Source: an uncultured candidate division Zixibacteria bacterium
GTDB lineage: Bacteria > Zixibacteria > MSB-5A5 > GN15 > FEB-12
NCBI GenBank assembly: GCA_963735035.1
Contig: CAVTJJ010000003.1
Location: 480,001 to 544,000 of the forward strand
Length of the DNA: 64,000 nt
Direction: 5' to 3'
The notes under the pieces: model-generated
The model's input: only the letters and a program-made list of their open reading frames with translations
What the model was told of the DNA's origin: nothing
Databases searched by the model: none
In this document: piece by piece, positions 1 to 64,000 of the stretch
How positions within the stretch are numbered: position 1 is the first letter of the stretch
Layout of the letters: each line of letters begins with the position of its first letter
Translations under genes and position numbers: made by a program

Positions 1-2
1 AA

Positions 3-458
3 GGCGAAGCCGATGACTTCACCATCCGAAGTCAGGCCGAGATCGCCGAGAGTGTAACTTCGGTTACCAAGACCATGACCGTCCTGCTCGGCTCCATAGC
101 TGCAGTAAGTCTGCTGGTCGGCGGGATAGGCATCATGAATATCATGCTGGTGTCGGTGACAGAGCGGACGCGAGAGATTGGCATACGGCTGTCGGTCGGG
201 GCCCGCGAGAGTGACATCATGGTTCAGTTCCTGACCGAGGCCGTAGTGTTGAGTCTGGCCGGAGGCATAGTTGGCGTGGCCCTGTCCTTTGCCACCGTAG
301 CCGGACTGAATCGCTGGTCGGATATGCAGCCGGTCATCACGCCCTACATAGTCACACTGTCGTTCATCTTTTCCGCCGCAATTGGTGTATTTTTTGGAAT
401 TTACCCGGCCCGCAAAGCGGCAGCGATGGATCCGATTGAGGCGCTTCGACACGAGTAG
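3..458 (+). CDS. MacB/FtsX-family ABC transporter permease, C-terminal part (5' truncated by window edge)
   Basis: Frame open from base 3 (GEADDFTIRSQAEI...); motifs SLLVGGIGIMNIMLVSVTERTREIGIR and GIYPARKAAAMDPIEALRHE. Confidence 0.92.
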   Translation, partial: GEADDFTIRSQAEIAESVTSVTKTMTVLLGSIAAVSLLVGGIGIMNIMLVSVTERTREIGIRLSVGARESDIMVQFLTEAVVLSLAGGIVGVALSFATVAGLNRWSDMQPVITPYIVTLSFIFSAAIGVFFGIYPARKAAAMDPIEALRHE

Positions 459-490
459 TCTTTTTTTACTTTGGCTGGAAGGCATAGGAT

Positions 491-1393
491 ATGTCACACA
501 ATCCATTCTTGATCACGGTTCGGGCGGCCCTGCTGACATTGCTTATATCAGCCATGCACAGTCCCTGCCGGGCCGGCAAATCGGTAGAAGCCGACAGTCG
601 CTGGGCGGAGCGACAAATCCGGGTGGATGGACGATCCGACGACTGGGTAAGCGTTCAGGGGGCTTACCTGTCAGACCAGAACGCCGCGTTTGCGTTCTGC
701 AACGACAGTGATTTTTTATACGTGCTATTTCGCACCACTGACCCGCGTTGGACCCGGACAATCAAAGCCACTGGCATCACGCTCTACTTTGACGCCAAAG
801 GCGGCAAGAAGAAGGATGCCTCCATCTGCTTCAAAGTCGGACCGACTATGGAACAGGTCATGGCCATGCGAGAGAACGGTTCCGTACCGGAACGGAACAG
901 ACCCAGACCGGACGGCCGGCGAGCTTTTGAGATGGACGAAGCCCCTATACCGCCGTCGCTGACTTCAAGCTCCAAAGAGCGTCTCAAGGACGAGTCAATA
1001 CCGCTCGATGGCACGGCCGGACCGGCGGCGGCGTTTGACACCTGTCAGGGATTCTTCACCTACGAATTCCGGGTGCCGTTATCCATAGACAAGAAATATG
1101 TTCTCGGCGTAGGGGCCAAACCGGGCCAGGGAATTTCGGTAGGGGCAGTCTGGGGCGAAATGGGTGAAATGATGTCGCCCGGTGATGGACCTGAAGGCGG
1201 CATCGGAGGCCCTCCCGGCGGCGGACTGGGAGGCTCCGGCGGCGGCATGGGTATGCCACGCGAAGGTGAAATGGGTGGACCGGGCGGTCGCAGGGAAGGC
1301 GGGGAACGTCTGCAAATGCCCAGGAAGCAGGAGATATGGATGAAGGTTCCGCTCGCTTCACCACCGATGCCTGCTTCGGCTGAGACAAAATAG
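491..1393 (+). CDS. Secreted hypothetical protein with Gly/Pro/Met-rich low-complexity C-terminal segment
   Basis: 300 aa ORF, signal-peptide-like N terminus, AGGA upstream, GGPPGGGLGG tract. Confidence 0.75.
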   Translation: MSHNPFLITVRAALLTLLISAMHSPCRAGKSVEADSRWAERQIRVDGRSDDWVSVQGAYLSDQNAAFAFCNDSDFLYVLFRTTDPRWTRTIKATGITLYFDAKGGKKKDASICFKVGPTMEQVMAMRENGSVPERNRPRPDGRRAFEMDEAPIPPSLTSSSKERLKDESIPLDGTAGPAAAFDTCQGFFTYEFRVPLSIDKKYVLGVGAKPGQGISVGAVWGEMGEMMSPGDGPEGGIGGPPGGGLGGSGGGMGMPREGEMGGPGGRREGGERLQMPRKQEIWMKVPLASPPMPASAETK

Positions 1394-1452
1394 TCTACGG
1401 GCTTTTGTGCACTTCGTGCAGAGCACTACCACACAGTTACTCTAAGTACCCA

Positions 1453-1484
1453 AAAGGGTCGGTCCCCGTAGGGACCGACCCTTT
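1453..1484. terminator. Intrinsic, probably bidirectional, terminator between convergent genes
   Basis: Perfect 14-bp stem AAAGGGTCGGTCCC-cgta-GGGACCGACCCTTT. Confidence 0.8.
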
Positions 1485-1510
1485 ACCACAACGAACAGCT
1501 GGAACTGCCC

Positions 1511-2641
1511 TTATTTTTTCGTTTTCATGCCGGGCGGCTGAGTCTCCGCCGTGCGTCCGTCATCATGGCAATCACTGCAGACCGCGTCGGCCTCGTAACT
1601 GCGGTTCGGGTGACAAGCCGTACAATCCATCTCGGAATGCACATCATCGAGCTTCAGACCCGTCACGGCGTGAGTAAACGTTTCCTGAGTCCAACCACCG
1701 TGACAGTTGATGCACATCCGATTTATCTTGGAGATCCTCTTACCCGTCGGATGACACGACCAACAATCAAGTTCGGAATGATACGGGTTAAGTGGCCAAC
1801 CGGTCGTATTATGGGAGAAGCCTGGCCGTTCCTTGGTGTCATGGCATTTGGCGCAAGCGTCCTGCTTATGGCAATCGTTGCAGATCGCGTGTACCTGCTC
1901 CTGTGACTTGCGCGGACCGGGGGTGCGCTGCAGATCATGGCAATAGCCGCAATTCTCCTGGCGGTGGCAGTTGACACATCGGAATCCAAATAGATCGATA
2001 TGCTCTTTGTGCTGGAATGTAACAATCGGGCCGATCTTGTACGGCGTGTCGTACACCTTCTTGGCCGGAACCGCGATAACCGGATGAGAGCGGCCTATGA
2101 TATCCGTCGAATCGTTCATGCTCTCCCCCACATTGGCGCCCGGCACGGGAAGATGACAGACGATGCACTTGGTATCGTGACTCCATTCACGATGGCACGA
2201 AAGACACTGACGGTGATAGGCGCCTTTCAATCCCGGCTGCGACAGGTTCTTCGGATTGACCTGGCTTTCATGGCAGTCTTTACATGGCGGAATCTGGCCG
2301 GGTGGACTGAAATGGTGGCAGGCCGAGCAACTGTCTTTCATTTCGGCCATGGAGGCGTGCAGCTTGTGATTGAAATGCACCGGCTGATACTCATCCGCCA
2401 GCTCTTTCAAGAGCAGTGTGTCGGGTGCTTCAGACAATGGATGCTGGACGGTCGTGTGCGTCATCGTATGTGTCGGGCATTGGTTCAGACATGGATTCTT
2501 GGCCGTCGGCACCGGACAGGTATGACACGACCCACAATCTATCTTATCCATTGGATTGGCGACATCCTGGGCAGCCCCCCACGACTGCATCCAGGACGTC
2601 AATCCGAACGCAAAAACTAGTATTGCTAACAAATGTTTCAT
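1511..2641 (-). CDS. Periplasmic multiheme cytochrome c (13 CxxCH motifs; cytochrome c3-like domains)
   Basis: Signal peptide; CGSCH, CSACH, CKDCH, CLSCH, CIVCH, CVNCH, CGYCH, CNDCH, CAKCH, CWSCH, CINCH, CTACH, CSDCH; c3-type VHFNHKLH and AYHRQC motifs. Confidence 0.93.
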   Translation of the reverse strand: MKHLLAILVFAFGLTSWMQSWGAAQDVANPMDKIDCGSCHTCPVPTAKNPCLNQCPTHTMTHTTVQHPLSEAPDTLLLKELADEYQPVHFNHKLHASMAEMKDSCSACHHFSPPGQIPPCKDCHESQVNPKNLSQPGLKGAYHRQCLSCHREWSHDTKCIVCHLPVPGANVGESMNDSTDIIGRSHPVIAVPAKKVYDTPYKIGPIVTFQHKEHIDLFGFRCVNCHRQENCGYCHDLQRTPGPRKSQEQVHAICNDCHKQDACAKCHDTKERPGFSHNTTGWPLNPYHSELDCWSCHPTGKRISKINRMCINCHGGWTQETFTHAVTGLKLDDVHSEMDCTACHPNRSYEADAVCSDCHDDGRTAETQPPGMKTKK

Positions 2642-2642
2642 T

Positions 2643-3917
2643 TCATCTCGCTTTGTAAACCGTGGTTTGAGTCGGCGCCATTTGAACTCTTGCGTCGACT
2701 TTGCCGTTTTGTCCGCCGCCGGAAATCACCGGGAAGTTGAGTACCACAAACCGATAGACTAACACGAGCGCCGATATCAGGCCGATCGTCACCATGATCT
2801 CATAGATCGATGGAAAGTAGGTCTTCTCGGGATACAGTGGTTCATAGGCAACCAGGAACACGTTGATACGATTGAGAGCCACCCCAAAGATCACCAGAGT
2901 GGCCGAAATGAACAAACCTTTCACGGAATGCCTGACCTTCGGTATCGATAGCAGAATCACCGGCAGGATCACACCGAGCGTCAGTTCGATGATGAACATG
3001 AACGATTCAAGATCACCGGCGAAAACATACGGCCAGACCTCACGCAGCGTAAGATCCCCGATCTTGACCGCTAGATACGCGCCGAGAAGAACCGGCGTAT
3101 AGCGGGCAATCGACGACAACACCGGCAGCTCCGGTTTCAACTTGAAAGAGCGCGAGGCGAGGATCGATTCGAATATGACCATCGGGAAACCGACTGCGAT
3201 CGCCGACATCAGAAACAGCAAAGGCGAGATCGGCGTGTACCAGAGAGCATGCATCTTGGTCGGCGCTATTAGCATGAGCGTACCGAGAGACGATTGGTGC
3301 AAACAGGAGAGCACTACGCCGGCAATGATGAATACGGAAATAAACCGGCCGAGATATTGTTCACAGACATCGAGCCAGGCTTCGACTATTCTATTGAGAA
3401 TGCCGAGCGGACCCGGCAGATTGACCTTGCCCTTGAACCGCTCGACGACGATGGGCAGGAACTCGATGTACAGCACGGTCAGGTAGATCATGACACACAT
3501 GCCGACTTCGAACAGAACCGAGTTCCCCTGCCACATACTGGGCAGCATCGGGTGCCAGACGTTGTAATAACGTCCGAGATCAGCCAACAGGCCGATCACC
3601 ACGAAAGTATATCCGAGCATCGCGGTGAGAAGCGCCGGGCGCACGATCACGTGGTATTTTTCCTTGTGGAAGATATCGGCCAAAGCAGCGGTGGTGAATC
3701 CTCCAGCCGCCAGGGCTACACCGGAGGCCACATCAATAGCAATCCAAATGCCCCAGGGGTATTGATTGTCGAGATTGGTGGCGGCGCCGATGCCGGCGAT
3801 CAACCGATAGGCATAAGCCGCCATTCCAGCCAGCATGATGGCAAACATGACTTTGGTGCCACCCGAGAAGAACTTCACCGGCACCGGGGCGGCCGCCTCG
3901 TGGCTATGCTTACTCAT
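2643..3917 (-). CDS. NrfD/PsrC/HybB/HmcC-family quinone-interacting membrane subunit
   Basis: YPWGIWIAIDVASGVALAAGGF, DLGRYYN, SVLFEV, LHQSSLG motifs; many TM helices; start taken at MSKHSHE, overlapping the upstream stop. Confidence 0.92.
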   Translation of the reverse strand: MSKHSHEAAAPVPVKFFSGGTKVMFAIMLAGMAAYAYRLIAGIGAATNLDNQYPWGIWIAIDVASGVALAAGGFTTAALADIFHKEKYHVIVRPALLTAMLGYTFVVIGLLADLGRYYNVWHPMLPSMWQGNSVLFEVGMCVMIYLTVLYIEFLPIVVERFKGKVNLPGPLGILNRIVEAWLDVCEQYLGRFISVFIIAGVVLSCLHQSSLGTLMLIAPTKMHALWYTPISPLLFLMSAIAVGFPMVIFESILASRSFKLKPELPVLSSIARYTPVLLGAYLAVKIGDLTLREVWPYVFAGDLESFMFIIELTLGVILPVILLSIPKVRHSVKGLFISATLVIFGVALNRINVFLVAYEPLYPEKTYFPSIYEIMVTIGLISALVLVYRFVVLNFPVISGGGQNGKVDARVQMAPTQTTVYKAR

Positions 3918-4818
3918 GGGTCGTCTCCTTGCTGCTCGGATCACGCAGGGAATGCATTACCAGACCGAGCAGGCCATAGAGCGCGAGCGGTGGAACGAAT
4001 GACTTAAAGACACCGTGCTGAATTACTTCGGTCACGTCGGGGATCGGCTCCTCGCCCAGTTTTGGCAGGCCGGCAGCCGTCATGTCGGTGGCGGCAAGAT
4101 ACATCCAACTCGTGCCACCAATTTCCTTCTCGCCGTAGATGTGCTCAACGTAGCGTCCGGGGTTGGCCCGGAACCGGCTTTGCGCGATGTCCAGCAACTC
4201 CTCGCGAGTACCGAATATCAGCGCTTCGCTCGGACAGATTTCCACACAGGCCGGTTTCTTCCCTTTTTCCAACCTTGGAGCACAGAAGGTGCACTTGCGT
4301 ACCTGCGGATCAAGAGCATTTTGGTATTCATACGCCGGAATCTGAAACGGACAGGCCACCATGCAGTACCTGCAACCGATACATTTCCAGGCATCGTACC
4401 CAACCGGGCCGCTATCTGTCTTTTTAAGCGCCCCGACAATACAAGCAGAAGCACAGGCCGGATCGTTGCAGTGCATACACTGCACTTTGAGCATGTACAA
4501 CTTGTCGGTACCATCGCTCGCCGGGAAAGTGTTGACGACAGTAAAGGCGGCATCGGTTGGACGGCGCCGTTTCTGAAACACGGACTTGTCTTCGAACGCT
4601 TTCAGTTCCTGGGTGGGCAGCGCGTTGGCATCGTTACAAGCCCATTCACACTTGCGGCAACCGATGCAGGCGACCGTATCGACTATGACACCGAAGGTTT
4701 TGTCGCCGTTAAACGATCCTTTGATTTCGCTGCTGTCACTCGCGAGCGCAGAACCGGCAAGTGCTGTGATTGACCCCAGGGCACTTAGTTTGAAAAAATC
4801 TCTTCGCCCAATATCCAT
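3910..4818 (-). CDS. Tat-exported 4Fe-4S dicluster protein (HybA/HmcB/NrfC family) with C-terminal membrane anchor
   Basis: RRDFFK Tat motif; CIGCRKCEWAC, CMHCNDPACASAC, CIGCRYCMVACP, CTFC...PACVEICP. Confidence 0.93.
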   Translation of the reverse strand: MDIGRRDFFKLSALGSITALAGSALASDSSEIKGSFNGDKTFGVIVDTVACIGCRKCEWACNDANALPTQELKAFEDKSVFQKRRRPTDAAFTVVNTFPASDGTDKLYMLKVQCMHCNDPACASACIVGALKKTDSGPVGYDAWKCIGCRYCMVACPFQIPAYEYQNALDPQVRKCTFCAPRLEKGKKPACVEICPSEALIFGTREELLDIAQSRFRANPGRYVEHIYGEKEIGGTSWMYLAATDMTAAGLPKLGEEPIPDVTEVIQHGVFKSFVPPLALYGLLGLVMHSLRDPSSKETTHE

Positions 4819-4863
4819 GAGGTTACTCCGAAAATAATTCGAGTCTTGCGACCTTGCGCATTA

Positions 4864-4879
4864 TGTGAAAATTTTCACA
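4864..4879. promoter_or_regulatory. Palindromic operator (Rex-like or CRP/FNR-family-like)
   Basis: Perfect 16-bp palindrome TGTGAAAATTTTCACA about 45 bp upstream of the Fe-S gene start. Confidence 0.7.
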
Positions 4880-4918
4880 CATCGTGGTAAATCTCAACTT
4901 TCAATACCATCAGTGTTA

Positions 4919-4947
4919 TATTTAGCATAACTTTCATTCGATGTCAA
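4919..4947 (-). promoter_or_regulatory. Sigma70-type promoter of the Fe-S/NrfD/cytochrome operon
   Basis: TTGACA-17 bp-TAAATA with extended TGn on the minus strand. Confidence 0.55.
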
Positions 4948-5223
4948 GACGGAAAGTCATGGTTCTGTCACGAAAAATCTGCGTGTCGGCGTATTGTATT
5001 GTAGCACAACATGGTACGCGATGCACTGACGAGGCTCAATACACACCTCGGGTGACCTTATTAACCCACCCTGTCCTAATTGAGCCCATTTCAGTCATGA
5101 ATTTGGCGCTATCGAGACTAACCTTCCCACCCCCCTGATATGGTAATAGTTTTGGTCGCGCGGGTTCAGGCTTTTCAACTGTCGCGGTCTCTGCGACCGC
5201 TGTTGGCCTACGAGTTTCTTCGA

Positions 5224-6777
5224 CTAGTCCACCAGCGCTCGCTCAAAACTGACCGCGTTCAGAGTCGAATCGACATAGAAGTAGCTCTCGGAATGAAACG
5301 GAACGTACACCAATCCGATCTCAGTTGGGACTATTTCCAGATCTTTCTCTGGCAGTGCCAGGCCATGATCTATCAGCTCTCGACAGATGATCACTTCGGC
5401 CATTGCCCGAGCTTCGTCAGGTCCGATCTGCACAGGCAGATAACGATCGTCCATAACTTCGACCACTTCGGTCGCAAATCGCGATTGGGCCGTAGTCATG
5501 CGGCGAGATAGCTTATGAAGCGATTCATAGTTCCCGGACTTGATGGCCGGAATCATCAAGGCTCTGCATTGATCCGCTCCACCCAACATACTGCCGTACC
5601 GCGAAACGATGTCTTCGGGCAAGCCAAGCCGCCAGAACGGAATCATTTTACCAGATTCTTTGGAGTCAGCACCAACGGCCTCGATTTGAGTAAGTCTTGT
5701 CGCGCTGGAATCCATCATCTGAATAGCGTGACAGTTGGAGCAAAGATATACATGAGAAAGAGTCCCCGGCAGGTCGGCGCCGCAATAATCGCAGCGATGG
5801 AAATCGACTTCGATTTGGCCGGGTGTGAACTGGGATTCGGCGGAGGACACATCCGAAAGCTCCGCGTCCGACTGAGCCAGGTCGGCCACCACTCCCTGAG
5901 CAAGGGTTTCCTCGTACATCAAATCTCTTGGTTCTTCGCCGCGCGAAGAAGACACAGTGATTCGCCCTGAATAAAGCCCAATGCGGTCGTCGTCCAGACC
6001 GGAATCTCGCGGCCGCCGTTGTTCCGGCAGAGTTGCCTTGATCATCCGTCCGACCAGCCCGTCGAGCACGAACCGGCGATAAGTTTCCGCATACTCATCG
6101 ATAATCAGATAGGGGAAATAGATCAAAGACCAAACCGGGTTGAAGAGGCGAGTCAGGTTGCGACCGAAGTCGGCCGGGCTGATTTGAGACAGAGTTTCGA
6201 CCGCCTGCTTCACACTCAGGTTAACCGCGGCCAGCGGGCAAACAACCGGCAAGACATCGAATTCGCCGCCGAGGACCTCATCGGCTAATGGCGTCAGCCC
6301 CACCGTTTCGGAGCGAAGGCCGAGCGATTCGGGAAGCCCGTCGACTTTCACTCCCGCAGCGACTGTGAACAAGTACGGCGTGACCGTCACAGTTGAGCGG
6401 TTGGTCTCGATCACGGTCTCCTGTTCCGATTCGACTTCTCCGGCAATCTTCCTCACTTCGGTGCGATTCCGGAGTTTCAGCACTCGGGCGTCGATCTTCC
6501 AATACGGATAGTAGAGCTTCTTGACCTGAAGTCCGTTGCCGGTTAGAGGGAGATCGTGCTGTTTGAGATATCGGTCGATATGAACGCGAATTTCGTGCGA
6601 CTGCACCCGGGCCACAACCATGAAGGCGGGCGGCACTCCCGGCATGATGAGGCGCAGGGTAGAACCGCAATGCTCACAGCGCGTGACGAAGAAGTCGGCG
6701 TCGAGATGCAGTTCACCACCACAACCCGGACAGCCTACCCCGATGAAGAAACCGCCCGAGGGCTTACTGTTGTTCAC
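5224..6777 (-). CDS. Zinc-ribbon protein with two repeated units (YdjG-like)
   Basis: CPGC..CEHC and CDYC..CSNC ribbons, each followed by YYPYW / MIPFW and LIYFPY / LVYVPF motifs; likely GTG start overlapping the SPFH gene end. Confidence 0.7.
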
Positions 6778-7891
6778 TCCGGTCAACCGCCTTGCCGCAT
6801 TCGCCGCAGTATTTCGAACCCGCAATCAGTTCCGCCGAGCAATGGGGACACTTCGGGCGGGCGTTCAGTTGAGCGCCACAGTTCAGACAGAATTTGGCCT
6901 CGGCCGGAAGTTGCTGGCTGCAGGCCGGGCAAACGTTCTGCGCTACCATCTGATGGCCGCAGCGATAGCAGTAGCGCGATTGCTCCGGCGTTTCGGTGTG
7001 GCATTTGGGACAGGTAACGGCCGAAACCGACTCGCGCTTCAACTCGGTCTGCTCGGGAGCAAAGACCTTGTTCAACATGGCGGGCATCATGACGCCGACT
7101 CCGGCCGCCATACCCAGTCCGGCCCCGGCCGTTCCGGCGCCGCCTGATGTCCCCAATCCTTTGGCCATCTCGAACTTGAGAAACTTGTCCAGATCGCCAA
7201 CCGCTTCCATTCCGGAGCGCTGATCGATCATCCGCGCCACCTCGTCCGGCGGCGTGATCGACGAGATAAAGAAATCGACCAGTTCGAGGCCGTATTTCTC
7301 GAACTCTACTTTGACGATCTCCTTGAACTTCGCGGCCAGTTCCGTATAGATCGCCGGCAATTCGAGAATCGAGCCGAGGTCTTCGCCGAGGAGGTCGTTC
7401 ATGCGCGCGATGATGACATCGCGGAGATAATCCTGTATGTCGCCGGTGGTATACCGCGCCTGACGACCCACCACCGTGTTTAGAAACAGAGCCGGTTGTT
7501 TGATGCGCATGGTGAAAGCGCCGTGGCCCCGAAGTCGGATAAGGCCGAGCTTGCTGTCCTGGAACGTGACCGGATAGCGCGTACCCCACTTGAGATCGGT
7601 GAAAGTCTTCAGATTGACGAAATAGACTTCGGCCCGAAACGGTGAGTCGAAGCCGAAAGGAAACGCCAGCAGCCGGGTAAGAATCGGGATGTTTTTCGTA
7701 GACAGAGTATGTCGCCCGACCGCAAACGAGTCGGCGGCGTGGCCGTCTTTGAAGAAGATCGCCATCTGACTGTCGCGTACGATCAATTGGGCGCCCAGCT
7801 TGAAATCGGCCGATCCCTCCTGCGGAAGGCGATAGATCATTTCCTGACCGGTTGGGTCGATCCATTCTATAACTTCGATCAATAGAGACAT
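6764..7891 (-). CDS. SPFH (band 7)/YdjI-like protein with C-terminal double zinc ribbons
   Basis: [40 protein letters not shown]; three CPxC...YC/FCxxCG ribbons. Confidence 0.88.
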
Positions 7892-8091
7892 AGTAGCTCC
7901 TCAGTTTCCAGGGCAGATTTCCCCTGCTACTTCTTATGATCGACCGGTTGGTAGAAGTGCTTGAATCAAGAATTGGTATGGTCTGCCCAAACGGACTTGG
8001 GGAAGGAGCGGAAGGTCCGGCCAAGTCTTGATAGCTCGCCGTCGACTAGCGGACGGGCGAGTGTGACCTCACCGACAAGATGTGTTATATG

Positions 8092-8880
8092 TTAGATATG
8101 GGAGTTAAGCGCCCTTCGCGGTTCATCGTCATAATAAGCGTGTCTCCAAGCAAGGTGCTCGCATAAGCCATCAAGATCGGGTAAGAGCGTTGATCGGTTG
8201 ACTCCGAGTATGTGCAGTTGCTTTCTGATTCCTGGAAAAGCACTGGGAGGAACACGTACTTTAGTAAGCTTGAAGAAGTAAGCTTTGTTCTTTTCGAAGG
8301 GCACTACATGTCCTGTGCGGTCTATTTGGTGAACGGTAAAAGCACCTGCTTGAGCGGATATTCTGTTGCTTACTATTCTCGGCCGAAAGACCTTTGTAGT
8401 TGTGTTAGACAGAGGATTGAATCTCCTTGTATCCAATCTGAAATCATCCAACAGAGGAGCCAGTATCCAGACAATACCGTCCTCCGGAGCATCCTCTTTG
8501 TCTATATAAGGCGGCTTACTTACTGCAAACCACAACCCCGTCAGAGCGCTGAATGACCAATCGAGCAGCCTCGTTGGAAGACCGTGATGCTGAGCAAGTG
8601 ATAGCACATCCCATTTGTCTTCTGGGATTGACTTAGACAGAAGGCGGCTTGTTCTTGTGAACTCACGTATAATCAATTGTTCGATCTTCTTGATCTTGCC
8701 CTTAAGCTTATGTTCACGATCAAGTCTGGCCAGTCGCGGAAGAAGCGGCAAATCGCGTCTCTGTCCCCGAAAGAGTAAATCGGCATTGTTCCGAGCCTTT
8801 TCAGCTGCTTCTTTGATTTCGTCCACAAGCGAGACATACTCCTGGACATTGTTGATCACTTTAACGCGACGCTTTACCAA
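8092..8880 (-). CDS. FRG domain-containing protein
   Basis: LLFRGQ, LAQHHGLPTRLLDWS, NRISAQAGAF, LLPDLDG motifs; GGAGG upstream of TTG start; AT-richer than flanks. Confidence 0.9.
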   Translation of the reverse strand: MVKRRVKVINNVQEYVSLVDEIKEAAEKARNNADLLFRGQRRDLPLLPRLARLDREHKLKGKIKKIEQLIIREFTRTSRLLSKSIPEDKWDVLSLAQHHGLPTRLLDWSFSALTGLWFAVSKPPYIDKEDAPEDGIVWILAPLLDDFRLDTRRFNPLSNTTTKVFRPRIVSNRISAQAGAFTVHQIDRTGHVVPFEKNKAYFFKLTKVRVPPSAFPGIRKQLHILGVNRSTLLPDLDGLCEHLAWRHAYYDDEPRRALNSHI

Positions 8881-9125
8881 ATTGGTCTTCCTCCTTCAAA
8901 GTCTGAGAGGATTCTTCATCAACACAAGTTAGCGCAGTCGTAGAAAATTGACAACGGCATTTATTCGAGATATGCGAGATCATGTGATGTTGCGGAAAGT
9001 ACGGCCGTACGAACTGGCCAATGTCCAAATTGTACAGATGACGTCGTCCGGCGGGTACCATCGAGCACACTCGGCCTTCTGCAAATTGATAGCAGAGCGT
9101 CACCGCCCGAAAACGCGATTGATTT

Positions 9126-10352
9126 TCAGCGACCGAAAGATATCCAGTAAGTCACCGGCGTTTCCGGCTGTTCCTTATCATCGGTGGTGATTGTAATGGC
9201 ACCGGACACATTGGTCCGGGCTTTCATCACGGCCGGTATAGGAACCAATGTTACTTCGTATTGCTTGTCAGCAACGAGAGTATCTACATGAAACATCAAC
9301 CTCTGATCCACATCCTTGACACTGAGAATATGGACCTGCGCCCCGTCCACGGTGCTGATGACTTTGACCACTTGTTTCACCGACTCAGAGTTGGTCTTCG
9401 ACGTATCCACGAAGAACTGAACCGCTTCGGGGGTTATGTCGACATTGCCTACCACCGTTCCCGTAATCGGCAGAGTGGCATCCGGCGTAGCACCGTCACC
9501 GGCGCGGGCAGTGAGAGCCGCATTGATGCGACCGACGGGTATATCAGACGTTCCGTGCACCTCTATCGTCAGGCGACCCGGCGTCGAACCGCTTCCGGGA
9601 ACAGCCTGTACCACTTTGGCGCTGAACTGAGGGGACGAGGAAGTGAATGCTACGGTCTTCGCTATCGAAGGATCCTTCACTATCATCGATGTGCTTATTG
9701 ACACCTGCTTGCCCTTGCGGACTCTTCCCACATCAAGGCTGTATTGTTCGAAACCAAAAACGATCTCAACAAAAGCCGTGATATTCAGCGTAGCCCTTGG
9801 ATTCTTGGGATCGTTTGACTCGACCGTAATTGACTTCTTCTGCTGACCGGTCTTGTGCTTACTGTCGAAAGTAACTTCGATTTTGCCTTCCCCACCCGGG
9901 GGAATGTCCGTGTCGGTTAACACGGCCGCCGTGCAGCCTCACGTGCCCTGAGCTCGAATGAGCCGTAAGGGGGCATTACCGACATTTCGCACCGTGAATT
10001 TGTGTGAGACCATCGCCCCCTGGGCAATCGTGTCAAAATTATGCTCGGGCTCGGGGAAACTGATGCTCGGACTGCCGGAGACCGGCTGGCTCTTGGCCGT
10101 ATCCAGATTCTTGACCGGGGCTTCGGCTCGCGGCGGAACAGTCTCCGTCGCTTTTGACACACGAGAAGAGTCGCCCTTTATGACGGTCCAACCTGCCACT
10201 GCGACAGCTATAACCAGGAGAGTGCCGGCCGCCCAGATAACAGTGTTTCTGAGGTTCAGGCCTCGACTCGACTGCTCGGACCGCGACTGTCTGCGGCCGC
10301 CCGATGCGGTCTTGTCAGCGCCTCTGTTCTTTTGCCTCTTGTGCTTTGCCAT
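9126..10352 (-). CDS. Membrane-anchored DUF1573/Ig-like protein with in-frame TGA; probable selenoprotein (408 aa)
   Basis: ORFs 9939-10352 and 9126-9923 are in the same frame; read-through gives ...FTVRNVGNAPLRLIRAQGT-*-GCTAAVLTDTDIPPGGEGKIEVTFD, where * (9939-9941) aligns to the first Cys of the DUF1573 SCGCT motif. Confidence 0.82.
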
Positions 10353-10358
10353 GTCAAC

Positions 10359-11027
10359 CTATCCGGTTACGATTCTGCCGTCCTTGAGACGAAGTTGTCT
10401 GCTGCCGAATTTCGCCGCCTCGGGGCTGTGCGTGACCATTATAACAGTCCGGCCTTCGGTCTCGTTCAGTTCCTTCAGTATCCGAAGGACTTCCAGAGAC
10501 AGATTCGGATCGAGATTCCCGGTCGGTTCATCCGCCAGGATAACATCGGGACCGTTCGCGAGTGCCCGGGCAATTGCCACCCGCTGCTGCTGGCCGACCG
10601 ATAACTCGCGCGGCAGATGTTCCTTTCGATCCTTAAGCCCGACTCTGTCAAGCAACTCTTCGGCCAACGATTGGGCCGTCCCGTTGCGGTCACTGTTGAA
10701 TATCATCGGCAGCATGATATTCTCCATTGCGGTAAGATACGGTATCAGGTTGAAAGTTTGCAAGACGAACCCGACCTTGCGATTGCGATACTCGGCCATT
10801 TCCGGTTCGGACATAGAGTAAACAGGTTTGCCCGAAAACGATACGGTACCCGCCGTGGGCCTAATAAGCCCCCCGAGCGTCAGGAGCAGGGTCGTCTTGC
10901 CCGATCCGGATCCACCGGTGACGGCGACGAAGCTGCCTCGCTCCACATCCAGCGAGACGTTATCCAGCGCCCGAACGGTCCCATGTTGTGAAGTATAGAC
11001 CTTGCTGAGATTCTCAATGGTGAACAT
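10359..11027 (-). CDS. ABC transporter ATP-binding protein (LolD/MacB-like)
   Basis: GGSGSGKTT Walker A, LSVGQQQRVAIARAL, ILADEPTGNLD, VTH. Confidence 0.95.
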   Translation of the reverse strand: MFTIENLSKVYTSQHGTVRALDNVSLDVERGSFVAVTGGSGSGKTTLLLTLGGLIRPTAGTVSFSGKPVYSMSEPEMAEYRNRKVGFVLQTFNLIPYLTAMENIMLPMIFNSDRNGTAQSLAEELLDRVGLKDRKEHLPRELSVGQQQRVAIARALANGPDVILADEPTGNLDPNLSLEVLRILKELNETEGRTVIMVTHSPEAAKFGSRQLRLKDGRIVTG

Positions 11028-11030
11028 CGC

Positions 11031-12251
11031 CTATACCTCCTGCATGATGACGGCCGGGTCAAATCGCGCGGCGCGGTAGACCGGAAGAATGCTGCCCAGC
11101 AAAGCTATCAACACCGCCACCCCTACCGAGAAAAGCAGATAGACAGGAATCGGCGAAACGCTTAGCCCGGCCAATTGCGGCCCGAGAATCATCGCCGCTC
11201 CCGTTCCAACGATAAAGCCGCCCAGGCCGCCGACTACACCCAGAATGACAGCCTTTGATAGAAAGAGGCGGTAGATCGCGGATCGTTTGGTGCCAATAGT
11301 GATCAGAATACCAATCTCGCGACGGCGCTCTTCCACGTTCGCCCACATGTAGTTGCCTATTGTTATGGCGCCTACGATTATGATTATCACGAGAAAGACG
11401 AATGATATTTTCCGCATCAGTTGGTTGGTTTGAATCTGGGTGCTGACTATCTGATTGATGGTCGTAATGCGTGTGTCCGGAAGGATATTGCGAAGCTTAC
11501 CGAGCAGACCATCCGATATGGCCGAACAGCAGCCCATGATCTCTATCGCGCTGACCTGCTCGCCGGTCCCCAGAAGCTGCTGGACCGTATGCAGGTGGGC
11601 ATAAATGCGACTGTCGTCGATGGTGCCGGTTTCAGGGATGACTCGAGCGACCGTAAATGTTTTGCCCTCCAAGCTGAGACTTCCCCCCTCTTTCAGGCCG
11701 AGCCGCTGCGCTATGCTACTGCCAACGAGTACGTCCGTAGTCGCGAGCGAATCGACCGCCTTGCGCTGCAACTTCTCGTCCTGGTACCCAAAGGACTGAT
11801 TAGCCGTGTTGCCGGGGGCGCAGGCCGCAGCCAGGCCGGCACCAGCTAATCCGGCCGACTGCCATATAGGCTTTGCGGCCAGCTCATTGGCCGGAAGAAT
11901 ACCGGTAAGAATTACCGGTACGTCGCCGACCTTGATACGGCGCGTCAATTTGGGCGAAAGATTGTCCACGCCGGGAAGCATGGAGGTAGCCAGTCGCTCG
12001 ACGTAATTTTCGGGAAAGGTGGGAGCATCGATATCGGCTGAGTAGTAATCGTCGACCGAGGCGGCCTGCGGCAGGACGAGGATATTGGCCCCCAGATTAT
12101 CCAGACTTACAGCTACTGCCTTCTCCGAAACCGCTGATACCGACTGAATGCCTACAATTACGGCAATACCCAGCGTGATACCGAGAAGTGCGGAGATCAG
12201 CTGCGACTTACGCAGCCAGAGCTCCCGCCACATGATGGTCTGCAGTTTCAT
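11031..12251 (-). CDS. FtsX/MacB-type ABC permease with Cys motifs in the periplasmic domain
   Basis: N-terminal TM, LGANILVLP, NVEERRREIGILITIGT, RAARFDPA; AAACAPG and EIMGCC motifs; start at MKLQTI. Confidence 0.9.
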   Translation of the reverse strand: MKLQTIMWRELWLRKSQLISALLGITLGIAVIVGIQSVSAVSEKAVAVSLDNLGANILVLPQAASVDDYYSADIDAPTFPENYVERLATSMLPGVDNLSPKLTRRIKVGDVPVILTGILPANELAAKPIWQSAGLAGAGLAAACAPGNTANQSFGYQDEKLQRKAVDSLATTDVLVGSSIAQRLGLKEGGSLSLEGKTFTVARVIPETGTIDDSRIYAHLHTVQQLLGTGEQVSAIEIMGCCSAISDGLLGKLRNILPDTRITTINQIVSTQIQTNQLMRKISFVFLVIIIIVGAITIGNYMWANVEERRREIGILITIGTKRSAIYRLFLSKAVILGVVGGLGGFIVGTGAAMILGPQLAGLSVSPIPVYLLFSVGVAVLIALLGSILPVYRAARFDPAVIMQEV

Positions 12252-12261
12252 ATTAACGGTC

Positions 12262-13029
12262 CTACTTCTTCTTCGGGCCGCAAGCCGCACCCGGAGCGCA
12301 ACCGGCGGCGGGGCTGCATCCGCTGGTCGCCTTCTTGGTCGCCGCTGTCACCAGATCGGTGACTTGCATTGCTCCGGTGTACACTCCGGAGATTTGTCCC
12401 TGCGCATTGGCCACCATGGTGACTGGTTCGGCCGATTGCAAGTCGACTTTCATATCGGTCAGAAAACCGGCCTCGGCCGGATCATCCATATCGACTGTTA
12501 TCTGCACGCACTTGCCGGCCAACTGTTGGCAGGCGGTGGCGCAGGTGCTATTGACGGTCGCTGCCGTGGTCATGCCTTTCCGAGCGGCGGTGATAAACAC
12601 GGCATTCCCCTCAGAGATGGCTTTGAGGATCTCTGCCTTCTTCGGTGACGGCACCAGCTTGACCAGTTGATCGACTGTCGCCTGGGCGGCAATAACACCA
12701 CCGGTAATGACTCCGGCGCCGGAAGCAACCAGAATGAGCGGCACCGGAGCGGTTGCCACACCAAACTTGGTGACTGTCGCCGCGTTCGCCGCATCGCCGC
12801 GATCCATTTCTATGGCAACCGATCCGGGCGTTTGTTTGATTGCGTCAGATACCATCTGGCGAGCCTGATCCAGAGCCACGGCAGTCTGATCGTAAACGAG
12901 AATATAAGCGACTTTCCCCGCTTTGGCGGCGGATTCTAGTTGCTCGGTCACAGCGCCACAGACCGAACCGGCGATGAGAGCCAAAACGAATACCATAAGG
13001 CTGAACACGCGTACCATAGTCTTCTCCAT
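12262..13029 (-). CDS. Secreted protein, probably tandem thioredoxin-like folds, with Cys-rich C-terminal tail
   Basis: Signal peptide; two similar alpha/beta halves (IEMDRGDAANAA / ITVDMDDPAEAG); TCATACQQLAGKC and GCSPAAGCAPGAACGPKKK. Confidence 0.7.
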   Translation of the reverse strand: MEKTMVRVFSLMVFVLALIAGSVCGAVTEQLESAAKAGKVAYILVYDQTAVALDQARQMVSDAIKQTPGSVAIEMDRGDAANAATVTKFGVATAPVPLILVASGAGVITGGVIAAQATVDQLVKLVPSPKKAEILKAISEGNAVFITAARKGMTTAATVNSTCATACQQLAGKCVQITVDMDDPAEAGFLTDMKVDLQSAEPVTMVANAQGQISGVYTGAMQVTDLVTAATKKATSGCSPAAGCAPGAACGPKKK

Positions 13030-13079
13030 TCTGTATATTACCTAAGTCTTCGTACTCGAATTATCACTCTATAGTCCAT

Positions 13080-13406
13080 TCAGGCGCACTTTCTGGTCGT
13101 CAGATACTTCTTGAGTGCGGCCAACTCCTGCCGATACGGACTCTCGAGAGTCAGATGACGCTGCAGCGTTAGGCGTAATTCTTCGACGAGCGGCGTGTCG
13201 GCCAAACGATAATGAACCCATTTGCCGGAGCGACGGTCGGTAACCAATCCCGATGACTTCATGCGCGCCATATGCCTGGAGACAGTCGATTGCGGCACCT
13301 TGAGAACTTCCATTAAATCACAAACACACAACTCCTGGCCGAGGAGCAAAACAGCAATCCGAAGCCGGATCGGATCGGCCAGACCCTTGAACAGTTCGTG
13401 GGTCAT
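13080..13406 (-). CDS. arsR: ArsR/SmtB-family metalloregulator
   Basis: [19 protein letters not shown] metalloid-binding motif, [19 protein letters not shown] overlap with acr3. Confidence 0.93.
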
Positions 13407-14479
13407 GATTTCACCTCGCGAGGCATCGGGCTTATTGGCTCGAAATACTTCCGCCGGAAATAGAGGGAGACGCTAACCAAACCGATCATCACCGGAACTT
13501 CCACCAACGGCCCAATCACAGCGGCAAAGGCGACTCCGGAATGAATTCCGAACACCGCCACTGCCACCGCTATCGCCAGCTCAAAATTGTTCGACGCCGC
13601 CGTGAAGGAAAGAGTTGTCGCTCGTCCGTAGTCGGCGCCAATCTTCCAACTCATGAAGAAGCTGACCAGGAACATCACGACGAAATAGATAAGCAGCGGA
13701 ATGGCTATGCGGACGACATCCATGGGGATCTTGACAATGTGCTCGCCCTTGAGCGAGAACATAACTACGATCGTGAACAGCAGAGCTATCAGTGTAATCG
13801 GGGATATCTTGGGAATGAACTTCTGCTCATACCAGATTTTGCCCTTGGTATTTATGAGCGCAAAGCGGGTTATTATCCCGGCAATAAACGGAATTCCTAG
13901 ATAGACAAAAACGCTCTCGGCGATTTGCCCGATGGTCACCTGCACCAGCGCTCCGGACAACCCGAAAAGCGGTGGGAGCACAGTCACAAAGACCCAGGCA
14001 TAAACGGAATATAGCAGAATCTGGAAGACCGAATTGAACGCCACCAGCCCGGCCGCATATTCCGGATCGCCCGAGGCCAGGTCGTTCCAGACGATCACCA
14101 TGGCGATACAGCGCGCCAGTCCGATCATAATCAGGCCGACCATATATTCCGGGTAGGCGGGTAGAAAGACGATAGCGAGGAAAAACATCAGGATTGGCCC
14201 GATAACCCAGTTTTGAACCAGACTCAGACCGAGAACCCGATAGTCACGGAACACCCGCCCCATTTCCTCATAGCGAACTTTCGCGAGCGGCGGGTACATC
14301 ATAAGAATCAACCCGACCGCGATCGGAATATTGGTGGTCCCGACCTGGAACCGGTTGAGAACCGACTGGACATCGGGCATGAAATACCCGAGCCCTACAC
14401 CTAGAGCCATTCCGGCGAAAATCCAAAGGGTCAGGAAGCGGTCCAGAAAGGAGAGTCTTTTGGCGGCAGGTTGGTTCAT
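13403..14479 (-). CDS. acr3: ACR3-family arsenite efflux transporter
   Basis: [61 protein letters not shown]. Confidence 0.96.
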
Positions 14480-14534
14480 TGGCAGTTTCAGTCTACGGTT
14501 TCGCCGGGTCAATTTACTCAGGCGGAGCCCGTCG

Positions 14535-14577
14535 TATCCGCTTATGCGAATATATTGTTATATCGGCGCCCCGTCAA
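14535..14577 (-). promoter_or_regulatory. ars operon promoter with overlapping ArsR-type inverted-repeat operator
   Basis: TTGACG-17 bp-TATATT on minus strand; TATTCGC-ataa-GCGGATA imperfect inverted repeat overlapping the -10. Confidence 0.7.
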
Positions 14578-14677
14578 GAAGTTCCAAGGACTCTTTTCTT
14601 CGGCCTGTGGTTTGGGCGTACTGCTTGTACCCCATCCAACGGGCGGGAATTTGATCGATCTTGTCAAGAGTTGCCAT

Positions 14678-14854
14678 TCCGTCATGCCCGACTTGGTCGG
14701 GCACCCATGACCACTCGCGACCGCAAAAAACTCTTGCACTCACGAGAGACACAGCAGACTGATGATAATATGCGAAGATATCAACTCTCGTCAGCGACGG
14801 TGATCCCTCCAACCGAGCAGCCCATGGATTCCCGGCCAAGCCGGGAATGACGGA
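14678..14854. repeat. REP-like element with palindromic arms
   Basis: TCCGTCATGCCCGACTTGGTCGGGCACCCA ... TGGATTCCCGGCCAAGCCGGGAATGACGGA; ends are mutually inverted. Confidence 0.65.
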
Positions 14855-14867
14855 GATAGCAGAAAAT

Positions 14868-14895
14868 GTCAGGAGCCTAAGGGCTCCTGACCTAC
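14868..14895 (-). repeat. GTAG-headed REP hairpin
   Basis: Reverse strand GTAGGTCAGGAGCCCTTAGGCTCCTGAC; related degenerate copy at 63601. Confidence 0.6.
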
Positions 14896-14957
14896 TGGCT
14901 GCCGATCAAACAACCCCTGGGTGCCCCGCCTAATGCGGGGCAAGACAGCATTTGCTT

Positions 14958-15018
14958 TGATCGGCAGGCCTCCGTGCCTGCCGTAACGCGCACGGCAGGG
15001 CTGGAACCCTGCCGATCA
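14958..15018. repeat. Inverted pair of TGATCGGCAGG-family REPs (REPIN-like)
   Basis: TGATCGGCAGG...CCTGCCG then CGGCAGGG...CCCTGCCGATCA; same doublet inverted at 63690-63752; single copies at 17682, 46684, 50413. Confidence 0.75.
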
Positions 15019-15028
15019 CAAAGAATGG

Positions 15029-17566
15029 CTACTTCAGAATGACCAACTTCCCGATCTGCGTGCGCGTCGCCGATTCAACGACCCAGTAGTAAAGCCCCGA
15101 CTCCACCGCCAGACCGGAACGACTCACCAGATTCCACCAGTCGTGCATCGACTCCGGGCCGCCTTCGGGGAAATTGTGATCGATTGTGCCAATATGATCG
15201 CCATCGAGTGAATACACTTTGATCTTGCAGACGCGTGGGAGATTGCCAAAGTGGATTAATCGCGCCCGGTCGGGAATGATGTTCCCCTTGCGGTTCTCGT
15301 AGCCGCCGTCTTCATAGTTGGCGTCAACCCGGTATGGGTTCGGATAGACATAGGCGTCAAGATTCTGTTCTTCGACGATTTCTGACGAGGTCTGGGCGTA
15401 GCATTCGGTAACATTATTGAGTGGATTGGTTTCGTCGGGGGGCATGTTGCCGCGTCCCCCGGCGTAACCAAAGTCAAAGACGGTTACCGCGACAAAATAT
15501 GGCACAGTCGGCAGAAGGTTATCGATGATGTATTCGTATTCGTAGAATTTGGGTAGCATGCGGCCACCGTGTTCAACCGTAATGTCATCTGCTGTCCAAA
15601 GGGTTGAGTCGGTGCCGGGATTGACCGCATCCGGGTAGGCTTTGTGGATGCCGTTGGGTGTAGTCAGACTGTACACGTTCTCATCGACCTCGGAGAAATA
15701 AAAGGCACTGTCACCATCGATCAACGGACGCTGGCGGGGGTAATCATCCGGGTTGAAATCAGGATTGTTATGGAGAATGCGGAGTGAATCGAGACTGAAG
15801 GGCGGATCGTCGTTGACCCAGCGACTCTCGCCCGATCCCAGTTCGTTGTATTTCCAGCGCAACCAGTCCTGTTTATCGTAACTGGTCAGCAGCGCCAAAC
15901 TGGTTTTCCGGTTATCCAGACCGCAATAGACCCGATACCCCTCGAAATCCATAAGATTGGAAAAGATGTCTTTCGTTGTTTCGGAGAGATACCCGTTCCA
16001 CCGAACAATAATCTTCCCGGCTTCGGTCTCGTACCGCGTGAATGGGATCGGCGGTGGGGTGTTGCCGCGAAAGTCGGGAACGCCGTCGCCCTTGTACCAG
16101 GTTGTTTCACCTTCGCAGACGCGATACTCGCCGAAGTAACCATCGCTGTCCGTGTCCACGCCGGGATTGTCGTAGACCCACTTGGCCCATTGAGCGTTGG
16201 TGGCAAGCTCGGAGAAGTTGAGCTGATCGTAATATGACTGCGGATTATCGGGATAGAAGACCGCGTTCGGATCGGTGTGGACGTTGTCGCCACCAACCAC
16301 GGCGATAGTAAAGCTAATCTTGTCTTTCGACGGCAGTTCAAATGGACCGAAGGAGAGCAAGGCTTTGCCGCCTAGTCCCGATGCAATCAGCTCTGCATTC
16401 CCCGGCGGCGCCAGCCATCCTTGGGACTGATGGTCAACAGCGGTGAACATCTGGTCATAGTCGACTTCCGGGTGAGACATTACATAATAGAAATTCACAT
16501 CCTTGTACGGCTGACCAAGGAAGGGGCCAATCGGTCGAAACGGATCGTCCACCGTTTCTTTCCGTCTCGGCCCGAAGCTATCGCGCAGATTGTTCGTACC
16601 AGTCCACCAGTTGAAATTCGGGCGGGACACGTCAGCGGACGCACCCAGAAGCATCACACCCACCGCCGCCCTCGGAGAGAGTTCAGTGAATTCACCCGCC
16701 ACGGGGTCGCCATTATTGTCGATTACATAACATAAGTTGAGCGTGTCGCTGTAAGGACAAACTCCCGAATAGCGGATGTTCGGTATGTAACCGGCCAAGT
16801 TATCGTCATCATTAACGGCATCTGGCGTCAAGATGTTGCACGCTACGGTACCAGACTCCAGACCGATGAACACACTTCGCAGGTCCTTGTCCCCGATATT
16901 GGCTATATTGAATTCAATGATTACGAAGTCGTCTACCAAGCCACCGCTCCAGGCCATAGACCTTTGACTGATCTTGAGATCCAGTGATATCTGAGATCTC
17001 ACATCCCAGCCGACCATTTGATACGGCGGCGTGAAATTGTCATAGAACTCGCAAATCAGATCCAACTGTGAGCGAGCATTGGGAGAGAAGGAGACTGAGC
17101 GGGGATCCCCACTTAGAATTGCAAACGCGCCAAAGGGCGCCACGTCCGGAGCCATCTCCCAGCTATTCGATACCAAAGTGTCGTTTGCGACTATGGCCCC
17201 GACGTGCAACCCGAATCCGAAATAGCTATTGTACGATCCACGCGGATAGACACAACCATATACGGAGTCTCCGGTCACGGGGTCGACAATGGCTATTGCT
17301 GAACTCGGGCCCCAAATCGTTTCGCCGATTTTCCCCGCATTACTGACGCTCAACTGAAGATTGCCCTGGCTGTGAGCCGTCCAGCGAAAATCCGGCCCCA
17401 TTGACGCGGATGCTGATCCGATAGCAAGATGTCCGATGAGAACGCTCGCCATCAAAATAAGCTGTGTGGTCAGGGTAACTCCGTGCCACTCCCCTTGGGG
17501 TTGGGTTAGATTCGAAGACGATGCAGACATTTCCGCGCTGTTGTCCATTCCTGAGTTCGTTCCCAA
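15029..17566 (-). CDS. Large secreted protein with C-terminal T9SS/FlgD-like sorting domain (start uncertain)
   Basis: Hydrophobic signal region; C-terminal YVYPNPY...IKVYSLDG...WNLVSRSG..VESGLYYWVVES...GKLVILK; DTDSDG Ca-binding-like loop. Confidence 0.8.
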   Translation of the reverse strand: MGTNSGMDNSAEMSASSSNLTQPQGEWHGVTLTTQLILMASVLIGHLAIGSASASMGPDFRWTAHSQGNLQLSVSNAGKIGETIWGPSSAIAIVDPVTGDSVYGCVYPRGSYNSYFGFGLHVGAIVANDTLVSNSWEMAPDVAPFGAFAILSGDPRSVSFSPNARSQLDLICEFYDNFTPPYQMVGWDVRSQISLDLKISQRSMAWSGGLVDDFVIIEFNIANIGDKDLRSVFIGLESGTVACNILTPDAVNDDDNLAGYIPNIRYSGVCPYSDTLNLCYVIDNNGDPVAGEFTELSPRAAVGVMLLGASADVSRPNFNWWTGTNNLRDSFGPRRKETVDDPFRPIGPFLGQPYKDVNFYYVMSHPEVDYDQMFTAVDHQSQGWLAPPGNAELIASGLGGKALLSFGPFELPSKDKISFTIAVVGGDNVHTDPNAVFYPDNPQSYYDQLNFSELATNAQWAKWVYDNPGVDTDSDGYFGEYRVCEGETTWYKGDGVPDFRGNTPPPIPFTRYETEAGKIIVRWNGYLSETTKDIFSNLMDFEGYRVYCGLDNRKTSLALLTSYDKQDWLRWKYNELGSGESRWVNDDPPFSLDSLRILHNNPDFNPDDYPRQRPLIDGDSAFYFSEVDENVYSLTTPNGIHKAYPDAVNPGTDSTLWTADDITVEHGGRMLPKFYEYEYIIDNLLPTVPYFVAVTVFDFGYAGGRGNMPPDETNPLNNVTECYAQTSSEIVEEQNLDAYVYPNPYRVDANYEDGGYENRKGNIIPDRARLIHFGNLPRVCKIKVYSLDGDHIGTIDHNFPEGGPESMHDWWNLVSRSGLAVESGLYYWVVESATRTQIGKLVILK

Positions 17567-17697
17567 TCCTTACAACCGCAAGCGGTGGGCACCGATCGTT
17601 CTGCCAATTTCTACCATTTCATGCTTCGACAGGCTCATGATTCGACCCTTCGACAAGCTCAGGGCTCAGCATGACTTGGTCCGGCAGGGATGGAACC

Positions 17698-17830
17698 CTG
17701 CCGATCACAATTGACTGCCGATCACAATTGACTGCCGATCATAATTGCCTGCCGAATACAATTAACTGCCGATCATGGTTGCCTGCCGATTATAATTGCC
17801 TGCCGAATATAATTGCCTGCCAATTACAAG
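17698..17830. repeat. Tandem array, 8 degenerate copies of a 17-bp unit
   Basis: CTGCCGATCACAATTG(A/C) units start at 17698, 17715, 17732, 17749, 17766, 17783, 17800, 17817. Confidence 0.9.
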
Positions 17831-18079
17831 ACGCAGTGCGCGTCATCATACCTGAACCCCACCTGCCAGCAGGTGGGCCACTAAGACCAATTACGCGGTG
17901 TCAAGCCGGAACCCTCAAAATACGGGGGATGCTGTCTCCTGAGGGCAGGATAATTTACCTCGCGAGGCGATACAAGCGTAATTCGCCACAATTCGGCATC
18001 TTTCGCCCCAAATCCCGCTGGCGGCGGCCGCCGCAATCCGTACATTGGGATCAACGTTGAGTATCACGGAGAGTTGAGA

Positions 18080-18619
18080 ATGGAACAAGAATACCGCAAG
18101 ATAATTACCGCCATCGGCGAAAACCCCGACCGTGAAGGTCTGCTGAAAACACCCACCCGCGCCGCCGACGCCATGCGTTATCTCACCCACGGATATCATC
18201 AGAATATCAAAGAAGTGATCGGTGACAGTCTCTACAAGGCCGACACCGATGAGATGATTATTATCAAAGATATCGAGCTCTATTCCCTCTGCGAACATCA
18301 CCTCCTCCCCTTCATCGGAAAGTGCCACGTCGCCTACCTTCCCAAAGATTACCAGATCGGTATATCGAAAATCGCCCGGATTGTTGATCTCTTCGCGCGT
18401 CGTCTGCAGGTTCAGGAACGCCTGACCCGCGAGATCGCTGAATCGCTGATGGATCAGTTGAAGCCAGGCGGGGTCGGCGTGGTGATCGAAGCCCAGCATT
18501 TGTGCATGATGATGCGTGGGGTGGAAAAGCAGAACTCGGTGATGAAGACCTCGTGTCTCCTGGGATATTTCCGAGACCGCGCCAGCACCCGGGCCGAGTT
18601 CATGCAGCTAATTCAATAG
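18080..18619 (+). CDS. folE: GTP cyclohydrolase I
   Basis: [60 protein letters not shown]. Confidence 0.97.
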
Positions 18620-18644
18620 ACGCATCCTGAGTCCGAGTATCAGA

Positions 18645-18980
18645 TTACTCCAGAGGATCAACCGGCATCGGGTCGTTCAAAACAACACCGGGGTCGTCTT
18701 CGACCATTTCGTGACGACGTCGCAGAATGATAAGCCGCGCCCGTATCATGGTCTCCTTGACTGTCTCGGAAGGCCTGATTGGCAGACCATATCGCTTCTG
18801 CAGACGCATCACATAATATCGCTCTTCTTCCTTGCGACGTAACGATTTAATAGCCGCCTCGAATTCGTCACGGCGGTCGGCGGCCGGCGCTAAGAGATAA
18901 CGAATATCTTCCGGCAGGCGGGACAGATACTTTTCCGTCAGAAAGTAGCGGCTGGTGGTTTGGTTTGTCGATTCGTTCAT
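18645..18980 (-). CDS. Small hypothetical protein
   Basis: 111 aa ATG-start ORF convergent with folE; no recognised motif. Confidence 0.6.
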   Translation of the reverse strand: MNESTNQTTSRYFLTEKYLSRLPEDIRYLLAPAADRRDEFEAAIKSLRRKEEERYYVMRLQKRYGLPIRPSETVKETMIRARLIILRRRHEMVEDDPGVVLNDPMPVDPLE

Positions 18981-19350
18981 AACATCACATCCAAAAATGG
19001 ATAAATAGAGTCCTAATTAGAGCATTCTATCGCTGCTCTTAACAGTCGAGCCTAAAACCGGGTTCCCGAAAAGTAAGCCCTCGTAATGCCCTGACATTGG
19101 GGAGTCGTCGGTCGCCAGAACTTCGGGCGGTTTCCGAATGTTCTTACTAGTCTGGGGAGGCTGTTTCGTCACTTTTCGAATCCCCTCCCGGAGAATACTT
19201 CTCTTGGGAAACATCTCTTATTCAACCCCAACTTGCCTTCGAACCTATTCCTCCGTAAATTGTACCAGTCTTGATGCCGCCCCGCTGCGAATCAGCTCCG
19301 GTAGTCGGCGAGATCGCAATTACGATTGGCGTATCAACAGGAGAAGATGT

Positions 19351-19833
19351 ATGAATCGAAAATTCAGGTTGAGCGTAGCAGGATTCGTGGCCGTTGTCAT
19401 ATTGGTCGCTTCCAACGCCGGCGCTCAGTCCAAGCCTGATTCGCTTGCCTCTCTGAAGGCCCAGGCTGACTCCATCTCGGCCGTCCTGGGCAGGGCGTTA
19501 CTGCAGAAAGACTCGGCCCGGATTGTGGGTTCTGTCTCTGACACGGTTGGAATTGTGATGCCGGGGAATAAAGCCTTCAGTGGCCGCGAAAAGCTTGCTC
19601 ATTACCTCCCCCTTCTTTTCGAAAAATGGGGTGGCGCAAGAGTCGAAGTGACTCGTAACGCCATTGAGCGGGTTCCCGGCTACACCGATATGGCCCGCCA
19701 GACCGGGGCGCTCGCTCTGACTCGCACTGACCCCAACGGCAAGGACGACAAGTGGCTGGGCCAGTATACCGTGTATTGGAAATTCACCGACACTTCCTGG
19801 ACCATCGAGAGGCTCTTTGTCGCCACGCGCTAG
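19351..19833 (+). CDS. Secreted NTF2-like (DUF4440/SnoaL-like) protein
   Basis: AGGAGA RBS before MNRKF; signal peptide; GQYTVYWK..SWTIER C-terminal strands. Confidence 0.72.
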   Translation: MNRKFRLSVAGFVAVVILVASNAGAQSKPDSLASLKAQADSISAVLGRALLQKDSARIVGSVSDTVGIVMPGNKAFSGREKLAHYLPLLFEKWGGARVEVTRNAIERVPGYTDMARQTGALALTRTDPNGKDDKWLGQYTVYWKFTDTSWTIERLFVATR

Positions 19834-19860
19834 TGCGACACCCAGCCACGACAGGTTGTT

Positions 19861-20367
19861 ATGCAATTATCAGGTTATTTCAAGAAGATTACCGTCTATT
19901 TGCTGTCAGTCTCATGTTTCGCCTGGACCTCGGTAACTGCAGCGGGCAGTCTCGCCCAGTTACGTACAGCCAGTGATTCCGCCAGGCAAATTGTACAACA
20001 AGCCCTTGCTAGTGAAGAATCCGATCCTCTGGCCTCGGTCTTTACTGAAGACGGCTCAGTGGTCGTACCGACCGGTCAGGTCATTCGAGGCCGCACTACG
20101 ATCGGATCGATGGCGGCGCTTATGATGATGACCTGGGGCGGTGGCAATTTGCAGACAACCCCCGACAGCCTCGCGGTCAGGGACAGCACCGGTTACGAAA
20201 TCGGCCGTTTCGTGTTTCGCCGCCAGGTCAAGAACCTTCCGGATCAAGTATGGGCGGGCGGGTACACGGCGGTTTGGCAAATCGAAAAGGGCGCCTGGAA
20301 AATATCCCGAGTGACGGGCTTGTTGAATAAACCGAGTACTCAGACCGAGAAACCGGGTGGAAAATAA
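19861..20367 (+). CDS. Secreted NTF2-like (DUF4440) protein, paralog of the upstream gene
   Basis: Signal peptide; ASVFTEDG, VIRGR, GYEIGRF, GGYTAVWQIEKGAWKI. Confidence 0.78.
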   Translation: MQLSGYFKKITVYLLSVSCFAWTSVTAAGSLAQLRTASDSARQIVQQALASEESDPLASVFTEDGSVVVPTGQVIRGRTTIGSMAALMMMTWGGGNLQTTPDSLAVRDSTGYEIGRFVFRRQVKNLPDQVWAGGYTAVWQIEKGAWKISRVTGLLNKPSTQTEKPGGK

Positions 20368-20442
20368 ACTCACGACCGCCGATATATGAGAGAGCAGTCA
20401 GGTGCGGTCTATTAATGAGAAGTTTATGAAAGAGGCAATCGG

Positions 20443-21069
20443 ATGATCTGGAATGTGATCTTATGGGCGGCGGTGGCTTTCTTAGTTATTACAATCTTAT
20501 TCCGCCTGCTGTCGTCCCGCCAACCCGAACCGGTTTCCGGAGAGGCCGCATTGGAGCCCTCGCCGGTCAGCAAGATCTTGGGACGCGGGTGGATTGCTCC
20601 TGTGATCGCCGTTATCGTGGCCGTGGTGGCGCTTGGATTCATATACTGTCCCTGGTTCTGTAAGCAGAATTGGAACGAAACCGAGCAGGTGGATGTGGAT
20701 CATTTCATTGAAGCCATCTCGTTGTACCAGGATGCCAGCACCCTGTCACAGAAGAGGGGTGTCGGCCGCGAAGATTGGGAATCGGTGAACGCCCTGCTCC
20801 AGGCGTCGCTTTCCGAGGCGGAACAGGTCAGCGATACTATCTTGAAGAAGATCGACCCTGAATTGCCGGCACAGTTTAAGGACAAGTTCCTGCCCGGATT
20901 GCGCATCGGCTCATACGGACTTAGATACTATGCCCAGCCGCCGCAGAAAGGCAAAGACACGGTGGAACACTACCGCGACGACAGCCTCGCGCAGAGTCGG
21001 GGGCTACTTGAAGAATGGAATGCCTGGTTCACCGCCCACAGGGCGGAAATAATGGACAAGCTTCAATAG
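20443..21069 (+). CDS. Hypothetical membrane protein (2 N-terminal TM helices)
   Basis: 208 aa ORF, GAGG RBS, two hydrophobic segments then helical soluble domain. Confidence 0.72.
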   Translation: MIWNVILWAAVAFLVITILFRLLSSRQPEPVSGEAALEPSPVSKILGRGWIAPVIAVIVAVVALGFIYCPWFCKQNWNETEQVDVDHFIEAISLYQDASTLSQKRGVGREDWESVNALLQASLSEAEQVSDTILKKIDPELPAQFKDKFLPGLRIGSYGLRYYAQPPQKGKDTVEHYRDDSLAQSRGLLEEWNAWFTAHRAEIMDKLQ

Positions 21070-21096
21070 AACCATCGCAAGAAATTGAGCAAGAGA

Positions 21097-21127
21097 AAGG
21101 CGAGAGGAGTAGCGCTCCTCTCGCCTT
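21097..21127. terminator. Intrinsic terminator between convergent genes
   Basis: 13-bp perfect stem AAGGCGAGAGGAG-tagcg-CTCCTCTCGCCTT. Confidence 0.8.
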
Positions 21128-21184
21128 ATTTCATTTCACCTGTCAACTCTCAGCCGATATGTCTCTATCGTAGCTTCCTTCCAC

Positions 21185-24100
21185 CTACATGCAATTCGGC
21201 AATCCGAGAGAAGGTCCGGTGATAAAGAGATAATCGATCAGCGTCGAGATATCGCCGATAGTGATATCTGCCGCACCCGGATTCGCTCCACCCGATTGAT
21301 TCACGTCGGCTTCGCCGTAGCATGACAGCGGCGTCCCAGATATAAACAAGTTACTTATAATGACCGAAATATCGCCGATCGTAGGCTCGGGGTTGCCATC
21401 CATGTTGGCATCGCCAACAATACCGACACAGCAGCACGCGTCGCCGACACCGTCATGATTGGTGTCCTGCTGTCCCGGATTGGGCTTCTGAGGACAATTG
21501 TCGCAGAGGTCACCGACACCGTCGCCGTCTGCATCTGCCTGGCCGGGATTGGCAATCGCCGGACAATTGTCGCAGACGTTGCCAACTCCATCGCCGTCCG
21601 TATCAGCCTGATCCGGATTGGCAATAAAGGGGCAATTGTCGACTGCATCCGGAATCCCATCGGCGTCCGTGTCAAGTGCAATAACGCTGCACTCGTATCC
21701 GGTCACGCGGAAGTCATCGATGTTCCATCCGCAGAAGACCCAGCCGCCGTCGGTCGGTCCCATGGTGAAACGGATGTAAACGACGGGTTGCCCGGAAGCG
21801 ACCGTCGAGATGTTGACGTCCATCGGCGTCCACACCGAATCGGCCATCTCAGTGGGATTTTCCCAGACCGTAGTCCAAGTCGTCCCGTTGGTGCTGGCCG
21901 CAATTGTGGCCTTGTCAAAGAGGGGTTGCTCGACACCCAGCCAGCGTTGAAAATCGATATGAACATTGGTCAGTCCGGTGCAATTGAACGCCGGGCTGGT
22001 CAAGTAACGCTCGGGCATGTTGTTCGTATAGTCACCTGCCAGATTGAAACCGTACTCGTTGGTTCCGGAGAAGGCGCTGGCCGGATCAGGATGACCATGC
22101 TCACCACCGGCGCCCGCAGGCGTACCCCGCGCCCAACCGGTGCCGGGTGTCCATCCTTTATTGGTCTCGAAATTGTCCTCGAACACCGTTACCTGATTGA
22201 CTCCGGGCTCGGCCAGGTACCATTGTGAAGCTCCTGGATCGAGGAACTGACCCGAAGTTGTCTCGTAGGCCTCGACCATGTATTTTACCTTGGAACCGCA
22301 GGCCACTGGCGGAATCGTCAACTCGTAATGGCCGGGACCAAGCTCGGTCACGCCGCCCATTTCCATCATGCCGTTGTCAACCTGGTACCACAAGCCGCCG
22401 CTGCCGGCCACAACCGATCCCTCATAGGTCGCCGCGACGTTGACTTCAAACGTGGTCGGAGAGTCCGGAGTCAGCAGGCTGGGGAGTCCGTTCGGGTACG
22501 TGAAAGTAAGCGTTGGAGCCGGCATTGCTACTCCAACCGCGGTCCAGGCGTTGCGTACCTGGGTTTCCCAGGCGCCCGACGGATCGAGATCGCGCGCCGC
22601 CAAAACCGTCCCATACGCCGCTTCGGAATAGGTAGTGAGCGAGGTCCAGTAATATACGTTGGCGCGATAGGCCACTTCAATCGCGTGACTGACATTGATT
22701 CCGGTGACAGTCACGCTATGGAACGTACCGCCGTCGGACAAGAGATAGAACCATTTGTTGCCGACACCGCTGTTGGTATGGACACCACAATAGTCATTGC
22801 CATTCGAAGGCGTGCAACCTGAAACGTTGACCCAGTAGGATCCGCCGTAATAATCTGGATCCGAACGGGCCGGGGGATTGGACATGTCGCGGAAATATGA
22901 CCCGCTGATCTGGCCGTTCTCACCCATGTACCAATCCGGGGTATCATAAGTCGGATGCGCGAATTCGAATGCCGCCCCCATCATATCCGAGAACGATTCG
23001 TTCAGCGCTCCCGATTCTTTCTCGTAGGCAAGATTCGAAGTCACACCGGTGATGGCGTGCCCCCATTCATGAGCAATCACGTCCGGACAGCCCGCCAAAG
23101 ACCGCCACCCGGTGCCCCAGGACCATACTACCATCTGCACGCCGTTCCAGTAGGCGTTGTTATTGCCTTCGGCCGAATAATCCACCGAAGCCCGCATGGG
23201 CGCGCCGGCATTGTCATAGCTGTTCCGCCCAAACGCCGAAAGCCACCAGTCGTACACCAGAGCCGAGTATACCTGAGCATCTACTGACGAAGCCTGCGAC
23301 GGTGAATCCCAGACATTGTCGGCGTCGGTCGCCAGCGTCCCCGGAAGAGTCGTGCTGGCTACGTAAGTCGTGATGTTGTTACCCGTCGGCATCTGACCGT
23401 TGTGACCGTGTGGATTGTTGGTCGCCTGACGAGTATTGTCGGTCATGCTGTAGATCGACCCGTTGTAGTCCGTGTCAATGTGGGGACGGGACGTGCCCAT
23501 AACCCCGGTGCCGGTGCCGATCTCGGCCACATCCATGATTCGGTTAGCTTTGAAAATCACCTGGCCGGTTTTGGCGTCCACGAAATACTCCCACCGTCCC
23601 ATCGGGGTTTCGGAAAATATTTCCATCCGCCACGCGACGTAGTTCGTGCCTTCCCACGGGAAGATGATCAACTCCGGTTCATTGGGCTGGCCGCTTCCGA
23701 AAAATGATTTGAGGTCGCTCAGCGCGGTTTGCCGGGCCTGGTTGGCGTTGAATTGCGCGGTCGGATCAACTTTGATGTTGTCGATATACGTCCCGTTGAC
23801 CGCATTTAATGCGCCGTCTTTGTCAAAGTGGGAGATCAACTCTCCGCCATAGACCGGCAGTCCCTGGTACACCTGCCCCATCCGGACGTGCCTCATGCCG
23901 ACCTTATCCTGGTCAATCCGTTTGACCTTGATCTCGTCGACCGGGCTCTTCATCTGGTAGGCTGATTTGTGAGCGTCGAGAAAGCGAAGGGTGGCAGCGG
24001 TTTCCTCGCCCGGAGCCACCGGGGCCGACAAGCGGCCGGCTACGAACCTAAGACGTCCTGTCTCGTTATCTTGCAGCAGGCTTACGCCGGTTTCGGCCTT

Positions 24101-24196
24101 GAGTTGGTCGATTCCGGCCTGCATTCGAGTCGGCGTGGCGGCAATAGCCGACCCAGCCGTGATCGCAAGGATCACCGCAAGGGTGGTAAAACGCAT
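21185..24196 (-). CDS. M4 (thermolysin-family) metallopeptidase with FTP/PepSY propeptide, TSP3 repeats and dockerin-like C terminus
   Basis: [47 protein letters not shown] repeats; [18 protein letters not shown] tail; GGAGG before MRFTT. Confidence 0.94.
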
Positions 24197-24471
24197 GAAA
24201 ATGTACCTCCAAAGGGTATGATCGTCCACACAGTCCTAATGAATAACTTTCGGCACTGTCTGATAGTGCCCGAAAATCATGTAGTAAAGGGCAGGTCCAT
24301 CAGAAAGGTAGGGGAAAATCGATATTAGTCAAGGGGTGAAATGTATCGATAAATCGGCCCACGACGCGGCTTTTGGGCTGGACAAATGCATACGATTTCG
24401 TATATTATTCCGATAGGGCAACAGCCTAAACTACATACCATTGAGTCCCGCCAGGACCGGAGGCATATCAC

Positions 24472-26106
24472 ATGAAGCGATTGTTCACTATCACTGCTAT
24501 TGTCCTGTTCCTGATCGGCTCTTCCGCCGCCTTAGCAGGCACGGTGACTGATATCGATGGCAATGTATACCAAACCGTGACTATTGGTACTCAGGAGTGG
24601 ATGGCTGAAAACCTGAAGGTGACCCACTATCGTAACGGTGAAGCTATTCCCAATGTAACCGACGGCGCAACCTGGGGAGGTCTTACTACCGGAGCCTACT
24701 GTGAATACAACAACGACATAGGCAATGTTGCTACTTATGGCAGACTATATAACTGGTATGTAACAAGTGACGTCAGGAATATAGCACCAACCGGGTGGCA
24801 TGTGCCGACAGATGCTGAGTGGCAGACGTTAGTTGGTTACCTTGGTGGCGCTGCTGTAGCTGGTGGCAAGTTGAAAGAAGTTGGAACCACGCATTGGTCG
24901 GCTCCAAATCCTGCTACGAACGAAAGCGGTTTTTCCGCATTGCCCGAAGGCTACCGTGACGCTACCACTAATGCTTACTACGAGCAGGGTGGTTACGCCT
25001 ACTTTTGGTCTTCTACTGAGAGCGGCGCCCACGCCTTGTACTGGAATCTGAATTACTCTACTACACAAGCCAATCCTTTTGATTACGTCAAGGGCCACGG
25101 TTTTTCACTTCGCTGTGTCAAAGGCACACTTGATTCCGACGGAGACGGAATTCCCGACGATGCCGACAACTGCCCGACCGTCCCCAACCCCGATCAGATG
25201 GACTCAGACGGTGACGGTATCGGGGACGTCTGTGATCCCGATATAGACGGCGATGGAATCGACAATGCCTTCGATAACTGCCCAACTGTCCCCAATCCCG
25301 ATCAGATGGATACAGACGGTGACGCCATTGGCGACGCCTGCGATCCCGACATAGACGGTGATGGAATCGACAATGGCTTCGATAACTGCCCGACTGTCCC
25401 CAATCCCGATCAGATGGATATAGACAGCGACGCCATTGGCGACGCCTGCGATCCCGATGTAGATGGTGACGGTCTCTTCAACGACTATGACAACTGCCCG
25501 ACAGTGCCCAATCCCGATCAAATGGATTCGGACGGTGACTTTATCGGTGATGTCTGCGATCCTGATTTAGACGGTGACGGTATAGCCAATACCCTCGATA
25601 ACTGCCCGACCGTTGCCAACCCCGATCAGATGGACACGGACGGTGACGCTATCGGCGACGTCTGTGATCCCGATATAGACAACGACGGACTCATCAATGC
25701 TGCTGACAACTGTCCTACCGTTCCCAATCCCGATCAGATGGATACAGACGGCGACATGATCGGCGATGCTTGCGACAACTGCCCGACAGTGGCCAACCCC
25801 AATCAGCTTGATTCCGACGCGGACGGCATCGGCGACGCCTGCGAGACTTGCTGCCAGGGCCGGGTCGGCGACGCCAACTACAATGGCGCTGATGAACCTA
25901 CGATCGGTGACGTATCGGTCATGATCGACGCCAAGTTCATCACCGGGTCCTGTGATGGCATCCTGAACTGTCTTCCTGAAGCAGACGTCAACCAGTCCGG
26001 CGGCTTGAATGTAACGTGCGAGAATATCACGATCGGCGATATCTCGATGTTAATCGATTACCTGTTCATTACGGGTCAGTCGCTCGGTCTTCCGAGCTGT
26101 CTGTAA
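24472..26106 (+). CDS. Fibrobacter succinogenes major paralogous (FISUMP) domain protein with TSP3 repeats and dockerin-like tail
   Basis: [71 protein letters not shown] tail. Confidence 0.93.
25132..25845 (+). repeat. Intragenic tandem repeat: about six 108-bp (36-aa) thrombospondin type-3 units plus a partial unit
   Basis: [36 protein letters not shown] repeated. Confidence 0.9.
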
Positions 26107-26115
26107 GCAAACCAA

Positions 26116-26147
26116 AGGGCGGGCCTGAAATCAGACCCGCCCTCTTT
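26116..26147 (+). terminator. Intrinsic terminator
   Basis: AGGGCGGGcCTGA-aa-TCAGaCCCGCCCT followed by CTTT. Confidence 0.65.
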
Positions 26148-26174
26148 CAATCCGAACTCAGTCCGACCTGCAAA

Positions 26175-26355
26175 GAGAGTGTTGAAAAAGTCCCTTGCCC
26201 GTCATCGCGAGTCTCGACCGCGCTTCGCGGGCGAGACGTGGCGATCTCAATTGGCACTGCCGCACGAGCTTGAGATTGCCGCGCTACGCTGTCCCACCTG
26301 ACGGCGGGCCATCTCCGCTCGCAATGACGATTAAACAGGCTTTTTCAACAAGACG
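26175..26355. mobile_element. MITE (about 180 bp) with IS1182-like termini and palindromic interior
   Basis: TGTTGAAAAAG...CTTTTTCAACA termini; interior GTCATCGCGAG...CTCGCAATGAC; close copy at 48185-48367. Confidence 0.78.
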
Positions 26356-26485
26356 CACGCGTGTGGGCCACCTGAGCGGCCCTTTTGCTACCCCCTTCCC
26401 CCCCGCAACATCATCTTGACTTTTGGGCCTGTTCAGGTGAATCTGTTATCAGTCGGTCACATACCAGTGCGGCCGTATAATATCT

Positions 26486-27487
26486 ATGAAAGCCATGATC
26501 CTTGATAGACCCGGTCAGAAACTTCGGCCGGTCGAAATCCCTGCCCCGACACCCATTGCGGACCAGTTGCTCATCAAGGTCCACACCTGCGGCGTCTGTC
26601 GAACCGACCTTCACGTGGTCGACGGCGATCTCAAAAAGCCTAATCTCCCGATCATTCCCGGTCATCAGATAGTCGGCGTGGTCGAATCGGTCGGCGCCGG
26701 AGTTCGCGAGTTCAAACCGGGCGACCGGGTGGGTGTCCCCTGGCTCGGCGGAAGTTGCGGCGAATGTGTCTATTGCCGGACGGGGCGCGAAAACCTCTGC
26801 GACCGGGCTCGCTACACCGGGTATCAGATCAACGGCGGCTTCGCGGAAAAATGTGTGGCCGACCATCGCTTCTGTTTCCCGATCCCGGCGGGCTACCCCG
26901 ACCTTCAGGCCGCCCCTCTTCTCTGCGCCGGACTGATAGGATACCGGGCGCTTGGGATGACCGGCGAGGCGCGGCGGCTCGGGTTCTACGGGTTCGGCGC
27001 CTCGGCCCATATCCTGATCCAGGTCGCGGCGTATCAGAAGCGCGAAGTCTACGCATTCACGCGCGCGGGAGACCGGATGGCGCAGGAATTTGCCCGTCGT
27101 CTGGGAGCAGTTTGGGCGGGCGACTCGGACCAGACTCCCCCAAGCGAGCTCGACGCCGCTATCATTTTCGCCCCGGCCGGCGAGCTGGTCCCGACCGCGT
27201 TGCGGGCCGTGGCCAAAGGCGCCGTGGTGGTCTGCGCCGGAATTCACATGAGCGATATCCCGTCGTTCCCCTATTCGATCCTCTGGGGGGAGCGCTCGGT
27301 CAAATCAGTGGCGAATCTGACCCGTCGCGACGGCGCCGAATTCCTCGCCCTCGCCCCCAAAGTTCCCGTCCGAACCGAGGTCACCCCCTACCCTCTTGAC
27401 AAAGCCAACGAAGCTCTAGAAGATTTGCGGGCTGGGCGGTTTACCGGCGCGGCCGTAATCGTTGTGGACCCGGCCGGGTATAAATGA
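26486..27487 (+). CDS. Zinc-dependent alcohol dehydrogenase (AdhP-like)
   Basis: CGVCRTDLH, PGHQIVG, CGECVYC..ENLC, APLLCAGLIGYRAL, GFYGFGASA. Confidence 0.95.
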   Translation: MKAMILDRPGQKLRPVEIPAPTPIADQLLIKVHTCGVCRTDLHVVDGDLKKPNLPIIPGHQIVGVVESVGAGVREFKPGDRVGVPWLGGSCGECVYCRTGRENLCDRARYTGYQINGGFAEKCVADHRFCFPIPAGYPDLQAAPLLCAGLIGYRALGMTGEARRLGFYGFGASAHILIQVAAYQKREVYAFTRAGDRMAQEFARRLGAVWAGDSDQTPPSELDAAIIFAPAGELVPTALRAVAKGAVVVCAGIHMSDIPSFPYSILWGERSVKSVANLTRRDGAEFLALAPKVPVRTEVTPYPLDKANEALEDLRAGRFTGAAVIVVDPAGYK

Positions 27488-27490
27488 ATT

Positions 27491-28384
27491 ATGTTGGGTC
27501 GTAGCGAAAACACTGGAGGCAAGATGTTCGGGCGGTTCACGCAAATTGGGTTCGTCGTACTAGCTAGTCTAACGGCTCTGGTATTGGTATCCGTCAGTTT
27601 TGGTCAGGGCGAGGCACCTGCTAATCCCCAATCGACCGTAAAAGTTATCAATGTCCCGGTCGATTCTCCTGAATCGCTTCAGCGCAAGATTCGCGAGATA
27701 CGAAGTTGGACCCCCAAGCAAGTCGACAAGCTCGATTTCGCCCTTAAGGGAGTAAAGAGAATTATCCGGTTTTCTGACCTTGGATTCGGAGACCGGATGG
27801 AAGTGACCATGCCGAGCGAGGAATCGAAGAACTGGCCGATCGCCAGTGCGGTGCGGGTCCATCTGGGTCGGGAAATGACCGCAATCGTTACCCGCTTCAA
27901 GATCGACACCCTTCCCGGCCCACGGGTGCGCGGCGAAGGAGTGCTTGGTCTAATGGGAGTTCACGGGGACTCGCTCAATGGCCGCGATATCGAAATTCAG
28001 CGCACTATGTCGAGCGCCGGTCGCGTAGATTTCCTATTTATCCGGGACATCCTGTTCGGCGCTACGGCCTGCTGCAATCTGCCGTCAACCTTCGCCCTTG
28101 GCCGCTACGGCAAGGCCAGCGACACGATGACCATGATCTTCACGTTTGATCCGTCGACCACCGATTACATGGTGACGGTCATCGGGCCCTTGGCCGGACG
28201 CACCTTCCCCGGCTTCTCCTATGGGATGTTCCGCACCGAGCGGGGCGAGTACCACCGCGAACTCGAGAATTATCCGTACCTGTGCAAGGACCAGGACTCG
28301 AGCTATGTGAATTTGTATGTCGGAAGTCGTTTTCGCGGTCGCAAATCACAGCAGGAGCCGATTCTCAAAGTTAACATGTTCTAA
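27491..28384 (+). CDS. Secreted hypothetical protein (start may be 27524)
   Basis: Signal-like segment after MFGRF with GGAGG upstream; no recognised domain. Confidence 0.7.
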   Translation: MLGRSENTGGKMFGRFTQIGFVVLASLTALVLVSVSFGQGEAPANPQSTVKVINVPVDSPESLQRKIREIRSWTPKQVDKLDFALKGVKRIIRFSDLGFGDRMEVTMPSEESKNWPIASAVRVHLGREMTAIVTRFKIDTLPGPRVRGEGVLGLMGVHGDSLNGRDIEIQRTMSSAGRVDFLFIRDILFGATACCNLPSTFALGRYGKASDTMTMIFTFDPSTTDYMVTVIGPLAGRTFPGFSYGMFRTERGEYHRELENYPYLCKDQDSSYVNLYVGSRFRGRKSQQEPILKVNMF

Positions 28385-28413
28385 AGCGATGTTTGACCAT
28401 ATGGGAGACTGAA

Positions 28414-28935
28414 ATGAGCAAGACCGAACAGAATCTGAAAGCCGCGTTTGCGGGTGAATCACAGGCCCGCAACATGTACACCTTCTTCGCCAAGGTGGCG
28501 CGCAAAGAAGGGTATCTCTACATAGCCAAGATTTTCGAGGAGACCGCCGACAACGAGAGCCGTCACGCCAAGGATGAATACACCCTCGCGTATGGGCTCG
28601 GCGACACGGCTGCTTGCCTGACCAAAGCGGCCGAAGGCGAAGACCACGAGACCACTTCGATGTACCCGCAGTTCGCCAAAGAAGCTGAAGAAGAGGGCAA
28701 CAAGGATGCGGCCGTGCTTTTCAAGATGATCGCCAAGGTCGAAGCGCAACACCGTGACCGCTATCGTCGCTTACTCGAGATGGTGAAGAACGGGTCGGTT
28801 TACAAGCGCGAGAAACCGATCCGGTGGAAGTGCGACGTGTGCGGCTATATACACGAAGGGAAAGAGCCGCCGATGAAATGCCCGTGCTGCAAGCATCCCA
28901 AAGAGCATTTCGAGCCGGCTAATCTGGAAGAGTAG
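28414..28935 (+). CDS. rbr: Rubrerythrin
   Basis: AAFAGESQARNMY, ETADNESRH, EDHETTSMYPQFAKEAEEEG, C-terminal WKCDVCGY...CPCC rubredoxin domain. Confidence 0.95.
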   Translation: MSKTEQNLKAAFAGESQARNMYTFFAKVARKEGYLYIAKIFEETADNESRHAKDEYTLAYGLGDTAACLTKAAEGEDHETTSMYPQFAKEAEEEGNKDAAVLFKMIAKVEAQHRDRYRRLLEMVKNGSVYKREKPIRWKCDVCGYIHEGKEPPMKCPCCKHPKEHFEPANLEE

Positions 28936-28958
28936 CAGCGCCCGCTTCGCAAATTCGC

Positions 28959-28988
28959 GTGCCCGGCAGATGTCCACATCTGCCGGCT
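28959..28988 (+). repeat. 30-bp REP family GTGCCCGGCAGATGYCCACATCTGCCGGCT (6 copies)
   Basis: Copies at 28959, 38099, 38416, 51897, 59677, 63635, all in the same orientation. Confidence 0.88.
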
Positions 28989-29020
28989 TATGAATGGTTC
29001 TCGGAAAACCCCACCCTAAA

Positions 29021-30433
29021 GGGCCTGTTGAAAAAGTCTTGAGTTTTGGGGGTAGTTGTATTAAAGCAGGGGATGCAGAGTAAGCGAGAGAGAAGTCAAC
29101 ATGAGATGATGCTTCTCCCGGCATTGGAGACGTTCATCCCCGAGGATCACTATCTTCGTAAGTTGAATCGGGTTTTGGACCTGGGTTTTGTCCACGAGGT
29201 AGTTCGGGACAAATACAGCCAAGACAACGGTCGACCGTCGGTCGATCCGGAGGTGGTGATCCGGCTGTTTTTGATCCAGGCGATGGACGGGATCGCTCAC
29301 GTGCGGGAGTTAATGCGTCAGGTGCAGGTTAACCTGGCCTATCGTTGGTTCATCGGCTACGAGCTGGACGAGTCGCTTCCGGATCATTCGACGTTGTCGA
29401 AGGCGTTGGATCGGTTTGGTGATGCGGTGTTCAACGAGTTGTTCGCTCGGAGTGTGAGTCAGTGTCAAGCGAGCGGGTTGATTGAGGGGAAGGTGCTACA
29501 TATCGACGCTACGACGATCCGGGCGGACCTGTCTGCCGACCGTGTCAACCAGGTTGACAGTCCCGATCCGGATGCGCGGTTTGGTCGGTTTCCGGATGGG
29601 AAGTTGCGTCCGGGGTACAAGCAGCACACGGTGGCGGACGGCAAGAAGCGGGTGGTGTTGGATGTATCGGTGACGGCGGCGAACGTGTCGGAGCACGACG
29701 AGGCGGTGGGGTTGGTTGACCGAGCGTTGGCGCGTCTGCGGGAGTCACCGGAAGCGGTGTGTGCGGACGGGGCGTACGGGAGTGGGTTTAATGCCTATGA
29801 GATGGAGACGCGCGGTGTCCGTTTGGTGTCGCCGCCGCAGAAGGCGACGACCCGTGCCGGGGAAGGTTATTTTACGATCGAGCAATTCACCTACGACGAG
29901 GAGCATGATGAGTTCACGTGTCCGGCGGGACAAGTGTTGCGGTATGTGCGAACGGAGAAGCAGCGGGGACGTTGGGAATATCGAGCGCGACGGTCGGATT
30001 GTCAGAGCTGTCCGTTGAAGTCACAGTGCACGATATCGGATCGCCGGCATCTCAAGGTTACCAGACACCATAGTTCACTGCTTCGCCTTCGGGCCGACAG
30101 CAAAACGGAGAGTTTCAAGAAGCTGTATCGTTCCCGGGCGCCGGTGATCGAGGGGGTGTTTGCGGAGAGCAAACAATGGCACGGCTTGAGTCGGGCGTGG
30201 CGGCGTGGTCTGTCCAAGATGAAGGTGCAGTGCTTGTTGGTCGCCACGGTTCTCAATTCGAAGCGCCTGGCGGCGCATTTTGTCACTCTGCCGGGGTTCA
30301 ACTGGCTCTGGAGACGTCTACGGACACTCATAGAACGGCTTCTACGGTTTCTGAGACCATTTATCGCACCTTACACAGTCATCAGACAAGATGCATGATG
30401 ACCACCCGAAAACTTGGCTTTTTCAACAGGCTC
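29021..30433 (+). mobile_element. IS1182-family insertion sequence, 1413 bp
   Basis: 16-bp TIRs GGGCCTGTTGAAAAAG / CTTTTTCAACAGGCTC (1 mismatch); TAAA duplicated at 29017-29020 and 30434-30437. Confidence 0.92.
29073..30398 (+). CDS. IS1182-family transposase
   Basis: IPEDHYLR, GRPSVDP, NLAYRWF, PDHSTLS, IDAT, DPDARF, ADGAY, FTCPAG, CQSCPLKSQC, IEGVFAESK. Confidence 0.94.
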   Translation: MQSKRERSQHEMMLLPALETFIPEDHYLRKLNRVLDLGFVHEVVRDKYSQDNGRPSVDPEVVIRLFLIQAMDGIAHVRELMRQVQVNLAYRWFIGYELDESLPDHSTLSKALDRFGDAVFNELFARSVSQCQASGLIEGKVLHIDATTIRADLSADRVNQVDSPDPDARFGRFPDGKLRPGYKQHTVADGKKRVVLDVSVTAANVSEHDEAVGLVDRALARLRESPEAVCADGAYGSGFNAYEMETRGVRLVSPPQKATTRAGEGYFTIEQFTYDEEHDEFTCPAGQVLRYVRTEKQRGRWEYRARRSDCQSCPLKSQCTISDRRHLKVTRHHSSLLRLRADSKTESFKKLYRSRAPVIEGVFAESKQWHGLSRAWRRGLSKMKVQCLLVATVLNSKRLAAHFVTLPGFNWLWRRLRTLIERLLRFLRPFIAPYTVIRQDA

Positions 30434-30457
30434 TAAAGGGTGGGCCACCCGGGCACC

Positions 30458-30487
30458 TGGTACCCCACAGCTTGCTGTGGGTTGTCT
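30458..30487 (+). repeat. CCCACAGC-(t)-GCTGTGGG hairpin REP family
   Basis: TGGTACCCCACAGCTTGCTGTGGG; further copies near 31028 and 51964. Confidence 0.7.
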
Positions 30488-30564
30488 CGATCTTTGAAGG
30501 AACACTCGAATTGGATTCCACCCAAAGGTTGGTCCACCCGACCGCTCAATTTAGAAGGACTGAC

Positions 30565-31011
30565 ATGACTAAACAAAAACTCGGCATCGCCGGTTCGATC
30601 ATACTTTTCGTCGGAGTATTCATGCCGGTCGTGAGCGTTCCCGTGGTCGGGTACATAAACTACTTTCAAAACGGGAAGGCCGACGGAACCATTGTTCTCA
30701 TCTTGTCAGTCATATCTCTGTTGTTGGTATTGGCCAGAAAATACAAAGTCCTGTGGATCACCGGGGGCGGAAGCCTCATCGTGATGGCGATCACGTTCAT
30801 CAACTTCCAGAGCAAGATATCCGATGCCAAGAACAAGATGGGTGCGGACATCTCCGACAATCCATTCCGAGGCATAGCCGATCTGGCGATGCAATCGGTG
30901 CAGCTTCAGTGGGGCTGGGCGGTCATGATTGTGGGAGTGGCGCTCTTGATAACGTGTGCTGCGATGAGAGAAGAGCTGAAGCCGCGTTCAATTGGCGAAG
31001 CTACTGAATGA
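30565..31011 (+). CDS. Hypothetical membrane protein (about 4 TM)
   Basis: AAGGA RBS before MTKQKLG; hydrophobic helices; SVQLQWGWAVMIVG. Confidence 0.82.
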   Translation: MTKQKLGIAGSIILFVGVFMPVVSVPVVGYINYFQNGKADGTIVLILSVISLLLVLARKYKVLWITGGGSLIVMAITFINFQSKISDAKNKMGADISDNPFRGIADLAMQSVQLQWGWAVMIVGVALLITCAAMREELKPRSIGEATE

Positions 31012-31145
31012 TGCTTCTTGTATGAATTGGTAGCCCACAGCTTGCTGTGGGTAGTCGCGATTCTTGAAGCCTCCTCCACAATTCTATCAGATATAAACCT
31101 ACCCGTAGGGTGGCCACCGAAGTCACGGGCGACCGGACAACTATA

Positions 31146-31742
31146 CTATTCGTCGGCGGAACTTTCTAAATTGCGATCCAAATCGGAGTCGATGCCAGCA
31201 AACTCTTTGTCAAATGCAGAATCTGTGTTTGGTACGTGTGATATAGTAGACTTCCTACCATGTTTGCGCGAGAATTCATGAACCGCTTTTGCAATTCTGT
31301 TTCGTCCTGAGATCTCGGGGTTATGCATATGCTTCTTCGGTAAGGTGAAGTGAGCGACAGATGACTCTAAGTCAATCGTAGACGCATCCTCAGCAGAGGA
31401 GTTTGGCATTCTCGCTCCCGGGCCAGTATGATGGTATAACGAGCCAGACTCACGCCGTTTGACGTCGCCCAACTCCCTGCTTAGCGATACAATGTAGGCA
31501 TGCTGACGCGCCAGTTGCTCGTTAATCGGTACTAGCTGGTCACGAATACTAACCTGCACCTTTGTCATCAACCAGGCCCCCAAATCGTCTGAAGGGTCTT
31601 GCTCGTCACCCGCGCGAGTAGAACCAGTTTCGAGCTTTCTCGATCTAAAGGTCCAAGTAATCAATCGATCGATAATGGACTGCGAAAAGATTGCTAGCAC
31701 AGCCACGACCAACGCCAAAGCGACATAGATTACAATTCGCAT
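31146..31742 (-). CDS. Hypothetical protein with N-terminal TM helix
   Basis: 198 aa ATG-start ORF 3 bp after the upstream stop; AT-richer region. Confidence 0.6.
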   Translation of the reverse strand: MRIVIYVALALVVAVLAIFSQSIIDRLITWTFRSRKLETGSTRAGDEQDPSDDLGAWLMTKVQVSIRDQLVPINEQLARQHAYIVSLSRELGDVKRRESGSLYHHTGPGARMPNSSAEDASTIDLESSVAHFTLPKKHMHNPEISGRNRIAKAVHEFSRKHGRKSTISHVPNTDSAFDKEFAGIDSDLDRNLESSADE

Positions 31743-31745
31743 GTT

Positions 31746-32252
31746 TCACCCACCAAAAAAACATAACATAGTAAGTACGAAGAAAAAGACGGAAATACCA
31801 TTACACAATCGTCTCGCCCTCCGATCACTGTCGAAATCCAAGTCCTCAACTGGTGCACCCAGTACCAGAGCCCTGATAGCCCTTGCCTTGCCGTCCAACT
31901 CAAAGGGTATGATACGCCTCCCCAGATAAAACACCAAACTCCATATGAGAAGGACATGAATTAGCAGAAATATCCATACTACCCATACTTCGGGGAGTTC
32001 GTATCGTGACAGCCACTCTCTACGAATTAGGAGAGTGATGTCTGCAGCAATGCAGAGGGCTAAGACACCAAGGCCATCCAGCCCCATTCTTTGGGCATGG
32101 ACTACTCTGGCTATCTCATTCCTACCGCTTGGCATTGAACTCTCACTGACCAAACGCGCAATTGCACCGTTAATGAGATAAGTGATCCACGACACACCCG
32201 AAATCTGTAATGGAACCTCTAAGCTAATACCACCAAACAAGATACACCCCAA
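31746..32252 (-). CDS. Hypothetical membrane protein (start uncertain)
   Basis: Three hydrophobic segments; AT-richer region. Confidence 0.55.
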   Translation of the reverse strand: MGCILFGGISLEVPLQISGVSWITYLINGAIARLVSESSMPSGRNEIARVVHAQRMGLDGLGVLALCIAADITLLIRREWLSRYELPEVWVVWIFLLIHVLLIWSLVFYLGRRIIPFELDGKARAIRALVLGAPVEDLDFDSDRRARRLCNGISVFFFVLTMLCFFGG

Positions 32253-32411
32253 CTATCTTCGGGAACTACACCGCACCAAGAATTGTTTAGTTAGATTACA
32301 ATTAACTGCAGTGCATTTATTGAACATAGCCACAGTAAAAAGCACGCAACTTGACCCTTCCCGTGGAGATTATTCGCCACCTAGTCGATATAAACGTAAA
32401 GGAATCAGGCT

Positions 32412-32612
32412 ATGATGTCAATAGTAAAGTACATTGCGGCGATCTTTGTGTCGATCGGTTTTGTAGTCCTTTTGGACTCGGTATACAACACGATGCCAGT
32501 AGGACGTGCAAACATAGTGGCCATTCTACTCGGGTGCGTTTGCGTTGCATTGAACATCCTTCTACTGAGAAACCCGGGGAAACACTCACACGGCACGGCC
32601 AAGAGTCGCTGA
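32412..32612 (+). CDS. Small 2-TM membrane protein
   Basis: 66 aa, AAGGA upstream, two hydrophobic helices. Confidence 0.5.
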   Translation: MMSIVKYIAAIFVSIGFVVLLDSVYNTMPVGRANIVAILLGCVCVALNILLLRNPGKHSHGTAKSR

Positions 32613-32614
32613 CA

Positions 32615-33418
32615 TCACTCGGCGGGATCAACCTTGTTTCGAGCCTTCACCGCCAACATCAGCGGAAACTTCGTCGGACCGTCCGGCGGCACCCAATGAC
32701 GATCCGGAAGTTCATACCATCCCTCCGCGAATCGGTAAAAGCCGAAATTGTATTCATCCAGACGTTCAATCGTCAACCCCGCCCCAATCAGCGCATTCAC
32801 AATCTCCGACACCGGATGCTGCCACTCGACATGCTCGCCTTCGATCTTGGTATCCTTCTCACAATAGTCGCGTGGATTGAGAGTTCGCTCCGGCTCGCGC
32901 GCGAAGTAGTCGTACTTCTGTTCGGGAAACAGAAATAACTGGTCCACGGGATGACTATCGACCATGAAGAACACGCCCCCCGGCTTCAGATAATGCGCGA
33001 TCACCGCCGCCCAGCGATTCAGGTCCGACAGCCACATGTGCGTGCCGTACGACTGATAGATAATGTCAAATTTGCGATCTATCGCCCCGATGAAGTCCAG
33101 TACGTCACAACGGAAGAATTCGGCCTCCACCCCGGCTTTCACTTTGATCTCATTAGCGACCGCAATAGATCGATCTGATATATCGACGCCGGTCACGTTA
33201 GCTCCCTGTCGCGCCCACGAAATCGTATCGAGGCCGAACTGGCACATGAGGTGCAACAAGCTCTTGCCGCGAACATCGCCGAGCGCTTCGAGCTCGACCC
33301 GCTTGAGCGATGAACCCCCGTCTATGACCTCTGGTGTCCGGTACTCCGGATGTCCGATGTGAAGATCGACCGCCCGGTTCCATGTGGCCCGGTTCTTTTC
33401 GTGGTCGGGGTGTGACAT
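32615..33418 (-). CDS. Class I SAM-dependent methyltransferase
   Basis: GKSLLHLMCQFGLDT, GANVTGVDIS, FDIIYQSYG, LKPGG; start MSHPDH via TAATG overlap with lptG. Confidence 0.9.
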   Translation of the reverse strand: MSHPDHEKNRATWNRAVDLHIGHPEYRTPEVIDGGSSLKRVELEALGDVRGKSLLHLMCQFGLDTISWARQGANVTGVDISDRSIAVANEIKVKAGVEAEFFRCDVLDFIGAIDRKFDIIYQSYGTHMWLSDLNRWAAVIAHYLKPGGVFFMVDSHPVDQLFLFPEQKYDYFAREPERTLNPRDYCEKDTKIEGEHVEWQHPVSEIVNALIGAGLTIERLDEYNFGFYRFAEGWYELPDRHWVPPDGPTKFPLMLAVKARNKVDPAE

Positions 33419-34500
33419 TACTTCGGCGCTCTCCACATGAGTATCATGCCGATCACAAAGAACAGCCCGTTGACCCCCCAGACGGCGACATCGACCGGTA
33501 CCTTCTCGTTCCACCCGGCCGATTGCAACATGCGATAGAGCACGAAATATGCCAGCGAGATTCCGGCGCCCGCCGCAATTGATACGGCGATGCCCGCCCG
33601 TCGAGGATTCGACGCGAACGGCACACAGATCAACACGACAATGAACGACGCCATCGGGAAAGAGTACTTCATTTTCAAGTCGAGCGCTTCCCGGTGATAC
33701 GGTCCGCCGATACGTTTCATCAAGTCGATGTACCGGCGCAGTTCGTCGATCCCCATGTCTTCAGGTTTCGTCAGGCGCTTCGCCAGATCATCGGGGACGT
33801 CCTTTATATCGCCGATGATGAGTGTATCGAACGAAGTATAACTCCCGTCGGTCGTGTCGCTGAACTTGCGCACATTCCCATCAAGCGCCTGCCACAAAAA
33901 TTGGTGGTAGACGATCTTGTCGGCCGTAATTATTTCTGTGGCCCGGTTATTCTTAGAACGATAGAGCTTGAAGCTCTCCCCCATGCGACGGTCGGTGTCG
34001 AATTGCGACATGGTATAGAAGCTGCCGGGATTGATCTGACGGTAGACATCGCGCACGAGCGCTTGATTGGCGCGCGATTGTTTCTCGATGGTGAAATTCT
34101 TGATCTCGACCCGCCGCTGGTTCATGGCGGGAAAGACATACTCATTGTAGTAGAAGTGTCCGAAGGCGATCAATATCGCAATGAGCGCGAAGGGAAGCGT
34201 GATGCGCCAGAGCGAGAGGCCGCTCGCTTTCATGGCGAGAATTTCCTTACGCCGCGCCAGCAATGAGATAGAGAACAACACCGCCAGAAGAACAAACATC
34301 GGTGTGAACGATTTTACGACCCAGCCCCCGAAATAAAGGTAGTACTCCAGTATCTGTGAGATGGATACCCGATTGTCGATGAAGTCGGGCAGCTCCTCGA
34401 CCATGTTGATGACAACAATGGTCAGGCCGATAGCGATCATGACGGCCGCGAAAGACTGCAGAAAGTAGGTCAGGAGGTAACGGTCGAGACGTTTGAGCAT
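33418..34500 (-). CDS. lptG: LPS export ABC transporter permease LptG
   Basis: MLKRLDRYL, EILAMKASGLSLWRI, KYSFPMASFIVVLICVPF; second of a YjgP/YjgQ pair. Confidence 0.85.
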   Translation of the reverse strand: MLKRLDRYLLTYFLQSFAAVMIAIGLTIVVINMVEELPDFIDNRVSISQILEYYLYFGGWVVKSFTPMFVLLAVLFSISLLARRKEILAMKASGLSLWRITLPFALIAILIAFGHFYYNEYVFPAMNQRRVEIKNFTIEKQSRANQALVRDVYRQINPGSFYTMSQFDTDRRMGESFKLYRSKNNRATEIITADKIVYHQFLWQALDGNVRKFSDTTDGSYTSFDTLIIGDIKDVPDDLAKRLTKPEDMGIDELRRYIDLMKRIGGPYHREALDLKMKYSFPMASFIVVLICVPFASNPRRAGIAVSIAAGAGISLAYFVLYRMLQSAGWNEKVPVDVAVWGVNGLFFVIGMILMWRAPK

Positions 34501-34507
34501 GCGCCGC

Positions 34508-35833
34508 TCAATCCTTCCTGCGGAACCAGCCGAAGATCGGCCTTTCCGAAACCACGATAAAATTGAGATACAGTCCCACGCAGGCCATGAGAATGTTCGC
34601 GCTCCACATCGCCACGAACGGCGTAATTATCCCCCGATCGGCCATGTCTTCGCCCCCGATCAGAAACGCCCAGTAGATCATGAAGAGAACTATGGCTATT
34701 GCTATGGCCATTCCCATTCCCCCGCGCCGCGACATGATCCCCAGCGGCGCCCCGATCAGGACGAACGCCAGAGAAGCGGCCGGGATCGAGTATTTCTTCT
34801 GAATCTCAATATTATACTTGTCCATAATGCGCCGCTGAGCCTCGATCTGCTGCCGGTTGCGCTCGACATGCCGGACCATCACCGAGGCATCACTTCGCAC
34901 CAGGCCCAGGGCTTTGCGGTCATCCATCGAGTCGGTCGGGTTAAACTTGAAGCTGTCAGAGAACAAATATGAGTACTTGGTCTGAAGATATTCGTTGATC
35001 CGGTCACGCAGCGGCTTGGCGCTGTTGACCGCCTGGTGGACTTGCGACGACATCTGCTCGATATTCATTTCGCGGTCGGTGCGAAACTCAGACTCGGTAC
35101 GTACCAGCTCCGAACCGGTTCCGGAAACATTGATGATCTGGTTCTTGAAGTCGAGCTTCCGGTAATTGTCGGGATTGGTGAGATCGAGCGTGTGAAGCTC
35201 GCCGTCGTTGAGCGAAAACCGCATGTTCCGGCCGCCATCGGTCATGGTCAAGTAACCATCCTTGGCGACGATCAATCTCGGATGGTTCGGATCTTTGGTC
35301 TCGGAAATGCGGACACCCTGAACGTACGACGTCGCGTGATCGATCTTGTCGATCAACACCAGATAACCGGGGATATCGGTAATGAAAATGCCCGACTGGA
35401 ATATCATCGTGGGCCGCATCGACTGGATGTCCCCCAGCAACGTGCGAGCTTTCTTATTGAGATCGGGAAGCACCTTGTCGTGGAACTCGATCATACCAAC
35501 CGTCAGAATCGACGCGGCCACCATCAGCGGCATGAGCACGTGAAGCAAATTGATCCCAGAGGCCTTGATGGCGGTGACTTCGAAATCCCCCCCGAGCCGC
35601 CCGAACGCCATCAGGGTCGCCACCAGCACCGACATGGGAACCGACAGCGCCAGCATCCAGGCCAGATTCAGACCGACCAGCTCCAGGACCACCATCAGAT
35701 TAATGTCTTTGTCAATCACCCGGTCGATGATCTTTGGGACGAAATCTATGACCAGCAGGAACGTAATCGTAAAGAAGGCGAAAAAGAACGGGGCGATGTG
35801 TTCGCGAAGAATGTATCGAGTCAGGATTTTCAT
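34508..35833 (-). CDS. lptF: LPS export ABC transporter permease LptF
   Basis: MKILTRYILRE, FGRLGGDFEVTAIKASGI, KKYSIPAASLAFVLIGAPLG. Confidence 0.87.
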   Translation of the reverse strand: MKILTRYILREHIAPFFFAFFTITFLLVIDFVPKIIDRVIDKDINLMVVLELVGLNLAWMLALSVPMSVLVATLMAFGRLGGDFEVTAIKASGINLLHVLMPLMVAASILTVGMIEFHDKVLPDLNKKARTLLGDIQSMRPTMIFQSGIFITDIPGYLVLIDKIDHATSYVQGVRISETKDPNHPRLIVAKDGYLTMTDGGRNMRFSLNDGELHTLDLTNPDNYRKLDFKNQIINVSGTGSELVRTESEFRTDREMNIEQMSSQVHQAVNSAKPLRDRINEYLQTKYSYLFSDSFKFNPTDSMDDRKALGLVRSDASVMVRHVERNRQQIEAQRRIMDKYNIEIQKKYSIPAASLAFVLIGAPLGIMSRRGGMGMAIAIAIVLFMIYWAFLIGGEDMADRGIITPFVAMWSANILMACVGLYLNFIVVSERPIFGWFRRKD

Positions 35834-35935
35834 ACGATTTTGCCAATATATTTCTTATACCCGCCGCCGCCAACTCTAAACTAATCAAACACTTTTGGGC
35901 TGGCCTTCGGAAGCCGACCTTGTTATTTTGACTTC

Positions 35936-36892
35936 ATGCAGCAAAAGAAGATTGTGGATTTCGTCAAGGACGATCAGATCGAAGGTTACTTCTCGATCCG
36001 AAAGAAAGAAGTCAGAGAGTCCGTGCGCGGCCTGTTCGTATCGCTCGAACTGGGCGATTCCTCAGGTCGAATCGGCGCCGTCATGTGGGAGCCGGATCAG
36101 TTCGCGCTTGAGGAACTGACCGAAGGGATGGTGGTCAAGGCACGGGGCGTGATCGGAGAGTATCGCAACAAACTTCAGTTCACGATCGCCCGGATTCGGC
36201 TCGCGACCGACGACGAATATACCCTGGCCGATATCATGCCACATTCGCCGCAATCGCGTGAAGAACGGCTGGCCCGCCTGTTCGCCCTGCGCGATCAGAT
36301 CACGAACCCGCATGTTCTGGCCCTGACTAACAGCTTTTTGAATGACCAGGTCTGGTTGGAAGGCTTTCTCAAGGCCGCGGCCGGGAAACTCTGGCACCAC
36401 GCCACAATCGGCGGGCTTTCGGAACACTCGGCCAATGTCGCCGAATTGGCGGTCCGGGTCGCCCAGGGGTATGAGTTCCTGAACCGCGACTATCTGATCT
36501 TCGGCGGGATGTTCCACGATGCAGGCAAGATGGCCGCCTATGACACCCATACCGTGATAGATTTTACCGACGCCGGACGATTGATCGACCATATCTGCAT
36601 TTCAGACGAATGGATCTGCTGCCGGGCGAAGGAGATCGACGGCTTCCCGGACCAACTGCTCATGATCCTGAGGCATCTGATTCTGTCGCATCACGGCGAG
36701 CGGGAGTTCGGCGCCCCGGTCGTCCCACAGATTCCGGAGGCGTTTATTCTCTACTATTGCGATGAAATCGACAGCAAAATGGGGGCAATTGACCGTATTC
36801 GATCCCGCCAGGACGGTCACGGCTGGTCCGAATATATCAACATCCTCAACCGGTTCCTGTATTTCGGCGAGGCGGACAAGCCCAAGGGGTGA
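35936..36892 (+). CDS. yhaM: OB-fold + HD-domain 3'-5' exoribonuclease, YhaM family
   Basis: LGDSSGRI OB fold; AAGKLWHHATIGGLSEHS, FHDAGK, GRLIDHI, HLILSHHG, DEIDSK. Confidence 0.88.
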   Translation: MQQKKIVDFVKDDQIEGYFSIRKKEVRESVRGLFVSLELGDSSGRIGAVMWEPDQFALEELTEGMVVKARGVIGEYRNKLQFTIARIRLATDDEYTLADIMPHSPQSREERLARLFALRDQITNPHVLALTNSFLNDQVWLEGFLKAAAGKLWHHATIGGLSEHSANVAELAVRVAQGYEFLNRDYLIFGGMFHDAGKMAAYDTHTVIDFTDAGRLIDHICISDEWICCRAKEIDGFPDQLLMILRHLILSHHGEREFGAPVVPQIPEAFILYYCDEIDSKMGAIDRIRSRQDGHGWSEYINILNRFLYFGEADKPKG

Positions 36893-37085
36893 TGTCTGGA
36901 ATCCCAATTCCCGAGTGAAGCGCTATAGAACCTGCTGAGCTGGTTGCGGTAGGTCCTGCGGCCCGCTCGGCGGGACGTGTGACCTGCCGCAAAGAGACAA
37001 TTTGACTCAAGACAGATTTTTCGTTGAACCCAACCCCTCTCGGTTGTATGATCTTAGGAATAATATTGCAGGAGGTACCTAGAAA

Positions 37086-38006
37086 ATGCGCCCATTGACC
37101 ATAAGCTTTACCGTATTGGCGACCCTGGCCCTGCTGATAGCAGGGTGCCAGAAGCAAAGCCAAACCCCGGCCACGACCGACAAACCCGCGGTCCCGGCGA
37201 CTGTGATATCCGTGGTGGTAGACAGCGTGCCGTCCGAAGATGGCGTAATGATCTATTACGACGTCCGGGGACAGGGAGACAAGGCCCTGGTATTCGTCCA
37301 TTGCTGGAGCTGTGATCGGTCCTACTGGCAGAACCAGGTTGACGAATTCGCCAAAGATTACCGGGTCATCACCCTCGACCTGGCCGGCCATGGCCAGTCC
37401 GGGAAGGGTCGGCAGAAATGGACGATGGATTCGTTCGGGACCGATGTTGCCGCGGTCGCCAATAAGCTGAACCTTCAGAACATGGTCTTGATCGGCCATT
37501 CCATGGGTGGAGCGGTGGTGATCGAAGCCGCCCGACGGTTGCCCGGACGTGTCGTCGGGATTGTTGGTGTCGACAATTTCCAGGATTTGGGCAGTGTCAA
37601 TTCCAAAGCCGACGTCATGAAATTCATCGAGCCGTTCAAGTCCGATTTCAGCAAGTCAACGAATCAGTTCGTACAATCATTGTTTCCTCCAACCGCCGAT
37701 AAGGCTCTGGTAGAGCGCACCGCCCGGGATATGGCCTCTGAGACTCCGGAAATTGGTGTCGGTGCGATAACGTCGTTGCTGTCCTACAACTACAAGACGG
37801 CGTTGGCGGACGTTCGCGTGCCTATTAGGACTATCAGCAGCGATCAGTTCCCGACCTTCTCGGACACCAACAACAAGATTGCCGCTTCGTTCAAAGTGAG
37901 GATCATGCCGGGGGTGGGTCATTTCCCGCACCTGGTGGATCCGGTGGCGTTCAACCGCCTGTTGCACGAGACGCTGACCGATTTCTGGCCTCCGGCTGCG
38001 AAATAG
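37086..38006 (+). CDS. Alpha/beta-hydrolase lipoprotein
   Basis: Lipobox IAGC; LVFVHCW, DLAGHGQS, GHSMGG nucleophile elbow, GVGHF. Confidence 0.92.
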   Translation: MRPLTISFTVLATLALLIAGCQKQSQTPATTDKPAVPATVISVVVDSVPSEDGVMIYYDVRGQGDKALVFVHCWSCDRSYWQNQVDEFAKDYRVITLDLAGHGQSGKGRQKWTMDSFGTDVAAVANKLNLQNMVLIGHSMGGAVVIEAARRLPGRVVGIVGVDNFQDLGSVNSKADVMKFIEPFKSDFSKSTNQFVQSLFPPTADKALVERTARDMASETPEIGVGAITSLLSYNYKTALADVRVPIRTISSDQFPTFSDTNNKIAASFKVRIMPGVGHFPHLVDPVAFNRLLHETLTDFWPPAAK

Positions 38007-38235
38007 GCAAGTGGCACTTGGAACGGGCAACGGGGTGCCCCATTGCTCGAATCGGGTTCACATAACGTGCCCGGCCCGCCGCGGCGGGTTCACAAAACGT
38101 GCCCGGCAGATGCCCACATCTGCCGGCTAAGTATCCGGACGTCATAGGTCGCGCAAATTGCCCTTGTTTTCCGGGTCGGGGGTGCTAAATTGGGGGCTTC
38201 TCCGGCGGCTTTCGGCTGCCGGTTCAGGTGTATGC

Positions 38236-38324
38236 GGAGAGGTGGCCGAGCGGTTGAAGGCGCACGCCTGGAAAGTGTGTATAGGTAACCCCTATCCAGG
38301 GTTCGAATCCCTGCCTCTCCGCCA
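38236..38324 (+). tRNA. tRNA-Ser (anticodon GGA)
   Basis: GGAGAGG acceptor stem, anticodon arm CACGC-CTGGAAA-GTGTG, long variable arm ATAGG-taacc-CCTAT, GTTCGAATC T loop, encoded CCA. Confidence 0.96.
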
Positions 38325-38529
38325 GATTTCATCTGGACTATTCGCTTCGCGTCTCATTTGCGGAGGTTAACTTGGCAGCCTGCAGCTCTGCTGCAGGTTC
38401 GCTCGCTCTTGAAAAGTGCCCGGCAGATGCCCACATCTGCCGGCTCATACGGGAACCGCGTTTTGTAGCCTTTCCAGAAACCGCTTGGTCATGACTGCAT
38501 CGGCGAGTCTAGAAGAAGCCCGATCCTTG

Positions 38530-38682
38530 TCATTGCGGGCGAAGATAACCCAACGCAAGGCGGTTCATCGTAGCACGGCAATCTCAGGCTCGTTGTGGCA
38601 GCATCATTTGAGATCGCCACGTCTCGCCAGCGAAGCGCGGTCGAGACTCGCGATGACGTGCTCAGGGCTTTTCAACAGCCGC
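38530..38682. mobile_element. Diverged, inverted copy of the IS1182-ended MITE
   Basis: GTCATTGCG...GAGATCGCCACGTCTCGCC..GCGAAGCGCGGTCGAGACTCGCGATGAC...CTTTTCAACAG is the reverse complement of the 26175 element; left end degenerate. Confidence 0.65.
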
Positions 38683-38712
38683 AAGCGCAGGGCCCCCCTG
38701 TTTCCGCAGTAA

Positions 38713-39174
38713 CTAGGCCATCACTCCTCTCGCGGGAGTATAGTTCCATCCAAACCAGAAAGAGCATGTATCGGAGATCAATTTCTGGAGCTGGACAAAA
38801 TCCAGCGGTTTTACGGCATAACCATTCGCACCAACCCGATACGCTTCCATAATATCCTGTTTCGCATCGGACGTGCTGAGAACAACAATTGGTGTTCCCG
38901 AGAATATTTCGCGCATCCGGATTCTTCGAAGAACTTCCAATCCGTCAATTTTCGGAAGTCGCAGATCGAGCAGAATCAGATCGGGGACACGACAATTTGT
39001 AGGGTCGGAAGCGGCGCAAGAACTCTGCTCGGACATGTAATTCAAAGCCAGATCTCCGTCGACCAGATGGACTACTTCTCGCACCTGCGGATGCTGCAAG
39101 AGGCAGCTCTTTATGAGCTCCGCGTGATCCGGGTTGTCCTCAATGAGCAGGACAAGTGACGACTTCTGGCGCAT
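38713..39174 (-). CDS. Single-domain response regulator (Rcp1/CheY-like)
   Basis: LLIEDNPDH, PDLILLDLRLPKIDG, VVLSTS, GANGYAVKP. Confidence 0.93.
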   Translation of the reverse strand: MRQKSSLVLLIEDNPDHAELIKSCLLQHPQVREVVHLVDGDLALNYMSEQSSCAASDPTNCRVPDLILLDLRLPKIDGLEVLRRIRMREIFSGTPIVVLSTSDAKQDIMEAYRVGANGYAVKPLDFVQLQKLISDTCSFWFGWNYTPARGVMA

Positions 39175-42100
39175 GCTCTCCCTCCACCTTACCGTTTTCG
39201 ACCAAACTATGGGGTATCGTGAAATAGAAAGTCGATCCCTTGTAATTCCCCTCTGACTCCACCCACAATTTGCCGTTATGACATTCGATAATTCGCTTGG
39301 CGAGAGACAGGCCTATTCCTGATCCCTCCACTTTCGGATCGAGTTGCTCGAAGAGCTCGAACACCCTTCTGTGGAATCGAGGCTCAATCCCGATGCCATT
39401 GTCTTTAACATGGAATGTGGCGCCGTCGTGGCCTTCGTTGCAGCCGATTTCGACTTTGGGCCGTGGCTGATTCCCCATGTATTTGACAGCGTTGTCGAGA
39501 AGATTCTGAACGACCTCCAGAAGTCTCGAGCGATCGCCTCTCACGGTTGGAAAACTGGAAACTAGTTTCACACTGATTCCCTGGGCGGCAATTTGCCCCC
39601 CGCACAAATCCACAGCCTGCCGCACCAGATCTTCCATGTTTACCGATTCGTCCGGATTCACAATCCTCCCAATGCGCGACATCTCAAGCAGACTGTCGAG
39701 AAGCCCGGCCATCTTGTTTGCGGCATTGATTATTCGTTCAACATCGAATGACACCTGATCGGCATCGCCATTGGTACAGTGCTCCCGCAACAAACCTGCA
39801 AATCCACTGATCGTAATCAGGGGACTCTTTAGATCATGTGAAACCGTATAGGTGAATCTTTCAAGTTCGGCGTTCTTCGTTTCGAGTTCGGCTATCAACG
39901 CTTCTCGTTCCTTTTCAGCCAGCTTGCACTCCGAGACATCCTGAACAGTGCCTATTGACCGTACCGGCGCTCCATTTTCATCATAGAATGTCTTACATTG
40001 CTCGTGAACAAATTTTGTGCTGCCATCTTTCATGAGTAGACGATGGTCAATCTCATAGCTGCTTCGGTTTGCCAAGGAGTTGGTGTATGAGTCGTTGACA
40101 ATGGCCCGATCGTCAGGATGGACAGCCTCGATAAAGGCTTCATAGGTTGCTCCAAAAGCCTGTGGTTCGAGATCGAAGATGCGGTAGATCTCGTCGGACC
40201 ATTTTAGCTGGTTAGTTCGAAGATCCAGCTCCCAATTGCCGACATGAGCAAGTTGCTGGGCGTCCTGCAGGGCTTTCTCGCTCTCAATCAACGCCGTTTC
40301 CGCCAGTTTTCGCTCAGCGATCTCCCAGGCCAGGTCGGCAAGTAGAGAAACGGCGTCGACGTCTTGCTGGGTGTAATCGCGCGATTTGTTTCCCACACCG
40401 AGTATGGCTACGATCTTCCCGGCCCGAAAGACCGGCACGACCAGCTCTCGAACGACCCGGGCATGCCCCGGAGGTATTCCTTTGCGGTGCGGAAGCGACG
40501 AGTAATCATTATGGATGACTGCCTTGCGGGCATGGATACAGTCTACCCAGACCCCCGCCTGCGAAACGTCATAGTGCGATCCCTTCCCTTCCGCTTCGCA
40601 GAATTCGGCCTTCGTTCTCGTTGACCAGTTCTGTAGTGTTAGAGTCTTCTGGTCGGCATCGAGGAAATGGTAGAAGCCAATAAGGCTGCTGCTCAGCGCC
40701 TCCGCCTCGTCGAGCGTGGCCTGGAGCAGTTCGTCCAGCGTGTGAGTTGCGGCGAACTGGAGAAGACGTAGCCGGGCCATGTTGACACTTTCGGTCTGCT
40801 TGTGCTCGATACGCGTGCGCAGAACCGTGATGCCCAGCGCCAGATCGCTGGCCAGTTCTTCCAACAGGCGTATTTCTTCAGTGGTGATGGCGTTGGGTTC
40901 AGATGAATAAATCATCAGAACACCGAATACGGCCCCGTTGTCGTCATAAAGGGGCAGCGCGACACCGGAGCGATAGCCGTGTTGCAGGGCGGCCTCCCGC
41001 CAGGGGGCCATTAGTTCGTCGGTAGTGAAATCCTGCACACAGAACGATTTGCCGCTCCTGATTACTATTCCGGCGGGTCCCCTTCCGCGTTCCGAGTCGT
41101 CCGCCCAACTGAGTTTGGCGTCGGCGATATACCCGCTTTCGAAGCCGGCCCAGGCCACAGGACGCAGGGATTTGGCATCATCATGTTCGGCATATCCCAC
41201 CCAGGCCAGCCGGTAGCCGGCCTTATCGCAGATGATGCGGCAAATGTCTTTTAACAGGGTCTGCTCGTCCGTTGCCCGCACCAGAACCTGGTTGCAGTCG
41301 CTGATGGCTCGAAGTTCGCGGTTCAACCTGAACAGTTCTTCATCCACCTTCATACGCTCGGTAACGTCAACGAAGGTTACGATGACTCGGTTTAGTTCGC
41401 CTGATTCGTCAAGAACCGGATCACCACTGACCAGAACCCAGACATCCTGTTCGGCCCGCTTGTGAGGACGGTGCACTTTGACAGCGAAATTCCGAAGTGG
41501 CTGCCCCGTTGCAATGACCTGGTTAACGGGATATTCATCTGAAGGCATTACGCTTCCGTCGGTGCGGAAGAAGTGCCAATCCGGATCAATGGCCGTCTTC
41601 CCCAGCAACTGATCTTCGGTCAGCCCGAGCAACTCTTCAGCCATAGGATTGCACGTTATTATTCGCGTATCCGGGCCATGAACCACCACCGCCGCTTGAA
41701 TCTTATGAATGAGAGTTCGATACTTCTTTTCACTGGTACGTACTTCCGCATCTCGTACCGCCAGCTCGTCTAGCATGGAGTTGAATTCACGCGCCATAAC
41801 AGCGGGCTCGTCGGGACCTGAAATTTGCGAGCGAGCCAGGTGGTTGCCGGATCTGACTGCGTCGATGGTCTGTTTGACTGCATAGAGCCTCTGAGTTATC
41901 CGACGCCCCATGAACCAGGCGATGATCGAGCCTACGAGAATGGCCGCAATAGCATAGATGGCGCCGCTGCGGGCAATCGCAGCCAGCTTCTTCCCCGCCA
42001 CCTTTTGGCCAATACCCACGCGGGCCCAGCCGACATGATATCCACCTACCATTGCTGGAACGGCGACATCGACGAGCGCAGGAGTGCGCGAGAGTGTCGT

Positions 42101-42466
42101 ACTACTCGCCTCCAGAGGCAGATCGATCATGTACAACCCGTGTCTGGTACTGTCGGTGTCGGCCAGCACACGTCCCTCATCGTCCGCAAGAATAGCAAAG
42201 ACAACTTCGGGATATCGTCGCTGAGCATCGACGAGCTCTTGCAGGCCCGAGATATCGTCGGAGATAATCCATCCCGCGGCCGACGAAGCAAGAGTCCTGG
42301 ACAGCGCCGTCGCTTCTTCGACCTGACGATCGAGAAGCATGGCTCGCTGACGCGTGGTCAGATCACCGATAAAGAGCGTCATCATCACGGCGTGGACAGC
42401 GGCCACGCTCAGAATCAGTCGACCCCGCAACGTATCGAACAGGAAATTGGGCAATATTCTTGACAT
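39140..42466 (-). CDS. Membrane sensor histidine kinase (HAMP-PAS-GAF-GAF-PAS-HisKA-HATPase)
   Basis: Two TMs; FTYTVSHDLKSPL H box; NLLDNAVKY, DNGIGI, GSGIGL; start MSRILP by TAATG overlap. Confidence 0.94.
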   Translation of the reverse strand: MSRILPNFLFDTLRGRLILSVAAVHAVMMTLFIGDLTTRQRAMLLDRQVEEATALSRTLASSAAGWIISDDISGLQELVDAQRRYPEVVFAILADDEGRVLADTDSTRHGLYMIDLPLEASSTTLSRTPALVDVAVPAMVGGYHVGWARVGIGQKVAGKKLAAIARSGAIYAIAAILVGSIIAWFMGRRITQRLYAVKQTIDAVRSGNHLARSQISGPDEPAVMAREFNSMLDELAVRDAEVRTSEKKYRTLIHKIQAAVVVHGPDTRIITCNPMAEELLGLTEDQLLGKTAIDPDWHFFRTDGSVMPSDEYPVNQVIATGQPLRNFAVKVHRPHKRAEQDVWVLVSGDPVLDESGELNRVIVTFVDVTERMKVDEELFRLNRELRAISDCNQVLVRATDEQTLLKDICRIICDKAGYRLAWVGYAEHDDAKSLRPVAWAGFESGYIADAKLSWADDSERGRGPAGIVIRSGKSFCVQDFTTDELMAPWREAALQHGYRSGVALPLYDDNGAVFGVLMIYSSEPNAITTEEIRLLEELASDLALGITVLRTRIEHKQTESVNMARLRLLQFAATHTLDELLQATLDEAEALSSSLIGFYHFLDADQKTLTLQNWSTRTKAEFCEAEGKGSHYDVSQAGVWVDCIHARKAVIHNDYSSLPHRKGIPPGHARVVRELVVPVFRAGKIVAILGVGNKSRDYTQQDVDAVSLLADLAWEIAERKLAETALIESEKALQDAQQLAHVGNWELDLRTNQLKWSDEIYRIFDLEPQAFGATYEAFIEAVHPDDRAIVNDSYTNSLANRSSYEIDHRLLMKDGSTKFVHEQCKTFYDENGAPVRSIGTVQDVSECKLAEKEREALIAELETKNAELERFTYTVSHDLKSPLITISGFAGLLREHCTNGDADQVSFDVERIINAANKMAGLLDSLLEMSRIGRIVNPDESVNMEDLVRQAVDLCGGQIAAQGISVKLVSSFPTVRGDRSRLLEVVQNLLDNAVKYMGNQPRPKVEIGCNEGHDGATFHVKDNGIGIEPRFHRRVFELFEQLDPKVEGSGIGLSLAKRIIECHNGKLWVESEGNYKGSTFYFTIPHSLVENGKVEGEHAPEVVTCPAH

Positions 42467-43389
42467 TATCGCTCCTCTACCGGCCGAATATCCCGTTCGA
42501 ATTCGGAGATGAAACTTTGCACTACGTCGTAGTCTTTGTCCGTGGCCGGGAGAAAGCGAGCCGTTTCCATCCCCGCCAATATGGCTCTTCCTTCTACGGT
42601 TGAGTCGAGCCCAAGCAGCAGCGCGCGGACTTGATCTACAAACTGCACCGGCACGTCGTTGCGCACCATGACCGAGTTGTTGATCAGCGACTCCGTTTCC
42701 CAGATGACTTTCAAGTTTGCGGCCTCTATGGGATGGTCTTTTTGAAACGCGCGCCAAGGCGGCGGCCAGGTCGCCCCGGCTGCGGTCAATCCCAGACAGA
42801 CGTTCATGATGGACGACTCCTGGGAGCCCACGTAGCGATTGTCAATCTCGGTATTGACGTTTATGCCGTAATCATAGAGAAAGCGCTGAGGCATGATGCA
42901 GGCGGCCAGCGCCGTCCGGGAAGGATAGCTCACCGACCTTCCTTTCAGATCGGCCGGTCTATTAAGACCACCGTCCTTCCGGACCACAAATATCCCCTTG
43001 AAATCATGAGGCTCTCCCGCCATGGCGAGCACGAAATAGCCGACTTTCATAGCCTGAAGGGTCTGCCAAGGATTCGGAAGGAGAAACTCGGGTTTGAGAG
43101 CATTGTACTTCCTTTCGAAATCGGCATAATCTCGAGACGCTTCCAGAGTGAGGTGTCCCCGATGGAGCCGTGCGTTCAAGTAGTCGACGAGCGGCTGATA
43201 GGCCTGCATGAGCTTGGTGGGGTTGTGAAGTGGATGAACCGCCAGGCGGCAGACCAACCCACCGTCCGACGGCGGTTTGGCGGCAAACTGCGGCTCGTGA
43301 TCATCGGATTCACCGCTGCAACCCGAAAGCGTTCCCAGGAAAAGCGCGGCCGCGACTATTGCCAGAACTCTCACTTCATGGAATGACAT
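42466..43389 (-). CDS. PhnD/phosphonate-type substrate-binding lipoprotein
   Basis: Lipobox LSGC; LAVHPLHNP..YQPLVDYL, DLKGRSVSYPS, YVGSQESSIMNV, ATDKDYDVV. Confidence 0.85.
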   Translation of the reverse strand: MSFHEVRVLAIVAAALFLGTLSGCSGESDDHEPQFAAKPPSDGGLVCRLAVHPLHNPTKLMQAYQPLVDYLNARLHRGHLTLEASRDYADFERKYNALKPEFLLPNPWQTLQAMKVGYFVLAMAGEPHDFKGIFVVRKDGGLNRPADLKGRSVSYPSRTALAACIMPQRFLYDYGINVNTEIDNRYVGSQESSIMNVCLGLTAAGATWPPPWRAFQKDHPIEAANLKVIWETESLINNSVMVRNDVPVQFVDQVRALLLGLDSTVEGRAILAGMETARFLPATDKDYDVVQSFISEFERDIRPVEER

Positions 43390-43478
43390 ATCCCCCGTCC
43401 TTTCCCGGTCGTCATCGATCAGGTACTGTGCGAAGGAGCACAATCAAATTGCCCAGGACATCATCTCGCAGCAGCGGT

Positions 43479-43892
43479 TCAGTTCAGATGACCGATTTCA
43501 GTCGTCTTGCGGCTGTTGACAATCTGCTCCACGGCAATGAGAAGATTGTGACGGAAGAGACAATCTTTCACCACATAGTCCATGACGCCTGAACGAAACG
43601 ACTCCACCGCTATCTGCTCGCTTCCCTGTCCCGTCATCATGATAACGGCACTGTCTCTTTTCAGCCAGTCAAGCAAATCGAATCCGGAACCATCCGGGAG
43701 AATGTAGTCGAGAAGGACAACATCGAAGCTCTTCTTGCACGTTACGGCAAAGGCTTCTTTCAGCGAACTGGCCACTTCGATGTCCCAGCCATCAAGTCCC
43801 GCAAACGCCGCCTTGGCCAGGGTGGCGTGGTCCGGGTTGTCTTCAACAATTAGAATCGAGACTCCCTTTTCCTGTTCCTCATAACCAGTCAT
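43479..43892 (-). CDS. Single-domain response regulator
   Basis: ILIVEDNPDH, VLLDYILPDGSG, MMTGQG, DYVVKD. Confidence 0.92.
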   Translation of the reverse strand: MTGYEEQEKGVSILIVEDNPDHATLAKAAFAGLDGWDIEVASSLKEAFAVTCKKSFDVVLLDYILPDGSGFDLLDWLKRDSAVIMMTGQGSEQIAVESFRSGVMDYVVKDCLFRHNLLIAVEQIVNSRKTTEIGHLN

Positions 43893-43921
43893 GACCTTCC
43901 CCCTCCGTTCGATCGAACGAC

Positions 43922-44380
43922 CTAGTAGACGTTCGCTTCTCGCCCTGGAGTTGCTGCTGTGTTTGACCAGTACATATTCATTTCAACCAGTTTGATGACG
44001 AAATCATCGTGACTGAGGGACTTTACGACATAACTATTGGCGCCTTTTCGATACACTTCGGCGATCTTGTCCGGATCCTCCGTATTTGTCAACACGACTA
44101 CTGGAATGCCGGCGGTTTGCCGGTTGGACCGAAGGTGCTCCAGAAATTCCATCCCATCCATCCCGGGCAGAGTTAGATCGAGAATGATCAGATCCGGCAA
44201 GGGGCATTGAGCACCAGCCTGGGTCCGTACCGGCTTCAGCAAGTACTCAAGACCGGACTCGGCGTTTTCGAAACGAATTACCCGTGATTTCAGTCTGCTG
44301 TCGGTAAGAGCGGCTGACACGAGTGCGGCGTGATCGTCATCGTCCTCAATGTGGACGATATTCATTGGTTTCAATCTCAT
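43922..44380 (-). CDS. Single-domain response regulator (Rcp1-like)
   Basis: IEDDDDH, PDLIILDLTLPGMDG, VVLT, GANSYVVK. Confidence 0.92.
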   Translation of the reverse strand: MRLKPMNIVHIEDDDDHAALVSAALTDSRLKSRVIRFENAESGLEYLLKPVRTQAGAQCPLPDLIILDLTLPGMDGMEFLEHLRSNRQTAGIPVVVLTNTEDPDKIAEVYRKGANSYVVKSLSHDDFVIKLVEMNMYWSNTAATPGREANVY

Positions 44381-44886
44381 TGGAACCCCCCGTTTCTTCT
44401 TCTGATATTATCGACTGTTAACACCTTAATAGAATGCCCCCCCTGCCTACATCACGCGCCCGGACCGCCGTAACATTTTGACGGATAGTGAATTACGTAG
44501 CGTTGCCACAAATATCCACTTATAGAGGTATCGCGAGATTGTTCTCCCGATGAACACTTGGTCGTTCGGCGGGGAGGTTTATAAATCAGTGATCAGCAAT
44601 CACTGCGGGTTGCCGAGATTCGCTAACCGTAGAAGAAACCCGGATTATCTGCAGCATGTTTCGTTCTCCTTTCGATGTCGAGACGCGTGATTACGCCGAT
44701 CTGCATTTTTCGACTGACTCCACGCCCTTGAGGCCTGCCCCAGCCCACCCGGACCGGAAGTGATATCCAGGTCCAACAATTTTGTAGCTGCGGCGCGTAT
44801 AATTTCTGACAAATCGGATTGGAAACCCACTGAATGTCGGTGGTCGGCCCTTTTTGGGGCAGCGCAATGAGAGAAAGCGAGGCAAT

Positions 44887-45771
44887 ATGCAGAAGATAAC
44901 CCCGTTCCTATGGTTTGATAAAGAGGCCCGCCAGGTGGCCGAGCACTATACGTCCGTTTTCAAAGCCTCAACAATCAAGAGTGAGACCAGACTTGACAAT
45001 ACCCCGTCGGGTACGGTCGAGATCGTTTCTATCGAACTCTCCGGTCACGATTTTACGCTCATGGCTGCGGGCCCGCTCTTCAAGTTCACACCGGCCGTGT
45101 CATTTCTTGTTGGCTGCCGCACCAAGATTGAAGTCGAAACACTCTGGCAGAAACTGTCCGACAAGGGAACTCCCCTGATGGAGCTGGGAGAATACCCGTT
45201 CAGCGAAAAATACGGATGGGTGCAGGACCGCTACGGTCTTTCGTGGCAGGTTATGTTCATGGGCGACCACTTGCTCAAGCAGAATATTACCCCGACACTT
45301 ATGTTTGTCGGCGACAAGTGCGGAAGAGCTGAAGAAGCGATCAAGACTTATGCGTCGTTGTTCCACAGGTCGAGAATCGGCGACATCTTCCGTTACGGGA
45401 AGGACGCGACCCCTGACAAAGAAGGGACCATTGCGCATGCCACGTTCACGCTTGAAGGCCAGGAATTTGCTGCCATGGATAGCGCCCGTGAGCACAACTT
45501 TACTTTCAACGAAGCCATTTCGTTTGTGGTGAACTGCGATACCCAGGAAGAAATTGACTACTACTGGGGCAAGCTTTCAGCGGACCCGCGAGCGGAACAG
45601 TGCGGCTGGCTGAAAGACAAGTACGGCGTCTCGTGGCAAGTAGTGCCTTCTATATTGGGAACGTTGGTGCAGGACAAAGACCGGAAGAAAGCGTCCCGGG
45701 TGACTCAGGCGTTTATGCAAATGAAGAAGTTCGACATCGACGGATTGAAGCGGGCCTACGCGGGACGATAG
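44887..45771 (+). CDS. VOC/PhnB-like (3-demethylubiquinone-9 3-methyltransferase family) tandem-domain protein
   Basis: MQKITPFLWF; duplicated GWVQDRYGLSWQ / CGWLKDKYGVSWQ. Confidence 0.92.
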   Translation: MQKITPFLWFDKEARQVAEHYTSVFKASTIKSETRLDNTPSGTVEIVSIELSGHDFTLMAAGPLFKFTPAVSFLVGCRTKIEVETLWQKLSDKGTPLMELGEYPFSEKYGWVQDRYGLSWQVMFMGDHLLKQNITPTLMFVGDKCGRAEEAIKTYASLFHRSRIGDIFRYGKDATPDKEGTIAHATFTLEGQEFAAMDSAREHNFTFNEAISFVVNCDTQEEIDYYWGKLSADPRAEQCGWLKDKYGVSWQVVPSILGTLVQDKDRKKASRVTQAFMQMKKFDIDGLKRAYAGR

Positions 45772-45815
45772 CCGAAGCAGGACGATAGTTGCAGTGGTGC
45801 GCCGCACGACAACCA

Positions 45816-46074
45816 ATCGGCAGGGTTCCAGCCCTGCTGAAGAGTGGCCATCTCGAAAAGGAATCGGCAGGGTTTCAACCCTGGCTGAGAGTGGCCATCT
45901 CGAAAACTGATCGGCAGGGTTCCAGCCCTGGCTGAGAGTGGCCATCTCGAAAACTGATCGGCAGGGTTCCAACCCTGGCTGAGAGTGGCCATCTCGAAAA
46001 CTGATCGGCAGGGTTCGAACCCTGGCTGAGAGTGGCCATCTCGAAAACTGATCGGCAGGGTTCCAGCCCTGCCG
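45816..46074. repeat. Tandem array of a 47-bp REP-containing unit (5 full + 1 partial)
   Basis: ATCGGCAGGGTTCCARCCCTGGCTGAGAGTGGCCATCTCGAAAACTG units start at 45816, 45863, 45910, 45957, 46004, 46051. Confidence 0.93.
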
Positions 46075-46228
46075 CGTCGGTGGCCCACCAATTAGGGCTT
46101 GATTGAATAACCTCATTCCCGGTCATTACTTGTTGTGATGACCCGCTATGAGGCGGGACATCGAAGCGAGCCGATCACTCGCTTGCTGACGCGGCATAGC
46201 CGCATAACTATATGTGGAGTGGTTGGAA

Positions 46229-46624
46229 ATGACACATTCGAAAGAACCCAAAATGAGCCCGCGCAAAGAAGCCGCAGTGTCGTTCCTGAAACTGGTCGGC
46301 GGCGGCAAAGTGCGCGAAGCATACCAGGCCTATGTCGCCCCTGACTTCCGCCATCATAATCCGTATTTCAAAGGAGACACGGAATCTCTGGCGCAGGGAA
46401 TGGAGGCGAATCACAAAGAATTCCCCAACAAGGTTCTCGAAATCCTACGCGTGCTCGAAGACGGCCAGTTCGTGGCGGTTCATTTGCGTGTTCGCCTGAA
46501 CCCTGACGGACCGGACATTGCGCTGATTCACATCTTCCGTTTTGAAGGCGATCGTATTGCCGAACTGTGGGAAGCCGCACAGCACGTCCCCGAGAACTCT
46601 CCCAACGAAAATGGTGTGTTCTAG
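46229..46624 (+). CDS. SnoaL-like/NTF2-family protein (start 46214, 46229 or 46253)
   Basis: YVAPDFRHHNP, RVLEDGQFVAVH, HIFRFEGDRIAELW. Confidence 0.88.
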   Translation: MTHSKEPKMSPRKEAAVSFLKLVGGGKVREAYQAYVAPDFRHHNPYFKGDTESLAQGMEANHKEFPNKVLEILRVLEDGQFVAVHLRVRLNPDGPDIALIHIFRFEGDRIAELWEAAQHVPENSPNENGVF

Positions 46625-46782
46625 TCACCCAGTGTAGATACTCGGCAGCCCACTGCTTGCTCTTGGTTCTATCGCTCGTAAATTGATCGGCGGGGTTCCA
46701 ACCCTGCCGCCCAAGTGACTTTCGAGACAGCCCCAGTAGTGGTCACACTCTGCACTTTTCCGACTCCCTGACTTATTAATAC

Positions 46783-46811
46783 TTGACAAAATGGGTGCAG
46801 ATTGTTAAAAT
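46783..46811 (+). promoter_or_regulatory. Near-consensus sigma70 promoter
   Basis: TTGACA-17 bp-TAAAAT, about 90 bp upstream of 46900. Confidence 0.75.
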
Positions 46812-46899
46812 TTTCCATGGGCCGGACTACCCCTCAGGATGGACAAACGTCGACTTGTAGTCTTGCTGACTTTGAACCTCACATTCAAGGAGAGAGCGA

Positions 46900-48013
46900 A
46901 TGATCCATTCATTCACACGTCGACGCCGTCTAGCATGGTTCGCGATCGGAGCAGCTTCCCTTTTTGCGCTGGGGCTGTGGGGATGTTCGACTACGGACAA
47001 CTCCCCCGTGTCATCTGACCTGACCGGTGACGCCGGTCTGAGTCTGGCGAGTCCCCGGGTGCAGGCTGTGATGTCGATTCAAGAGCTTCACACGCAGGGC
47101 CTCATGGCGAAACCGGATGTAATCGGCACTGCTGTGACAGTTGATGAAAACAACCAGCCGGCCGTCATGCTTCTGGTGACCACGCAGGCAGCCTTTGATG
47201 CGGCTCCGAAGACTCTTGACGGTGTCCCGGTCAAGGTAGTTCTGACCGACAAGATTGTCGCCATGAGAACATCGGGTGGCGTAAGCCACACGGCCAAGCA
47301 GACCCCGCCGATCAAGCTCGGTACGTCAGGTGGCTGGCGCTATGATCTAGCCAACGGCTACTGTTGCGCCGGTACTCTGGGTTCCTTGATTAGTGTTGGC
47401 GGGCAAAAGCGCATCCTCAGCAATTATCACGTTTTTGAGGCCGACATTGTGTCCGGCGGCAACAGCCGGGTTGCGGCTACGGGCGACTATATTATCCAGC
47501 CCGGACTGATCGATGTCGGCTGCAACGCTGCCAGCGCGCAGAATGTGGCCACCCTGGTCAAGTCCAGCTCGCTGCCGAACAGCAACGTCGATTGCTTCCA
47601 GCGCCAATATTATCACGGGCATGGTGGACGCCACCGGCAACATTCTGGAAATCGGCGTTCCGTCCGCAACGACCGTGGCGGCTTCAGTCAACCAGACGGT
47701 CAAGAAGAGCGGCCGCACGACCGGTCTTACTCGCAGTTATGTCAGCGGTCTGAATGCGACCATCAGCGTGTCGTACGAGAATGAATGCGCCGGCGGAACG
47801 GCCTTCACCAAGACCTTTACGGGTCAGATCCTCGTTGCCAACTCCCGGAGCAAGTTCCTCGGCGGCGGCGACTCGGGTTCGTTGATGGTGCAAGACGTTA
47901 CCACCAGCCCGAAAGCCGTCGGTTTGTTGTTTGCGGGAAGCACCTCGATTGCCGTGGCTAATCCGATTGGCCAGGTACTGAGCTTCTTTGGCGCTACGAT
48001 GGTTGGGAACTAA
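46900..48013 (+). pseudogene. Nal1-like trypsin-fold serine protease lipoprotein, split by a +1 frameshift near 47590-47598 (mutation or sequencing error)
   Basis: Lipobox LWGC; GTLG..ILSNYHV (His) and NVD (Asp) in frame 1; KKSGRTTG, GDSGS (Ser), VGLLFAG in frame 2. Confidence 0.8.
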
Positions 48014-48053
48014 CGGGTAAAGTTCTTCAACTGACAAGTTGTAGTAGCTTATT

Positions 48054-48089
48054 AGAGCCTGTCCCCGTTTCATACCGGGGGCAGGCTCT
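48054..48089 (+). terminator. Intrinsic terminator-like hairpin
   Basis: AGAGCCTGTCCCCG-loop-CGGGGGCAGGCTCT. Confidence 0.65.
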
Positions 48090-48184
48090 TCTGATTATGG
48101 GAGTACAGTGGTTCAGGTCACTGACTCGATGGATTAATTATGAACAGTCATAGAAATGGTTTCCTGGATACGACCTGTTCGTAT

Positions 48185-48367
48185 ACGAGTGTTGAAAGAG
48201 TCCCTTCCCCGTCATCGCGAGTCTCGACCGCGCTTCGTGGGCGAGACGTGGCGATCTCAAATGGCACTGTCGCAACGAACTTGAGATTGCCGCGCTACGA
48301 AGTCCCGCCTGACGGCAGGCCATCTCCGCTCGCAATGACTATTAGACGTGCTTTTTCAACAGGCCCT
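48185..48367. mobile_element. MITE with IS1182 termini
   Basis: Right end CTTTTTCAACAGGCCC is the exact reverse complement of the IS left TIR at 29021; flanked by TAT/TAT. Confidence 0.82.
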
Positions 48368-48444
48368 TATATGGTGGGTCTGCTGGTCTTGTTAAGCTCC
48401 TCAGTGCCATTTCTTGCCAGTCCACAAAGGAAACCAAGAAAGAG

Positions 48445-48675
48445 GTGCCTATTCGCGACATCAATGCCGTAATGGATTCTCACACAAGTGAGCTGATGGC
48501 TATCCCCGGCGTCGTGGGCGTGGCTATCGGTGAAACGGAAGACAAAACCCCCTGCATTCTGGTGCTGGTAGCTGAGGAGACAAGCGACATCAAAGGCAAA
48601 ATTCCTAAAGTGCTGGAAGGTCACCCGGTGCGTTTGCTTGTGACGGGTGAAATCAAGCCGATGAAGACCGATTGA
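48445..48675 (+). CDS. Small protein resembling the N-terminal domain of the upstream Nal1-like protease (possibly remnant of a lipoprotein gene starting at 48140)
   Basis: HTSELMAIPGVVGVAIG...LEGHPVRLLVTGEIKPM aligns with HTQGLMAKPDVIGTAVT...LDGVPVKVVLTDKIVAM. Confidence 0.75.
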   Translation: MPIRDINAVMDSHTSELMAIPGVVGVAIGETEDKTPCILVLVAEETSDIKGKIPKVLEGHPVRLLVTGEIKPMKTD

Positions 48676-48682
48676 TCGGCAC

Positions 48683-50203
48683 CTACCAGGCGATTCCACT
48701 TTCATCAAACCGACTGTGTAGCGCTCTTCTCGCTACGAGGTTGACTCGTTCGGACCAGACATCAATGGGATTGAGATCGTCAGTAAACACGCGAACCCCT
48801 TTGACATCGACCTGGAAACGGTTGTCCCACGCGTGAGCCCGGTCGTACTCGGGGCTGAAGCGCTCAGTCGGGACCGGAAGTTCCGATCCGAGCGTGAGGA
48901 CGCGGTCCGAAGCCAGCAGGATCAGATTTCCGAGTTGGTCCGGCGGCTCGGCGATGGGCAAGACGATGACGTTCTTGAACTGACGGTTGGCCGTGGCCGC
49001 CAGTGACTTTACGATCGGGTCGTCCCAGCCTACCGCTTCGAAGTTCATCGCGAGAATCCCATCCTGAGCCAGACGGGATCGGATCAATCCGAAAGCTTCC
49101 TCAGTAACCAGATGAAACGGGACGTAGCTGCTTCCGAAAGCGTCCATCACGATGACGTTGTAGGTCTTATCGTGACGCGCCAGATATTGGCGACCGTCCA
49201 TAGTGAATACCTGTGCTTCGCTTTCTTCAAGCCCGAAGAAATCGCGCGCCAGGCGTGTTACCACCGGATCGATCTCAACCGCATCCACCCGCCAGCCATC
49301 GCGAGCGAAATTCTTCGCTACTGAACCGCCTCCGAGTCCCACGAGCAACATCTCACCGGGTTCGCTGAAGAAGTACTTGGCGATTTCCAGCACATTAACA
49401 TACTGGAATTGCGATTCCCAGGTACCCGGAGTTACGCCGGTGTGCATGCCGCCGTCGATAAGCATGAAGCGGATATCGTACAGGTCGACAACCCGCAATT
49501 CTCCGTAGGCGCTGTCTTCAGCGGCCATGAGACCGATTTCGGGATTGGCCTTGAGTGTAGGCACTACAAGGAATAGCGATATTCCCCCCACGACAATGAG
49601 TAATGACATCAACGACGCCGAGCGCTTGCTCTTACAAGTCAGGCCGAAAAGTGCCGTACCTAACAACGCGAGTCCGGTCAGAAGCAGGAGACGCGACACA
49701 CCAACATTGGGAATTAGATAGAATCCGATAGCTATGGCGGCGACGACACTCGCCAGAGTTGAGACCGCGTACAGGTTGCCGGCCGTGCGTCCGACCACAC
49801 TCAGGCTATCGGCTTTCAGACGAATCGCGTAGGGGCTCACCATCCCGAGGAGAGTAAGAGGCGGAAAGAACAGTATGGTGGCAGTCAGAAGCACGGCCGT
49901 TCGTAGTCCTAGGCCTTCGGTGATCGCGAGTACCGGTACGCGAAGCCACGGGACTGCCGCAACCCACACACCCGCGATACCGATTATGACGCAAAAACGC
50001 TTGAGGCTGGCGTTGCGGTCGGCCCAGCGTCCGCCTATCGCATAGCCGAGACTTAGGGCGGCGAGGGTGACACTGATTAGCGCTGACCAGAGATACAAAC
50101 TGGCACCGTAGAATGGCGCGATGACTCTGGTACCGAGCAATTCAATCGCCAGGACCGAGGCCCCGCTCACAATGACAGCCAAATATACATAGAAACTGAT
50201 CAT
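48683..50203 (-). CDS. Fused membrane domain/spermidine synthase-like SAM-dependent transferase
   Basis: SGASVLAIELLGTRVIAPFYG, AGNLYAVST; LLVGLGGGS, VEIDP, DGRQYL, IVMDAF, FTDD. Confidence 0.9.
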   Translation of the reverse strand: MISFYVYLAVIVSGASVLAIELLGTRVIAPFYGASLYLWSALISVTLAALSLGYAIGGRWADRNASLKRFCVIIGIAGVWVAAVPWLRVPVLAITEGLGLRTAVLLTATILFFPPLTLLGMVSPYAIRLKADSLSVVGRTAGNLYAVSTLASVVAAIAIGFYLIPNVGVSRLLLLTGLALLGTALFGLTCKSKRSASLMSLLIVVGGISLFLVVPTLKANPEIGLMAAEDSAYGELRVVDLYDIRFMLIDGGMHTGVTPGTWESQFQYVNVLEIAKYFFSEPGEMLLVGLGGGSVAKNFARDGWRVDAVEIDPVVTRLARDFFGLEESEAQVFTMDGRQYLARHDKTYNVIVMDAFGSSYVPFHLVTEEAFGLIRSRLAQDGILAMNFEAVGWDDPIVKSLAATANRQFKNVIVLPIAEPPDQLGNLILLASDRVLTLGSELPVPTERFSPEYDRAHAWDNRFQVDVKGVRVFTDDLNPIDVWSERVNLVARRALHSRFDESGIAW

Positions 50204-50569
50204 GTCGGTTCCTTCTGCTCAATTGTCTTATGTCATGGAGCGCGGCAATTACCCGGCGCGTTCCCTGTCCTGTGCGAACCCGAATACATTCAGTATGTCT
50301 GGTGTACTCAGTCGAACGGTTCGCCTCGTCAAGATGCAAACTAAGTCCTGCATCGTCTGATGGCAACGCCTTTTCGATGCGATAGGGTGGGGTGGTACCG
50401 ACGCTTGACAATTGATCGGCAGGGTTCCAACCCTGCCGCCAAAGTGGCAACGCCAGAGTGGCCTTCCATTTATAGTGGGATCCGGGAACAGTAAAGTACT
50501 GTCAAGCGTTTCTGCCTGACAGCCCCACAAGTACTTGACGCCGTTTGATCGAGGTTTTATTATGCGGCC

Positions 50570-51076
50570 ATGCGAGTTTATTGCGCGGGGCAACAACTCA
50601 AAGTCTCTTTCTACTACAAGCTGTGGGGAACCAGGCTACACCTCGCGACCTTTGCTGGTCTTGTTGCATTTCTCTGGTGTGGATGCGGCGGAAGGAATTT
50701 GAAACAGACTATTCCCTTGGAGACAGGCTGCCCTGATTCGCAATTGGTCGATCTTATTCTACAGAAAGCTATTAATTTCGGCGGACTCAAGGAGTCATAC
50801 TTCCCCGAAATTGCTGGACGAGGTACGCTCAGCATTCACGGAAAGTGTGTATCTCCTGTGACTCAGCTAGTGTGGTATGGGAATCCAGTCACTGTCGTTG
50901 CTGACACCTGCTCAAGATCGGGAAATTGCATAGAGGTGAAGGTCCTGCAGGTTCAACGAGACACAGTCCGTGTCTCATTGTGGTATCCAATAGAGGGGGT
51001 ATGGTGTGATTTGACATATGAAGTGTCTGACAGGGACCACCTTATTTTGGTTTCACACAGAGTAATGGAAATCTGA
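50570..51076 (+). CDS. Hypothetical, possibly lipoprotein (start uncertain)
   Basis: 168 aa ORF, hydrophobic stretch ending LWCGC; AT-richer. Confidence 0.5.
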   Translation: MRVYCAGQQLKVSFYYKLWGTRLHLATFAGLVAFLWCGCGGRNLKQTIPLETGCPDSQLVDLILQKAINFGGLKESYFPEIAGRGTLSIHGKCVSPVTQLVWYGNPVTVVADTCSRSGNCIEVKVLQVQRDTVRVSLWYPIEGVWCDLTYEVSDRDHLILVSHRVMEI

Positions 51077-51213
51077 TTTATTCGATGGTGAGGTCGCCCC
51101 GGTGGCCCTCCACACTCCTTAGGGTCCACAGGCGGCCTCCCCCCCTTGACTATCGTCCCTCAACCCGGCATCTTCCCCCAGCGCCGATACCGGAAACCAA
51201 ACGCGAGGATAAT

Positions 51214-51858
51214 TTGGATTACATCATCGACCTGCTCTTGCATCTCGACCGCCATCTGAAAGTCATCATCGATACCTACGGCGCCTGGACCTACGGCATC
51301 CTCTTCGCCATCATCTTCTGCGAGACCGGCCTGGTCATCCTCCCCTTCCTGCCGGGCGACTCCCTTCTGTTCGCGGCGGGCGCTTTCGCCGCCGCGGGAG
51401 TGCTCGACCCCTGGTGGGTATTCGTCCTTCTGTCAGTCGCGGCGATTCTCGGCGACTCGGTCAACTATTGGATCGGCGAACGGATCGGCCATCGCGCTTT
51501 CGAGCCGGGCCGCTATCGTTTTCTCAAACCGGCCTATCTCGAAAAGACCCATAAGTTCTATGAGAAGTACGGCGGCAAGACGATTGTCATCGCCCGCTTC
51601 GTGCCGATCGTCCGCACGTTCGCGCCGTTTCTGGCCGGGGTGGGGTCGATGTCATACCGCTACTTTCTCACCTACAACGTGGTTGGCGGTGTGCTCTGGA
51701 CCGGGCTATTCGTAGGCGGCGGGTATTTTTTCGGCAACCTCCCTTTCGTGAAGAAGAATTTCTCGCTGGTGATCCTGGCGATCATCATCCTATCGGTCAT
51801 GCCGGCAGTGATTGAATTCATCCGAGCCCACCGCGACGGGAAGAAAGCGGCGAAGTAG
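51214..51858 (+). CDS. dedA: DedA family membrane protein
   Basis: GAGGA RBS before TTG; IIFCETGLVILPFLPGDSLLF, ARFVPIVRTFAPFLAG. Confidence 0.93.
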   Translation: MDYIIDLLLHLDRHLKVIIDTYGAWTYGILFAIIFCETGLVILPFLPGDSLLFAAGAFAAAGVLDPWWVFVLLSVAAILGDSVNYWIGERIGHRAFEPGRYRFLKPAYLEKTHKFYEKYGGKTIVIARFVPIVRTFAPFLAGVGSMSYRYFLTYNVVGGVLWTGLFVGGGYFFGNLPFVKKNFSLVILAIIILSVMPAVIEFIRAHRDGKKAAK

Positions 51859-52177
51859 AAATATCGTTGGCGGCACACTCGCTTGGTGACTAGTAAGTGC
51901 CCGGCAGATGCCCACATCTGCCGGCTCGTACTGATGAAGGTGAGTCGAGATTGCCACTCCACCTGGTACCCCACAGCTCTGCTGTGGGTTGTTCGACTGG
52001 GCTGAACACTCTCATAACTTATCAATTCGTGAGAGGCACACCCCCTCGTGCGACCCAGTCAGGGGGCAGACCAGGAGGTCTGCCGCCCACGGAATCCCAC
52101 CCGCAAGCGGTGGGCCACCCATCAGTACCGCGTTATCCCACCCAGCCCAAGCGGTGGGCCACCTGACACCCAACCGC

Positions 52178-54199
52178 TTACTTCGTCTTTCCCAGCAGCC
52201 AGGCATAGTCGCGTTTGATGGATTCGTAATCCGGATGGCCGACCCCCGATTCCAGAAACGCCCGGTAGTGCACGGCCGCTTCGGTCGTGCGCTTGTTCTC
52301 GACCAGGTAGATCATTTCGACCATGTGCCCGACCGGTGATTTCGGGTTGACTGCGAGAAGCTCATCGGCGATTTGTTTGGCGGACGCAGTCTGCTTGAGC
52401 ACTACATAGGCCCGACACAGCGCCGACAGAATCTCTTCGGTTTTGGGCGACAGCCGATGCGCCTGTTCCAGCGGCTGAACGGCGTCGGCATAATCCCCGG
52501 TCATCATACAGATTCGCCCGAGGTTATAGTAATTGACATGGTTCGGGTGAGTGATCAGCGCCTTCTTGTACGATTCTTTCGCTTCAGGCAGTCGTCCCTG
52601 TGACAGGCGAATATCCCCCAGTGCCGCGAGGAATTCGCCATTGTCGGGTTGTTGCTTGAGCAGTTCTGTGACGAGAACTTCGGCGTCGGCGAGCTTCCCC
52701 TTCGCGATCAGACTTCGCGCCACCTGAAAGCTTCGTTGCTCGGGGAAGATGGCCGCCATCTCAGTGGTGACTTCGTTGTAAAGCGGCAGATTGCCGTCGT
52801 TCTGAATATATTTCGCGAAGGACACCCATCCCCCTCGCTCGCGAGGTCCATAATACCGCAAAAGGTCGTGCATGCGGGCGGTCGATCCCGCGGCGGAGCA
52901 GTTGACGCTCAAGAAAGGAACGACCACACCTGCGGCCAGTACCGCGGTTGCGAATACAATTCGAGGCGACAGGATCTTACTCCGAGTTGACCTGTATATC
53001 AGGAGCAGCCCCGGGGCCAGCAGCGTAATAGCCATCAGATCCCAGTCGCGGGCCAGGCCCAGTCTCGGGTTGATCGTAACCAGAAACGCCAGCGAACCGA
53101 ACGAGAACAGCACTAGCAGGCGATGAATATGATCGACCTCTCGGTCACCTCGCTCGAATGACAGGCTGAGAAGCACAAGAATAGTCGGCAGGCACAACGC
53201 TATCAGATTGCCGATTTCGGCAAGATTCTGTACCGAGAAAGCGGCATATAAACTCGGCCCTGAAGTACCGGAGATGAGTGGCAGGAATGGATTGTCAGGA
53301 GAAGAAACGTACCGCCCAACTATGACAACCACAGCCGGCACGAGCAGAATCATCGTGGCCACGACTGACGCAAAGGTTCGGGTCGTTAAGCTCTCGAAAG
53401 CACGCGGCATGATCCTCAGCAACAGCAGGTACAGCACACCGGGCAGGTAGAATAGCGCTTGCATATGAATTGCGACAGAAAGCGCAAAGAGCAATAGAAC
53501 CAACCAGAGCGATCCGCGATCCTTGGCGTATGCCAGCGCGGTTCGTACGAAGAATGACACCGCCAGCCACAACATCGGATAGTATTCGATATAGCCGAGG
53601 AAGAGCAGCATCCACCCGGAGCCAAGCAGTACGACCAGCGAAAACAGTCGCCCCCGGGCCGAGTCCGCTATCAACCCGGCGATAGCGATGAAATTGTATA
53701 CCACGACAAGACCGGCAAGGATGCTCACGGCCTGGAAGGCATAAAGGGCGGTCCAGTAGGAGTATCCGCCAAAAGCCTGTTGGACCAGCTTGATAACCCA
53801 GAATGAAAGAAGCTTGATCGGACCGCCGGTGTAGGCTTCATCCCGACCGAAAATGTTCAGCAGAAAGTAACCGTCGCCGAGAAAAGCGGTCCCTACTCGA
53901 AAGACAAAGAACAGACCGGCCATTCCCAGTGCGAGCAGCCACCTGATAATCGACGCTTTCCCCCAGAGAAGATCACCCGTCTTCTCAACGGCTCGCTCCA
54001 AATGAGTCTGTGGGACGGGCCCGAACGCCAGATAGAGTACAATCGCGGTCAGAGCGATCAGCAGATAAATCGCACTACTGCCGAGATATTTGAAATAGTC
54101 CAGCCCCCAGGCCGCGTACGAGTCGGAATAGAATGCGAGCAACAGGCATACCGGTGTGGCTACCAGGGCCGCCCGCGGGACAAACTCCCGAACAGTCAT
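52178..54199 (-). CDS. Polytopic membrane protein with C-terminal TPR repeats (GT-C-like architecture)
   Basis: Many TM helices, FLGDGY, GYIEYY, ARDWDL loops; TPR motifs LGDIRLSQGRLPEAKESYKKAL, YYNLGRICMMTGDYADA. Confidence 0.8.
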   Translation of the reverse strand: MTVREFVPRAALVATPVCLLLAFYSDSYAAWGLDYFKYLGSSAIYLLIALTAIVLYLAFGPVPQTHLERAVEKTGDLLWGKASIIRWLLALGMAGLFFVFRVGTAFLGDGYFLLNIFGRDEAYTGGPIKLLSFWVIKLVQQAFGGYSYWTALYAFQAVSILAGLVVVYNFIAIAGLIADSARGRLFSLVVLLGSGWMLLFLGYIEYYPMLWLAVSFFVRTALAYAKDRGSLWLVLLLFALSVAIHMQALFYLPGVLYLLLLRIMPRAFESLTTRTFASVVATMILLVPAVVVIVGRYVSSPDNPFLPLISGTSGPSLYAAFSVQNLAEIGNLIALCLPTILVLLSLSFERGDREVDHIHRLLVLFSFGSLAFLVTINPRLGLARDWDLMAITLLAPGLLLIYRSTRSKILSPRIVFATAVLAAGVVVPFLSVNCSAAGSTARMHDLLRYYGPRERGGWVSFAKYIQNDGNLPLYNEVTTEMAAIFPEQRSFQVARSLIAKGKLADAEVLVTELLKQQPDNGEFLAALGDIRLSQGRLPEAKESYKKALITHPNHVNYYNLGRICMMTGDYADAVQPLEQAHRLSPKTEEILSALCRAYVVLKQTASAKQIADELLAVNPKSPVGHMVEMIYLVENKRTTEAAVHYRAFLESGVGHPDYESIKRDYAWLLGKTK

Positions 54200-54535
54200 A
54201 TTGTGAGGATAGTCTTATGAAGCTATAATGCCAAGCCCGAAATGGTCGCAGAGCTGAATCGCCATCCACCTTCCCCTCGCGTCTACGGGATGATACAAAA
54301 CAAGCTCAATCAGGGTCTTCAAAGTTAGTGCTTGTATGGTTAAGCCTGTCGATGTATTTTGTTCAAGACCAACAACTTGGTTTGCTAAGATGAGTGTACC
54401 CGCCCCGGGTCTACTGCCTGGTAATAAGCGAGGCCAAAACGGCACAGCATGATGAACGACATGGCCCGTTCGGCCGATAAGACATAAACGGACAATTGGT
54501 TAAGGTCCTTGAAACCGTCTCGACAGGAGATATCG

Positions 54536-57394
54536 ATGTGGCATAGCGCTGTCTTGAAGTCGCAGCGTCTTAGTTCTGCGCAAACTAGCTCAATTAGTCG
54601 TTCTCACGCGGCCTATTTCATGTTCTTATTCGTGGCCGCGATCTTTGCAGCGATTACATTCCCGGCTTCGGCCTCGGCCCAGATGAGCCAGGCCGACATT
54701 GAATCCATCCAGAAGGCTATCAATTCTCAGGGAGCGTCCTGGACTGCAGGAGAGACATCGCGTACTTTGATGACTATCGATGAACGCCGCTCCGCGCTGG
54801 GTCTGATTCCCGATACCATGAGCGCCGACTCGCGCACCCAGCCGCCATCGGGTTCGATGGCGCTCGCCCCGACCGAATTCAGCTGGGGTAACAAAGACGG
54901 CTGGAACTGGATGACCACTATCAAGAACCAGGGCGGCTGCGGGAGCTGTTGGGCCTTTGCTACGGCGGCGGCATTCGAGGCTCGCCTGCGCATAAATCTC
55001 AATCAGCCCAACCTGGCAGTGGACGTATCCGAGCAGAATATGGTGTCCTGCTGGCTAGGTTCGTGCGAGGGCGCCAACGCCACCTGGGTGATGACCTACT
55101 TCCAGACTTACGGCTGTCCCGACGAAGCCTGCTTTCCCTACGCCTCCGGCAGCGGCACGGCCGCTCCTTGTACTGACCTTTGCCCTGATTGGGCCTCGCG
55201 TGTCTATGGATTGACAACTTACGGCAACTACAACTTCCCGTCGGTCGAGACGATTAAGAACGAGATCATGCTCCATGGCCCCGTACAGATGCACATGTCG
55301 GTCTACGCGGATTTCGATTCCTACACGGGCGGCGTATATCAACACGTCACGGGCGCCTATGAAGGCGCGCATCTCGTTGTCATGTACGGCTGGGACAATG
55401 CCAACAACTGCTGGCTGGTCAAGAACTCCTGGGGCACGGATTGGGGCGAGGTTGGTCCCAATGGCCAGCGCGGCTGGTTCCGCATCAGAATGGGCGCCAA
55501 CGAAGTCGGCTGTGAGTCCTATATCTACTTCTTGCAGCCGATAGGTCAGGATTATCCTGTAGCAACTTCAACTTCTCCGGCTGAAAATGCGGTGGGCAGT
55601 GCTACTGCGGGCGACATTACGGTCAATTTCGATTCTGACCTTGATCCTGCTACTGTGAGCGCGTCATCTGTGTTCGCCTCCGGCAGCATTTCCGGACCTC
55701 ATGCGGCGTCCGTGAGTTACGACAATCCGACTCGCTCTATCACTATCAACCCGGATGCCGATTTCGTGTCCGGCGAGGCGGTCTCGGTGGTAATGTCACC
55801 CAGTATTCACTCGTCGGCCGGGATGTGGATGAGCACCGGCCACAACTGGCGATATACAACCTCGGTCGCTCCGAGTTCGGGGGCCTTCGCCGCCGCGGTC
55901 GATTACTCGACCAGCCCGGCACCCCTCTGGATGACTACGGCTGATTTGAACGGCGACGGCTCCTCCGATCTGGTGTCGGCCAATGCCACGACGGCCAGCA
56001 TAACCGTTCGTCTCGCCAACGGTGACGGCACTTTTGGGTCATCCACCAATTACTCGGTCCAGAACGGACCCCGGTCGGTGGTTGCCGCCGACTTCGACGG
56101 CGATGGCGATGTGGACCTCGCGGTGGCGAACTACCAGTCGCACACTATCTCCGTGTTGTTGAATAACGGTAACGGCACTTTCGCGCCTCAGTTCGCGGTC
56201 ATTACCGTCACTAGTCCCCGATCTGTAACGGCGACCGACATCGATGCTGACGGCGACATAGACCTGGTGGTCGGCAGCGCCACTCCATTGGCCATTCGCA
56301 TTCACTACAACAACGGCACCGGCAGCTTCACCAATATGGTCCAGCGCAGTATTACCGGTCTGCCGTATGTTCTCACCACGGCCGACTTCGACGCTGACGG
56401 CGATTTCGATGTCGCCTATCCGGCCTACTCCACCAATGAGCTGGTGATACTTTGGAATGACGGACTCGGAACATTTGATTCGGAATCTCGATTCCCGGTC
56501 GGTGTCGGACCCCGGTCGGTTGCGGCGGCAGATCTTAACGGCGACGGTGTCATCGATCCAGTCGTGGCCAACTATTCGGCAATGACCGTTTCGGCCATGA
56601 TGAAGACCGGATTCAATTCCTACACTAATCAGGACCTATCCACCGCGCCTCTGAGTCCCGAAGCGGTCAGCGTCGCCGATATCAATGGCGACCAACATCC
56701 GGACATCGTGGCCTTCGGAAACACCGGCATCGTGGTCATAATGAACCGGGGTGACGGGACCTTTGCCTCTGCAGTATCTCTGGCGACTGGCAGCTACCTG
56801 GCAGGGGCGGCGGCTGATTTCGACGGCGACCATGACCTCGATCTCGCGGGCGTGAGCTACGACGGTCAGAAATTCTCGGTGCTGCTCAACGGCGCCTGTG
56901 TCGACAGCGACGGCGATGGTATCGGCGATCCGGGCAATCCCGGTACGCTCTGTGGAATAGATAACTGCCCCAATACGGCCAATCCCGATCAGATTGACAG
57001 CGACAGCGACGGTGTCGGCGACGCCTGCGACAATTGCCGCATGGAGCCAAACCCGTCCCAGACCGATACAGACGGCAACTGTCCCGCACCGCCTTACGCA
57101 TCCGATCCGGAGTGCGGCGATATCTGCCAGACGTGTTGCCGTGGACGGGTGGGTGACGCCAACAACAGCGGCGATGAGGAGCCGACCATCGGCGATATCA
57201 GCGTTTTGATTGACGCCAAGTTCATTACCGGTTCCTGTGTCGGAATCGTCGCTTGTTTGACTGAGGCGGATATCAACCAGTCCGGTAGTATGAACCCGAC
57301 TTGTGACGATGTCACCATCGGTGACATTTCAACTCTGATCGATTACTTGTTCATCACCGGCTCCGGCAGTATGACCTTGCCGAGCTGTTTATAG
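54536..57394 (+). CDS. C1A (papain-family) cysteine peptidase with Ig-like domain, FG-GAP repeats, TSP3 and dockerin-like tail
   Basis: IKNQGGCGSCWAF, GAHLVVMYGW, WLVKNSWGTDWG; ADxDGDGDxDL repeats; [23 protein letters not shown] before MWHS. Confidence 0.94.
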   Translation: MWHSAVLKSQRLSSAQTSSISRSHAAYFMFLFVAAIFAAITFPASASAQMSQADIESIQKAINSQGASWTAGETSRTLMTIDERRSALGLIPDTMSADSRTQPPSGSMALAPTEFSWGNKDGWNWMTTIKNQGGCGSCWAFATAAAFEARLRINLNQPNLAVDVSEQNMVSCWLGSCEGANATWVMTYFQTYGCPDEACFPYASGSGTAAPCTDLCPDWASRVYGLTTYGNYNFPSVETIKNEIMLHGPVQMHMSVYADFDSYTGGVYQHVTGAYEGAHLVVMYGWDNANNCWLVKNSWGTDWGEVGPNGQRGWFRIRMGANEVGCESYIYFLQPIGQDYPVATSTSPAENAVGSATAGDITVNFDSDLDPATVSASSVFASGSISGPHAASVSYDNPTRSITINPDADFVSGEAVSVVMSPSIHSSAGMWMSTGHNWRYTTSVAPSSGAFAAAVDYSTSPAPLWMTTADLNGDGSSDLVSANATTASITVRLANGDGTFGSSTNYSVQNGPRSVVAADFDGDGDVDLAVANYQSHTISVLLNNGNGTFAPQFAVITVTSPRSVTATDIDADGDIDLVVGSATPLAIRIHYNNGTGSFTNMVQRSITGLPYVLTTADFDADGDFDVAYPAYSTNELVILWNDGLGTFDSESRFPVGVGPRSVAAADLNGDGVIDPVVANYSAMTVSAMMKTGFNSYTNQDLSTAPLSPEAVSVADINGDQHPDIVAFGNTGIVVIMNRGDGTFASAVSLATGSYLAGAAADFDGDHDLDLAGVSYDGQKFSVLLNGACVDSDGDGIGDPGNPGTLCGIDNCPNTANPDQIDSDSDGVGDACDNCRMEPNPSQTDTDGNCPAPPYASDPECGDICQTCCRGRVGDANNSGDEEPTIGDISVLIDAKFITGSCVGIVACLTEADINQSGSMNPTCDDVTIGDISTLIDYLFITGSGSMTLPSCL

Positions 57395-57405
57395 TCAGGA
57401 TATAG

Positions 57406-57427
57406 GCGGCCCGCTCCGGCGGGCCGC
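57406..57427 (+). terminator. Terminator-like hairpin
   Basis: GCGGCCCGC-tccg-GCGGGCCGC 11 bp after the stop; weak U tract. Confidence 0.55.
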
Positions 57428-57766
57428 TCTCATTTCAGACCTGTACCATTCTTCACGGAATAGCAGTAAAGCCCGAAGCCCGTCATCGCGAGGCCACGAC
57501 TTGGTCGGGGCCGTGGCGATCTCATTTGATCACACCGCGACAATATAAGGATTGCCGCGCCACGCTTTGTGGCTGGTGGACAGCCTGCCCCGGACCTGAT
57601 CCGAGGTCTCCGTCCACCACCTTTGTACGGACAGACAGACTGACACGCGAGGAACCGGTCAGGAGGTTTACTTGTTTTCCCTTGTAATAAAAATTGGTGG
57701 CGGGTAGTTTGGTGCGCGAAGACTAGAGAAGAAGCGGTTGGAGAATCTATAACTACGGGCCCGGCT

Positions 57767-59128
57767 ATGAAGTTTGGTCGCAAGAAGAACGCTGAAGAAA
57801 TCCGACTGAATGAAGAGGGGTGGCGACGTGAGTCCACTGTTCACACGCTGCCGGAAGTCTTCTCGTCGATTGCTGTCTCCTCCACGGCCGGCTTCTGGCG
57901 TAAGCTACTGGCTTTTACCGGACCCGGTCTGTTAGTCGCGGTCGGTTACATGGACCCCGGCAACTGGGCCACCGACCTGGCGGGTGGAGCGAGATTCGGA
58001 TATACGCTCTTGTCGGTAATTCTCCTCTCCAACCTGGTGGCTATAGTATTACAGCATCTGGCTCTAAAACTGGGCGTGGTCTCCGGCCGCGACCTGGCCC
58101 AGGCCTGTCGTGATCATTATTCGCGACCGGTCTCCCTCGCCCTCTGGGTACTGTGCGAAATAGCCATTGCCGCCTGTGATCTGGCGGAAGTGGTCGGCTC
58201 GGCAGTAGCACTAAACCTTTTGTTCGGCATCCCCGTGCTGATCGGCGTAGCGCTTACCGGGCTGGACGTGTTGGTTGTGCTGTTCCTGCAGAGCAAAGGC
58301 TTTCGATATATCGAATCCATTGTAGCGGGACTAATCTTCCTGATCGGCAGTTGTTTCGCCTATGAACTGGTGGTGTCAGAACCATCGCTGAGAGCTATCT
58401 TTGACGGATTGCTGCCAAGACCAGAAGTCGTTACCGACCCGGCCATGCTCTACATCGCGATTGGCATCCTCGGCGCTACCGTCATGCCCCACAACTTGTA
58501 TCTGCATTCCAGCATTGTTCAGACGCGGGCCTACCCCCGCGACGATGACGGCAAGCGGATGGCCATCAAATACGCCACGATCGATTCTACCGTCGCCCTC
58601 CTGTTCGCATTCTTCATCAATGGGGCGATTCTGATATTGAGCGCTGCCGCGTTTAACGGCACCGGTCATCAGGACGTGGCTGACATTGGCGATGCTTACC
58701 TGCTTCTCTCGCCCGTGGTCGGGGCGACTTTCGCCAGCATGTTCTTCGGCATTGCCCTTCTGGCGTCGGGACAGAACTCGACGCTCACCGGAACGATGGC
58801 CGGTCAGATTGTAATGGAGGGGTTTCTCAATATCCGCCTTCGCCCCTGGATACGCAGGCTCTTGACCCGCTCGCTCGCGATCGTGCCGGCTTTTGTCGTG
58901 GCCGCCATCTACGGTGAACATGGGATAGGGCAGCTACTCATCTTCAGCCAGGTGGTGCTCTCGTTGCAGCTCAGTTTCGCCGTGGTGCCGCTGGTCAAAT
59001 TCACCAGCGACAGACGAAAGATGGGACCATTTGTGAACCGCACCTGGCTGGCAGTGACCGCATGGATAGTCACAATTGTTATAATAGGACTGAACGTATA
59101 TCTTCTCTGGCAGACCATCGTCGGATAG
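57767..59128 (+). CDS. mntH: NRAMP-family Mn2+/Fe2+ transporter
   Basis: YMDPGNW, GATVMPHNLYLHS, GQNSTLTGTMAGQIVMEGF. Confidence 0.96.
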   Translation: MKFGRKKNAEEIRLNEEGWRRESTVHTLPEVFSSIAVSSTAGFWRKLLAFTGPGLLVAVGYMDPGNWATDLAGGARFGYTLLSVILLSNLVAIVLQHLALKLGVVSGRDLAQACRDHYSRPVSLALWVLCEIAIAACDLAEVVGSAVALNLLFGIPVLIGVALTGLDVLVVLFLQSKGFRYIESIVAGLIFLIGSCFAYELVVSEPSLRAIFDGLLPRPEVVTDPAMLYIAIGILGATVMPHNLYLHSSIVQTRAYPRDDDGKRMAIKYATIDSTVALLFAFFINGAILILSAAAFNGTGHQDVADIGDAYLLLSPVVGATFASMFFGIALLASGQNSTLTGTMAGQIVMEGFLNIRLRPWIRRLLTRSLAIVPAFVVAAIYGEHGIGQLLIFSQVVLSLQLSFAVVPLVKFTSDRRKMGPFVNRTWLAVTAWIVTIVIIGLNVYLLWQTIVG

Positions 59129-59161
59129 TCGGCCGGTTAACCGTCAGCAGCAGGAAATCAG

Positions 59162-59575
59162 ATGTACAAGCACATTCTAATTCCGCTGGAGAATTCTCCC
59201 ACCGATCAGGTGATTCTCACCCACATCCGCTCTCTGGCGCTATGCCTGAAGGCGAAACTGACCTTGATCCATGTGGCCGACGGTTTCCAGGCGCGCCGCC
59301 AGAAACAGATGGGTGAATCCGAGGAAATGCGCCGGGACCGGATCTATCTCGAACAGTGTGAGCAGGAACTTCGCGCCGAAGGCTTCGACGCCACCGCGAT
59401 ATTGACCTGGGGCGAACCAGCGGATCGGATTATCGAAGCAGCTACTTCGGGCCAGTGTGATTTGATCGCGATGGCCACCCACGGACACAAGTTTATCGGC
59501 GACGTGATTTTCGGCAGCGTGGCTAGCGACGTTCGCCACCGGGCAGACATCCCGGTGCTGCTTCTCAAGGGATAG
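59162..59575 (+). CDS. Universal stress protein (UspA family)
   Basis: MYKHILIPL, GEPADRI, DLIAMATHGH, FGSVA, IPVLLL. Confidence 0.94.
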   Translation: MYKHILIPLENSPTDQVILTHIRSLALCLKAKLTLIHVADGFQARRQKQMGESEEMRRDRIYLEQCEQELRAEGFDATAILTWGEPADRIIEAATSGQCDLIAMATHGHKFIGDVIFGSVASDVRHRADIPVLLLKG

Positions 59576-59733
59576 ACACAAGCAACCCAGCAGGTTGGAA
59601 GACAGCTCCCCAAACGTCAGAACAGGGTTGTATCGGTTACTGCGCCCCCGATTTCAATCGGGAGGCGTGTGAACTAGTGCCCGGCAGATGTCCACATCTG
59701 CCGGCTCGTATTGATACCACCGAATTGAGGCTG

Positions 59734-60798
59734 CTACCCTTCTTCTTCAGTAGATTCAGCCGATTCGTCCGCGCGGGCACTGGTCCGAGTCGATTGCATG
59801 GCCGGCTCGGCCTTAATCTTCGCCAGAATCTCATCGAATATCGTCGGATTGGCCTCGACGAACGCCCGGGCGTTTTCACGACCCTGGCCGAGACGGTTCC
59901 CCTGATAACTGAACCAGGAGCCGGATTTCTCGATGATATTCCGATCCACCGCCATATCAAGCAACTCACCCGAGCGCGAAATGCCCCGGCCATAAATGAT
60001 ATCGAACTCGCATTCGCGGAACGGCGGCGCAACCTTGTTCTTCACCACGCGCACCCGGGTCCGGTTGCCCACGACTTCCTGGCCGTCTTTGATGGCCGCG
60101 ATGCGGCGGATGTCCAAACGCAACGAGGCGTAGAATTTCAGGGCGTTGCCACCCGTAGTAGTCTCTGGATTGCCGAACATGACACCGATCTTCATCCGAA
60201 TCTGATTGATAAACACAATCGAGGTGTGCGATTTGGACGTAATCGCGGTCAGCTTGCGCAACGCCTGTGACATCAACCGCGCATGCAACCCCATGTGCGA
60301 ATCGCCCATTTCCCCTTCGATTTCGGAACGGGGTGTCAGAGCCGCCACGGAGTCCACGACAATGACATCGACCGCACTGGAACGGACCAGCGTTTCGACT
60401 ATATCAAGCGCCTGCTCGCCCGAGTCCGGCTGGGCCACCAGGAGGTCTTCGGTGTTGACCCCAAGCGCGTGGGCGTATTGAGCGTCGAGTGCATGCTCGG
60501 CATCGATAAACGCCGCCTGCCCGCCCAGTTTCTGGGTTTCGGCGATGATATGTAACGCGAGGGTGGTCTTACCCGATGATTCCGGACCGAAAACTTCGAT
60601 CACCCGGCCGCGCGGAACGCCGCCTACACCGAGCGCATGATCCAGCCCGATCGAGCCGGTGGGTATGACCTCGACTTCCAGCACGGTGCTGTCGCCGAGA
60701 CGCATTATTGCACCTTTGCCGAACGAGCGTTCGATCTGTGTCAGCGCCGCCGCGAGGGCTTTCTTGCGGTCGGCCGCGGTAGAGGATGTCTGCGCCAT
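59734..60798 (-). CDS. recA: Recombinase RecA
   Basis: [53 protein letters not shown]. Confidence 0.98.
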
Positions 60799-60912
60799 CT
60801 CAGGACTGCCTTTCTTTAGTTGGATCTTGCCGCGTTCCATGTCGCCCAAGATATGACTTTTGGAACGTTCTATATATCACTTTTGCAACTGACCTCAAGA
60901 TCATTTTCTCCC

Positions 60913-60929
60913 CTGACAGATCCTGTCAG
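60913..60929. promoter_or_regulatory. Palindrome upstream of recA (candidate regulator site)
   Basis: CTGACAG-atc-CTGTCAG, nested inside TCATTTTC...GAAAATGA. Confidence 0.45.
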
Positions 60930-61044
60930 TGAAAATGAGGTGCCCCTCGGAAAGTCAATCGGCGAGATCCGGGAAAATGCGTCTAAATAGTTAGTAACTT
61001 TGCACTTAGCGATAGAATGCGGCTTCTCGCTAAAGCGAGCTTTG

Positions 61045-61164
61045 GTAGGTCGGGTTACGCGCAATTATGAGTTGAGCGCGCAACCCGACATCATATCACT
61101 TATAGGGCTGTGTCGGGTTTTCTCCGAGACTCGCTTCGCGAGCCTCTCGAAAACACCGACCTAC
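61045..61164. repeat. Inverted pair of GTAG-headed REPs
   Basis: GTAGGTCGGGTT...AACCCGAC and GTCGGGTTTTC...CCGACCTAC. Confidence 0.65.
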
Positions 61165-61201
61165 TGGATTCCGCGGGCTCAACTGTTAAGAAGTCCGCCC
61201 C

Positions 61202-61777
61202 CTACCCCCCAAACCGCTCCTGCCCCAGCACCGCCTCATGGATCCGCTCATAAATCGAACCCTTCGGCGTCAGCGTCGACTTGAACAAGACCAGACGGTC
61301 CAGCTTCAGTGGAATAGGAGTCAGTTCGAACGATTCGAGAAAGGACGATAGCACCGCCACCGACCGACCTTCTCGAACCCGCCCCAGGGTCAGATGCGCC
61401 TTGAAAGGTCGCGTTTCTTTCTCAAAACCTAGTTCGTGCATGCGACGGTCGATCTCGGCCGCCATTCGGGCGGCCGCTTCAATCGGTTGTGACCCACCCA
61501 CCCAGATCACGCGCGGATTCTTCAGTCCGGGAAATCCGCCTACCTGGTCAATGACCGACTCGAAAGGCTGATACCCGGCGCAGGTCTGGTCGATAGCCGT
61601 CTTGATTTTCGGCACCAGCTCTTCATCGGTTTCGCTAAGAAACTTGATTGTCAAATGGACATTCTTGGCGGCCACCCATTTGACATCGGGGCCTTTCGGA
61701 CGAAGCAAGCCGAGCAACCGGTCGAGTTCAACCTCAACCTCGTGCGGCAGCGGCATAGCAATGAACAATCGGAGCAT
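61202..61777 (-). CDS. thpR: RNA 2',3'-cyclic phosphodiesterase (2H phosphoesterase)
   Basis: MLRLFIA, NVHLTIKFL and FKAHLTLGR HxT motifs; upstream of recA. Confidence 0.95.
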   Translation of the reverse strand: MLRLFIAMPLPHEVEVELDRLLGLLRPKGPDVKWVAAKNVHLTIKFLSETDEELVPKIKTAIDQTCAGYQPFESVIDQVGGFPGLKNPRVIWVGGSQPIEAAARMAAEIDRRMHELGFEKETRPFKAHLTLGRVREGRSVAVLSSFLESFELTPIPLKLDRLVLFKSTLTPKGSIYERIHEAVLGQERFGG

Positions 61778-61808
61778 GATTTCACACTTTCGGATTTGAG
61801 GCCCACCC

Positions 61809-61951
61809 GTAGGGCAGAACCCTCGTCTTGCCCGCTACAAGCGGGTAAGGCGAGCGGTTCTGCCATGCTTCGACCCTTCGGCAAGCTCAGGCCTCAGCAT
61901 GACTTCGGCATGGCAGAATCGCTCCCGCAAGGCGGGAGGATTCTGCCCTAC
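61809..61951. repeat. Inverted pair of GTAGGGCAGAA REPs with nested hairpins
   Basis: GTAGGGCAGAACC...TTCTGCCATG ... CATGGCAGAA...TTCTGCCCTAC; central CCCTTCG(G/A)CAAGCTCAGG motif also near 17645. Confidence 0.7.
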
Positions 61952-62168
61952 GTTCTTGTTTAATAACATAACCACACGCCCGCCAAACCACAAGCGGGGT
62001 TAAGATTGCCCATGAAACTGCTGGACGAGTTGAACTTCCGGCCTTATTTTGCCTCCGCCGTTTCTATTCGAGCCCGGCAGATGCCTGCCCTCGACCTGAT
62101 CGGGAGTCCACATCCACCGACTCGATTAAACGGTTGGAACAACTACATCGTCCGGCAACCCCGTGTGA

Positions 62169-63596
<1,428 letters not shown>

Positions 63597-63689
63597 AATT
63601 GTAGGTCGGGACCTTTACGGTCTGGACAAAACACGTGGCCGGCAGATGCCCACATCTGCCGGCTTTCTATTTGTGGGATGTGAATATTT

Positions 63690-63752
63690 TGATCGGCAGG
63701 GTTCCAACCCTGCCGCAAAGCAAAAACGGCAGGCACAGAGGCCTGCCGATCA
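63690..63752. repeat. Inverted pair of TGATCGGCAGG-family REPs
   Basis: TGATCGGCAGGGTTCCAACCCTGCCG ... CGGCAGGCACAGAGGCCTGCCGATCA. Confidence 0.75.
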
Positions 63753-63818
63753 TATCTTAGCTGATTGTGGCAGGTGTACGTCCTCGTGCACCTGCTTTTG
63801 GTTTCCCGAACCTCCGCC

Positions 63819-63998
63819 TCACAGCGACCAGCAGTGCCGTTCGAGCGCTTCGGCGATGTCCTTGATCGAGGGATACATGCGAGGTTGATCTTCGCGCGGC
63901 TGTCGGCGCTGCTCTTTGATAGTATGGCCGTCGATGATCAACGTGGGTGAATCGACATCACTGTGTGCCTCGAACACCCGGGCGAAAATTCCGCGCTT
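63819..63998 (-). CDS. 3' end of a hypothetical gene entering from beyond the window
   Basis: Open frame KRGIFARVFEAHSDVDSPTLIIDGHTIK...YPSIKDIAEALERHCWSL-stop. Confidence 0.5.
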   Translation of the reverse strand, partial: KRGIFARVFEAHSDVDSPTLIIDGHTIKEQRRQPREDQPRMYPSIKDIAEALERHCWSL

Positions 63999-64000
63999 CT

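Follow-up and report, generated by a model that had tools for sequence, protein, structure and literature searches.

A predicted OS_HP2/DUF1573 selenoprotein at the end of an acr3-arsR operon, with two tandem hairpins downstream of its UGA codon

In the current study, we analysed a stretch of 64 kb from an uncultured Zixibacteria bacterium (hereafter the window), in which the last gene of the operon acr3-arsR-X-ftsX-abc-sec, here named sec, is crossed by an in-frame UGA. This codon, at position 138, is almost certainly read as selenocysteine, so that a Sec-Gly-Cys motif lies within a DUF1573 domain, and judged from its sequence the protein is a member of the known OS_HP2/DUF1573 (U-x-C) selenoprotein family. 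The selenoprotein itself is thus of an already known kind; the context of an ars operon and the two-hairpin recoding signal are the points that go further.

A UGA codon inside a DUF1573 domain

Translated with TGA as U, the sec frame reads through to 408 aa (Table 1), and PF07610 matches this protein in a single stretch that includes the TGA (92.2 bits against a cut-off of 26.1; E 2.1e-26). Because one Pfam domain extends across the TGA, both halves belong to one domain and a chance arrangement is excluded. The first-pass annotation had described a TGA where the CGCT motif of DUF1573 has its first Cys, with both sides in one frame and forming a continuous domain in a protein of this length. 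The minus strand reads exactly as it had noted (CAG GGC ACG TGA GGC TGC ACG GCG GCC GTG), and the unbroken Pfam match agrees with its description. Under translation table 11 the frame falls into two ORFs, an N-terminal one of 137 aa (9939-10352) and another downstream of it (9126-9923). A scan of the window for other TGA-interrupted frames returned 126 candidates, mostly ordinary gene ends.

Table 1. Positions of the sec gene, its elements and the neighbouring operon genes in the window
Feature	Position	Strand	Remarks
Selenoprotein gene (sec)	9126..10352	minus	ATG 10352, terminal TGA 9128-9126; translation with TGA=U
Hairpin 2, UUCCCC-CGGGU-GGGGAA	9888..9904	minus	begins 34 nt past UGA; near-invariant nucleotides, 31 sequences
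Hairpin 1, CCGUGUU-AACC-GACACGG	9908..9925	minus	begins 13 nt past UGA; stem co-varies
In-frame TGA, codon 138	9939..9941	minus	first position of U-G-C-T motif
DUF1573 (PF07610) domain, residues 97-195	9768..10064	minus	Pfam; Sec codon inside domain
Predicted TM anchor, residues 35-57	10182..10250	minus	helix in AF2 model
abc, ABC transporter ATPase	10359..11027	minus	Pfam ABC_tran E 4e-34; stop 6 nt before sec start
ftsX, FtsX/MacB-type permease	11031..12290	minus	Pfam FtsX and MacB_PCD
Protein X	12262..13029	minus	signal peptide, two thioredoxin-fold domains, disordered Cys-rich C-terminal tail
arsR, ArsR-type repressor, 108 aa	13080..13406	minus	Pfam HTH_5 E 1.1e-15; contains ELCVCDL
acr3, ACR3 arsenite efflux transporter	13403..14512	minus	first operon gene; TIGR00832 459.3 bits, cut-off 282.8
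Promoter-like TTGACG-17-TATATT	14549..14577	minus	directly upstream of acr3; consensus match only

The genome encodes the complete machinery for selenocysteine, with tRNA-Sec (selC; RF01852, 67.6 bits), selA (TIGR00474, 511.5 bits), selB (TIGR00475, 327.8 bits) and selD (TIGR00476, 394.1 bits) all scoring over their cut-offs. The selD gene of this genome itself has one TGA.

The TGA could also be a true stop, if sec were a nonsense pseudogene or in fact two genes, or if the codon arose from a sequencing error. Gene callers would terminate the frame at codon 138, and the gene's own terminator is likewise TGA. TGA is the commonest stop in this genome and terminates 613 of 1484 long ORFs, and is thus a normal stop there. 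We regard a true stop at codon 138 as extremely improbable, and it is already contradicted by the comparative data. TGA occupies the same alignment column in all nine orthologs aligned (35-57% identical), TGA-bearing relatives reach down to 28% identity, and the protein is conserved on both sides of the codon. A survey of the phylum found an ortholog in 37 of 285 genomes, and each of the 41 matches extending over residue 138 contains a TGA. The codon is also TGA in 30 of 31 fetched loci, a count biased towards Sec forms because the set was obtained largely via DIPPGGEG, a peptide encoded by hairpin 2 itself. Cys stands at the residue-138 position in locus L080, and the DUF1573 paralogs of the genome itself have CGCT (three), UGCT (one) or HCDCT (one) at the site. 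The single Pfam domain over the codon, the complete machinery and the frozen synonymous sites of the downstream hairpin described below speak against a stop as well. Decoding of the UGA as Sec, which the first-pass annotation had proposed, is therefore strongly favoured by these comparisons.

In the sec protein a K/R-rich N-terminal tail is followed by one TM helix, then by a disordered linker and finally by three beta-sandwich domains (AF2 mean pLDDT 78.4; alignment of nine orthologs, in which H117 is invariant). By the positive-inside rule the basic tail should be cytoplasmic, which would leave the domains outside the membrane, and the protein is predicted to be a membrane-anchored envelope protein with extracytoplasmic domains. 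The AF2 helix and this rule together place the U-x-C motif on the outer side of the N-terminal anchor, as had been suggested. Searched against PDB sequences, a profile of the orthologs gave only a weak match to the uncharacterised 2qsv_A (E 0.014), and Foldseek with the full model returned tandem Ig-like proteins of a generic kind (titin and ciliary central-apparatus chains) at low TM-scores, which does not inform on function.

The OS_HP2 family was predicted in 2007 from Olavius symbiont metagenomes, with two sequences and no Cys homologs (PMC1976440, Table 2), and was found again in the GOS data as pfam07610 with a UxC motif (table of PMC2398784). It is listed by motif (pfam07610, UxC/UGC) in reviews of 2022 and 2026 (PMC9312934, PMC13188914), and its entries in these four papers mention neither a function nor a link to ars genes. 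A literature search for DUF1573 and arsenic found no paper connecting the two in its title or abstract, or in the part of the PMC13188914 text that was covered. The first-pass annotation had called the gene a hidden selenoprotein, and since the family is already catalogued, it is hidden from gene callers only. Residues 100-196 match the NCBIfam model NF041425, OS_HP2 (seleno)protein, with E 4.2e-27 and 94.4 bits, narrowly missing the cut-off of 100; we read the protein as belonging to a long, divergent branch within the wider Pfam family, one that the NCBI rule would not name automatically. The sec protein shares with OS_HP2 a PF07610 domain over the gathering score and the replacement of the first C-G-C cysteine by Sec, whereas it differs in its TM anchor, two extra beta-sandwich domains and its ars-operon link. 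It thus appears to represent a long three-domain branch of OS_HP2/DUF1573 without a Cys-form ortholog in its phylum.

Two tandem hairpins after the UGA

Both hairpins that had been noted past the TGA were located (Table 1). Hairpin 1 has 7 bp and a 4-nt loop (-8.2 kcal/mol, z -3.2), and its loop lies 18 nt from the UGA. Its sequence is variable, and the loop opens with UU, CU or similar, without a conserved G. Its stem co-varies (columns 33/42: CG 15, GC 5, UA 3, UG 2, other 6), and none of 500 shuffles reached the observed covariation score, so the check for downstream covariation proposed in the first-pass annotation turned out positive. Hairpin 2 has 5-6 bp and a 5-nt loop (-7.9 kcal/mol, z about -0.4), and 100% of its cells are paired in the 31-sequence alignment. 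The loop, C-G-G-G-Y, is separated from the UGA by 40 nt, carries G at its second position and contains the GG of a Gly codon. Codons 150, 152, 154 and 155 have a synonymous entropy of 0 bits and codon 151 one of 0.46, compared with 0.35-2.22 for the remaining 24 degenerate codons that are conserved. Folding energy was dropped as evidence for a SECIS, with z -0.38 for hairpin 2 and a non-significant z of -0.77 for the whole 57-nt stretch. Since these energies are unexceptional, the evidence for the hairpins is comparative.

The bSECIS model requires an apical loop of 3-9 nt that has G in its first two positions and is spaced 16-37 nt from the UGA, an upper stem of 4-16 bp and an MFE of at most -7.5 kcal/mol (PMC13188914, Fig. 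2); the same paper states that some bSECIS elements fall outside it. Both sec hairpins resemble the model in being coding-region stem-loops 3' of the UGA within the limits for loop, stem and MFE. Both, however, depart from its four constraints, as hairpin 1 has no G at the start of its loop and hairpin 2 is too distant, so the earlier remark that neither is a clean canonical element, the first loop lacking G, was accurate. In sec the canonical spacing and the conserved loop G are found on different members of a tandem pair. An Rfam search of 9700-10100 gave no match at E <=1. The comparative data suggest that UGA recoding is directed by the two tandem downstream hairpins, of which hairpin 2 appears to be under the stronger RNA-level constraint. 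The second hairpin had been given secondary standing in the first-pass annotation; its existence is borne out, but the ranking has to be reversed, as it shows the strongest RNA-level constraint and carries the loop G.

Short DUF1573 Sec paralogs of the same order (PGUGCT...AVGDST; in this genome at C6:406473-406847) have the U-G-C-T motif of sec, and their UGA is likewise followed by two hairpins in this layout. In 24 of 24 matches hairpin 2 has the GG of a Gly codon at its centre, at a distance equal to that in sec, but a different stem. They differ from sec in being smaller proteins and in the stem (GCUGUC/GACAGC), the 3-nt loop and the encoded peptide of hairpin 2 (AVGDS, where sec has PPGGEG), and GG often stands early in the loop of their hairpin 1, which is nearer to the canonical model than that of sec.

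The operon and its conservation

The operon extends from 14512 to 9126, and its six genes lie on one strand, overlapping or separated by short gaps. A repressor of the ArsR type and a gene for arsenite efflux stand together in this gene string, which makes it an ars operon. The genome (3.6 Mb) has no acr3 match besides that of the operon, and the chance of sec lying near this gene is approximately 0.2% (about 8 kb of 3.6 Mb). Promoter-like sites were found three times against 4.2 expected by chance; their count is thus not significant, and only the position of the one before acr3 is suggestive. The operon repressor contains ELCVCDL, which we take to be the motif by which ArsR binds As(III)/Sb(III). 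Neither copper nor mercury genes were found in the operon with Pfam and NCBIfam, and among the papers listed by a literature search none describes this gene arrangement in its title or abstract.

The ATPase is LolD/MacB/FtsE-like by NCBIfam, with every score under its cut-off. The permease scores far below the NCBIfam equivalog cut-offs for MacB (60.4/966 bits), LolCE (56.6/362) and FtsX (27.5/255), and is thus not an ortholog of any of these. The pair resembles MacB/LolCDE/FtsEX-type (type VII) ABC systems in its permease domains, its ATPase and the presence of candidate periplasmic or membrane-anchored partners. In the ortholog alignment of the permease G253-C254-C255 is invariant and C157 near-invariant, and we place these residues in the periplasmic domain. 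Protein X (AF2 mean pLDDT 80.4) has double-thioredoxin-fold proteins as its best Foldseek matches and matched no Pfam or NCBIfam family; the ESM Atlas gave unnamed clusters only, plus a thioredoxin-like lead at 0.81. It carries CAxAC and no canonical CxxC, and its tail (consensus SGCCPxGSGASCGP) has the conserved residues C238...C250. The order with X and sec on either side of the pump genes is fixed in 11 of the 31 loci.

Loci L056 and L071 show a second architecture, in which a signal-peptide ArsF-like protein with CATC and a DsbD_2/ArsG membrane protein lie directly upstream. BLASTP gave no similarity between X and the ArsF-like protein (E 0.3).

Possible roles of the Sec-Gly-Cys pair

Ars-type genes occur in the fetched flanks of 18 of the 31 loci, the window locus included, and an SBF/Acr3-type gene in 15; NCBIfam families among the neighbouring genes include ArsM, ArsC-type, ArsF and ArsG. 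We propose, with about even confidence, that U138/C140 would serve, outside the cytoplasm, as a site where arsenite or a related trivalent (organo)arsenical is ligated, working with X and the permease. The As(III) thiol sites of ArsD are vicinal Cys pairs, and that of ArsR is the C-V-C in ELCVCDL. The selenol/thiol pair of sec would be a selenium version of the ArsR C-x-C site, with Sec in place of Cys conferring higher affinity and reactivity; together, sec, the Cys-tailed X and the Cys-Cys permease would capture As(III) in the envelope and then pass it on or hold it. The likeness to ArsR and ArsD is functional only: it consists of a soft-ligand pair of C-x-C type encoded in an ars operon, with partners containing CC or CC...C, whereas sec has a beta-sandwich fold, an extracytoplasmic place and Sec for one Cys, and is a member of neither family. 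As(III) usually takes three ligands; U-G-C offers two only, which speaks against an As(III) site.

The locus survey also bears on whether arsenic is the ligand at all. No ars-type gene was found in 12 of the 31 loci (the flank being incomplete in two of the 12), a count that speaks against an As(III) site, and one further locus is ambiguous; some loci adjoin DtxR, Fur/catalase, cytochrome c or type II secretion genes. With the invariant H117 as a conceivable metal ligand, sec might instead be a real selenoprotein that binds another soft metal (Cu, Hg, Sb, Cd) or serves as an envelope scaffold travelling with resistance islands. We consider this distinctly unlikely given the ars linkage in the majority of loci, the operon shared with the only acr3 match of the genome, the presumed As(III)/Sb(III) motif of its regulator and the result of the search for copper and mercury genes.

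Another possibility is that U138/C140 forms a redox centre (selenylsulfide/selenol-thiol) of an extracytoplasmic oxidoreductase acting on arsenicals or partner thiols and reduced by thioredoxin-fold partners. The reducing partner would be X in one architecture and the ArsF-like CxxC protein with DsbD_2/ArsG in the other. Selenocysteine mostly replaces redox Cys, which favours such a centre, as do the two thioredoxin-fold domains of X, the DsbD_2 and CATC proteins upstream in L056 and L071, and the thioredoxin-type ArsC genes nearby. Besides, the selenoprotein motifs listed in PMC9312934 and PMC13188914 are mostly redox motifs. X, however, has CAxAC and a disordered Cys tail where a canonical CxxC would be expected, and the operon in the window has a MacB-type ABC system instead of a DsbD/CcdA electron conduit. 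A beta-sandwich with a C-x-C motif is, to our knowledge, no known oxidoreductase fold, and the Foldseek matches are structural tandem Ig-like proteins only. On balance we judge a redox centre unlikely.

The arsenic-ligand reading can be extended, more tentatively, to an undescribed envelope arsenite module, composed of X with its CC...C tail, the MacB-type ABC system with periplasmic Cys-Cys and the membrane-anchored Sec-Gly-Cys protein. Sec would ligate As(III) in such a module, and its UGA would be recoded by a non-canonical two-hairpin SECIS with the SelB-binding loop 40 nt from the UGA. We hold this combined proposal to be rather doubtful as a whole; if true, it would be the first role of Sec as an arsenic ligand in resistance.

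These results show that standard annotation conceals a conserved protein of 408 aa in 37 of the 285 genomes of the phylum. If hairpin 2, at its distance from the UGA, is the SelB site, finders restricted to 16-37 nt would misjudge OS_HP2/DUF1573. Selenoproteins of this family have been without an assigned role since 2007, and the position of sec in an ars operon hints at one: the recurrent ars context and the thiol-rich partners provide a testable As(III)-binding hypothesis for the OS_HP2/DUF1573 family.

A selenocysteine codon inside a DUF1573 domain

The table 11 ORF finder splits the minus-strand DUF1573 gene into two pieces (9939-10352, 137 aa, and 9126-9923), and translation places an internal TGA at 9941-9939 (codon 138) and the terminal TGA at 9128-9126. 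The Pfam DUF1573 model (PF07610) crosses codon 138 as one stretch (residues 97-195, E 2.1e-26), in agreement with the first-pass annotation, which had joined both flanks into one frame, one domain and a read-through product of 408 aa.

The TGA is conserved among homologs. Across 40 relatives, all long matches (11 rows at E <=1e-37, own gene included) hold exactly one TGA, and in nine of nine aligned proteins (35-57% identity to the window protein) it occupies the same column, within an invariant stretch U-G-C-T-A-A-V-L-T...D-I-P-P-G-G-E-G. TGA also occurs at the site in 30/31 loci fetched from species-representative genomes, the exception being a distant Aquimarina homolog with TGT; the loci were retrieved through two peptide queries, I[KR]A[KQ]G[ST]CGC and [TA]DIPPGGEG, and since the recoding hairpin itself encodes the latter, the set leans to Sec forms. 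This bias does not affect a protein-based search run over 285 genomes from the phylum, which found an ortholog in 37 (42 match rows), with TGA present in 41/41 rows covering residue 138, the column itself being checked only for fetched rows; the 42nd covers residues 147-408 only. Exactly one TGA was found in 39 of the 41 and two in one row, while another, with TAG and TAA besides TGA, is probably a broken gene.

The 3.6-Mb genome encodes tRNA-Sec (ARAGORN call; RF01852, 67.6 bits, above cut-off), adjoining selA and selB, and selD. Its five further DUF1573 matches read CGCT (three), HCDCT (one) and UGCT (one), the CGCT and UGCT paralogs being a classical Sec/Cys pairing. Long ORFs end in TGA more often than in any other stop codon (613/1484), and therefore recoding is site-specific and not due to an altered genetic code. 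A nonsense mutation or sequencing error is ruled out for practical purposes, because the TGA is conserved, Sec genes are present and Cys-form paralogs exist. From this genomic evidence we regard the gene as a genuine selenocysteine gene, and the earlier reading of UGA as Sec stands.

SelD itself is a selenoprotein here, since selD holds an in-frame TGA (...CAGU-ASKLG...) with a hairpin GGCCGGG-GUU-CCUGGCC ~16 nt downstream. The genome also has a tRNA-Pyl, 1.4 kb from a PylS C-terminal domain, and the organism probably uses pyrrolysine besides selenocysteine.

Features of the selenoprotein gene, its product, its neighbourhood and related genes (G000, own genome; C2, C3, C4 and C6, its contigs; other nucleotide coordinates refer to the window)
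Feature	Position	Strand	Details
Selenoprotein gene	10352-9126	-	408-codon frame, single internal TGA
Hairpin 1	9925-9908	-	stem columns 29-33/42-46, begins 13 nt past UGA
Hairpin 2	9904-9888	-	UUCCCC/GGGGAA stem, CGGGY loop
Disordered Lys/Arg-rich tail	residues 1-36		AlphaFold2
Single helix	residues 35-57		AlphaFold2
Disordered linker	residues 58-91		AlphaFold2
Three beta-sandwich domains	residues ~97-196, 199-301, 304-406		AlphaFold2, mostly pLDDT >85
ABC ATPase	10359-11027	-	
FtsX/MacB_PCD permease	11031-12290	-	
Protein X	12262-13029	-	
ArsR	13080-13406	-	ELCVCDL motif
ACR3 arsenite efflux	13403-14512	-	TIGR00832, 459 bits vs 282.8
Oxidoreductase-like gene row	1511-4818	-	
FRG-domain protein	8092-8880	-	PF08867, E 2.5e-22
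Terminator-like hairpin	14891-14868		strong
845-aa ORF	15029-17566	-	
selD	G000:C3:544642-545568	-	642-1568 nt past window's end; TIGR00476, 394 bits
Second DUF1573 selenoprotein gene, short form	G000:C6:406473-406847	-	PGUGCT motif, own two-hairpin signal
Cys-form DUF1573 paralogs	C3:237631, C6:338420, C4:207270		CGCT
tRNA-Pyl	G000:C2:21792-21864	+	anticodon CUA, ARAGORN call
PylS C-terminal domain	C2:23256-23981	-	TIGR02367, 314 bits vs cut-off 178

The two-hairpin recoding signal

Both hairpins described in the first-pass annotation are present downstream of the UGA, and the 84 nt around it give a gapless alignment of 31 distinct sequences. Hairpin 1 varies in sequence and its stem co-varies (columns 33/42: CG 15, GC 5, UA 3, UG 2, other 6), with a covariation score reached by 0/500 shuffles and 96.5% pairing versus 46-68% in slid controls. 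Hairpin 2 has 100% of cells paired and a nearly invariant sequence, its stem being frozen. Synonymous entropy, computed over the 29 codons whose amino acid is both conserved and degenerate, was 0 bits at I150 (ATT 31/31), P152 (CCG), G154 (GGG) and E155 (GAA), 0.46 bits at P151 (CCC 28, CCT 3, CCT keeping a G-U pair) and 0.35-2.22 bits at the remaining 24; the loop codon G153 and the post-stem codon G156 are free to vary. These frozen synonymous sites argue that the invariance of hairpin 2 goes beyond protein conservation alone.

Within the same order, short paralogs form a subfamily (PGUGCT...AVGDST) that shows the two-hairpin layout in 24/24 hits (one locus counted twice): hairpin 1 is variable, and hairpin 2 lies equally far from the UGA (stem GCUGUC/GACAGC, GGY loop). 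Between the short and long branches the entire hairpin 2 stem is replaced, and the unpaired GG that it encloses, part of a Gly codon, stays the same.

The bacterial SECIS model has a loop of 3-9 nt and a stem of 4-16 bp (Fig. 2 legend, PMC13188914), a G in the first two loop positions, a distance of 16-37 nt from the UGA and an MFE <= -7.5 kcal/mol (PMC13188914). Hairpin 1 fits in spacing (18 nt) but lacks a conserved loop G, whereas hairpin 2 has the loop G but lies off-range at 40 nt, so that neither is a clean canonical SECIS, as had been noted at first pass. The folding energies of the hairpins alone are unremarkable, and Rfam gave no match to the region. This two-hairpin signal, off the published model, is a modest new lead.

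Family membership and protein architecture

The NCBIfam model NF041425, 'OS_HP2 family (seleno)protein', aligns to residues 100-196 (E 4.2e-27) at 94.4 bits, slightly below its 100-bit cut-off. Table 2 of PMC1976440 gives OS_HP2 among the six selenoprotein families newly predicted from symbionts of Olavius algarvensis, and the GOS selenoproteome table has 'OS_HP2, pfam07610, UxC' (PMC2398784). The proposal of a hidden selenoprotein was thus right about Sec, and its novelty lies only at branch level, OS_HP2/DUF1573 being already catalogued: the gene represents a new branch, long in form and linked to ars genes, of a family of selenoproteins already on record in 2007.

An AlphaFold2 model built from the nine-sequence alignment (mean pLDDT 78.4) predicts a tail, helix and linker followed by three beta-sandwich domains. 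The helix corresponds to the N-terminal TM anchor proposed at first pass, and by the positive-inside rule the beta-sandwich domains, with the UxC motif, would lie outside the cytoplasmic membrane. H117 is invariant in the alignment, as are U138-G-C140. Foldseek of the model returned generic tandem Ig-like proteins only, and a PDB sequence search gave no useful match.

The ars operon and its thiol-rich partners

The Sec gene closes a string of six genes on one strand (acr3-arsR-X-ftsX-abc-sec), with short gaps or overlaps between them. The acr3 match is unique in the genome, and a promoter-like site lies upstream of it (consensus match only). Directly downstream of the Sec gene is an FRG-domain gene, a neighbour not kept in other ortholog loci; upstream of the operon, an 845-aa ORF without a Pfam match at E <=1e-5 is followed by a terminator-like hairpin. 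Elsewhere in the window, a row of genes looks like a membrane oxidoreductase module: they encode a multihaem cytochrome c (Cytochrom_CIII), a membrane subunit of NrfD type and a 4Fe-4S dicluster protein. No catalytic subunit was found for it, since the ORFs that follow (5224-6825 and 6783-8024) had no Pfam/NCBIfam match.

Ars-type genes (ArsR-type HTH_5, LMWPc/ArsC-type, SBF/Acr3-type, ArsP_1 or ArsM-type methyltransferase) occur within the retrieved flanks of 18/31 loci, window included, with an SBF/Acr3-type gene in 15; one locus is ambiguous (methyltransferase only). Among the neighbours, NCBIfam names an arsenite methyltransferase (315.8 bits vs 263), a thioredoxin-type arsenate reductase (under cut-off) and the ArsF and ArsG families. 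Eleven of the 31 loci share architecture A, ArsR-X-FtsX-ABC-Sec followed by ArsR/ArsC/ArsM/Acr3, and two (L056, L071) have architecture B, ArsP-(Sulf_transp)-ArsF-like-ArsG/DsbD_2-Sec-ArsR/ArsC/Acr3; in L063, ArsP and a DsbD_TM protein lie downstream. In a Gemmatimonadota-labelled locus (L064:5407-7414, +), the ortholog precedes ArsR, a radical SAM protein and a protein with a B12-binding domain, a set that may serve organoarsenical biosynthesis or modification. Because the other 12 loci, two with shortened flanks, have no ars-type gene in their flanks, a non-arsenic metal or scaffold role keeps a small probability.

Protein X, third in the operon, carries a signal peptide and belongs to no Pfam or NCBIfam family; its conserved tail has the consensus SGCCPxGSGASCGP with invariant C238 and C250. 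In its model (mean pLDDT 80.4) two domains adopt the thioredoxin fold and the tail is disordered, and the top Foldseek hits (Pyrococcus protein disulfide oxidoreductase, AhpF N-terminal domain, PDI bb') have probability 1.00, yet a TM of ~0.3 over the whole chain. A redox role of the Sec protein, served by such thioredoxin-fold partners, is the main rival to arsenic binding, although we consider it rather unlikely. In the permease (MacB_PCD, residues 34-249; FtsX, 297-412), G253-C254-C255 is invariant and C157 nearly so, and we place both in the periplasmic domain; neither the permease nor X has a named family beyond generic domains. The ArsF-like neighbour of architecture B carries a signal peptide and a CATC motif. 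With these motifs and the Sec residue, every extracytoplasmic component is predicted to carry conserved thiols or a selenol.

We propose, with about an even chance of being right, that U138/C140 would be a site of soft ligands binding As(III) or organoarsenicals in the trivalent state, presumably analogous to the C-x-C of ArsR, and that the protein would act in the envelope together with X and the MacB-type machine. A link between DUF1573 and arsenic was found neither in the literature searched, by title or abstract, nor in the part of PMC13188914 used here, and nothing relevant on this combination of operon components was found by title or abstract. The arsenic context with thiol-rich partners is offered as a modest new lead for OS_HP2/DUF1573 selenoproteins.
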